From NCBI RefSeq assembly GCF_009914755.1, contig NC_060940.1: a DNA stretch of 64,000 nt; one strand, given 5' to 3'. The stretch is from the human T2T-CHM13v2.0 reference genome, Homo sapiens. Below, piece by piece: positions 1-64,000 of the stretch (position 1 is the stretch's first letter; every line of letters starts with the position of its first letter). Below the pieces are notes generated by a model. That model was not told the origin of the DNA and did not search any database. It saw nothing but the letters and a program-made list of their open reading frames with translations. The position numbers and the translations under genes are program-made.

Positions 1-131
1 TGAGCCCCAGTACTCTGCGCAGTTCCTGGGGTGGATGGGAGACAGGAGTTATTGGTTTTTCGGGATTAAGGACATAAAGCCCATCCTAGCCTCTACAGAT
101 AGAAGTAAGATTAGGCTTCATGGTGCCCTGA

Positions 132-932
<801 letters not shown>

Positions 933-3112
933 TGTCCGGACAGCCCTGCTCGAAGATATAGAAAGAGTGACCTGCACAAACTTGGAATTTTTTTTCCATA
1001 CAACCCTGACCCATTTACTGTATTTTTTTTAATGAAATATGTGAATGATAATAAAAGTTGCTGACTTAATGCTGGCTCTGGTTTTCTTTGTGTGCCTTGG
1101 AAATAAGGGACCCCATACCCAACAGAGCTGGGATGGTGGATTGCATTGAGAGTCCAGAGACCTGGGTGCTGGGACCTTGTGCTATTATCTTACACACTGA
1201 GTGCCTTAAGGCAAATCAGGTACCTGCCTCAGGTCAGTTTCTTAAATAAAAATGTAAGAGCGTGATGACAGATGATATAATGCCACAGGAATCTGTCACA
1301 GACTTAAGCTTTGGTAAGATAAAATCTATTAGTATGACAAAAAAAAACACCAAATCCATTTTTTATATTGAACAGGACAATTTCAGTAAATATATGGAAG
1401 ACAAGATAGGAAAAATAAAATTACACTACACATTTGTTCTAGGATGTATATTTCAGACTGGAAACAGTTCACAGACTGGCCCCAGTATGTGGGTCACACA
1501 CCTTCAACACCACCAGCCAGGACATCCCCACATGGAACCATCAGTCTTGGCCTGTCCAGGGTCACTGATGTGACTCTTGGTATCTCTGAGAGCTCCATGT
1601 TGTGACTTGTCTCTGAATCTTCGGAAGTTTCTCCCTAGGTCATGCTGAAATCCGTTCCTCCTTCAAGTCCAGCCCTTGGTTAATTCAGGCAAGCAAAGTG
1701 ACTGGGGGAGTGGAGGAAATTACCCAGGATCCTCCCAGCAAGCTGGAGTACAGAGAAGGATTAGTTCCAGATGAAGTACTTTGAGTCCGCCTATGCGGAG
1801 GTGATGGCATATTATGCAGTTTCTAAAGTGTGGTGGTTTCATTAGGAAGGAGTAGGGGGCCCCAGGTAACTTGTAATTAATGGCAGCAATTAGTTCCTCT
1901 GGCTATTTGTTGCGGGAATTGCTATCTGATGTTCAAAGAAGAAAAGGGGTCAAGCGGGCCAGGAATCAGGACCATGCTGGCCTGCAGGTACTCCTTTTGA
2001 AGAGAGGGTTCCAGAAGGCAGGCTGTGCAAAAAGCATGGGGTTCAGGGTCAGGGCAGTCTTGTTTAACTGCCCACTTCACCACCTACTGGCTGTGAGACC
2101 TAGGCAGGTTGCTCAACCTCTCTGAGCCTCCATTTCTTCCTTTGTAGAACTGTCTGTCACAATTCAGAGCTAGAAGGGACCTTGGTTAGTTAGTGCAGCT
2201 GTGCCTCTGATGGGTGAGATGGCATGTTGAGGCTGAGAGGTCACAGAGCTATGCAGAGGGATTGACTGCTAGCTCAGTGTCCTTCCCACTGCTGTCTCTG
2301 TGCCAGATTTTCAGTGTCCTTGGGTTTTACATGACACAGTAGCATAGGGTGGTTGTTGAGGGCACCATGATGCAGTCAGCATGCATGAGTGCAAATCCCA
2401 GCTGCGTCACTTATATGTGGGTGACGCAACCTTTCTGTGGCTCAGTCTCCTCAACTGTGAATTGACATAATAATAGAGTCTGCTGGTAGGAGCAAATCAC
2501 TTAAAACATGTGAAGAACTTAAAATGGTGCCTGGCTTGTGCTGACTAGTCTGTAATAGCTTTGATTTTAATCTTTATTCATAGCATAGGGATATTTTTCT
2601 ACCTCTAGACAAATAAGCCAGGCCTGGTGGGCTTAGCTGTGTGTCCCATGTTGTTCTCATCAATAACAGGAGCACGTGACTTGTGGCCCAGAGAGGGTCC
2701 TCCACTAGTCCACAAATAAGGATCCATATTGGATATATAAAGCCACGAGCAAGACAGTCCCTGTCTGCATAACAAATGCAAAAGGATTCCTGCCATTTCT
2801 GCTATCGCCTGCGCTGTTATTTTCCTTAACATTTTCTCTTAAGTAATCATATTTCTTTAATATATTTATAGGAAAAGCAAACTCCTTGACACTACTGAGA
2901 AAAAGAATCAGTCACACTTGCAGATATGGAAGGTAGCCATAAAATTACATATACATCCCTTCTGTCACTTCCAGAATTGACCTGGACGTTTGTTTATGTT
3001 TAAAGATTTCAAGCAGTAAAGAGGTGCTGAAGACATACCCAGGCCAAAGGGAAAGTTTGCCCTTGACCTCTTTCCCTTGAAAAGCTGACTGGATTGAGAC
3101 CCACAGTACCAC

Positions 3113-3670
3113 TGTTACCGGTGCAGGGTGTCCAGGTTCTTAGTACCTTGAACAAAGAATTTGACAAAATGTACAAAGTAAGGGAGGGAGGAAGCAACAA
3201 AAGCGGAGGTTTATTGAAAACAAAAGTATACTGCACAGGGTGGGAGCTGGCCCCAGCGAGTGGCTCAAGGGCCTGGTTATAGAATTTTCTATGGTTTAAA
3301 TATCCTCTAGAGGTTTCTCATTGGTTACTTAGTGTACACGCTATGTACAAGAAGTAGTGGTCCGCTATCAGTCTGACTGATTGCAGAAAGCAACCAATTA
3401 GAAGCTGAAGTGAAGTTACAAAGTTACTCCTGTGCAAATGAAGATGTAGCCCAAGACCAGCCCAACTGGTTGCCATAAGGGGCAAATCAGAGGTACTTTC
3501 AATTTCTCATCTCCCATGCAGACAAAGTGGGGAGGGGTTGCAAACGAAGTAGCCTCTGGTCCTTTTGTTACTTGGGTGTGGAAAGTTGGGGTTTTCCTTT
3601 TGGTTTAGTTCTAGAAAGACTGTGAATCAGCCTTAGGTTCACTGCCTCCAGAATCTATTCTCTTGCCTCA
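3113..3670 (-). mobile_element. MER51-family solo LTR
   Basis: TG...CA ends; reverse complement starts TGAGGCAAGAGAATAGATTCTGGAGGCAG, resembling MER51. 4-bp TSD ccac/gcac. Empty site at the paralogous position ~8205-8220. Confidence 0.8.
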
Positions 3671-4169
3671 GCACTTCCACCCTCTGTTCCGGGCTAGTTA
3701 CCTATCTCCTTGTGTTGTCGTTGTCTGATTAGTAAGATGCTGTCATAAAGAGTATTATCCTCGAGGGTTGCTGAGAGGGTTCAAATAGCCAAAGTGACTA
3801 AACAGGGTCTGGCCAAGACCAAAAGCTCGGCAATAGTCAGGAATTCTGAAAGTGAAATAAGCACTTTTCATGCTTCCTAATTTAATGTAGGGTCACCACA
3901 TCAGGGAAAAGATCCCTCCCTTGGTGACGTCCCAAGCTTTGGATGTCCTTAGTCCTGGTGGGCCAGCTAGGCTGTGGGAAGCCCAAAAGAAGTTAAAGCA
4001 AAAGAGGACTTAAGCAAATATGCACATCGCCCCCTCAGGAGTGGAGAATGGAAGGGAGGGAGGCAGAGCCCTGTATCTGGCCTGTTGCTGTGTGCTGTGA
4101 AAAGGAAAAATGAGGCCAAAGGACCTGGGTGACTATGCAGGTGGGTCGAAGATCACATGGGAGGCTGGT

Positions 4170-4620
4170 CCTCTGCACACAACTCCCTCGCTGCGCTTCC
4201 CGCCTCGGTCTTATCTGGGGACGTGAGCACTAGGCTGGGGTAGCACATGGACTCCCACAGAGGCGAAGCTCACGTCACTGGTGCGGGGTGCGGGGGTGGG
4301 GATACCGCGACCACCTGAGGCTGGGTTCCCGGACCGCCCAAGGGCAGGAATGGAGTGCAATCTCCGGGAAATTCGGGAGGGCCGGGATTATAGCAGGGAC
4401 GCCGCGTACCGCCAGGAGCACAGCCCCTCCAAAGCGAGCGTGAGCCAAAGGGCCGCCCCCAGGGTGCGCAACAGCCACGTTAAGGAGGATCCTGCGCCCG
4501 GCCCGCCTGGTGCGCACAGCCCCGCCCTGAACCCTGGGCAGCGCTGACACTGAGCTGGGCTGGTGCGAGACCTGGGGCGGGGCCACTGCACCCAGCACCC
4601 TGCCCTGACTGTAAAGTCAG
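4170..4620 (+). promoter_or_regulatory. MT1DP CpG-rich promoter
   Basis: MRE cores (TGCRCNC) at 4174, 4464(rev), 4493, 4511, 4587; GC box; degenerate TATA TGTAAA at 4610-4615. Confidence 0.8.
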
Positions 4621-4704
4621 GCGGCCTGCTCCTGTTCCGCCTCCTACCGGCCCGCCTGTTTTTTCGCCTGTGGCTTAGGAACTCCAGCCTCACCTGATCT
4701 CTGA

Positions 4705-5745
<1,041 letters not shown>

Positions 5746-6449
5746 AAAGGGGCATTGGAGAAGTGCAGCTGCCGTGCCTGATGTTGGGACAGCCCTGCGT
5801 CCAGTTGTAAATAACGCAACCCCTACAAATCTAGTTTTTTTTTAAACACAAACCTAACCCATTTACTATGTCTGTTTTCTTAAATGAAATATGGGAATGA
5901 TAATAAACATTGTTGGCCTTATTCTGCCTCTGGTTTTTTTGAGGGGGTGTCCTGAAATAAGACACCTCAGACCCAGCAGAGCTGGGATCATCCTTTATGC
6001 TGAGTGCCTTAAGGCAAGTCGGGTCACCTGTCTCAGGTCCGTTTCCTAGCTAAAAATGTAAGAGCATCAGGCCAGATGATATGAGGGCACAGGAATCAGT
6101 CATGGACCTATGCTTTGGTGAGATAAATAGAATGAATAAGTATGAAAAATAAAAATACAAAGTTATTTCTTATATTCAACAAAGAAATCTCAAAACAGAT
6201 GTGAAGAACAAAATAACAGGAAAAATAAAATACTAACGCTGCACATCTGTTGTAAGGTGCAGTGACGTTCAGTATGAAGGAGGAAGGCCCTGGGTGTCTT
6301 GTACTTCATGGCAACTGTTAGTTATCTGGCTATTTGGTGAGGGAATTGCTATTTGATATTCAAAGAGGAAGAGGAGTCACATGGCCCAAGACTAAGCATC
6401 ATGCTGGCCTAAAGGTGCTTTGTGAAGAGGGGATTTCAGAAGGTAGCCT

Positions 6450-6608
6450 GGCCAGGTACAGTGGCTCACACCACTTCAGTGGCTCACGTCATGCTCTGCT
6501 CAAGCCAAGGCAGGAGAATTGCCTGAGGCCAGAAGTTGGAGACCAGCCTGGGTAACACAGTAAGAACCTCTCTCTATGTAAAACAAAAAATTAAAATAAA
6601 ACAAGAAG
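6450..6608 (+). mobile_element. Alu left monomer (FLAM/AluJ-like)
   Basis: Monomeric Alu similarity, A-rich tail, TSD-like agaaggtagcctgg/agaaagcagcctgg. Confidence 0.7.
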
Positions 6609-8699
6609 AGAAAGCAGCCTGGGCAAAGTGCAGGCATTTTGGTGTCACACAAGCAGGTTCACAGCCCACTTCATCCCTTACTGGCTGTGTGACCTGGGCA
6701 AGGTGCTTAATCTCTCTGAGGCTTTATTTACTCATTTGTAGAAAGAAGATTATATATCTACATTGGGATGAAATGTGATAGTGGCCTAGCACCTGGTTAG
6801 GACTCAATGAAGAGTGCTGTTATAATCATTTGTCCACATGGACTTTCCAGACAGAATCCTGTTAGATCCCATCAAGCTACTTGGGAAAGAGCCAGTTCCT
6901 TGGAAGCATGATTGTGGACTGGAAGTTGGGAATGGGTTTGGAGTCTTGCTGATCTGGTCTTAAGGATATGTGGATGACCTCCTGCACCAACTGTCCAGCA
7001 TAAGACACTGCTCCAGCATTTGGACAGAGAACAAGCCTTTCCCACCCTTCAAGTCACTTGATCTTCACACAAACCAGAGAGACAGTGTGTGCAGAGGCTG
7101 CCTATGCAGGGGAGCACTGTCCTCTAGAGTAGTTAACAACCTGCCCAAGGTCACACAACTCAGCACTACAGGTATAGATGAACTTAAGGTACAGCTGTCC
7201 TCATGCCCTCTCCAGAGCTGGCAGATCATTGTGTAAGTGGATGCTAAGCTCTGCCTGTCACAGTTTTTAGCTGGAAGGACCCTTGGTTAGTTGACTCCAT
7301 TGTGCCCTGACTGGATAGATGGCACACGGATGCTCAGGGAGGTTAAGAGCTATGAAGAAAGATTGACTGCCCGCTTGTTACTCTTCCCTCTGCTGTCCCT
7401 GTGCCAGGTTTTTCATGTCCTTGTGTTTTACATGAAGTAGTGACATAGGGTGGTGGTTGAAGGAATGATGTTGCATGAGTGTAAATTTCAGGTGTGTCAT
7501 TTATACCAGGGTGAAACAACCTCTCTGTGGTTCAGGCTCCTACTCTGTTCCCTTGCATAATAACAGGGTCTGGCTGGTAGGAACAAATCACTTAATTCAT
7601 ATAGAGAACTTAATATAGCGTTTGGCATGTCTCAAGTAGTCTGTAATAGCTATGATTTTATTATCTTTATTCATAGCACAGGGACATTTTAGTACTTCCA
7701 GACAAATAAACCAGTCCTGGTGGGCTTAGCTGTATGTCCCATGTTGTTCCTAACAATAACATGAGCATATGACCTGTGGATCAGAGAGGGACCCCTACCC
7801 ATCCACAAATAGGGATCCACACTGCATATATAAAGCCACGAGCAAGATAGTCCCTGTCTGCATAACAGATGCAAAACGATTCTTGCCATTTCTGCCAACA
7901 CCTGCGCTGCTATTTTCCATAACATTTTCTTTTAAACAATCATATTTCCTTAATGTATTTATAGAAAAAGCAAACTCTTTGACAGTACTGAAAATAAGAA
8001 TCAGTCTCACCTTGCAGACATGGAAGGTAGCCGTACAATTATATATATCCCTCTGTATCACTTCTGTTGCTCTCCGGATTGACCTTGACATTTGTTTTTG
8101 TTTAAAGATTTCAAGCAATAAAGAGGTGCTGAAGACATAGCCAGGCCAAAGAGAAGTTGCATCATTGACCTCTTTGCCTTGAAAAGCTGAGTGGATTGAG
8201 ACCCGCGGCACCACTTCCACCCTCTGTCCTGGGCTAATTACTTATCTCCTTGTGTTGTCGTCTGATTAGTAAGATGCTGTCATAAAGAGTATTCCTCTTA
8301 AGGGTTGCTGTGAGGGTTCAAATAGACAAAGTGACTAAACAGGGTCTGGCTGAGACTAAAAGCGCTGTAACAGTTAAGAATTCTGAAAGTAATAACCATT
8401 TTTCATGCTTCTTAATTTAATGCAAGGGTGAGCACACCAGGGAAAAGATCCCTCCCTTGGGAACATTCCAAGTTTTGGGAAGCTCCATCCTTGGGCTTGG
8501 TGGGCCAGCGAGGCTGTGGGAAGCCCCAAGAAGTTAAAGCAAAAGAGGACTTGGACAAATGTGCCCATCACCTTCCCAGGAGTGGGGAATGGAAGGGAGG
8601 GAGGCAGGGTCGTGTGTCTGCTCTGTTGCTGTGAACAAGACAAACGTGGCCAAAGGACCTGGCTGGCAATGCAGGTGAGGCAAAGGTCACATGGGAGGC

Positions 8700-9135
8700 T
8701 TGTCCTCTGCACACAACTCCCTCGCTGCACTTCCCGCCTCAGTCCTATCTAGGGACATGAGCATTAGGCCGGGGTAGCACACAGACTCCCACAGAGGCGA
8801 AGCTCAGGTCATTGGTGCGGGGTGCTGGGCTGGGGACACCGTGACCACCTAAGGCTTGGTTCCTGGACCGCTCAGGGGCAGGAGTGGACTCCAATCCCCG
8901 GGAAATTCTGTAGGGCTGGGATTATAGCAGGGACGCCGCCTACCGCCAAAGCGAGCAGGAGTCAAAGGGCAGCCCCCAGGGTGCGCACTGGCAGCGCTAG
9001 GGAGGATCCTGCGGCGGGCCCGTCTGCTGCGCACAGCCCGGCCCTGAACCCTAGGGCGCCTCTGACACTGCGGGAGCGGGGGCCAGACTTGGGGCGGGGC
9101 CTCTGCGCCCGGCACCCCACCCTAACTACAAAGCC
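8700..9135 (+). promoter_or_regulatory. MT1CP promoter
   Basis: MRE cores at 8708, 8982, 9028, 9104; GC box; degenerate TATA TACAAA 9127-9132. Confidence 0.75.
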
Positions 9136-9226
9136 AGAGGTGGCTCCTGAGCTCTGTTCCCCCTCCCACCGGCTTGCCTGCTTCTTCGCCTCTGGCTTAG
9201 GTACTCCAGCCTCACCTGGTCTCCAG

Positions 9227-10493
<1,267 letters not shown>

Positions 10494-10824
10494 TGCTGGG
10501 ACAGCCCTGCTCACAGATGTAGAAAGAGTGACCTATATAAACTTGGAATTTTTTTCCATGCAACCATGACCCATTTACTGTATTTGTCTCTCTTTTATGA
10601 AATATGTGAATGATAATAAAAGTTGTTGACTTATTCTGGCTCTGGTTTTCTTTGTATGCATGGAAATAGTGGACCCCATACTCAAGAGAGCTGGTATGTG
10701 TGACTGCATTGAGAGTCCAGAGACCTGGGTGCTGGGACCATGCCCTATCATCTTACACCATGAGTGCCTTAAGGAAAACCAGGTTCCCTGTCTCAGATCA
10801 CTTTTTCAGCTCAAAAAGATTCCT

Positions 10825-11080
10825 TTAAGATTATAAAATGGTATTTTTACTGTACCTTTCTATGTTTAGCTACACAAATACTTACCATTGTGTTAAAATT
10901 GCATAATAGTGTATAGGTTTGAAGCCTAAGAACAATAGGCTAAAGCAGACAGCCAAGGTGTGTAGCAGCCAGTATCATCTAGGTGTGTGTGAGTACATTC
11001 TACAATGTTTGCACAATGACGAAATTGCCTAAAGACATATTTCTTAGAATGCATACCTCTCATTAAGTGACACATGACTG
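10825..11080 (+). mobile_element. Tigger3/Golem-type DNA transposon fragment
   Basis: gcctaagaacaataggcta...catttcttagaatg...catgactg followed by TA. Paralogous copy at ~41190-41506. Confidence 0.7.
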
Positions 11081-11200
11081 TAATAGGGTTGGACTCGTAG
11101 AGGCCAATGATTTAATGGATGTAAAGAACTCAGAATGGTGCCTTGTACATGACCAGTGGTCTATAATATTAACTACTATTTTGTTATTATTATTCACGGC

Positions 11201-11560
11201 TGCTATGGCCTGAATGCTTGTGTCCCTCCAATATTCATTTGTTGAAATCTAACTTTCACTCTGTTGCTTTTAAGAGGTGGTGCATTTGGGAAGTGACTAT
11301 GGCATGCAGGCAAAGCGCTCATGAATGGGATTAGTGCCTTAATAAGAGAGGCCTGAGGGAGCTTGTTTAACTCTTTCCACCATGTGAGGACCAGCAAGAA
11401 AGAGACATCCATGAGGAATGGGGCCCTCACAAGACTCCAAATATGCTGGTGCCTTGACCTTGGACTTCCATGACTCCAGAACTGAGAGAAATATATTTTT
11501 GCTGTTTTAAGTTACCCAGTTTAAGGTATCTGGTGGTAGCAGCCCAAATGGACTCAGACG
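11201..11560 (+). mobile_element. MLT1A-type MaLR solo LTR
   Basis: tgctatggcctgaatg...ctcatgaatgggattagtgcc...gcagcccaaatggactcagac. Same insertion at 41627-41984. Confidence 0.8.
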
Positions 11561-12599
11561 ATAGCATAGTTGACATTTTTACTCCAGACAAAAGAGCCAG
11601 GCCTGGTGTCCCTCCCTGTGTGTCCTCTGTCTTTCTCATCAGCCACATAAGCATTGACCTGTGGTCCTGACAGGGTCCTGCACTCTGCCACAAAATAAGG
11701 ATTCACACCAGAACTATAAAGCCATGAGCAAGACAGTCCCTGTCCCCATCACAGAAATGGAAAGACGCCTGCCAGTTCTGCTACCACCTGCACCAATATG
11801 TGACTCAACATTTTTCTTTTAAATGATTCCTATTTCCTTAGATATATTTATATGAAAAGCAAACTCATTAGCGCTACTGAAAAAAGAATCAATTTAACTT
11901 CCAGACATAGAAGGTTGCCATGAAATTCTCCTTATTCATACCCCTCTGCATCCCTGTTTTGCTTCCAGGACTGACCTTGATGCTTGGTTTTGTTTAAAGA
12001 TTTCAAACAGTAAAGAGACGAATATACCTAGGTCAGACGGAAGCTTCATCAGTGCCCTCTCTCCCTTGGGAAGCTGACAGGACTCAGACCCAGCAGTATC
12101 ATTTCCTAGCCCTCTGACCACGGGCTAGTGGCTTGAACTCCTTGTACTGTCATTGTCCAGATTAGGAATATGGGTTCATAAATAGAATGTGTGTCCCTTT
12201 TGGGTTGCTGTGAGGGTTCAAAGATTGAAAGTGATTAAACAGGGCCTAACATGGATTAATGTTATGTACAATAATAGGAATATGGAAGGAAATTGCTTTC
12301 TAATTTCATCCAGGATCTGCATGTCACCTTCAATGATCCCTCTTCTGGGGACATCCCACATTTTCCGAATGGCCATCCTGTCGTAGGGCGGCCAGCTAGG
12401 CTGTGGGGAGACCCTGGAGAGATTTATGCAAAGGAGGACCTGGACAAATATCCCCATTCAGCTTCTCAAGAGTGGAGAATGGAAGGGAGGGAGACAGAGC
12501 CCTGTGTCTCTGTCCTGTTGCTGTGCACAGGAGAAATGTGACTGAGGGACCGAGGTGGGGACATACTCAGGCAAGGTGGGAAATCCAAAGGTCACAGCC

Positions 12600-12845
12600 T
12601 CCACCAGTCCTTTGCACACAACTCTCTCCCTGTGCTCCCGCTGCTGCTGATCCTGAAAGTTGAACACGGGGCTGGGGTTGCACACGGTATCCAGGGAAGG
12701 TAACGATGATAACAGTCCTGAGTCAGGCCAGGTCACTGCTCATGGCCCAGGCATGGACCACGGGCAGTGCAGACTCAGCAGGGGTGAGTGCAAGGGCCAG
12801 GGCGGGGCCTCTGCACCCCACCACCTCCCCCGACTATAAAGGGAG
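12600..12845 (+). promoter_or_regulatory. MT1B promoter
   Basis: MRE cores 12613, 12679, 12786(rev), 12812; GC box; TATAAA 12835-12840. Shorter and CpG-poorer than paralogues. Confidence 0.8.
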
Positions 12846-12932
12846 CAGCCAGCTCCTGGGCTCCATCACACCTTCCTCCTGCCCTGACTTCTCATATCTT
12901 GCCTAGGAACTCCAGGCTTGTCTTGGCTCCAA

Positions 12933-14044
<1,112 letters not shown>

Positions 14045-14908
14045 TGTTGGGAGAGCCCTGCTCCCAGACATAAATAGAGCAACCAGTACTAACCTGGATT
14101 TTTTTTTTTAACTACCCTGACCGGTTTGCTACATTCTTTTTTCTATTCAATATGTGAAAGACAATAAAACACTTTTGACTTGATTCTGACTCTCCTTTTC
14201 CTTTCTGTGGCTTGGAAATAACAGTTGGAGTGGGGGATTGAACTGGGAATTTAAAGACCTGGTTCTGGATGGAAATGTGAGCCCCTATAGTCTGAATACC
14301 TTCAGGCAAGCCCGGTTACCTCCCTGAGCTCCATCTTCTGTAAAATGGAACTGCACTGTGTGGGATCACATGACGGGGTTGGGGGGACATGCATGATCGC
14401 CTCGGGTCATGTCAAATGTGCAAATGTGGCAGAGAAACTTCTCCATTTCTCATTTTTATTTTCTGATTTCCCTGCTCAGCTTCAGTCCCTCATCAGATTT
14501 TAGGCTTGAAAGTGATGACGGGGTGGAATCCAACTCCTCAGTTGCTTGAGCTCTACACGGGGCTTCTCGAACTCCACAGTGAAGAAACATTTTCTAATTC
14601 CAATCCATCCCAGGCCTAAACCTTTGTAAATAAAATAATATTAATTACAGATATAATGAAATCAAACACAAAATACAGAAACCATTTTAAGATTCAACAG
14701 GAAACATTTCAATAAGTATACACAGAAATAACAGGAAAATGAGAGATTCACAAACTTTGCCCATATTTTGCTTATGTGCATTGCAGACTGGAATCAGCAG
14801 ACTGGTCCCAGGGTGTGGCTCACACACCTTGAGCAGCACTGCCCAGCACGTCCCCACAGGAACCATCAGGCTTGGCCTGCCTAGTGTCACTGACAGGACA
14901 CTCACTGA

Positions 14909-15242
<334 letters not shown>

Positions 15243-15821
15243 GGCTCTGAATCTTTGCAAGCTCCACCCAAGCTCAAGCTGAATTTGTTCCTCTTTCTAA
15301 ATTCCAGCCTTTGCCTACTTCAAAACATCAAAGCGACTGGAGATGTGGAGGGAAATGCCCAGCATGTTCCCAGCAGGGTGCAGTGTGTGTCATCGTGGGT
15401 TGCAGAAGAAGTTCTTCGTGTCTGCCCATGCAGGGGTGATGGAGGACTCTGCGGTTTGGAGGGTGTGGTGGTGCTCATTAAGGAGTGAGTCCCTGGCTGA
15501 TTTATAATAAAAGCCAACAATTAGTCCCCCTGGCTCTGTGGAGGGAATGCTATTTGATGTTCAATCAAAAAGGAAAATGAATTTCCTGGCCTAGAGATCA
15601 GGACCATGCTTACCCACTGCTTCCCTGTGAAGAGGAGATTTCAGAGGGCAGCCTGAGCCTAGGACATGGATTTTCGTGTCAGGCAGTCCTGGTTCACAGC
15701 CTGCTTCACCGCCAAAAAAAAAGTAAGATTCTCATCTCTGAAAGAAAAAAGAAAAAAAGAAGAAAAAGTTAAAAATAAATAAATAATGAGGCTTATGATT
15801 ATTCTCTCTACACTCACTTTC

Positions 15822-16138
<317 letters not shown>

Positions 16139-17457
16139 TACACTACTTTCTTAGACAAATTCTGTTAAATCCCAACGACCTCCTGGAGAAAGGCTCATAG
16201 GTTTGGAAGCATTACTCTGGATTAGATGCTGGGAATGAGATTGCAGCCTGGTGATCCTGCCGGGAGGAATGTGGTATTGGATAAGATGCTGCTGCTTGGC
16301 ATTTGTACAGACACAAAAGCCTTTCTCAGCCTTCATATCACTGGATCTTCACAGAACCTTGGGAATGAGAGCCACAGGCCTCAGAACCAGGACAGCAAAT
16401 ATGCAGGGCCTGGAGTGCCTGTGCTGTCTTCCAGAGTAGTTAATCAACCTGCCTAAGACCATGGAGCTCAGAAGTGAAGGGATGCATGAACCTATGTTAC
16501 CCCTGGCCTGTTGTCCTGGTCACAGCTGGCAGAGCATGATCTGCTAATCACTGGATGCTATACTCTGTCTACCGTGGTTCAAATCTATAAAGATGCTTCG
16601 GGATAGACCGATTTTGCACTTGGCTTAAGAGATGAGCATTGAAGCCCAGAGAGGTCACAGAGCTGTGGAGGGGGAAAGTGACTGCCAACTGAATGTGCTT
16701 CCCACGGCTGCCTTTGGGCCAGATTTTCCGTGTCCTCATCTTTCTTGCAACTTGGTAGCATAGAGTGGTGGGTGAGGGCATGATGCTGTCATTAGCATGC
16801 ATGAATGCAAATCCCGCCTCTGTCACTTTAGCTGTGCCTTGCAACCTCTCTGTGTCTCAGTCTCCTCCCCTGTAAAAGGTGCATAATAATGGCATCTGGC
16901 ATGTAGGATTAAATAATTTAATACATGTAAGAAACTTGGAATGATGCCTGGCAAGTGGTGAGTAGTCTATAATATTAGCTATTGCTTCTTTAAAACAATC
17001 AATACACATAGCATAGGGGATATTTGTTCATTCACAGACAGAGCAGCCAGGCCTGGAATGCCTAGCTGTGTATGCTGTCATTGTCATCTACCACTCAAAC
17101 ACGGGTCCTGTGGACCTGAGAGTTATTCACTGTTCCCACAAAAATGTCATCAACACAGGGTTAAAAAGCTATGAGCAAGATGCTGTGCCTCATGTCACAA
17201 ATAGAATGACAGCCATTTCTGCTGCCATGTGCACATTTTATTTATCATTTCACATTGAAATGATTAATACTTTCTTAAATATATTTTTATGAAAGCAAAC
17301 TCTCTTCCACCACCAAAAATGAAAATCAGTCTTATCCATATGTAGAAGATAGCCAGAAAAGTATATATGTGTGCATGTGTATGTATGTATATATATATGC
17401 TTATTACACTTATGGATTGCTTTTGTCATTGCCCATGGTTGAGCTGGCGACTTTGTC

Positions 17458-17733
17458 ATTATTATTATTATTATTACTATTTTGAGACAGAGTCTCTCTC
17501 TGTCACCCAGGCTCGAGTGCAGTGGCACAATTTTGGCTCACTGCAACCTCAGCCTCCCAAGTAGCTGGGATTACAGGCTCGTGCCACCACGCCTGGCTAA
17601 TTTTTGTATTTTTAGTAGAGATGGGGTTTTGCCATGTTGGCCAGGCTGGTCTTGAACTTCTGGCCTGCAGTGATCTGCCCACCTCAGCCTCCCAAAGTGC
17701 TGGGATTACAGGCGTGAGCCACGGTGCCCGGCC
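17458..17733 (-). mobile_element. AluS with (ATT)n tail and ~30-nt internal deletion
   Basis: Alu consensus match; TSD-like gactttgtcattatt/gacttgttattatt. Confidence 0.85.
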
Positions 17734-18074
17734 TGACTTGTTATTATTTAAAAGATTTCAAGCCATAGGGAAGTCCAGCAATAGAGAAGACATAGCTGGG
17801 CCTTATTTCAGAGAATTTCTCCTGAGAGGCTGGCTGGATTCAAATCAGTGCACAGCTTTTTAGCTCTGTGACGATGAGCACGTTGCTTGAACTTTCTTTG
17901 TTGTAGGTGTCCATTTATTAATATGGGTTCATGCGTAGTATTTCCCTTTACAATTGTTGTAAAGGTTCAAACAATAAAAATGATTAAAAGGAGACTGGCA
18001 CAGACTCAACCTTAAGCAATTGCTAGTAATATTGAAGGGAATTAACCACTTGTCTTTCTTACTTCTTATGTTAA

Positions 18075-18102
18075 GTTTTTCTTTTTCTTTTTCTTTTCTT
18101 TC

Positions 18103-18136
<34 letters not shown>

Positions 18137-18211
18137 GAGAGGGAGTTTCACTCTTGTTGCCCAGGATGGAGTGCAAAAATGGTGCGATCTCGGCTCACCG
18201 CAAACTCCGCC
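18075..18211 (-). mobile_element. 5'-truncated Alu (3' end plus long poly-T)
   Basis: poly-T then gagagggagtttcactcttgttgcccagg...ctccgcct. Confidence 0.8.
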
Positions 18212-18489
18212 TTCAGTGATCTCGCTTCTGGGGGCATCCCATATTTTCCAAACTGCCATCCTATAGTGGGGTGCCCGTCGAGGCTGTGGGGAGACCCCGG
18301 AGAGATTTATGCAAAGGAGGACCCAGACAAATGTGCCCATTCAGCCTCTCAAGAGTGAAGAATGGAAGAGAGGGGGGCAGAGCCCTGTGTCTTCCGTGTT
18401 GCTGTGCGCAGGAGAAACATGGCCAAAGGACTGAGGTGGGGTGACAGGGACAGGCAATGCTAGAGATCCGAAGGTCACATCCTCGGCCT

Positions 18490-18935
18490 GTCCTTTGCAC
18501 ACTACTCCCTTGCTAGGCTCCCTGCTCCCGCCAATCTAGACAGTGGCGCAAGAGACTGGGGTTGCACTGGGACTCCAGGAAAGGCTTAGCTGTTGACGAA
18601 GGACCGGGGCGGGGCCGGGGGGCGGGGCGAAGGCCAGGATCTCCAGGTACCCGGAACCCCAAGGGGCGGGTGTAGCAGGCAATCTTGGCGAAACTGGGAA
18701 GGGCGGGCAGGAGGGCAGGGAAGCCGCTCACCCAGGCACAAAGCGCCTCCCGCTTGAGCGGACTCCAAAGGGACGGTCCGCGGTGTGCAGCGAGCTGCGC
18801 TCAGGGGACCTTGCGCCCGGCCCTTCTGCTGCACACAGCCCACCCAGGACCTCCCGCAGCGCTGACAGGCGGGGCGGGTGCAAAGACGGGGCGGGGTCTC
18901 TGCGCCCGGCCCCCTCCCCTGACTATCAAAGCAGC
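18490..18935 (+). promoter_or_regulatory. MT1F CpG-island promoter
   Basis: MRE cores 18496, 18783(rev), 18796, 18812, 18830, 18876(rev), 18901; several GGGCGG boxes; variant TATA TATCAAA 18924-18930. Confidence 0.88.
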
Positions 18936-19024
18936 GGCCGGCTGTTGGGGTCCACCACGCCTTCCACCTGCCCCACTGCTTCTTCGCTTCTCTCTTGGAA
19001 AGTCCAGTCTCTCCTCGGCTTGCA

Positions 19025-20130
<1,106 letters not shown>

Positions 20131-20758
20131 TGCCAGGACAACCTTTCTCCCAGATGTAAACAGAGAGACATGTACAAACCTGGATTTTTTTTTTATACCA
20201 CCTTGACCCATTTGCTACATTCCTTTTCCTGTGAAATATGTGAGTGATAATTAAACACTTTAGACCTGATTCTGACTTCAGTTTCCCTTATGTGCTTCAG
20301 AAATCAGAGACTGGTGTGGGGGATCGAACTAGGGTTGCAGACTCCTGGGCTCTAAATGGAAATCTGAGTCCCTAACAATCAGAGTGCATTAAGGCAAGCC
20401 AGGCTGCCTCACTGTGCTTCCTCTTCTGTAGAATGGAATAACACTTCATCAGGTCATTGGTGGGGATCCAGAATACAGGATCACCTTCATTCTCAAATGT
20501 GGCACAGAAACTTCTCAATGCCTCCTGTTCCTTCTCTGATTTCTCTGCCCAACTTCAATTCCTCTTTGGATTTCAGGTTAGAAAGTGACTACACGGAATG
20601 GAATCAAACCCCTTAGTTATTTGAATTCTACACCGGGCTTCTCAAACTCCAGGGTGAAGGAGGGGTTTTTAATTCCTATCCATTCCACATCTAAACCTTG
20701 GTAAATGAAATAATACTAATGATGGAAGTCATGAAATTAAATTCAATATACAAAATCT

Positions 20759-21048
20759 GGCCGAGCAGGATGACTCACACCTATAATCCCCATACTTTGA
20801 GAGGCTCAAAAGGGAGGATCACTTGACACCAGGAGTTTGAGACCAGCCTTGGCAACATAGGGAGACCCTTGTCTCTAAATAAATAAATAAACACTTAACA
20901 AGGTGTGGTGGAGCAAGTCTGTAATCGTAGCTACTTGGAGGCTGAGGCAGGAGAATCCATCTAGCTCAGGAATTGAAGGCTGCAGTGAGCCATGTTTGCA
21001 CCATTGCATCGCAGTCTGGGTGACAGAAGGAGACCTCATAAAAAAAAT
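20759..21048 (+). mobile_element. AluJ
   Basis: Diverged full-length dimer, TSD tacaaaatc. Confidence 0.85.
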
Positions 21049-22140
21049 TACAAAATCCATTTTTAGACTCAACAGGAAAAAGTTCAATAAATATAAAAAG
21101 AAATACCAGGAAAATTACAACTTTATAAACTATGTATATGTTGATGGATGCCGTGCACTGCAGACTGTAAACAGCAGACAGGCCCTAGTGTGTAGATTAC
21201 ACACTTTGAGCAGCAGTGGTCATGACATCCTGACAAGGAACCATCAGTCCTGGCTGGCCCAGTGTCACCAACAGGACACTCTCCGACCCCTGAGTGCGCC
21301 CTGTAGTGACTTGTGTCTGAATCTTTGGCAGTTTCTCCCAAGATTAAGCTATTTTTGTTCTTTAAATTCCAACCTTGATTAATTCAGGGCAGCAAAGTGA
21401 CTGGAGATGTGGAGGAAAGCGTCATCTCGGCAACGCAGAGTCATGAGAAGGACTGGGTGCAGATGAAGGATGTTGAGTGTGCTGATGCAGTGGTGATGGC
21501 ATATTCTGCAGTTGGAAGGTGTGTTGCTGTTCAAGAAGGAGAGAGGAGTCACCCTGGTGACTGGTAGTTAGGCCAACAGTAGGTTCCACTGGCTACTGGT
21601 TCGAGAATTGCTATCTGATGTTCAATCACAGAGGAAGAGGAGTTAAGTGGCCCAGGAGTCAGGACCATGCTTGCCCGCAGGTGCCCTTTGTGAAGAGGGC
21701 ATTTCAGAAGGCAGCGTGGGTCATGTGCAAGTTTGGGTGTCACATAACCAGATTCACAGCCCACTTCACACCTTCCTGGCTGTGTAGCTGGCACAAGTCA
21801 CTTAACCTCTCTGTGCCTCCATTTCCTCACTTGTAGAAAGCAGATTATAAATATATGTAGGGATTAAATGTGATAGTGCCCTGGTACCTGGCTCGGGCTT
21901 AATAAACAGTGCTGTTATAATCATTTGTCCACGTGCACTTCCTGGAGATAGAATCCTGTTACATCTCATCAAGCTCCTTGGGTAACACTAATCTGCCTGG
22001 AGGTATTATGTGGACTGGAAGTTGAGGATGGGTCTCTTGTTGATCTGGTCTTAAGGGCATGTGGATGACCTCCTGCACAAAATTGTCCAGGATGAGACAC
22101 TGCTGCAGCATTTGGACAGAGAACAATCCTTTCCCACCAT

Positions 22141-23010
22141 GTTGAGTATAAAAAGTAGACTTTGTTTTTATATTTCATACTAATTCATTTTAGTTTATTT
22201 TGCCAAAGCTTAGGTCTGTTACAGATGCCCATACCATGATATCTCTTACGTGCTATCCCCAACCCCTCCCTTCCTCCCTCTGCGCACCATCGCCACCAGC
22301 TTTGCCTCTCTGGGGTCCGTGTGCAGCTCCATCCTCGTGCTCACCTTCTACACTGGCTGTAGCAGGGAGCGGAGCTAGTGAGCAGTGTGCAGATGAGCCA
22401 CGGTGGAGGTGACTTGCTTCTCCCTCACCCTCCCCTCTCATTGTCTGTCCTTCTTCCCACCTAGGACCCTCAAAATCGTTTCCCCTGCAGACAGAATGTG
22501 GCAACCAAGGGTCGGCCTCTCTCTCTGTTCCTTCGATGCTCCTCCTCTGAGGTGATGGTGGGCACATTTGTCAGTTTCCTCCTTTTCATATAGTTCTCCC
22601 GGACTATCCCAGGCCTGCCAGCCACCCCACTGCAGGATGGCAGTTTTGAAAATGAGGGGCACCCTCCAAAGAGGATGACTTTGGGTGACATGCAGACCCT
22701 GCGGTCAATCAAGGAGAGTAGTGGGTATTTCTCTTCAATGTTCTTATCATGTAACATTTAGAACGTGCCAGGCCTCTTTAAATCATTCATTCCTTGAACA
22801 CTCCCAATAATCCTAAAGGGAAATGCTATTTATGAACCCATTTTACTAATCTGACAACTATAACAAGAAGTTTAAGTAACTTGCTCAACATCAGAGAGCT
22901 GAAAACTTATCACTGATTTAAATCTAGCCAGCCTCTCAAGAGAAGCTGTCCATGATCAAGCTTTCCTTTGGCCCAGGTATGTCGTCAGCACTTTTCTATT
23001 GCTGGAAATC
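22141..23010 (-). other. Inverted relic of an MT1IP-like repeat unit whose gene body is deleted
   Basis: 22251-23010 reverse-complements to MT1IP upstream (~35145-35300 and 36245-36820); 22141-22250 reverse-complements to MT1IP 3' flank (~39351-39470). Confidence 0.8.
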
Positions 23011-23191
23011 TTTTTTTTTTTTTTTTTTTTTTTGAGACGGATTCTCCCTGTGTCGGCCAGGCTGGAGTGCAGTGGCTCCATCTCAGCTCACTGCAACCTC
23101 AATCTCGGCTCACTGCAACCTCCGTCTCCCAGGCTCAAGCAATTCTCCTGCCTAAGCCTCCAGAGTTAGCTGGGACTACAGGCGTGTGCCA
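23011..23191 (-). mobile_element. Alu right arm only, cut by a deletion
   Basis: Shares tail-side flank and the private motif cctggccgac with the Alu at 34855-35143. Confidence 0.85.
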
Positions 23192-23208
23192 AGATGATGC
23201 TTGACTCT

Positions 23209-23805
23209 GAGCTGGCGCAGGTGCAGGACCCACCTGCAGGGAAGAGAAAAAGGCAGTGAGCAGTGAGTGTGCTGCAGGGTTAGGAGCAGGCCCTCAGCAT
23301 CCTCATGCTCAGTGCATGGGAAACCTGGTACCTTGTTCTGCTCAGGCACACGGAAGCCCAGCCCCATCTTTTCTCCACACAGGTTGGGATAGGCAGGCGC
23401 CCTCCTAATTTTACTCCACAAGGCCTTATGTCAGGAATCCTTAAGAGGCAATGCTCCCTGCCTCCCATCCACTTCAGGCAGCTCTAATGCGGGACAGAGC
23501 ACTGGGTCCCAGCCCAGGACCCTACTGGCTATCTGGGTGACCCGGAGCAGGGCAGTTTTGAGCCTCAGTCCTCTAGCTTCAGAAATGGAAGGCACTGGGA
23601 AGATGACAACAGTCTAAGTGGTGATGAAGGCGCTTGGCAGGAAGAAAGCACCGGAAGTGCAAAGTAAAGGAGGCCACTTTAGGGAGAGCTAACATGCACC
23701 TCCCTCCTGCCCCGGGGACATTCCATCCTCTGGAATGAAAATGGAGATCCTAAGGCCCGAAACCCGGTATCTCTTACTAGTGGAGCAGGAGCACTTGGGG
23801 TACAT
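23209..23805 (-). pseudogene. Truncated MT1IP-like metallothionein gene (exon 1 23805-23778, intron 1, first 25 nt of exon 2 23233-23209)
   Basis: Reverse strand ATGTACCCCAAGTGCTCCTGCTCCACTA|GTAAG ... cctgcAG|GTGGGTCCTGCACCTGCGCCAGCTC, then homology stops. Intron closely matches MT1IP intron 1 minus its AluY. Confidence 0.88.
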
Positions 23806-23894
23806 TTCGAGCCGAGGTGCGGCTGGGGTTTCTAAGGGAGGGGCGCAGAAGCAGTAGGGCAGGTGGGAGGCATGGTGGATTCCATGAAGCGGGC

Positions 23895-24290
23895 GATCAA
23901 TTTATAGTTAGAGGAGGGGGCCGGGTGCAGAGCACCCCCTCCCCCACCCCCACGCGGAATCCGCGGCGCCTGCGGTCCTGGGTCGGGATGTGCGCAGCAG
24001 GCGAGTCGGGAGCACCATCCCCTGAGCGCAACCTGGTGGGCCCCCTGGGGCCGCCCCTTTGGCGCCCGCTAGTGCGGGAGGGGCTATGCTCCCGGAGGTA
24101 CGTGGCGCCCCTGCCACCCTGAGAGCTATTTTCTATTCCCAGGTGGTCGCGTTATCCTCATCCCCCGCCCTGCACCTTCGTCATCAGCTTTGCCTCTCCC
24201 GTGTCCGTGTGTAGCTCCATCCTCGTGCTCGCCTTCTTCATTGGCGGAAGCTGGGAGCCGAGAGAGTGAGCCGTGCGCAGATGTGCGGCG
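23895..24290 (-). promoter_or_regulatory. CpG-rich promoter of the truncated MT gene
   Basis: TATAAA (minus) 23901-23906; MRE cores (minus) 23923-23929, 23990-23996, 24024-24030, 24273-24279. Confidence 0.78.
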
Positions 24291-26071
24291 GTGGAGGTGG
24301 CTTTTGTTTCTCCTCCGCGCCCCCTCCCCGCCCGCCCCGCACATTGCCTGTCGCTCTTCCCACCTAGGACCCTCAAACTGGTTCCCCCTGTACACAGAAC
24401 CTGGCGACCACGGATCATCCCCTCTCTCTTCCTTCGATGCGATCATATAACATTTAGATTTTGCCAGGCCCCTTTAAATCATTGCTTCTTTGAACCCTCC
24501 CAACAATCCTAAAGGGAAATACTGTTTATGAACCCGTTTTACTAATCTGACAATTATAGCATAAAGTTTAAGTAACTTGCTCAACATCACGGAATGGAAA
24601 AGTTGTCACTGATTTGAATCCAGCCAGCCTCTCAAGAGAAGGTGTCGATGATCAAGCCTTCCTTTGGCCCAGGTACGTCATCAGCATTTCCCTATTGCTG
24701 GAAATCTTTTAAACAATGTCAAGCCACAAGCTGAACCATAAGCCGTGATAAAAGCAATCTATAACTGTAATATATATACACACACATACAACACACACTT
24801 ATACTTCTTCTGACTATCTTCTATGTGTGGAATAAGACTGATTTTCATTTTTGCTGCTGGAAAAGAGTTTGCTTTAAATGAAAATATATTTAAGAAAATA
24901 TTAATAATTTCAATATTGTATGTTAAGTAAAGTACAGTGACTGGGAGGGCAGAAATGATATTCTTTTTGATCTGACATGAGGCATGGAATCTTGTTTATA
25001 CGTTTACATCCCTAGTGTTAGCGAATGTCCCTTTGACCACAGGACACATGTTCATGTAGTAGATGAGAATAACAAGATACACAAGTGAGAACATCTGGCC
25101 TGGCTGCTTTGTCTGTGAGTAAATAAATATCCCTCATGCTATGTATAATGAGAAAAAAAAAGCAACAGTTATTGTTATAGATGACTTACCCCTTGCCAGG
25201 CACCATTCTAAGTTCCTTACATGAATTAAATCATTTAATTTTACAAGCCAGATACTATTATCCTCCAGTTGATAAGACTGAGACACAGAGGTTGTGTCAC
25301 ACACAAAGTGGCAGAGGTGGGATTTGCACTCATGCAGGCTGACTGCAGCATCGTGCCCTTACCCCATGCTCTATGCCACCAAGTCAATACAAGGATGAGG
25401 ATGCTGAATGTCTGGCCGTGAGGCAGCTTTGGAAGCACATTGAGTTGGCAGTCAGATCGCTGTGCATAGCCATGGACCTCTCTGGGCTTCAGTTCCTATC
25501 TCTCAAGCCAAGAGCAAAATTTGTTCATCTCCAAAGTCCTTTATAGCTTTGAACAGAGATTGGCAGGGTTTGGCATCTAGGGATGCCATGATCTGCCAGC
25601 TGTGGGCAGGGCCAGAGGCCAGCCTTACCATAGGTTCATCCATCCCTTTCCTTCTCAGCTGTGTGGCATTGGGGAGGTTGCTTAATTCCTCTGAAAGATG
25701 ACTCAAGCACACCAGCCCCTGAATATTTTCTGTCCCTGTCCTGAAGCTTGTGACCTTCATTCAACAGGTTACATGAAGGTCAAATGACATGAAGAATGGG
25801 AAAGGATTTTATGAGTGTTCAAATGTTGGGGGAGCGTCTTATCACAGAGGACTTTCTGCAGGAGGACATCCACACTCCTCCTGTCACTGGATCAGCCAGG
25901 TATGCAACCACTTCACAGCATCCCACCCAGAGCAATGCTTCCAAACCAATGAGCCTTTCTCCAGGAGTGAGTTAGGATTTAATGGTATCTTTTTCCAAGA
26001 AAGTCAGTGCAGAGAGAATGATCATAATCACCATTGTTTATTAAAGCCTAGGCAGCAGCCAGGCCACTCTC

Positions 26072-26383
26072 TTATTTTCTTTTTTTCTTTTCCTTTTTTT
26101 TTTTTGAGACAGAGTCTCATTCTGTTGCATAGCCTGGAGTGCAGTGGCACAATCTTGGCTGACTGCAGCCTCTATATCCTGGACTTAAGCAATCTTCCCA
26201 TCTCAGCCTCCAGAGTAGCTCAGACAGACACAGGCCACCAGAGCCATATAATTTTTGTATTTTTTGTAGAGACGGGGTTTCTCCATGTTGCCCGGGCTGG
26301 TCTCAAACTCCTGGGCTCAAACAGTCTCCCTACTTCTGCCTCCCAAAGTGCAGGTATTACAGGCATGAGCCACTATGCCCGGC
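26072..26383 (-). mobile_element. AluJ (mirror of 33442-33734)
   Basis: Same 5' flank and shared variant gtaatacctgcac. Confidence 0.85.
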
Positions 26384-27855
26384 CCACACTCTCATTTAAT
26401 CCCTGCATTGAGATATAATCTCCTTTCTACAAATGAGGCACTAGATGCTCAGAGAGTGTGGGTGACTTGCCCAAACCACACAGCCAGTAAGTGGTGGAGT
26501 GGGCTGTGAAATAAGACTCCCTGACACCTAAAACTATGCCCTAGGGGCAGGCTGCCTTCTGAAATCATTTCACAAGGAAGCAACAGGTAAGTGTGGTCCT
26601 GACTTCTACACAAGGAGATTCATCTTCCTCTTTGACTGAACATCAAATAGCATTCCCTCCACAAGTGGAGGGACTAACTTGTCATTAACAAGACATCCAG
26701 GGACTCTTTCTTTCCTAAGGAACATCACCACACTCAGCCAGCTGCACAATCTGCCATAGCTGTGTTCTGAGAACTTCTGTAAACAAAGTAATATTAATTA
26801 TGGAGATGATGAAATCACAAGCAAAATTCCAAACTAAGTTCATCTGCAACCCACGATCACACTACATCTTGGCGGGAATATGCTGGTTTGAAGTAGTCAA
26901 GGGCTGGAGTTTGAAAGAGGAACAAATGAAGCCTGACCTTGGGAGGAACTTCCAAAGATTCTGAGCCAACTCCCAACAGGGAGCTCTCAGGATTCAGCGA
27001 GTGTCCTGAGTGTGCTGTCTGTCTGTGACGCTGGCTAGGCCAAGCCTGATGGTTCCTCATGAGAATGTCCTGGCCTGTGCTGCTGAAGGTGTGGTCCACA
27101 GTGGGGTCAGTCTGCTGTTTCCAGTCTCCAATGCAACTCATCCATGAACATATGTGCAGAGTTTGTAAACCTTCCATTTTTCTGTTATTTCTGTATGTAT
27201 TTATTGATTTTTTTGTGTAAAATGTAAAACATGGGTTCTGTATTTTGTGTTTCATTATCTTCATAGTTAATATTACTTTATTTACAAAGGTTTAGGTCTG
27301 GGATGGATAGAAAATGAAAACTGTCCCTTCACCGTGGAGTTTGAGAAGCCCCGTGGAGGATTCAAGTAATTTAGGCATTGGAATCCACCTCCTGTGGTCA
27401 CTTTCAAGCCTAAAATCCGCGGAGGATCTGAACTTGGGCAGGGAAACCTGAGAATAAACATGAGGAATGGAGAAGTCTCTGTACCACGTTTAATGAGTGG
27501 AGCTGATCGCGTATGTCCCCATCCCCATATCATCCAGCACAGTGCAGGTGCCTTTTACAGAAGATGGAGGTCAGTGATGTAACGGGGCTTGCCTGAAGGC
27601 GCTCAGACTGTTCAGCACTCACATTTCCATCCAGAGCCCAGTCTAAACTCCCAGTTCAATCTCCCACCCCAGTCCCTCATTCCAAAAACACAACAGGAAC
27701 CAGAACGGGAATCAAGTCTAAGTGTTTAATTATTATTCACATATTTCACAGAAAAAAAGGAATGTAGCAAAGGGGTCAAGATTGTAGCAAAAAACAAAAA
27801 ATCCTGGATTTTACGGGTCACTCTATTTGTACTTGGGAGCAGGGCTGTCCCGACA

Positions 27856-28970
<1,115 letters not shown>

Positions 28971-29059
28971 TGCAACCCGAGGCGAGACTAGAGTTCCCAA
29001 GCGAGAAGGGAAGAGGCAGTGGGTGCACGTGGAAGGCGGAGTGGAGCCCAACAGCCAGC

Positions 29060-29500
29060 GGCTGCTTTTATAGTCAGGAGACGGGGCCGGGCGCAGACGC
29101 CCCGCCCCGCCCTTGCACCCAGCCCGCTGAGTCCGCACCGCCCGCGGTCCCGGCCTGGGCTGTGCGCAGGAGATGGGCCAAGTGCAAGGTCCCTTGAGCG
29201 CAGCTGGGCGCACACCGCAGGACGGCCCCTTTCGCACCGGCTCGCGAGGGAGGCGCTGTGCCCCCCGTGTGCGGCTTCTCTCACCCTGCCAGGCCTTCCC
29301 AGCTTCCCTGAGGTTGCCTGCTACACCCGCCCCTTGGCGTTCCGCCTACCCCAGTATTCTGGCTTTCCCCTCACCTTCACCAACGCCCAGGTCTCTAGTC
29401 AATAGCTAAGCCTTTCCTGGAGTCGAGGGCAACCCCAGTCTTGTGCTCCACTTTCTGGATCTGCCAAAGCGGGGAGCATAGCAAGGGAGTAGTGTGCAAA
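29060..29500 (-). promoter_or_regulatory. MT1G CpG-island promoter
   Basis: TATAAAA (minus) 29066-29072; MRE cores 29089, 29114, 29162, 29196, 29492; GC boxes. Confidence 0.88.
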
Positions 29501-30329
29501 GGGCAGGCCAAGGGTGCGAACTTCGCATCTCTGGCAGTATCCGCCCTGTCCCCGTTCCCACCTCAGTCCTTTGGTCACGCTTCTCCTGTGCTCAGTAACA
29601 CGGAAGAAACAGTGATCTGCCTCTCTCTTCTATTCTCCACTCTTGAGGAGCTGAATGGGCCCATTTGTCCAGGTCCTCCTTTGCATAAATCTCTCCAGGG
29701 TCTCCCCACAGCCTAGCCGGGTACCCCACTACAGGATGGCAGTTTGGAAAGTGTGGCAAGTCCCTAGAAGAGGGATCATTGAAGGTGATATGAAGATCCT
29801 GCATTAAATTAGAAAGCAAGAGCGCTGGTTATTTTTCCTTCCATATTCCTATTACTCTATGTTACACGGGTCTGTGTTTGGCCCTGTTTAATCACTTTCT
29901 GTCTTTGAACCCTCACAGCAACCCTAAAGGGACATGAGTCCTTTTCACGAACCCGTATTCCTAATCTGGACAATGACGAGGAGTTCAAGCCACTAGCCCA
30001 GGGTCAGGGAGCTGGGAAGTGGCACTGCTTGGTGTGAATCCTGTCAGCTTCCCTAGGTAGAGAGGTCAGTGATGAAGCTTCTCTATGGCCTAGGTATGTT
30101 TATCTCTTCACTGCTTGAAATCTTTCAACAAAACCAAGCATTACAGTCAGTCCTGGAAGCAAAACAGAGACATAGAGGGATATGAATAAGTATACTTTGA
30201 TGGGAGGGAGGCAGGGTCCTGTGTCTTCCGTGTTGCTGTGCACAGGAGAAACGTGGCCGAAGAACTGAGGTGGGGACGGGGACAGGAACAGGCAATGCCA
30301 GAGATCTGAAGGTCGCATCCTCGGCATGT

Positions 30330-30790
30330 CCCTTGCACACTACTCCCTCGCTGTGCTCTCTGCTCCCACCAATCCAGACAATTGAACAAGAGACTGGGGT
30401 TGCACTGGGACTCCAGGAAAGCCTTAGCTGTTGACAGGGGGTGGGCAGGCCCCGGGGTGTGGGGCGCAGGTCAGGATCTCGGGGCACGCGGAACGCCAAA
30501 GGGCGGGAGTAGCAGGTAATCTCAGGGAACTGGGCAGGCCCGGCAGGGTGAAACAAGCAGCTCACCCGGGTGCACAGCCCCTCCCGCGGGAGCCGCTGCG
30601 AAAGGGCCGTCCCCGCGGTGTGCACCGACCTGCGCTCAGGGTACTTTGCGCCCGACCCGTCTGCTGCGCACAGCCCAGCCCAGGACCGCGGGCGGCTCGG
30701 ACTCAGTGGGTCGGGTGCAAGGGTGGGGCAGGGTCTCTGCACCCGGCTCCCTCCCCTGACTAGAAAAGGAGCTGCCAACTGTTGCGCTCC
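30330..30790 (+). promoter_or_regulatory. MT1H CpG-island promoter
   Basis: MRE cores 30334, 30568(rev), 30618(rev), 30631, 30647, 30665, 30713(rev), 30738, 30783; TATA position reads TAGAAAA 30761-30767. Confidence 0.88.
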
Positions 30791-30861
30791 ACCACGCCCT
30801 CCACGTGTTCCACTGCCTCTTCTCTTCTCGCTTGGGAACTCCAGTCTCACCTCGGCTTGCA

Positions 30862-31966
<1,105 letters not shown>

Positions 31967-33441
31967 TGTCGGGACAGCCCTGCTGTCAGATGAAAACAGA
32001 ATGACACGTAAAATCCAGGATTTTTTTTTTCTACAACTCCGACTCATTTGCTACATTCCTTTTTTTCTGTGAAATATGTGAATAATAATTAAACACTTAG
32101 ACTTGATTCCCGTTCTGGTTCCTGTTGTGTTTTTTGGAATGAGGGACTGGGGTGGGAGATTGAACTGGGAGTTTAAAGACTGGGCTCTGGATGGAAATGT
32201 GAGTGCTGAACAGTCTGAGCGCCTTCAGGTGAGCCCCATTACATCACTGACCTCCATCTTCTGTAAAAGGCACCTGCACTGTCCTGGCTCATATGGGGAT
32301 GGGGACATACGCGATCAGCTCCACTCATATTAAATGTGGTACAGAGACTTCTCCATTCCTCATGTTTATTCTCAGGTTTCCCTGCCCAAGTTCAGTTCCT
32401 CAGCAGATTTTAGGCTTGAAATTGGCCACAGGAGGTGGATTCCAATGCCTAAATTACTTGAATCCTCCATGGGGCTTCTCAAACTCCACGGTGAAGGGAC
32501 AGTTTTCATTTTCTATCCATCCCAGACCTAAACCTTTGTAAATAAAGTAATATTAATTATGAAGATAATGAAGCACAAAATATAGAACCCATGTTTTACA
32601 TTTTACACAAAAAAATCAATAAATACATACAGAAATAACAGAAAAATGGAAGATTTACAAACTCTGCACATATGTTCATGGATGAGTTGCATTGGAGACT
32701 GGAAACAGCAGACTGACCCCACTGTGGACCACACACCTTCAGCAGCACAGGCCAGGACATTCTCATGAGGAACCATCAGGCTTGGCCTAGCCAGCATCAC
32801 ACACAAGACAGCACACTCAGGACACTCGCTGAACCCTGAGAGCTCCCTGTTGGGAGTTGGCTCAGAATCTTTGGAAGTTCCTCCCAAGGTCAGGCTTCAT
32901 TTGTTCCTCTTTCAAGCTCCAGCCCTTGACTACCTCAAACCAGCATGCTCCTGGCAAGAGGCAATGTGATCGTGGGTTGCAGATGAAGTTATTTTGGAAT
33001 TTTGATTGTGATTTCATCATTTCCATAATTACTAATACTTTATTTACACAAGTTCTCAGAATACAGCTATGGCAGATTGTGCAGCTGGCTGAGTGTGGTG
33101 ATGTTCCTTAGGAAGGAAAGAGTCCCTGGATGTCTTGTTAATGACAAGTTAGTCCCTCCATTTCTGGAGGGAATGCTATTTGATGTTCAGTCAAAGAGGA
33201 AGATGAATCTCCTTGTGTAGAAGTCAGGACCACGCTTACCTGCTGCTTCCCTGTGAAGCAATTTCAGAAGGCAGCCAGCGCCTAGGGTGTAGTTTTAGTT
33301 GTCAGGCAGTCCTAGTTCACAGCCCACTCCACCACTTACTGGCTGTGTGGTTTGGGCAAGTCACCCACACTCTCTGAGCATCTAGTGCCTCATTTGTAGA
33401 AAGGAGATTATATCTCAATGCAGGGATTAAATGAGAGAGTG

Positions 33442-33734
33442 GGCCAGGCACAGTGGCTCATGCCTGTAATACCTGCACTTTGGGAGGCAGAGGTGGGAAG
33501 GTTGTTTGAGCCTAGGAGTTTGAGACTAGCCTGGGCAACACGGAGAAACCCCGTCTCTACAAAAATTACAAAAATTAGACGATGTGATGCCATGCACCTG
33601 TGGTCCTAGCTGCTCTGGAGGCTGAGAAGGGAGGATTACTTGAGCTCAGGAGGTAGAAGTTATAGTCAGCAAGATCGTGCCACTGTACTCCAGGTTGGGC
33701 AACAGAACAAGACTCTATCTCAAGAAAAAAAAAA
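33442..33734 (+). mobile_element. AluJ
   Basis: Full-length dimer, mirror of 26072-26383. Confidence 0.85.
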
Positions 33735-34854
33735 GACAGAGAGAGAGAGAATGAGGAATGATGCCTGGCAAGTGGTGAGTAGTCTATAATATTGGCTATT
33801 GCTTCTTTAAAACAATCATTACACATAGCGTAGGGGACATTTGTTTATTCACAGACAAAGCAGCCAGGCCTGGAGTGCCTAGCTGTGTATACTGTAACTG
33901 TCATCTACCACTCAAACACGGGTCCTGTGGACCAGAGAGTCAGTCACTGTAACCACAAAAATGTCATCAACACAGGGTTATAAAGCTATGAGCACGATGC
34001 AGTGCCTCATGTCACATATAGAATGACTGCCATTTCTGCTGCCATGTGCACATTTTATGTATCATTTCACATTGAAATGATTAATACTCTCTGAGATGAA
34101 CAAATTTTGCTCTTGGCTTGAGAGATGGGAACGGAAGCCCAGGGAGGTCGCGGCTATGCACAGGGGTCTCACTGCCAACTCAACGTGCTTCCACCGCTGC
34201 ATCCCAGCGGTGGAATATGAGGACATTCAGCATCATCATGTTTGTGTTGACTTGGTGGCATAGAGCATGGGGTAAGGACATGATGCTGCAGTCAGCCTGT
34301 ATGAGTGCAAATCCCAACTCTGCCACGATGTGTGTGACGCAACCTCTCTGTGTCTCAGTCTCATCAGCTGGAGTATAATAATATCTGCTTGTAAAATTAA
34401 ATGATTTAATTCATGTAAGGAACTTAGAATGGTGCCTGGCAAGCAGTGAGTCATCTATAACATTAACTGTTGCTTTTTTTTCTCTCATTACATATAGCAT
34501 GGGGGATATTTATTTACTCACAGACAAAACAGCTAGGCCAGATATGCTCACTTGTGTATCCTGCTATTCTCATCTACTACATGAACATGTGTCCTGTGGT
34601 CAAAAGGGACATTTGCTCTTCCCATATAATAGTCATCAACACTAGGGATATAAAGCTATAAGCAAGATTCCATGCTTCATGTCAGATGAAAAAGAATGTC
34701 ATTTCTGTACTCACAGTCACTGTATTTTACTTAACTTATAACATTGAAGTGACTGATATTTTCTTAAGTATATTTTTTTATTTAAAGCCAACTCTTTTCC
34801 ACCAGTGAAAATGAAAATCAGTCTTATTCCACACATAGAAGATAGTCAGAAAAA

Positions 34855-35143
34855 GCTGGGCACAGTGGCTTACGCCTGTATTCCCAGCACTTTGGGAGGC
34901 CGCGGCAACCGGATTACCTGAGGTCGGGAGTTGGAGACCAGCCTGGCCAACTTGGTGAAACCTGGTCTCTACTAAAAATACAAAAATTACTTGGCATGGT
35001 GGCACACGCCTGTAGTCCCAGCTACTCTGGAGCCTTATGCAGGAGAATTACTTGAGCCCGGGAGACAGAGATTGCAGCCAGCCGAGATCGCGCCACTGCA
35101 CTCCAGCCTGGCCGACAGAGGGAGACTCCGTCTCAAAAAAAAA
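34855..35143 (+). mobile_element. AluS without TSD
   Basis: Full-length dimer; flanks lack ~90 nt that are present at the paralogous empty site 24711-24803. Confidence 0.85.
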
Positions 35144-35300
35144 GATTACCAGCAATAGAGAAGTGCTGACAAACCTGGGCCAAAGGAAGGCTTGATCTTG
35201 GACACTTTCTCTTGAAACGCTGGCTAGATTCAAATCAGTGTAAACTGTTTAGCTCTGTGATGTTGAGCAAGTTACTTAAACTTCTTGTTACAGTTGTCAG

Positions 35301-35757
35301 TTTCATTCGCGTCCATGTGAAGAGACCACCAAACAGGCTTTGTGTGAGCAACATGGCTGTTTATTTCACCTGGGTGCAGGTGGGCTGAGTCCGAAAAGAG
35401 AGTCAGCGAAGGGTGGTGGATTATCATTAGTTCTTGTAGGTTTTGGGACAGGCGGTGAAGAGCAATGTTTTGTGGGCAGGGGTGGATCTCACAAAGTACA
35501 TTCTCAAGGGTGGGGAGAATTACAAAGAAACTTCTTAAGCGTGGGGGAGATTACAAAGTATCTTCTTAAGGGTGGGGGAGATTACAAAGTACATTGATCA
35601 GTTAGGGCGGGGAAGAAACAAATCACAATGGTGGGATGTCATCAGTTAAGGCTATTTTTACTTCTTTTGTGGATCTTCAGTTACTTCAGGCCATCTGGAT
35701 GTATATGTGCAAGTCACAGGGGATGCGATGGCTTGGCTTGGGTTCAGAGGCCTGACA
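35301..35757 (-). mobile_element. HERV-H solo LTR, type II (LTR7B-like)
   Basis: Reverse strand TGTCAGGCCTCTGAACCCAAGCC...GAATGAAA; internal tactttgtaatctcccccacccttaagaag repeats; perfect TSD GTCAG (35296-35300, 35758-35762). Confidence 0.9.
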
Positions 35758-35792
35758 GTCAGATTAGTAAAACAGGTCATAAATAGTATTTC

Positions 35793-36244
35793 TGTCAGGC
35801 CTCTGAGCCCAAGCCAAGCCATCGCATCCCCTGTGACTTGCACGTATACGCCCAGATGGCCTGAAGTAATTGAAGAATCACAAAAGAAGTGAAAATGCGC
35901 TGCCTTGCCTTAACTGATGACATTCCACCACAAAAGAAATGAAAATGGCCTGTTCCTGCCTTAACTGATGACATTATCTTGTGAAATTCCTTCTCCTGGC
36001 TCATCCTGGCTCAAAAGCTCCCCTACTAAGCACCTTGTGACCCCCACTCCTGCCCGCCAGAGAACAACCCCCCTTTGACTGTGATTTTCCTTTACCTACC
36101 CAAATCTTATAAAACGGCCCCACCCCTATCTCCCTTCGCTGACTCTCTTTTCGGACTCAGGCCGCCTGCACCCAGGTGAAATAAACAGCCTTGTTGCTCT
36201 CACAAAGCCTGTTTGGTGGTCTCTTCACAAGGATGCAAGTGAAA
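35793..36244 (+). mobile_element. HERV-H solo LTR, type I (LTR7)
   Basis: TGTCAGGCCTCTGAGCCCAAGCC...GTGAAA; two cacaaaagaa..gccttaactgatgacatt repeats; TATAAAA 36108-36114; perfect TSD ATTTC (35788-35792, 36245-36249). Confidence 0.92.
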
Positions 36245-36669
36245 ATTTCCCTTTAGGATTGTTGGGAGTGTTCAAGGAATTAATGATTTAAAGAGGCCTG
36301 GCACATTCTAAATGTTACATGATAAGAACATTGAACAGAAATACCCACTTCTCTCCTTGATTGACCGCAGGGTCTGCATGTCACCTAAAGTCATCCTCTT
36401 TGGAGGGCATCCCTCATTTTCAAAACTGCCATCCTGCAGTGGGGTGGCCGGCAGGCCTGGAAAGTCCCGGAGAACTATATGAAAAGGAGGAAACTGACAA
36501 ATGTGCCCGCCATCACCTCAGAGGAGGAGCATGGAGGGAAGAGAGAGAGGCCGACCCGTGGTCGCCACGATCTGTCTACAGGGGAAAAGAGTTTGAGGGT
36601 CTTAGGTGGGAAGAGTTACAGGTAATGAGGGGGGAGGGCGAGGGAGAAGCAAAAGTCACCTCCACCATG

Positions 36670-37075
36670 GCTCATCTGCACACTGCTCACTCGCTCTGCT
36701 CCCGGCTCTAGCCAATGAAGAAGGTGAGCAAGAGGATGGACCCGGATGCACACGGACCCGGGAGAGGCGAAGCTGAGGACGACTGTGCGGGGCGGGGAGA
36801 ATGGAGGGGGTGGGGACAGCGCGACCACCTGGGAATGGGAAATGGCCCTCAGGGTGGCAGGGGCGGCGCGTACCTCTGGCAGCATAGCCCCTCCCGCACG
36901 AGCGGGCCCCAAAAGGGCGGTCCCCGGGAGCCCACCAGGCTGCACTCAGGGGATGGTGCGCCTGACCCGCCTGCTGCGCACAGCTCAACCCAAGACCGCA
37001 GGCGCCGCGGATTCCGCGTGGGGGTGGGTGAGAAGGGTACTCTGCACCCGGCCCCCTCTTCTAACTATAAATTGA
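36670..37075 (+). promoter_or_regulatory. MT1IP CpG-rich promoter
   Basis: MRE cores 36677, 36747, 36941, 36975, 37043; TATAAA 37066-37071. Confidence 0.8.
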
Positions 37076-37166
37076 GCTTCCGGTTCCTAGAATCCACCAC
37101 GCCTCCCACCTGCCCCACTGCTTCTTCTCCTCTCCCTTAGGAACTCTAGCTTCACCTCGCTTCGTA

Positions 37167-38720
37167 ATGGACCCCAATTGCTCCTGCTCCACTAGTAAGG
37201 GATACCGGGTTTCGGGGCTTTAGAATATCCATTTCCATTCCAGAGGATAGAATGTACCCGGGGCAGGAGGGAGGTGCATGTTAGCTCTTCCTAAAGTGGC
37301 CTCCTTTACTTTGCACTTCTCGTGTTTTTCCCTGTCAAGCGCCTTCATTACCACTTGGAATGTTGCCATCTTCCCAGCGCCCCCCCACTTTTTTTTTTGT
37401 TTTTTTGTTTGTTTTTTGTTTTGTTTTGTTTTGTTTTGAGACGGAGTCTTGCCCTGTCGCCCAGGCTGGAGTGCAGTGGCCCGATCTTGGCTCACTGAAA
37501 GCTCCGCCTCCCGGGTTCACGCCATTCTCCTGTCTCAGCCTGAAGAGTAGCTGGGACTACAGGCGCCCGTCACCACGCCCGGCTAATTTTTTGTATTTTT
37601 GGTAGAGACAGGGTTTCACCGTGTTAGCCAGGATGGTCTCGATCTCCTGACCTCGTGATCCGCCCTCCTCGGCCTCCCAAAGTGGCCCTCCCATTTTTGA
37701 AGCGAGAAGACTGAGGCTCAAAACTGCCAGGTCACCCAGATAGCCAGTGGGTTCCCGGGCTGGGACCCAGTGCTCTGTCCAGCATTAGAGCTGCCTGAGG
37801 TGGATGGGAGGCAGGGAGCATTGCCTCTTAGGGATTCCTGATATAAGGCCTTGGGGAGTAAAATTAGGAGGGCGCCTGCCCATCCCAGCCTGTGGGGAAA
37901 AAAGGTGGAGCTGGGCTTCCGTGTGCCTGAGTGGAACAAGGTACCAGGTTTCCCATGCACTGAGCAGGAGGATGCTGAGGGCCTGCTCCTAACCCTGCAG
38001 CACACTCACTGCTCACTGCCTTTTTCTCTTCACCTGCACCTGCACCAGCTCCTGCAAATGCAGAGAGTGCAAATGCACCTCCTGCAAGACGAGTGAGTGA
38101 GGGGCCTTCCCTGGGAATCGCAGGGAGCGGGGGTGCTGGGCTGAGTCAGAGGAGGGATCTCAGATTCTGCAGGCAGGAGCAGGCTCATCACTAGCTTCCC
38201 ACATCCCCTGAAACGGATTCAGGATCAGAGCTGGAAGAACATTAGGGATGGTTGATTCCTACCCAACCTTCATTCTTAACAATGGGGAAACTGAGGTCAC
38301 AAGAATGTACCAGCTGGCCAACCACAGACCTGATTCTTGAGGGCTTTTCTCACTGAAATGTATGGTCCTGGGGAATTGCCCTTCCTTTGTCCCCACAGTC
38401 CCAGTCACTGCCTGTCCAGTCTTCTGCTCTGTCCTGGCTCAGGTGGGGCTGAGCAAGTTTTTCACAGGAAGGCTGTCACTCCAAAGATCCACCATTGTCT
38501 CACAGAGCACACCATCCGGACCTAAAGCTCCTCTGGGTCTGGGTGCGAGCTTGAGCCAGGCCCACTGTTGGGGCAGAGAGGTGCCTGTTCAAGTCTGCTG
38601 TGACCTGTCACTCTCCCCTTCTTTCCCAGGCTGCTGCTCCTGCTGCCCCGTGGGCTGTGCCAAGTGTGCCCAGGGATGTGTTTGCAAAGGGACACTGACA
38701 AGTGCAGCTGCTGCTCCTGA
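37167..38720 (+). pseudogene. MT1IP: Metallothionein-1I pseudogene (exon 1 37167-37194, exon 2 remnant ~38033-38092, exon 3 38630-38720)
   Basis: Exon 2 acceptor and first codons deleted at ~38031; 1-nt frameshift at ~38695; AluY in intron 1; AATAAA 38835-38840; lies between MT1H and MT1X. Confidence 0.9.
37389..37684 (-). mobile_element. AluY in MT1IP intron 1, slightly 5'-truncated
   Basis: AluY-type positions, (GTTTT)n tail; absent from the mirror intron at ~23590. Confidence 0.88.
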
Positions 38721-39044
38721 TGTAGGGAAAGCTGTGTTCCCAGAAGTAGAAAGTGTACAAACCTGGAATTGTTTTCCATACAACCCTGACCCATTAGTAC
38801 ATTTGGGTTTCTAAAAATAAAATATGTTAATGATAATAAAAGTTGACTTTATTCTGGCTCAGTTTTGTTTTGTGTGCCTTGGAAAAAAGTGATCTGATAC
38901 CCAACAGAGCTGGGATAAGCAATTGCATTGAGAGTCCAGACACATGGGTGCTGGTACCACGTCCTATCACCTTACACACTGAGTGCCTTAAGACAAATCA
39001 CATTACCTGTCTCTGCTAAAAAATGTAAAAGCATTATACATGTA

Positions 39045-39348
<304 letters not shown>

Positions 39349-41189
39349 GTATACATGTAAGAGATATAATGGCATAGGCGTGGGCATCTGTAACAGACCT
39401 AAGCTTTGGGAAAATGAACTAAAATGAATTAGTATGAAATATAAAAACAAAATCTACTTTTTAATATTAAACAGGCAAATTATTAATAAATATAAATATA
39501 TGAAAACAAAAAAATACATACAAAAAACAATGTATGAAAAACAAAATATATGACTATATTTAAATATATTAAAAAACAGAAAAATAAAAATTTACAGACA
39601 TTGCATATATGTTCTAGGTTGCGTATTTCAGACTGGGAACAGTTTGTAGACTAACCCTCATGCGTGGATCACACACCTTCAGCAGTGCTGGCCTGGACAT
39701 GTCCAAAAGGAACTATCAGTCCTGAACGGCACCATGTCACTCATGGAACTCTCGCTACCCCTGAGAGCTCCTTGTTCTGACTTGGCTCTGAATCTTTGGA
39801 AGTTTCTCCCAAGGTCAGGCTGCAGTCTCCTTCAAATTCCAGCCCTTGGTTACTTCAGGCCAGTGCAGTGAATAGGCAGGTGGAGCGAAGTGTCCAGCAT
39901 CGTCCTGGCAAGCTGACTATAGATAGCAACTGGGGTTCCCAGGTGAAGTATTTTGACTCCGCCTCTGCAGGGGTGATGGCATATTCTGTACTTTGAAGGT
40001 GTGTGGTGTTCATTGAGAAGGATGAGGACTGATCATTGCTACCAACAGCTGGTACCTCCAGCTATCTGCTCAGGGAATTGTTATTCGAGGTTCAATCACA
40101 GGGAAGATGAGACAAGTGACCCAGGAGTCAAGACCTAGATGGGCTGCAGGTGCTCTTTGTGATGAGGGAATTTCAGAAGGTAGCCTGGGCCAAGTGCAGG
40201 CTTTGGTGTCAAACAACCGGGTTCACAGCCCACTTCACTCCTGACTGGCTGTGTGGCCTGCACAAGTCACTTAACCTCTCTGAGCCTCCATTTCCTCATC
40301 TGTATACAGGAGATTATATTTCCATGTAGGGATCAAATGGGACAGTGGCCTGGTACTAGTGGCCTAGGGCTTACTGAACAGTGCTATTATAATCATTTGT
40401 CCATGTGGACTTTCTAGACAGACAATCCTATTAGCTCCCATCAAGCTCCTTGGAAAAGGCCCATCTGCCTGCGGGTATTATGTGGACTGGAAGTTGGAGA
40501 TGGATTTGGAGTCTTGCTGTTCTGGTCTCAAGGGCATGTGGATGACCTCCTGCACCTGCTCTCCAGGATAAGACACTGCTCCAGCATTCAGACAGAGAAC
40601 AAGCCTTTCCCACCTTTCAAGTCATTTGATCTTCACACAAACCAGACACACAGTGAATGTGAAGGGTTTGGTGAGATGGTGCTGTCTTCTAGAGGAGTTG
40701 TACTGTCTTCTAAAGGAGTTAAGCAATCTTCCCAAGGTCACATAGTTTAGAAGTAAAGGCATGAATGAATCTATGCTGTGGGTGTCCTCATGCCCTCGCC
40801 ATAGTGAAATATCACGCTGTCAATGGATGCTAAGCCCGGCCTCTCACATTCCAGAGCTGGAAGGGCCCATGGTTAGTTAGCCCAATTGTGACCCTGACTT
40901 GATAGCTGGTGAACTGAAGCCAGAGAGGACACACAGCTATTCAGAGGCTCTGACTGCCAGCTCAGTGCTCTTACCACTGTGCCTCTGTGCCAGAGTTAGT
41001 GTCCTCATGTGTCACACGACAGGGTGACACAGGCTTGTGGTTGAGGGCATTATTCTATGGTCAGCCTGTGTGAGTGCCAATCCCGGATGTGTCATCATGT
41101 ATACCTGGGTGACACAACCTCTCTGTGGCTCAGTTCCTGCACTGTAAAAGGGGCAGAATATAATAATACATCATGTGCTGTATAAGGAC

Positions 41190-41506
41190 GTTTTAGTTAT
41201 AGATGCACTGCATATAGCATAGTGGTCCTATAAGGTTATAAGGTAACTGTACTCTACCTTTCTATGTTTAGCTATGTTTAGATACACAAATACCACTGTG
41301 TTATCATTGCCTTCAGTATTCAGTACAGTAGCATGCTGTACAGGTTTGAAGCCTAGGAGCAATAGGCCATATCACATAGCCTAGGTCTGTGGTAGGCCAT
41401 AATATCTAGGTTTGTTATTGTACTCTTTACACTGTTTGCACAACATGAAATCACCCAACAATGCATTTCTTAGAATGTATTCCCATCACTAAGCAGCATA
41501 TGACTG
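41190..41506 (+). mobile_element. Tigger3/Golem-type DNA transposon fragment
   Basis: caggtttgaagcctaggagcaataggc...tgactg followed by TA. Confidence 0.72.
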
Positions 41507-41626
41507 TAATGGGGTCTGACTTGTAGAAATAAATGATTTAATAGGTATAAAGAAATTAGAATGGTGCCTTGCACATGGCAAATGACCTATAATATTAACT
41601 ATTATTTTGTTATTTTTATTCATGGC

Positions 41627-41984
41627 TGCTATGGTCTAAATGCTCGTATGCCTCCAATATTCATATGTGCAAATCTAATTTTCAGTGTGTTGGTACTGAG
41701 GTGGTGCATTTGGGAGGTGACTGAAATAAGAGGACCTAGTGCTCATGAATGGGATTAGTGCCTTAATTAGAGAGGCCTGAGGGAGCTTGTTTAACTCTTT
41801 CCACCATGTGAGGACCCAGCAAGAAAGAGACATCCGTGAGGAACGGGGCCCTCACAAGACTCCAAATATGCTGATGCCTTGACCTTGGACTTCCATGCTT
41901 CCAGAACTGAGAGAAATATATTTTGCTGTTTTAAGTTACCCAGTCTAAGGCATCTGGTGATAGCAGCCCAAATGGACTCAGACG
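41627..41984 (+). mobile_element. MLT1A-type MaLR solo LTR
   Basis: Paralogue of 11201-11560 with the same flanks. Confidence 0.8.
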
Positions 41985-43039
41985 ATAGCATAGTTGACAT
42001 TTTTACTCCAGACAAAAGAGCCAGGCCTGGAGTCCCTCCCTGTGTGTCCTCTGTCTTTCTCATCAGCCACATGAGCATTGACCTGTGGTCCTGACAGTGT
42101 CCTGCACTCTGCCCACAAAATAGGGATTCACTCCAGAAATATAAAGCCATGAGCAAGATAGTCCCTGTCCCCATCACAGAAACGGAAGGATACCTGCCAG
42201 TTCTGCTACCACCTGCACCAATACGTGACTTAACGTTTTTCTTTCAAATGATTCCTATTTCCTTAGATATTTTTATATGAAAAGCAAACTCATTAGCACC
42301 ACTGAAAAAAGAATCAGTTTAACTTCCAGACATAGAAGGTTGCCATCAAATTATGCTTATTCATATCCCCTCTGCATCTCTGTTTTGCTTCCAGGACTGA
42401 CCTTGATGCTTGGTTTTGTTTAAAGATTTCAAGCAGTAAAGAGATGAATATATCTAGGCCAAAGGGAAGCTTCATCATTGCTTTGGGACGCTGACCGGAT
42501 TCAGACCCAGCAGTGTCACTTCGCAGCCCTCTGACCCTGGGCTGGTGGCTTGAACTCCTTTTATTGTTGTTGTTCAGATTAGAATATGGGTTCATGAATA
42601 GAAGTATGTCCCTTTAGGGTTGCTGTGAGGGTTCAACGATGCAAAGTGACTAAAAAGGGCCTAACACGGATTAATGTTATGTAGAGTAATAGGAATATGG
42701 AAGGAAAAATAACCCTGTTTCTTGCATTTTAATTTAATCCGGAATCCGCATATCACCTAAAATGATCCCTTTTCTGGGAGCATTCCACATTTTCCAAACT
42801 GTCATCCTGTGGTGGGGTGCCCGGCTAGGCTATGGGGAGACCTGGAGAGTTTTATGCAAAGGAGGACCTGGGCAAATGTGCCCATTCAGCCTCTCAAGAG
42901 TGGAGAATGCAAGGACGGGGGCAGAGCACTGTGTCTGTTCTGTCCCTAGACAAAGAGAAACGTGGCCAACAGACCGAGGTGGGGACGGGGACAGGGACCG
43001 GCAATGCAGGAAATCCGAGTGTCACATCCTCTGCCTCTC

Positions 43040-43430
43040 ATTTGCACACTGCTCCCTCGCTATGCTCACCGCTCCCGCCGATCCAGGGACGTGATCCAGG
43101 GACTCTGGGAAATGCAAAGCTACACACAGTGGAGCGGGGGGCTGGGGGTGTGTAGACCGCCGGGATTCCGAGTTTCCCGGCACGCCTAGGAGAGGGAGAG
43201 GCAGGCAATGTCAGGGAAATTGGGAAAGGCAGGCAAGACGCCAGGGACGCCACGTACTGCCAGGTTCTCAACGAGGTGGAGCCAAAGGGGCAGGCCCCGC
43301 GGTGCGCCCGGCGCTGGGCTCACGGGTTGCTGCACCCGGCCCAGGATCGCGGGCGGTGCAGACTCAGCAGGGGCGGGTGCAAGGACGAGGCGGGGCCTCT
43401 GCGCCCGGCCCTCTTCCAGGACTATAAAGA
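43040..43430 (+). promoter_or_regulatory. MT1X CpG-island promoter
   Basis: MRE cores 43043, 43303, 43331, 43375(rev), 43400; TATAAA 43423-43428. Confidence 0.88.
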
Positions 43431-43523
43431 GAGCCGCCGGCTTCTGGGCTCCACCACGCTTTTCATCTGTCCCGCTGCGTGTTTTCCTCTTGATCGGGAA
43501 CTCCTGCTTCTCCTTGCCTCGAA

Positions 43524-45032
<1,509 letters not shown>

Positions 45033-46734
45033 TGCCAGGACAGCTGTGCTCTCAGATGTAAATAGAGCAACCTATATAAACCTGGATTTTTTTTTTTTTT
45101 TTTTTGTACAACCCTGACCCGTTTGCTACATCTTTTTTTCTATGAAATATGTGAATGGCAATAAATTCATCTAGACTATTCTGGCTCTGGGCACCTCATT
45201 TGTCACTGGGTATATGGCACTTGGTTCCAGTTGGATTGTAGGAAACCCAGATTGTGGGGCATTTCAGAGAGGGGACCATGGCAGTGGGGGTCTGGGTGCA
45301 AGGTTCCTGCAATCCTGCCTGGCCTTGGCTCTCCTTTGTGAACTATGGCAAACTAGGGGGTTTATTCTACCACCCTCTAGCAACGGTTAACTGGTAGTAG
45401 CTGCCCTTTTTGTGTAGCTGTGACACAGCCTATACTCACCAGCCACCTATGGTGCACCTACTGCATACACAGGCATGGGGTCCTCAGTGGTGAGGGGAAC
45501 AGGGAGCTTATGGACTGCTGGGGGGAGAGAGAATTATAGAATAAGGAATCTTATAAAGGAGAAAGTACTGTGACTGAATGCACTTGGGGTGAGCCCAAAT
45601 GAAGAACTCTTTCCACTGGGATCTGAGAGCTGCATTCCTGCAGAGGGCACAGCTCCAGCAAAGGTCTGGAAGTGGGGAAGAGTCTGGCACTGGGGGAACA
45701 GAAGACCAATGTGTGATTGTGTGAGGGGAGAAGCCCATGTTCCGTTTGGAGAGGGGAGGGCAGAGGCCACGTGCCTCATTCATCTGAAGGATGGCCTCAC
45801 TGGCTGCACAGCTGAATCACTTGGAGAGGCTGGAAAAGTGCTCGAGCCTGTATTCCACTTCCCCCACCCCTGCAGCCCCCTTTCCAATTTGTTTAGGGCT
45901 AAGTGGGCCCAGGGAACCTACCTTTTAATTTTTAATAAGTACCTAGGTTTGCAACCCACTGAAGCAGTCACACGGAATTATTTGGTGAAATAAAATGGCC
46001 TCTGCCAGTTCCTCTCTGGTCTCAGGACCAGGAGATATTTTCCATCCCAGTTGGTATTTGGAGCAACTCTCCAGCATGTGGCTGCCTGTCCTGGTGGCCG
46101 AGGGAACCTGGAGGTGCCCAGCTTCCAGCTGGCTGTGGAGGGAGAGGCTGGCAATCCTCAACATGTAGTGTGGCAAATGTCTTCATGGAGACCAAACCAA
46201 GCTCAGAGGGTAGATTTAAGCTTCCTCGGGGGCTCATGCTAGGGAAACACCACTTCACTGAAGTTGGGTTGGTGTCTGAGGTGCCATTCTCTGGGGAGAG
46301 AATCTGACAGAGACCTCATAAGGCATGGGCAGGAGCGTGATGTGGGCACTGCCCTGTTTGTCTGAGATTTGATCCAGAAGCCCTGGTGCCAAAGTCACAA
46401 ATGCACCCAGCCATTGCTGGTTTCATAACTGTTTTGGGAAACTGCAGCTGCCAAAACTCTCAAGGGATAGGTACAAAATGTTTTTGCCAGGTCTGACAAA
46501 CATGATCATTCAACTTACGGCTTCTTTTCCAAGTCAAGTGTGAAGTGGCATCCTGTTCCATCCCTCACCCCCAGTCCTGAGCCCCATCTTCTTTGGGGCT
46601 GGGTGGGACATGATTATTGTGGATGTCTGTTGGAGAGATTAATGTACAGTCATTCAATTTTTTTTTGATGTGGCTCTTATTGGAATGCTTTGTTTAATTT
46701 CCAGAGGCTTCAGTGTCAAGCACACCATCATGAA

Positions 46735-46950
46735 ACAGCCTGGTAAAGCAGTTAAGTGCGTCAGCTCTGGAGCCAGGCTGCCTGGCTAGACCCACAGCTC
46801 CATTAGTTTGTCGAATTATGTGGTCTCTCTGTGCCTCACATTTCTTAACTGCAATGTGGGGACAATAATAGGACCTACGCCATAGAGTTGTGGTGAGGTT
46901 GAATGTGGCGAGCACTGTCCCTGGAACATATCAAGTCCTCAGTAAGTATG
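46735..46950 (+). mobile_element. MIR SINE
   Basis: ctctggagccaggctgcc...ctctgtgcctca...ataataggacctac...gagttgtggtgaggttgaatg core. Confidence 0.65.
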
Positions 46951-47348
46951 GGCCAGGTGTGGTGTCTGACAATCAGTAGGCGATCCATAAATGTTCTCTA
47001 CTTAATTCAATGAGCACTTATGGGACCCCGTTCAGTATGTAAACCATTGTACTGCCCACAGAGAGGTAAGATAATATATAAATAAGAGCCAATTCCTTTG
47101 TTGGAGATCTTATTCAAGTCTCTGTTGAATTCAGGGAGCAATTATTTACCACTGCAAGATGCAGCTGCTGGGCTGGGACAGAGAGCCACATGGGGGCTAA
47201 AGATTTCTACCGCCAGGAGAAGCACCCATTCCACGCTGACTCTGGGATAGGCTGGGCGTGAGACAGGTTAAGACAGAGGTATGGACGCTTTGGGAGAAGA
47301 ATGTGATTTAGCTGGGCCAGGGGAGCAGGAGAAAAACATTCACTCACC

Positions 47349-47648
47349 TAGGCACAGTGGCTCATGCCTGTAGTTACAACATTTTGGGAGGTGAAGGAGG
47401 GCAGATCGCTTGAGCCCAGGAGTTTGAGACCAGCCTGGGCAACATGGCGAAATGTCTCTACAAAAATAAAAAAAAACAAATAAATTAGCCAGGCACGGTG
47501 GTGTGCACCTGTAGCCCCAGCTATTCAGGAGGCTGAGGTGGGTGGATCACTTTAGCCTGGACGGTCGAGGGTACAAGGGAGCTGTGATCATGCCACTACA
47601 CTCCATCCTGGGTGACAGAGCAAGACCCTGTCTCAAAAAACAAAAACA
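47349..47648 (+). mobile_element. AluJ
   Basis: Diverged dimer with A-rich tail. Confidence 0.85.
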
Positions 47649-47649
47649 G

Positions 47650-47778
47650 ATTATTTGGTAGAGACGGGGGTCTCACCATGTTTCCCAGGCTGGTCTCAAA
47701 CTCCTTGACTCAAGCGATCCACCTGCTTGGGCTTCCCAAAGTGCTGGGACTACAGGCGTGGGTCACCGTGCCTGGCTT
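47650..47778 (-). mobile_element. Antisense Alu left-arm fragment
   Basis: gtagagacgggggtctcaccatg...accgtgcctggc. Confidence 0.8.
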
Positions 47779-47830
47779 AATTTTTTAAAAAACTTGTCAC
47801 TGAATGGACAAGACAGGGGCATTGCTGAAA

Positions 47831-49275
<1,445 letters not shown>

Positions 49276-49291
49276 AACAAAAACAAAAACA

Positions 49292-49593
49292 GGCCGGGCG
49301 CGGTGGCTCAAGCCTGTAATCCCAGCACTTTGGGATGCCAGGTGGGTGGATAACCTGAGGTTAGGAGTTTGAGACCAGCCTGGCCAATAGGCGAAACCCA
49401 GTCTCTGCTAAAAATACAAAAACTAGCAGGGTGTGGTGACGCGAGTCTGTAATCCCAGTTACTCAGGAGGCTGAGACAGAAGAATCGCTTGAACCCAGGA
49501 GGCAGAGGTTGCAGTGAGCCAGGATCGTGCCACTGCACTCCAGCCTGGATGACAAGAGCAAGACTCCATCTCAAACAAACAAACAAAACAAAA
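49292..49593 (+). mobile_element. AluS in the retrocopy tail
   Basis: Full-length dimer with (AAAC)n tail. Confidence 0.88.
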
Positions 49594-51208
49594 CCCATTT
49601 ACTCATTCACTCATTCATTCATTCACACGGTCACATCTTGGCCACAGCAGATAGAGCATTGATGGGTAGGCTGGACAAAGCAGGAAGCTAACTCTTCTGG
49701 AGGGGGCTGCCCTGACATTGCCCAATGTGGATGACAAAGGCAAACTGAACCACTCAGATCCTCTCTTCTGAGAGACCTGAGGGGCTAACAGGGCTGCCAG
49801 AGCTCATGATAAAACTGGAGCTGCATCATGAGAATAGTAAAGAACCCACCCTAAATAGTAGCCATGAGGACAATTAGACCAAACCACATGCCTGCTTTTC
49901 CGTGGGAACTGCTATATATCTCAGTCCTCTAGGGACCCAGAGAGGCTGAACATCTGCTGACTGGGATCCCAGTGATACCCACCTCCCTTTGAATCCTGAA
50001 AGCAAACTCTGTATCAGTCAGGGTTCCTTGGATGCAAGCAACAGAAATGGACTCCAGCTAAATTAGGCAAAACAAATTCATTGGAAAGATACTGGAGACC
50101 CATGGAGTCAACTAGAAGGATGGAAAACTAGGCTCAGAAAATGGGTGGTTGCTGTGAGTGGTCAGGTAGCAGGTCATGTCACAGGATCAGCCCGGCTGGG
50201 CTGCAGCAGTTTACACAGCTGTCACCACTGCTTCTGCTGTTCCCAAATGCCCCCACCACTGCCATTGGCCACTGGTACTATGAATGAGTTCTAAACTATT
50301 CACTGAATTCTTTGCTTCCAGCTTAGGATTCAAAGTCTCAGGAAGTCCACTGGCTGGCAGTGGGGAGGAGAATCTGGCCACCTTCGGGTTCCCTAGTGGG
50401 ACGTGGGACTCTGCACACCCTGAGACTCACTGTGGAGTTTCTTCCTATACCAGGAAGAGTCCTGGCAGGAGATCAGTGAGTCATTGGGGAGAGTTTAATA
50501 AAGGGGTGTTTACAAAGGAGCAGGAAGGATTAAAAGAAATGAACAAAAGATGCAAAGACTCCCAGGCCTGCAACACTGGGGAGCAATTGCCAGGCCCGGG
50601 CATGGCTATCCCTGGAACCCAGAGAAAGTAGCTGCAGGAGAGGGTGTCCCAACGGGAGCTGTGACTCTCAGGTTGCCACACAACTCGGTGAAGAGGGAGT
50701 CCATTCTGTGACCTCCTCTCCATTCTGTGACCTCCTCTTCTCGTCTCCCATCTCCTGCCAATGCGCTCATTGGCTGAACCCAAACAGATGCTGGCCCTAC
50801 CACTCCCTCCCTCTCTCTGGGTGGCGGGAGGAGGATGGAGAGTGGGTCTAGAAAATACCCAGCACACCTGCAAATAGGCTGTGTCCCGTCACTAAAGGCC
50901 ATGTGCGTCTCTTCCTTACACCCTGGGAGAATGGAACTAATCTAAAGACAAATTCAGCTTACGGGGTTGGAGGGGGTCGGGGTGATGGTGGAAGCCTTGT
51001 ATGGTGGAAGCAGGAGTCAGGGTGGGGTGGAGGTAGTGCAGGCATGTGAGGGCTCTCAGAATGTCTGTCTGCAGATGTGGCTGAGCAAGTCTGCTCAGAC
51101 TCCCGTGAGGAGTGGAGGTCGGGGAAGAACCTGAATCACACACCTGTGTGTCCCCATGGGACACTTACCTGGCTTCATTTGTGGCATCACAATACCTACT
51201 AAGCCACC

Positions 51209-51688
51209 TTTTTTTTTTTTCCTTCCTTCCAGGTTTCTTTTCTTTTTTTTTAATTTTAGGTTTGAGGGGTACATGTGAAGGTCTGTTACATAGATAAACA
51301 CATGTCATGGGGGTTTGTTGTAAATATTTCATCACCCACGTATGAAGCTGTTTCCAATAGTTATATTTTTTGCTTCTCTCCCTCCTCCGCCTCCCCTGAG
51401 GAGGTCCCATTGTCTGTTATTTCCTTCTTTGTGTTCATAAGTTCTTATCATTTAGCTCCAACTTATAAGTGAAAACATGCAGTGTTTGGTTTTCTGTCCC
51501 TGCTATAGTTTGCTAAGGATGATAGCCTCCAGCTCCATTCATGCTCCTGCAAAAGGCATGGTCTTGTTCTTTTTTATGGCTGCATACTATTCCATGGTGT
51601 GTATGGACCACATTTTCTTTATCCAGTCTGTCACTGATGGGTATTTAGATTGATTGCATGTCTTTGCTATTGTGAACAGTGCTACAAG
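51209..51688 (-). mobile_element. L1 (old L1PA/L1PB) 3' fragment
   Basis: poly-T, ggggtacatgtg...tcatttagctcc...ttgctattgtgaacagtgct; TSD agccacctttt. Confidence 0.85.
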
Positions 51689-52694
51689 AGCCACCTTTTC
51701 AGGGTGATCCCTGGGGCCATCCCTGGATGGCCGAAGTACTACATCCACCTCCTGCCCTGGGCAAAGCCGTGAAGTCAGCAAGGCTGGCCCTAGTTCCCCT
51801 CACCCTCATCAGCCATCCTTAGTTCCTTTCTGGCCCCCTCCACCCTCCATAGAGAAAGATTCTCCCTCCCTGCCGAAACCCACAACTCTTCTATGCAGGG
51901 AGTGGGAGGCTAGGGTGGGATGGAAGGGCTGGCTGCTTTCCAGGAGTCAGAGCCCCTCCCTCTTCTGAGCCTCTGCCTCTGCTGGACAGACTTGGGGATT
52001 CTTGAGTCCGCATGGGAAGGAGCAGAGACAAGGCTGGGAAGCTATTGTTGTCACCCAGGCCTATGTGATATGAAGGGCTCAGTGGACTGGTCCCCTGGGG
52101 ATTCCAGAGGCAGCCTCACAAAGCCGGGGTATAGACCTGTGCCCCATCACCAGCCACTTTTGCCCGTTCGAAATATCATTTCCATCCTGGGGGTGGGTGT
52201 ACCCCCCTCAAACCTGAGTAACGCTAACCCGGAACCTACACCAGTGGGTCAATGATCTTGGGTTTCCCAGCCTGGGAGAGTTTGCCAGCATCAGTGGTCC
52301 TTCAGAGAGACAGGGCAATGCTTCACCCAGAGAAGTGACTCTCTGGGGTTGCATTTGGGCTGGCATGGGCTTTGGTAAAGTTTGACTGTCTGGTATCCAT
52401 CTCCCCAATTTACTTTAGGAGAATTCCCCCACCTCCATTGGGCACAGCCTTGAAGGGAGGGGAGAGCCAGGGTCTGGCTTCAGCTATAAAAGCTGCAGGG
52501 CCAGAATCGTGTTCTCCAGGGAGCCTCAGTCGATCGGATGTTCCCTTTGGGAACTCTGAGATGTGGGGTATAATGTGTCTCAAAGGGCACCCATCGCAGG
52601 CGCACACCCCAACCCCACAGCATTTGTTGATTCCTGAGAATGACCCCACAGCCCCCACCTTTTACCCTTCTAGCAAATGACCCTTAGCTTAATT

Positions 52695-52823
52695 CTTCTT
52701 CTTTTTTTTTTTTTTTTTTTTTGAGATGGAGTCTCCCTCTCTCGCCCAGGCTGGAGTGCAGTGATGTGATCTTGGCTCACTGCAACAACCGCCTCCCATG
52801 TTCAAGCGATTCTCCTGCCTCAG
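52695..52823 (-). mobile_element. 5'-truncated Alu
   Basis: 3' portion only, TSD agcttaatt. Confidence 0.8.
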
Positions 52824-53109
52824 CTTAATTTTATTGCTTGCAACCAGAGTCTGGACAGACATCCCTTTGGTGGGGAAGGTGTTGGTGGCATGAGGGGGCT
52901 TTCTCCATGGCATCACAGGGCCAGCCACTGTGACCAAGCAAAACTGTCCTCACCTGACCTCCAGGGCCTGAGACTCTGAGGGCGGAACTGGATGGGGAAC
53001 TGGATATCTCGACTCATCCTGGGGCAACATTCCTTCTTGTCTGGGCCTATGAGACACGCCCTTGAGTGAGCAGGTAGGCGTTTCCTGCCCTTGGGGCCTG
53101 CCACTCTCA

Positions 53110-53583
<474 letters not shown>

Positions 53584-54534
53584 CTAGAGGGAAACAGGCC
53601 AAAGAGGGCATGTGTGCAGGATCCTTGGCACCCCTGACTCCCCTCCAGCACACCCACCCCGGTATGGACCGTTGCTTCTCATGGAGGAGGGGATGATAAG
53701 AAAAGGCCTAGAGATGGGAAAGAGTCTTGTTTGATCACCTCCCAGGTGATAGGGAGCCACAAAGGGTTAAGGGACAAGGAAACAACGTGATTGGAGGTAT
53801 TAATTTATTAATTCCTGGCTACTTCCACTGTGCTGGGCCTGTGACAAGGACTTATTAATAATAGTGAATAAGATAATCCTTGCCCTCCTGGGGTCCTCAG
53901 TCTATGGCATGAAGACAGGGGAGTCAAGGACACAAATATATTCAACATAGAGTGAAAGAAGACAGTGTGGCATCAAACCAGCTCCCGTCACTTTCCCACC
54001 ACCCGATAAACTCCTACCATCCCCCCTCCTATGAGTCCAAATCACCACCTGCTTCTCCTGGATGACTGCCCCAGGTTCCAACCTGCTCTCCCTAATCTGT
54101 CCTTACTACCTGAACCCTACGCTCAGCCCAGAAGCTAAGGGGTTCTTCCTCTCCCACTATGGGAAATTATGCTCCTTGAGGGCAAAGACCTACATAAATT
54201 ATTTGGAATTCCTTTATACAGGAGATTTTTTTCTTCTCCTTTACTTATAGGAGCTTCACTGGTCCCTGTCTCACTCCATGTAAGTCAGAGTCCTTACAAT
54301 GGCCCTCAGGGCTGAAATAGAACCTATGGATCCACATCCTCTCTTGGTACATTGGAATTTTAAATTTCTGCAGATCGAATGGGTCCAAAATGGTTTCTCA
54401 TTGTGACTTTAATTTGCATTTTTCTGATCACTAATGATGTCTATTAGTGATCTTCATATATTTATTACCATTTGTATATTTCCTTTTCTGAGAAATGCCT
54501 GTCTATATCTTGCCTCATTCAAAAAAATTTACTA

Positions 54535-54853
54535 GGCCGGTTGTGACGGCCCTAGTAATCCCAGCATTTTCAGAGGCCAAGATGGGCAGATCGCTTGCAC
54601 TCAGGAGTTTGAGACCAGCCTGGGCAACATGGCAAAACCCTGTCTCTACAAAAAATACAACAACAACAAATTAGCCAGGCGTGGTGGCATGCACATGTGG
54701 TCTCAGCTATTCGGGAGGCTGAGGTAGGAGGATTGTTTTAGCCCAGGAGTTTGAGGCTGTAGTGAGTCGTGAGGGTGCCACTGCACCCCAGCCTAGGTGA
54801 CAGAGCAAGACCTTGTCTCAAAAACAAACAAACAAACAAACAATTTTAAAAAA
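54535..54853 (+). mobile_element. AluJ
   Basis: Full-length dimer, TSD aaaaaaatttacta. Confidence 0.85.
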
Positions 54854-55312
54854 AATTTACTAAAGTCCAGTGCCATTCAGATTTTCTCGATTTCTTGCCT
54901 AATGCCTATTTTCTGTTCCAGGGTCCCATCCAAGATACCACGTAGTTTGCGGATCTTCATAGGCTTTTCTGGGCTGTGATCATTTTGTCAGATTCTCCTT
55001 GCTTTGGTAACCTTGAAAGTTTTGAGGAGTCCTGAGCGGATGCATTGTGGGATATCCCTCTGCTGGAATCTCTCTGATGTTTTCCTCATTCTTAAATTGG
55101 AATTATGGGTTTCTGGGAAGAAAGCAACAGGGTCTTCCTCATCATGCAGTATCAATGGTATAATACTATCAATATGACTTATCACTATTGATGATGACCG
55201 TGATTACCTGGCTGAGCTAGTGGTTGTCTGGTGTCTCCACTGTGAAGTTACTCTTTTTCTTTTCCTCCTCTTTCCATTTACATGCTGTATTCTTTGGAAA
55301 GAAGTCACTATG

Positions 55313-55607
55313 GGCTGGGCACAGTAGCTCATGTCGGTAATCCCAGCACTTTGGGAGGCTGAGGCAGGTAGGACTGCTTGGGCTCAGGAGTTCGAGTCCA
55401 GCCTGGACAACATAGCAAGACCTCATCTCTAGTAAAAATTTTAAAAAATTAGCCAGCTGTGATGGCACACACCCACAGTCCCAGCTACTCAGGAGGCTGA
55501 GGTGGGAGGACTGCTTGAGCCTGGGAGATTAATGCAGTAAGCCCTGATCACACCACTGCACTCCAGCCTGGGTGACAGAGTGAGACCCTGTCTCAAAAAA
55601 AAAAAAA
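55313..55607 (+). mobile_element. AluJ within an old L1M fragment (~54860-55900)
   Basis: TSD aagtcactatg; flanks resemble L1MC 3' sequence. Confidence 0.8.
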
Positions 55608-56143
55608 GTCACTATGTGCAGCCCACACTTAAGGAATGGGAAGTTATGCTCCTTGAGGGCAAGGACCTATGTAAATTATTTGGAATTCCTTTATACAGGA
55701 GATATTTTTTCTTCTCCTTTATTTATGTATTCAATTATTTAGTTATATCAGAATGGATTCATGGATATGTATTTTATACTTTGGGTTATAATCCAATACC
55801 AGTTTATTGCATTGCTCTAATTGTTCCAGCTTTGGCAACTGGGGGCTCTTTCAGGTGGCTCTTGTGTCCCTTTGACATATCCCTATCCTTACGGACTATC
55901 TTTTTTTTTTCAGTACTTCATTACTTTCTGTTTGCACCCATTTTTCTATGAGTTACTTGTATGACTCTTATTGCATTATAGATGCTCTTTATATATGTTT
56001 GAATTGCATCTCCTGCCTGACTGAGTCTTTTCATGGGCAAAACATCTTACTTTTATTTGTTTTTATTTTTACTTTTATTTTTTGAGACAAGCTATCACTC
56101 TGTCACCCAGGCTGGAGTGCAGTGACGCCATCAGGGCTCACTG

Positions 56144-57140
56144 TCATGGCAGCTGCCACCACTCCAGATGGCTGCCGTTGCCATCATGCAGGCTGCACAC
56201 TCCACAGATCAGTCAGGAGCCCCACCCTCCTAGATGGGGCTGCAGCCACCCAAACTCTGGCTGCAGATCTGAGCCACCTTGTGTTCTTGGGGGGCCAGAA
56301 GCAGGCAGGAGTTCTGCCCCCCTGGGTGGGGCTGCAACCACCCAAGTTGTGGCTGCAGACTCAGGCATCCCTTCACTCCTGGGGGAGCGAGAAGGCCCCC
56401 CCATGCCCACACAGGCTCAGAAGTGTCTGCTCCCACTGCCTGGCTTCTCCCTGCTGTCAGTGCACACTGGGATGTGGGAGCAAAGTCTGGGCTGAGCCTG
56501 GGGGCCATGAACTACTGCAGAAGGCAGACAGATTCCTGGGAGGAAGTGGGTGGTCCTGGTGAGACCCCACCTTTAAGCCAAGGAGGGCCTGAAGGCTGGG
56601 GGCCAAGCTGCCTGTCCCACTGACCAGAGTGGGAACTTACAGTGTCTTTTCTGGGCCCGCCCATGGCTACCCATGGGCCAATCGGTGTGCCCTTCCTCCC
56701 TTCAAGGCCCATAAAAGCCCCAGACCGAGCTGAGCAGACTACAGGACAACCACCTGCAGAAAGGAGCTACCCTCTCTGCTGAGAGTTTCAGAGACCTGCA
56801 GAGACCTCAGGACTACCAGCAACCCACTCCAGGGCCTCCTCTCTCCTAGGAGCTGGGCAGACAACAGGACAACCAGTAGCAGAGAGGAGCTACCCTCTCC
56901 AAGGCCTCCTCCCTGCTGAGAGCTGAACAGTAAGGACAACCTGCCTGCAGAGAGGAGCTACTCACTGTGGGTCTCATCTGAGCTGTTCTAACACTCAATA
57001 AAGCTCCTCTTCGTCGTGTTCACCCTTCGCTTGTCTGCATAGCTCATTCTTCCTGGATGCAGGACAAGAACTCTTGCAAAGGTGCCACCAGCCACAGAGG
57101 TGTCCGGCCAGAAAATTGACACCCCAAAGATCCTGTAATG
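56144..57140 (+). mobile_element. MER52-family solo LTR splitting an antisense AluJ (56050-56143 plus 57141-57367)
   Basis: GC-rich ggggctgcagccacccaa repeats, agaggagctaccctct repeats, AATAAA ~56997, end ...accccaaagatcctgtaa; Alu resumes after a duplicated actg. Confidence 0.75.
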
Positions 57141-57773
57141 ACTGCAGCCTTGACCTCCTGGGCTTAAGCCATCCTCTCACCTCAGCCTCCTGAATAGCTG
57201 AGACCACAGGCATGTGCCATCACACCTGGCTAATTTTTTAATTTTCATAGAGACAGAGTCTCCCTATGTTGCCCAGGCTGGTCTTGAAATCCTGAGCTCA
57301 AGGGATCCTCCTGCTTCAGCATCCCAAGTTGCTGGGCTTAGAGGTGTGAGGCCACCACACCTGGCCAAGGTCTTACTTTTAAAGTGGTCAAATGTATCAC
57401 ATTTTATTATATAATCAATTCTTTTCTGACTTGTTTAAGGAATGTTTTGCTATTTCAGGGTCAAAAAGATATTTGAATATCTAAAACTATCTAAAATATT
57501 TTTTCTAAAGTTTTGTGTTTGATATCTAAGTCCTTCACTCATCTGGAATGTATTTTTGCATATGGAGTTGAGACGGATCCAATTCCATGTTTCCTGGTGA
57601 GCCGTCAGGTCCATTTATTGAGTGTTCTCCTTTCCACCACTGAGCTAACTTGCTACTATCAGGTAAGACCTGCGGAAGAACTGAAGGAAGCCTGGAAAGC
57701 AGTTGAAGTAATTTCTAATTATCCAGTTAATATGCAGTGCTACCCTGAGTAGGAACTAAAGGCTTCCTGTTAG

Positions 57774-58136
<363 letters not shown>

Positions 58137-58837
58137 TCAACAATGCATAACAAAATACATTATGACCAAGTTGTCCTGGTATGTAAGGAAAGTTGAATAT
58201 GATAAAGTAAATAAATATTAGTTACCACAGGGGAGTAAAAGAGAAAAAAAACATAAGATTGTGTCAATAGGTACAGGAGAAAAAAGCCATTTGATAAAAT
58301 TTGACAACCATTGATGATAAGGATTCTTTGTAAATTACAAGGTAATTTTCTTAACCTGCTCAATCAGCCAAGGTCCAATCAGGAGACAGTATTTTGAACA
58401 GAGAAAGTTAAAGTTTACTGTAAAGACTTATTAACAGGGGATTGGAGTAACAGAATTGATGGTAAGAGTAAAGAAAACTCCAAAGAATGCAGGAATGGCA
58501 GATACAGGGAGCAGCTGCTACCCTGGGCCTGTGCTAGAGACGGATGCTAGAGAACCCAGGGAGGAAGCAGAGCCACCCCAGGGCTGGGATGCAGACCTTG
58601 ATGGGGAGGGCTCAGCCCTGGCTTAGTGTTTGGTGGAGACGTCACTAAAGTGCCTTGCTGATGGGACTTGCTGGGAATCTGCCATCTGGGGTGCTGGGGA
58701 AAGCTGTTGTCCACAGAATGTCATCGCACCTTGAAACTTGCTACAAAGTCAGTCACCTGAGAGGATGCCAGGGAGCTGCTGGGCCACTGGCTGCTGCTGG
58801 ACACCATGCTATAGAACCTAGGAGCTAGAGAAACATC

Positions 58838-59232
58838 TGTCTTAGTCAGCTCTAGCTGCCATAACAAAATACCATAGACTAGGTGGCTTAAGCAACAGAA
58901 ATTTATTTTCTCACAGTTCAGGAGGCCAGAAGTCCGAGATCAGGGTGCCAGCATGGTTGGGTTCTGAGGAAGGCCATCCTCCTGGCTTGTAGGCAGCTTC
59001 CATCTTGTTGTGTCCTCGCATAGCCTTTCCTCAGTTTAACATGCAGAGAGAAAGAGAGCTCTCTGATGGCTCTTCTCATAAGGGCACTAATCTCATCATG
59101 GGGGTCCCACTCTTGTGACCTCATGTAACCCTGATTACCTTCTTAAGCTCCCATCTCCATATATCATCACCTTGGGGCTTAGGGCTTCCGTATAGGAATT
59201 TAGGGGTGAGGACATGAGCATTCAGTCTATGA
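58838..59232 (-). mobile_element. MLT1A/B-type MaLR LTR
   Basis: tgtcttagtc...gccataacaaaataccatagact...attcagtcta. Confidence 0.75.
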
Positions 59233-59571
59233 AATCACTCTCTGTGAGAGCCAAGTGCTGGAGAAACCGTGCCCCGTAGGAGCTGGGTGCTGGAGAAACT
59301 GCATTCTACAGACTGTGCTGGAGAAAGTGCCCTACAGGAACCCATCAAAAAAGACACCCGGCAACCGGGAGGAGAAAATGCCTTCCTCCTCCACTGTCCC
59401 TCCAGTGCCTTCTGACATGCTTCACCATGCTCCGGATGGCCCAGGAGAAATATTTATGAAGCCCTCCTCCATGGTCACAGAGCAGAAAGAGAAGGGTAGA
59501 TCTGGAGCGAAGAGACAATGAACTGGTCACTGGCTTACCTGGTAAGGCATATTCATTTAAAAAACAAAACA

Positions 59572-59880
59572 GGCTGGGTGCAGTGGTTCACACATCTGTA
59601 ATTGGGGAAGCTCAGTGGGGAGGTTGTTTGAGCCCAGGAGTTTGAGACCAGGCTGGGCAACACAGCAAGACCCCCATCCCTACCAAAAAAAAAAAAAAAA
59701 AAAAAAAATCCAGGCATGGTGGCAGGCTTCTGGAGTCCTAGCTACTCAAGAGGCTGAGGTGGGAGGATCACTTGAGCCCACTGAGGCTACAGTGAGCCAT
59801 GATCATTGCCACTGTACTCCAGCCTGGTGACAGAGGGAGTACAAAATACAAAGCAAAACAAAATACAAAAACAAAAAAAT
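59572..59880 (+). mobile_element. AluJ
   Basis: Diverged dimer with long central A-tract. Confidence 0.8.
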
Positions 59881-60505
59881 CCCAAAAAAACCCAAATATG
59901 CCAGAAAACCTAGAGTGATTCTCTTCAAAGTCAGGGATGAGACAAAGATACCCACTGTCACTTCCTCTCCACATTCTGTTGGAGGTCCCAGCCAGAGGAA
60001 TAAAAAAAGAAAAAAGAATTAGAAGCATAAAGATTGGAAAGGGAGGAATAAAATGTCATTATTTGCAGGTAATGCATTCATTTACATAGAAAAACAAAAG
60101 AATATACATTTAACTTGTTAGGAATAATAGGAGTGTTTAGTAAAGTGACTGTGTACCTCCAAGAGTTGTTTGTATTTCTATATACCAGGAGCAAACCACT
60201 AAGAAGTGCAATGAAAGAGTAAATCCCATGTACAGCATTATCAGAAAATACCAAGTGCCCAGGAATAAATCTAACAAATAATGTTCAAAATTGTTACAGG
60301 GAAAATTATAGAACTTTATTAAGAGATATTAAGACTTTCTAAACAAATGGAAAGATAAACAGCGGTTCTGAAGCCAGCCAGTACTGGCTCATGGGAGTCA
60401 ATTGTTAAATTTTCAGAAAGTTTGCAAACCACTTTCAAACCCAGCCTTTGCTAAAAATTATATAAACTTACAATTACATAAGTTATATTAAAAATAAAGG
60501 GAATA

Positions 60506-60822
60506 GGCCAGGTGCGGTGGCTCACACCTGTAATCTCAGCACTTTGGGAGGCTGAGGCAGGCAGATCATGAGGTCAGGAATTCAAGACCAGCCTGGCCAA
60601 CATGGTGAGACACCCCCGTCTCTACTAAAAATACAAAAAAATTAGCCAGGTGTGGTGGTGCTTGCCTGTAATCCCAGCTACTCGGGAGGCTGAGGCAGGA
60701 GAATTGTTTGAACCCTGGAATGTGGTGGTTGCATTGAGCCAAGATCATGCCACTGCACTCCAGCCTGGGCGACAGAGAAAGATTCCATCTTAGAAAAAAT
60801 CAAAATAAAGAAAATAAAATAA
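60506..60822 (+). mobile_element. AluS
   Basis: Full length, TSD aaaataaagggaata. Confidence 0.87.
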
Positions 60823-61169
60823 AGGGAATAAATATTCAAAACTCATCAGTTCTTAATTGCTATACTGTATTTTATTATTATGCAGGCCAGAAGTCTGCAT
60901 AACATTTCTGTAAAGGGCCAGAGGGTAATTATTTTAGGCCTTGTGGGCCACATACAATCTGTGTTGCATATTCTCTTTCTTCTTTACCTCCTCTTTCTCT
61001 TCCTCCCCCTCCTCCTCCTCCTCCTCCTTCTCTTAAAAAAAAAAAACCTTTGAAAATGTGAAACCATTCTTAGGTCACTCAAATCTTGCAATTTTTTAGG
61101 ACAAGCCAGAAATCCAGATTTTTATGTAAAATATCCAAGTTTTAAAAAGATTGTGTGGAACCCTGAAAA

Positions 61170-61495
61170 TATTATGCCAACTAAAATTAGCCAGACATAA
61201 AAGGACCAATATTTTATGATTCCACTTACATGAGGTGCCTAGAAGAGGCAAATTCATGGAGATAGAAAACAGAATAGAGGTTACAAGGGGCTAGTGGGAA
61301 AGGGAATGGGGAGTTATTGTTTAATGGTACAGAGTTTCTGCTTGAGATGATGCAAATGTTCTGGAAATGGATGGTGGTGATGGTTACGCAACATTGTAAA
61401 TGTACTTAATGCCACTGAGTTATATATCTAAAAATGGTTACAATGGTAAATTCTATGCTATGCATATTTTACTGCAATAAAAAGTTGCATTAAAA
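61170..61495 (+). mobile_element. L1MB 3' end
   Basis: tatgattccacttacatgagg...gagttattgtttaatgg..ctggaaatggatggtggtgatggtt...aataaaaa. Confidence 0.75.
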
Positions 61496-61574
61496 GAAAA
61501 GTGTCAGTTCTAAGAGCTTAAACTAAAAAAAAAAAAAAAAGAAGATAAGATAAAAGAGGCACACCTCAAACTCA

Positions 61575-61860
61575 ACACTTTGGGAGGCCAAGGTGGGAGG
61601 ATTGCTTGAGCTCAGGAGTTGGAGACCAGCCTGTGCAACAGAGACCCCATCTCTACTAAAAAAAAAAAAAAAAAAAAAAAAATTAGCTGGGCATTGTTCC
61701 TGCACCTGGAGTCCCAGCTACTTGGAGGCCAAGGCTCAGGACTGCTTGAGTCTGCGAGGTCAAGGCTGTAGGGGCCTGTGATTGTGCCATTGCACTCCAG
61801 CCTGGGCTAAAGAGTGAGACCCTGTCTCAGTAAGTAAGTAAATAAAATAAAGTAAAATAA
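61575..61860 (+). mobile_element. AluJ, 5'-truncated
   Basis: Alu consensus match. Confidence 0.8.
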
Positions 61861-62091
61861 AAGAAAAAGAAAAGAAAGGAGAAGAAAGAAAAAGGTTGTG
61901 TGGACCAAAGAAAAGTCAGAGGGCCAGGTCTGGTCAATTTGCAGCTTCTGGTTGGAACATCCCTGTCTGAAATACTAATTCTCACCTATTTCCTTTCCAC
62001 CCAACAAAATTCTGCTGATCCTTCAAGAACTGGCCCAAATGTCACCGCTTTTTATTCCCCACTGCTGGAGGTCTGGCAATAGTGGGCCCAC

Positions 62092-62390
62092 TTTTTTTTT
62101 TCTTTTTTGAGATAGAGTCTCACTCTGTCACCCAGGCTGGAGTGCAGTGGCACGATCTTGGCTCACTGCAGCCTCCGCCACCTGGGTTCAAGTGATTATC
62201 CTGCCTCAGTCTCCTGAGTAGCTGGGATTACAGGAGCCCACCACCACACTCAGCTCATTTTTGTATTTTTAGTAGAGACAAGGTTTCATCACGTTGGCCA
62301 GGCCGGTCTCAAACTCCTGACCTCAGGTGATCCACTTACCTGGGCCTCCCAAAGTGCTAGGATTACAGGTGTGAGCTACTGCGCCTGGCC
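62092..62390 (-). mobile_element. AluS
   Basis: Full length, TSD gtgggcccactttt. Confidence 0.88.
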
Positions 62391-62726
62391 TGTGGGCCCA
62401 CTTTTATACATGGCAACAAGCTGAGCTAAGTGGTGGTTGTTCTTTTAGAGCCGCGTTCTCCAACTTGCCCCATTCCTCACCACTCCCCATCCCATCTCCT
62501 ACCTGCCTGCTTCATCTCTTTATATTACCTCCCTGGCCCTGTAGGCATCTGAAATTTCAATTCCTGCAGACTGTCATTCGTTGAGGACAGCGATAATATC
62601 TTATTTTCCCAGACATTACGGGTGATTCCCCCTGCTACATCCTAGATCAGTGCTGGGCTACAGAGAGAAGAGACACGGGAGCTCAAGTTTCACATCATGA
62701 GAGGTAGGACTTTGTTGGTTTAACCC

Positions 62727-62942
62727 AAGTTGTCTCAGCGTTGTCACCATCGACATATAGGTTCAGATCATCCTTTGCTGTAGGCCGTCCTGTGCATTGT
62801 AGGATGTCTAGCATTATCCTTGGCCTCAACCTACTAGATGCCAGTAGTATTATATACCCCTAATTGTGACAACTAAAATTTTCCTAAATTATGCCAAATG
62901 CTCCTGGGAAGCAAAATAATACCAGTGCCAGTTGAGAACTAG
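62727..62942 (-). mobile_element. MER20 DNA transposon
   Basis: cctgtgcattgtaggatgt...ctagatgccagtag...ttgtgacaac...gttgagaac. Confidence 0.75.
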
Positions 62943-63190
62943 TTTAATGCATTGATTAGTTTATCAAGTAAGTACCTTCTTAAAATTAAGATCCTAGATA
63001 AAGGTAGGAGGATTCTAGGCAGGTTGAAAGCTGGGTATGTTAAAAAAAAAATCAGTAACACAATTCAGCTATGGTTACCAAGAATTTAAGTGCTCCCCCG
63101 CCCACTGTCACAGATTCCCCGCCCTTCTGTTCACTTCCGCAAAGCCTGAGTACTTTTTCAAAAGGCACTGACTTTGCTTACTGGACGTTT

Positions 63191-63208
63191 GCTGTCCCCT
63201 GGTGGTCA
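63191..63208 (-). promoter_or_regulatory. Candidate CTCF site
   Basis: Reverse strand TGACCACCAGGGGACAGC, one mismatch to CCASYAGRKGGCRS. Confidence 0.5.
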
Positions 63209-63258
63209 TTTCTCTTTATTGCAAGCTGATGGAGCTCCCAATTCAGTGTCCGTAGTCA

Positions 63259-63487
<229 letters not shown>

Positions 63488-64000
63488 TTAAGACAGTCAG
63501 ACTTGCTTTCCTTAGATTCTAGAAAGAAGCCCTGGGGCTCACAGCTCAGATCACGTGAGAGGTGCACACACAGGCCCTTGAGAAAATAGTCTGGAGTTAG
63601 CAAGAGCTGGAATAAGCAGTGACCTGCCCATTTTCCTCGGGCCTACCGTAGTTTGAATGTTTAGGACACCCACTCTGCCCCTACCCTTCCTGCTGCTAAA
63701 GGTTCTACTTGAAATGCATGTATAACTTATGATCCAGTGCATCTGAACTCTTTCTGTGAGTATATTTTTGAGAATTTTGTATACTTGGAGATAATTAGAC
63801 ACACTCAGGGTGCCATAAGACAGGAACATCTTATGCATCAAAGCAGTGTTTTCCAAATTTGTCTGATCATTAGAAATAGACAAATTAATGTGCGGAACCT
63901 TCCAGCACATTGTTAGGAGCAAGGCCATCTGGGAATCCTGTGTCGTGGGGTGTCAGAGCTGTTGCTATAGCGACTCAGTGAGCTGGGTGACCTTGAGGGT

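What the first reader, a model, noticed from the sequence alone, without database searches (positions are those of the whole stretch)
35296..36249. Two independent HERV-H solo LTRs of different subtypes inserted back-to-back, 35 bp apart, inside the MT cluster
Seen: a minus-strand type II LTR (35301-35757, TSD GTCAG) and a plus-strand type I LTR (35793-36244, TSD ATTTC). Each has its own perfect 5-bp TSD, so these are two separate integrations. Both mirror copies of the site (~22815-22860, ~24510-24560) are empty. The plus LTR keeps TATAAAA and two ACAAAAGA (SOX-like) motifs (35880-35887, 35930-35937) and points at the MT1IP promoter ~820 bp away. The minus LTR has TACAAG at its TATA position and points back toward MT1H/MT1G. 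Their near-identical 5' ends form a ~95-bp-arm inverted repeat. Established: LTR7-family LTRs act as promoters/enhancers in pre-implantation and pluripotent cells, with subtype-specific timing. Inference: a primate-specific composite embryonic enhancer or bidirectional promoter that could drive metal-independent MT1G/H/X or LTR7-MT1IP chimeric expression.
Basis: partly seen in the sequence, partly recalled or inferred. Interest (0 to 1): 0.72.

Follow-up and report, generated by a model that had tools for sequence, protein, structure and literature searches.

The report
Two adjacent HERV-H solo LTRs
Two old retrovirus remnants (HERV-H solo LTRs of different subtypes) landed separately 35 bases apart, head to head, between human metallothionein genes; they are real but ordinary, and one is already listed publicly as a stem-cell enhancer.

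Summary
A minus-strand LTR (35301-35757) lies between two GTCAG copies. A plus-strand LTR (35793-36244) lies between two ATTTC copies. Two paralogous sites in the window are uninterrupted and carry each 5-mer once.

Both are HERV-H LTRs. The plus copy is 91.6% identical over its full length to the LTRs at the ESRG and LINC-ROR start sites. The minus copy is 93.5% identical to the LTR that ends HHLA2. Their central ~210 nt do not align with each other. By the mapping in Carter 2022, the plus copy is LTR7 sensu stricto (type I, the 7up/7u1 branch, probably the older 7u1-like part). The minus copy is most likely LTR7B (type II).

Divergence gives roughly 10-25 My for each, after the local MT1 duplication. 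Their order cannot be told here.

RefSeq already lists 35646-36317 as an "OCT4-NANOG-H3K27ac hESC enhancer". This label looks like a family property of the plus-type LTR. No annotated transcript starts in either LTR. A role in MT1 regulation is plausible but not shown. The pairing is uncommon (about 0.07 such pairs expected), but the elements are ordinary and already annotated.

The parts
35296..35300 (.). Left copy of target-site duplication 1 (GTCAG)
   Evidence: This 5-mer occurs once in each paralogue in alignment A3.
35301..35757 (-). Solo HERV-H LTR, 457 bp, M type (most likely LTR7B, type II). Its 5' (U3) end is at 35757. It holds a TATA-like TACAAG at 35433-35438 (minus strand) and an AATAAA signal at 35360-35365 (minus strand).
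   Evidence: 2986 first-look candidates, 40 scored; the best non-self matches are 95-92% identical over the full length; 93.5% identical over the full length to the LTR that ends HHLA2 (L008). Searches give its duplications, divergence, alignment and motifs.
35481..35589 (-). Three tandem ~31-bp units inside the minus LTR, two with an exact GGGTGGGG box (35508, 35570) and one with a one-base variant; they belong to the central part that does not align with the plus LTR.
   Evidence: family D1; shared by all 9 relatives shown.
35758..35792 (.). 35-bp host spacer. Its first 5 bp are the right copy of duplication 1 (GTCAG, 35758-35762). Its last 5 bp are the left copy of duplication 2 (ATTTC, 35788-35792).
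   Evidence: It matches 22855-22820 and 24551-24516.
35793..36244 (+). Solo HERV-H LTR, 452 bp, P type (LTR7 sensu stricto, type I; 7up/7u1 branch, probably 7u1-like). It holds TATAAAA at 36108-36114 and AATAAA at 36180-36185.
   Evidence: 3073 candidates, 40 scored; the best non-self matches are 94-92% identical; 91.6% identical over the full length to the ESRG and LINC-ROR start-site LTRs. Searches give its tree position, alignment and motifs.
35879..35975 (+). Tandem ~50-bp duplication in U3 of the plus LTR (blocks 2a/2b in Carter 2022's terms). AAAAGAAG lies at 35882-35889 and the one-base variant AAAAGAAA at 35932-35939.
   Evidence: families D2, D3; alignment A1; Carter 2022, section 9 and a section 11 passage.
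36245..36249 (.). Right copy of target-site duplication 2 (ATTTC)
35654..35896 (.). Inner inverted repeat formed by the two facing 5' LTR ends: 105-nt arms, 92% complementary, 33 nt between the arms.
   Evidence: pair I2; as single-stranded DNA it folds at -119.2 kcal/mol, z-score -27.5; 0 of 39 other scored loci hold both arms.
35646..36317 (.). RefSeq functional element 'OCT4-NANOG-H3K27ac hESC enhancer'. It covers the whole plus LTR, the spacer and 112 bp of the minus LTR.
   Evidence: the one other P-type copy on chr16 that I checked carries the same label.
22820..22855 (-). Paralogous empty site A
24516..24551 (-). Paralogous empty site B

Best explanation
These are two independent germline integrations of HERV-H. 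Each was later reduced to a solo LTR by recombination between its own two LTRs. They lie 35 bp apart with their U3 ends facing each other, in the spacer between MT1H and MT1IP.

Shown here:
- Each LTR has its own 5-bp target-site duplication.
- The paralogous sites are empty.
- The two LTRs belong to different subfamilies.

The minus copy belongs to the mostly-solo subfamily whose centre holds three ~31-bp repeats. This is most likely LTR7B (type II). The plus copy is LTR7 sensu stricto (type I), of the branch with the tandem 2a/2b block (7up/7u1). It sits in an older-looking side clade, which I read as 7u1-like.

Both inserted after the local MT1 segment duplicated, roughly 10-25 million years ago, in hominoid or great-ape ancestors. 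The date is inferred from divergence and from published subfamily ages.

Function: the plus LTR behaves like most of its family in human embryonic stem cells. It is bound by NANOG and OCT4, carries H3K27ac, and scored in an episomal enhancer assay; this comes from public annotation. Neither LTR is an annotated promoter. Any action on the MT1 genes is inference.
For: Structure:
- Duplications and boundaries.
- Colinear empty paralogues with 5-bp junction overlaps.

Family:
- About 3000 first-look candidates in the genome for each LTR.
- The termini are shared with relatives: TGTC at the start in 61 of 63 and GAAA at the end in 63 of 63 both-end-aligned relatives.
- 5-bp duplications are the family norm: 30 of those 63 have a perfect one. 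Most of the rest sit next to TTTGG (5' LTR) or AGGAA (3' LTR).
- Two M-type pairs about 5.2-5.5 kb apart share one duplication each, ATAGT and GGTAG.
- Named anchors: the ESRG and LINC-ROR start-site LTRs at 91.6% and the HHLA2 3' LTR at 93.5%. HHLA2 is 'HERV-H LTR-associating 2' and takes its polyadenylation signal from such an LTR (PMC10046157, passage).

Subfamilies:
- The two top-40 lists share no locus, and only the ends of the two LTRs align with each other.
- The plus LTR holds both tandem blocks, like the ESRG and LINC-ROR LTRs. Carter 2022 gives this as particular to 7up/7u1.
- M-type relatives are 17 unique solo insertions against 3 proviruses. This fits 7b (524 solo, 113 proviral) and not 7y (77, 77).

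Age:
- Star-branch K2P for the minus LTR is 0.0295, rank 16 of 28.
- For the plus LTR it is 0.029 within its clade and 0.049 against all 42 relatives.
- Flank-to-paralogue K2P is 0.107-0.177.
- Carter 2022 places 7b and 7u1 at 9-20 My.

Function:
- The RefSeq enhancer element.
- The same label lies on the other P-type chr16 copy, while 13 of 14 M-type chr16 copies have no element.
Against: - I had no Dfam or RepeatMasker call and no named 7B, 7Y or 7u1 reference. Carter 2022 reports that 22% of old 7b annotations moved to 7y, so 7Y is not excluded for the minus LTR.
- The clade that separates the plus LTR from the ESRG type has only 117 of 200 bootstraps.
- The relatives are the 40 best-scored of about 3000 candidates, not a random sample.
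- The ages rest on recalled substitution rates (1.2-2.2e-9 per site per year) and on short sequences. The sampling error of a 0.03 branch over 450 nt is about 0.008.
- No primate genome was available, so presence or absence in other species is untested.
- The enhancer evidence is annotation. I did not see activity values or which cell state they came from.
Confidence: 0.8

Rival explanations
1. One reading: the pair has been co-opted as a composite embryonic enhancer or bidirectional promoter. It would drive metal-independent expression of MT1G, MT1H and MT1X, or LTR7-MT1IP chimeric transcripts, in pre-implantation and pluripotent cells.
For: - The RefSeq hESC enhancer lies over the junction and the plus LTR.
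- MT1G and MT1H are listed in a naive-pluripotency gene set (PMC9911396, passage).
- MT1X is named as an ICM/epiblast marker (PMC10281584, figure legend).
- A preprint states that MT1G and MT1X expression shifted from ICM in cynomolgus to epiblast in human (10.1101/318329, passage).
- The plus LTR keeps TATAAAA and AATAAA.
Against: - No RefSeq transcript or CAGE cluster starts in either LTR. MT1IP starts 849 bp downstream at its own promoter.
- The enhancer label also sits on another P-type copy on chr16, so it looks like a family default.
- The plus LTR has one exact AAAAGAAG where 37 of 42 relatives have two. The minus LTR's TATA-like box variant is shared by 0 of 32 relatives.
- None of the papers I opened links LTR7 to the MT1 locus (4 opened of the 10 and 1 papers returned; one search listed none that held LTR7).
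Confidence: 0.2
2. The 35-bp proximity is not chance. The first LTR made an open, enhancer-like site in germline or early-embryo chromatin, and this drew the second integration. Gammaretrovirus-like integrases are known to favour active enhancers and promoters; this is recalled knowledge, not tested here.
For: - Under uniform placement of the 2497 HERV-H insertions counted by Carter 2022, only 0.07 pairs are expected within 35 bp genome-wide.
- A second close pair turned up among the 39 relatives of the plus LTR: chr13:68418943-68419772, with 170 bp between the two pieces.
Against: - The statistic is post hoc.
- 0 of 39 other scored loci (1965 candidates) show the same head-to-head junction.
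- Integration is non-uniform for many reasons.
- The order of the two insertions is unknown.
- No genome-wide census was possible with these tools.
Confidence: 0.15
3. One event only: an inverted duplication of a single LTR, or a rearranged single provirus, produced the palindrome-like structure.
For: The ends of the two elements form inverted repeats of 105 and 113 nt.
Against: - Each element has its own different 5-bp duplication, and both target 5-mers occur once in two paralogues.
- The central ~210 nt of the two LTRs do not align, and their best relatives are disjoint sets.
- Arm similarity between the two is no higher than between either one and unrelated copies of the other type. For the first 105 nt it is 0.914, against medians of 0.905 and 0.914.
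Confidence: 0.01

Closest known systems
LTR7 sensu stricto (HERV-H type I LTR), 7up/7u1 branch; examples are the 5' LTRs at the ESRG and LINC-ROR start sites
   Same: - The plus LTR aligns over its full length at 91.6% to both.
- It has the same termini, the same tandem 2a/2b block, TATAAAA and AATAAA.
- It carries NANOG/OCT4/H3K27ac annotation, as is typical for the family.
   Different: - It is a solo LTR, not a proviral one.
- It lies in a longer-branched side clade (117 of 200 bootstraps) rather than in the ESRG/LINC-ROR cluster.
- It has one exact AAAAGAAG instead of two.
- No annotated transcript starts in it.
LTR7B (HERV-H type II LTR); the nearest named example is the LTR that supplies the 3' end of HHLA2
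   Same: - The minus LTR aligns over its full length at 93.5%.
- It has the same central blocks, including the three ~31-bp repeats.
- It belongs to a mostly-solo group with typical divergence, rank 16 of 28.
   Different: - Its TATA-like box variant is not seen in any of 32 relatives.
- It lacks 5 bp that 8 of the 9 relatives in alignment A2 have.
- It is not used as a polyadenylation site by any annotated gene here.
- The name 7B is inferred, not called by Dfam.
LTR7/HERVH-derived hESC enhancers: the ChIP-STARR-seq catalogue of Barakat 2018, and the HERVH enhancer upstream of APOBEC3G
   Same: - It carries the same RefSeq label class, 'OCT4-NANOG-H3K27ac hESC enhancer'; 81 elements have that label on chr16.
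- LTR7 is among the repeats most enriched in high-activity enhancers (PMC6084406).
- A HERVH enhancer acting on the APOBEC3 genes is described in PMC10281584 (legend) and PMC12228294 (passage).
   Different: - Here the element is a solo LTR next to a second, inverted LTR of another subtype.
- No target gene has been shown.
- PMC12228294 notes that enhancer roles of solo LTRs still need validation.

Membership tests
HERV-H LTR (LTR7 group) | Full-length homology to LTRs that flank HERV-H proviruses and to named HERV-H LTR loci | tested here: met
   - Plus LTR: 91.6% to the ESRG and LINC-ROR start-site LTRs. Minus LTR: 93.5% to the HHLA2 3' LTR.
- Relatives lie next to TTTGG (5' LTR) or AGGAA (3' LTR): 22 of 33 P-type and 4 of 30 M-type; a fifth M-type proviral LTR (L072) is preceded by ACGAA.
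- M-type pairs 5.2-5.5 kb apart share one duplication each.
HERV-H LTR (LTR7 group) | About 450 bp, with TGTC... at the start and ...GAAA at the end, flanked by a 5-bp target-site duplication | tested here: met
   - The LTRs are 457 and 452 bp, each with a perfect 5-bp duplication.
- Among relatives, TGTC occurs in 61 of 63, GAAA in 63 of 63, and a perfect 5-bp duplication in 30 of 63.
HERV-H LTR (LTR7 group) | Association with HERV-H internal (core gene) sequence | not tested
   Solo LTRs carry none. I did not fetch proviral interiors; the family name rests on the LTR and on print.
LTR7 sensu stricto, 7up/7u1 branch (plus LTR) | Block 2b present as a tandem duplicate of block 2a (Carter 2022, section 9) | tested here: met
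   - Direct repeats D2 (88%) and D3 (100%), spaced 50-51 bp apart.
- Both blocks align with those of the ESRG, LINC-ROR and LINC00678 LTRs.
LTR7 sensu stricto, 7up/7u1 branch (plus LTR) | 8-bp AAAAGAAG (predicted SOX2/3 site) in block 2b | tested here: inconclusive
   - There is one exact copy at 35882-35889. The downstream block reads AAAAGAAA at 35932-35939.
- 37 of 42 relatives have two exact copies.
- That the downstream copy is Carter's '2b' is my reading of the text, not of their figure.
LTR7up (the ESC-transcribed subfamily) | Clusters with the ESC-transcribed loci and has short terminal branches | tested here: inconclusive
   - The neighbour-joining tree puts the plus LTR in an 8-member long-branch clade apart from ESRG and LINC-ROR (117 of 200 bootstraps). 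The plus LTR pairs with L015 in 170 of 200.
- That ESRG and LINC-ROR are 7up is inferred from Carter's statement that ESC-transcribed loci are 7up.
LTR7B (type II) (minus LTR) | Large central insertions (blocks 2b and 3) relative to LTR7, and a mostly-solo, intermediate-age group | tested here: met
   - Only positions 1-129 and 345-457 align with the plus LTR.
- Relatives comprise 17 unique solo insertions against 3 proviruses. The probability of 17 or more out of 20 under 7y's 1:1 ratio is 0.0013 (own arithmetic).
- The group's median branch is 0.028, against about 0.022 for the ESRG-type cluster.
LTR7B (type II) (minus LTR) | Best match to the Dfam/Repbase LTR7B model rather than LTR7Y | not testable with these tools
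   No repeat library was available here.
hESC enhancer (ChIP-STARR-seq class) | OCT4/NANOG/H3K27ac ChIP enrichment plus reporter activity | not testable with these tools
   This is known only from the RefSeq element at 35646-36317. I did not see activity values (Barakat Table S2 / Data S1).
LTR-driven promoter | A transcript or CAGE cluster that starts in the LTR | tested here: not met
   No RefSeq transcript or CAGE cluster lies in 35296-36249. This is a weak test, because RefSeq lists only 3 CAGE clusters on all of chr16.

The most novel reading that the evidence does not exclude
The pair of LTRs, if hominoid-specific, could be the sequence change behind the reported shift of MT1G and MT1X expression from inner cell mass in macaque to epiblast in human, and behind MT1G and MT1H being naive-state markers. 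The plus LTR would act as a NANOG/OCT4 enhancer. The minus LTR (7B type, with KLF-like boxes) would add 8-cell-to-naive input. The second insertion may have been drawn in by the first.
Probability: 0.12. Interest if true: 0.55.

Novelty: already known. Interest (0 to 1): 0.27.

Why it matters
If the reading is right, this adds little. HERV-H LTRs are a well-studied family, both copies are masked as repeats in the reference, and the enhancer is already a RefSeq functional element.

The locus would be useful mainly as a natural example of two LTR subtypes, with different published embryonic timing, placed back to back beside a gene cluster whose members are naive-pluripotency markers. Descriptive data from primates and embryos could show whether such a pair changes host gene timing.

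The short-spacer inverted repeat (105-nt arms, 33-nt gap) is also a rare survivor of a structure class that is usually thought unstable (recalled, not tested).

Tried and rejected
- Single-event origin: rejected. The duplications are separate, the paralogues are empty, and the relative sets are disjoint.
- Gene conversion between the two LTRs: rejected. Their arm identity (0.914 and 0.929) lies within the range seen against unrelated copies. Each arm matches copies of its own type at 97-99%.
- LTR7C for either element: rejected. The UCA1 start-site LTR, which is LTR7C according to the abstract of PMC10962953 (seen in the listing), matches the plus LTR at only 70%, and the minus LTR only at its ends.
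- A type lacking one tandem block: rejected for the plus LTR. The LINC00458 LTR lacks about 40 columns there, and the plus LTR does not.
- Cuts that held no match to either LTR at E <= 1e-5: the LINC01108 start (L003) and the HHLA1 3' end (L007). I did not pursue them.
- Search for other head-to-head junctions with the 243-bp junction as query: none among 39 other scored loci of 1965 candidates. This is not a census.
- Literature: looked for LTR7/HERVH together with metallothionein/MT1. One search gave 1 paper, about MT2A and irrelevant. One search gave 10 papers, of which I opened 4. None ties an LTR to this locus. The 6 unopened papers, and all supplements, could still do so.
- Not attempted: supplements (closed). 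Carter 2022's Supplementary files 1-2 would give the subfamily call for both LTRs. Barakat 2018's Table S2 / Data S1 would give the activity and the cell state.
- Not attempted: an LTR7Y/7u2-labelled comparator at the provirus upstream of CALB1. Finding it would have meant fetching a stretch that holds a whole provirus.
- The sigma-70 promoter scan, ORF listing and protein tools were not used. They do not apply to a human solo LTR.
Full report
**1. What is there**

Reading 35100-36500 shows two LTR-like units.

- On the minus strand, 35301-35757 starts with TGTCAGG (read from 35757 downwards) and ends with ...ATGAAA. GTCAG lies at 35296-35300 and again at 35758-35762.
- On the plus strand, 35793-36244 starts with TGTCAGG and ends with ...GTGAAA. 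ATTTC lies at 35788-35792 and again at 36245-36249.
- The two 5' (U3) ends face each other across 35 bp of host DNA.

The repeat finder reports:

- inner inverted arms of 105 nt at 92% (35654-35758 / 35792-35896);
- outer arms of 113 nt at 93% (35301-35413 / 36132-36244);
- three ~31-bp tandem units in the minus element (35481-35589);
- a ~50-bp tandem duplication in the plus element (35879-35975).

As single-stranded DNA the junction folds into one long hairpin (-119.2 kcal/mol, z -27.5). This only restates the inverted repeat.

**2. Two insertions, not one**

- blastn of the flanks against the window maps the left flank, the spacer and the right flank colinearly to two minus-oriented paralogous segments. 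The first is 23001-22851 / 22855-22820 / 22824-22368. The second is 24697-24547 / 24551-24516 / 24520-24442.
- Every junction overlaps by exactly 5 bp.
- Alignment A3 shows both paralogues reading straight through, with one GTCAG and one ATTTC each.
- A weaker plus-oriented paralogue (17816-17911 / 17940-18055) also lacks any ~450-bp insertion.

So each element duplicated its own 5-bp target, and both arrived after this MT1 segment had duplicated. Flank-to-paralogue K2P distances are 0.107-0.177.

**3. Family**

- Each LTR finds about 3000 first-look candidates in the reference (3073 and 2986). Of these, 40 each were scored. The best non-self matches are full-length, at 94-92% for the plus LTR and 95-92% for the minus LTR.
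- The two lists share no locus. The two window LTRs align with each other only at their ends: 1-129/138 at 86% and the last 113 nt at 93%.
- One minus-type hit, chr3:111097653-111098112, covers the annotated 3' end of HHLA2 at chr3:111098074. HHLA2 is 'HERV-H LTR-associating 2'. A review passage says HHLA1 and HHLA2 get their polyadenylation signal from HERV-H LTRs, citing Mager 1999 (PMC10046157).

I fetched 78 short stretches and compared them.

| Named locus | Plus LTR | Minus LTR |
|---|---|---|
| ESRG start site | 91.6%, full length | ends only |
| LINC-ROR start site | 91.6%, full length | ends only |
| LINC00678 start site | 90.1%, full length | ends only |
| UCA1 start site | 70% | ends only |
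| HHLA2 3' end | ends only | 93.5%, full length |

ESRG is described as one of the most transcribed LTR7-HERVH loci (PMC12228294, passages; Carter 2022, Introduction passages).

Among relatives with both ends aligned:

- 61 of 63 start with TGTC and 63 of 63 end with GAAA;
- 30 of 63 have a perfect 5-bp duplication;
- most of the rest are followed by TTTGG (5' LTR) or preceded by AGGAA (3' LTR);
- two minus-type pairs 5.2-5.5 kb apart share one duplication each.

These are therefore HERV-H LTRs, named from the LTR and from print. I examined no proviral interior.

**4. Subfamilies**

From Carter et al. 2022 (PMC8912925) I read sections 5, 6, 7, 9 and 10 and saw passages of the Introduction and section 11. 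They equate LTR7 with type I, 7b with type II and 7y with type Ia.

They state that block 2b is a tandem duplicate of block 2a only in 7up and 7u1. It carries an 8-bp AAAAGAAG predicted SOX2/3 site and is absent from 7d, 7bc and 7o. They also state that 7b and 7y share large central insertions.

*Plus LTR.*
- It has the tandem block, like the ESRG, LINC-ROR and LINC00678 LTRs. The LINC00458 LTR lacks about 40 columns there.
- It holds one exact AAAAGAAG (35882-35889) and a one-base variant in the downstream block (35932-35939). 37 of 42 relatives have two exact copies.
- In a neighbour-joining tree of 43 copies it falls in an 8-member clade with long branches and many solo copies, apart from the cluster that holds ESRG and LINC-ROR. 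The exact clade appears in 117 of 200 bootstraps, and the pair with L015 in 170 of 200.
- Mean pairwise K2P is 0.077 inside that clade and 0.044 in the rest.
- I read this as LTR7 sensu stricto of the 7up/7u1 branch, probably the older 7u1. I had no named 7u1 reference, so this is inference.

*Minus LTR.*
- Its relatives comprise 17 unique solo insertions against 3 proviruses. Six fetched chr16 copies share the duplication CACAC and are one insertion copied by segmental duplication.
- This matches 7b (524 solo, 113 proviral) and not 7y (77, 77).
- Carter 2022 notes that 22% of old 7b calls move to 7y in their re-annotation. LTR7B is therefore the likely call, not a proven one.

**5. Age**

I used no consensus. 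I took K2P distances from MAFFT alignments and a least-squares star-branch length for each copy.

- Minus LTR: 0.0295 at all sites and 0.018 without CpG columns. It ranks 16 of 28, against a group median of 0.028.
- Two proviruses of the same type have LTR-to-LTR distances of 0.038 and 0.029.
- Plus LTR: 0.049 against all 42 relatives (their median is 0.0225). This includes differences between subfamilies. Within its own clade the value is 0.029, and the NJ terminal branch is 0.0225.
- At 1.2-2.2e-9 substitutions per site per year (recalled rates), a branch of 0.03 gives about 13-25 My.
- Carter 2022 places 7b, 7d and 7u1 at 9-20 My, with 22% of 7b shared with macaque, and 7up at 4-14 My.
- Half of the flank-to-paralogue distance (0.054-0.089) exceeds both LTR branches. 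This fits insertion after the duplication.

The two branch lengths overlap, so the order of insertion cannot be told. No primate genome was available to me.

**6. Function**

- The RefSeq table lists 'OCT4-NANOG-H3K27ac hESC enhancer' at 35646-36317. This is one of 81 elements with that label on chr16. It covers the whole plus LTR, the spacer and only 112 bp of the minus LTR, not the minus LTR's repeat region.
- I recall that these labels come from Barakat 2018. That paper reports LTR7 and HERVH-int among the repeats most enriched in the highest-activity ChIP-STARR-seq enhancers (PMC6084406, passages).
- Among the chr16 relatives from my hit lists, the single other plus-type copy (chr16:65875734-65876186) carries the same label. 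Of the 14 minus-type copies, 13 carry no element and 1 carries 'H3K27ac hESC enhancer'. Many of those lie in segmental duplications, where mapping is poor.
- Carter 2022 reports NANOG peaks on 97.7% of 7up and 85% of 7u1 loci, but robust transcription only for 7up.

The simplest reading is that the plus LTR carries its family's default binding of pluripotency factors and can act as an enhancer.

Features relevant to promoter use:

- No RefSeq transcript or CAGE cluster starts in either LTR.
- The plus LTR keeps TATAAAA (41 of 42 relatives have it) and AATAAA.
- The minus-type family has TATAAG at the same place (TATAAGAAC in 16 of 32 relatives, TATAAAA in none). The window copy has a variant found in 0 of 32.
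- The minus LTR has 2 CCCCACCC-type boxes, where its relatives have 2-4. PMC10348765 says that LTR7B, 7C and 7Y consensus sequences hold more KLF5 sites than LTR7 (passage). The motif I counted is recalled, not taken from that paper.

**7. Link to MT1 genes**

This is context only.

- MT1G and MT1H appear in a naive-state gene set (PMC9911396).
- MT1X is named as an ICM/epiblast marker (PMC10281584, legend).
- A preprint says MT1G and MT1X shifted from ICM in cynomolgus to epiblast in human (10.1101/318329).
- None of the papers I opened connects these facts to an LTR (searches; 4 of the 10 papers opened).

**8. Is the pairing special?**

- With 2497 HERV-H insertions (counts) placed uniformly, 0.07 pairs within 35 bp are expected genome-wide, and 0.4 within 200 bp.
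- A junction query found no other head-to-head pair among 39 scored loci of 1965 candidates.
- One other close pair was seen by accident at chr13:68.42 Mb: tail to tail, 170 bp apart, with one member internally deleted.
- The two arms show no excess similarity, so there is no sign of gene conversion between them.

The pairing is uncommon but lies within what non-uniform integration could give.

**9. Verdict**

The elements are real, old (about 10-25 My) HERV-H solo LTRs of two subtypes. They are already masked as repeats, and the region is already annotated as a stem-cell enhancer. The promoter claim and the MT1-regulation claim are untested. Interest is low to moderate.

Noticed in passing
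L031 (chr13:68418843-69419812 as cut; pieces at L031:101-308 and L031:478-930): Another close pair of HERV-H LTR pieces. A solo plus-type LTR with duplication ATTGC lies 170 bp, tail to tail, from an internally deleted LTR7-like piece of about 208 bp.
   Followed up: partly
chr16:18.9-31.6 Mb and 76.0 Mb (L050, L053, L056, L057, L060, L065): One minus-type solo LTR with duplication CACAC is present in many chr16 copies; 14 chr16 hits appear, and the six fetched copies share the duplication. This is evidently one insertion carried along by segmental duplications.
   Followed up: partly
window 22824-23704: A RefSeq 'H3K4me1 hESC enhancer' begins at 22824, the very base where the paralogous empty site of the plus LTR lies. 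This is probably coincidence.
   Followed up: no
window 47817-49275: DPPA2P4, a pseudogene of a pluripotency-associated gene, sits in the same MT1 cluster window according to the annotation table supplied with the finding.
   Followed up: no
L007 (chr8:133184284-133184884) and L003 (chr6:14157670-14158470): The annotated 3' end of HHLA1 and the annotated start of LINC01108 showed no match to either LTR in the stretches I cut. Yet a review says HHLA1 uses a HERV-H LTR polyadenylation signal.
   Followed up: no
window 35301-35757 versus L050 (alignment A2, columns 303-307): The minus LTR and the chr16 segmental-duplication copy both lack the same 5 bp that the 8 other copies shown have. Whether this is shared ancestry or coincidence was not resolved.
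   Followed up: no
window 34849-35152: A masked repeat with many ~80% matches across the window and a poly-A end lies directly upstream of the minus LTR's flank. It looks like an Alu, by recollection, and is absent from the short-flank comparison.
   Followed up: no
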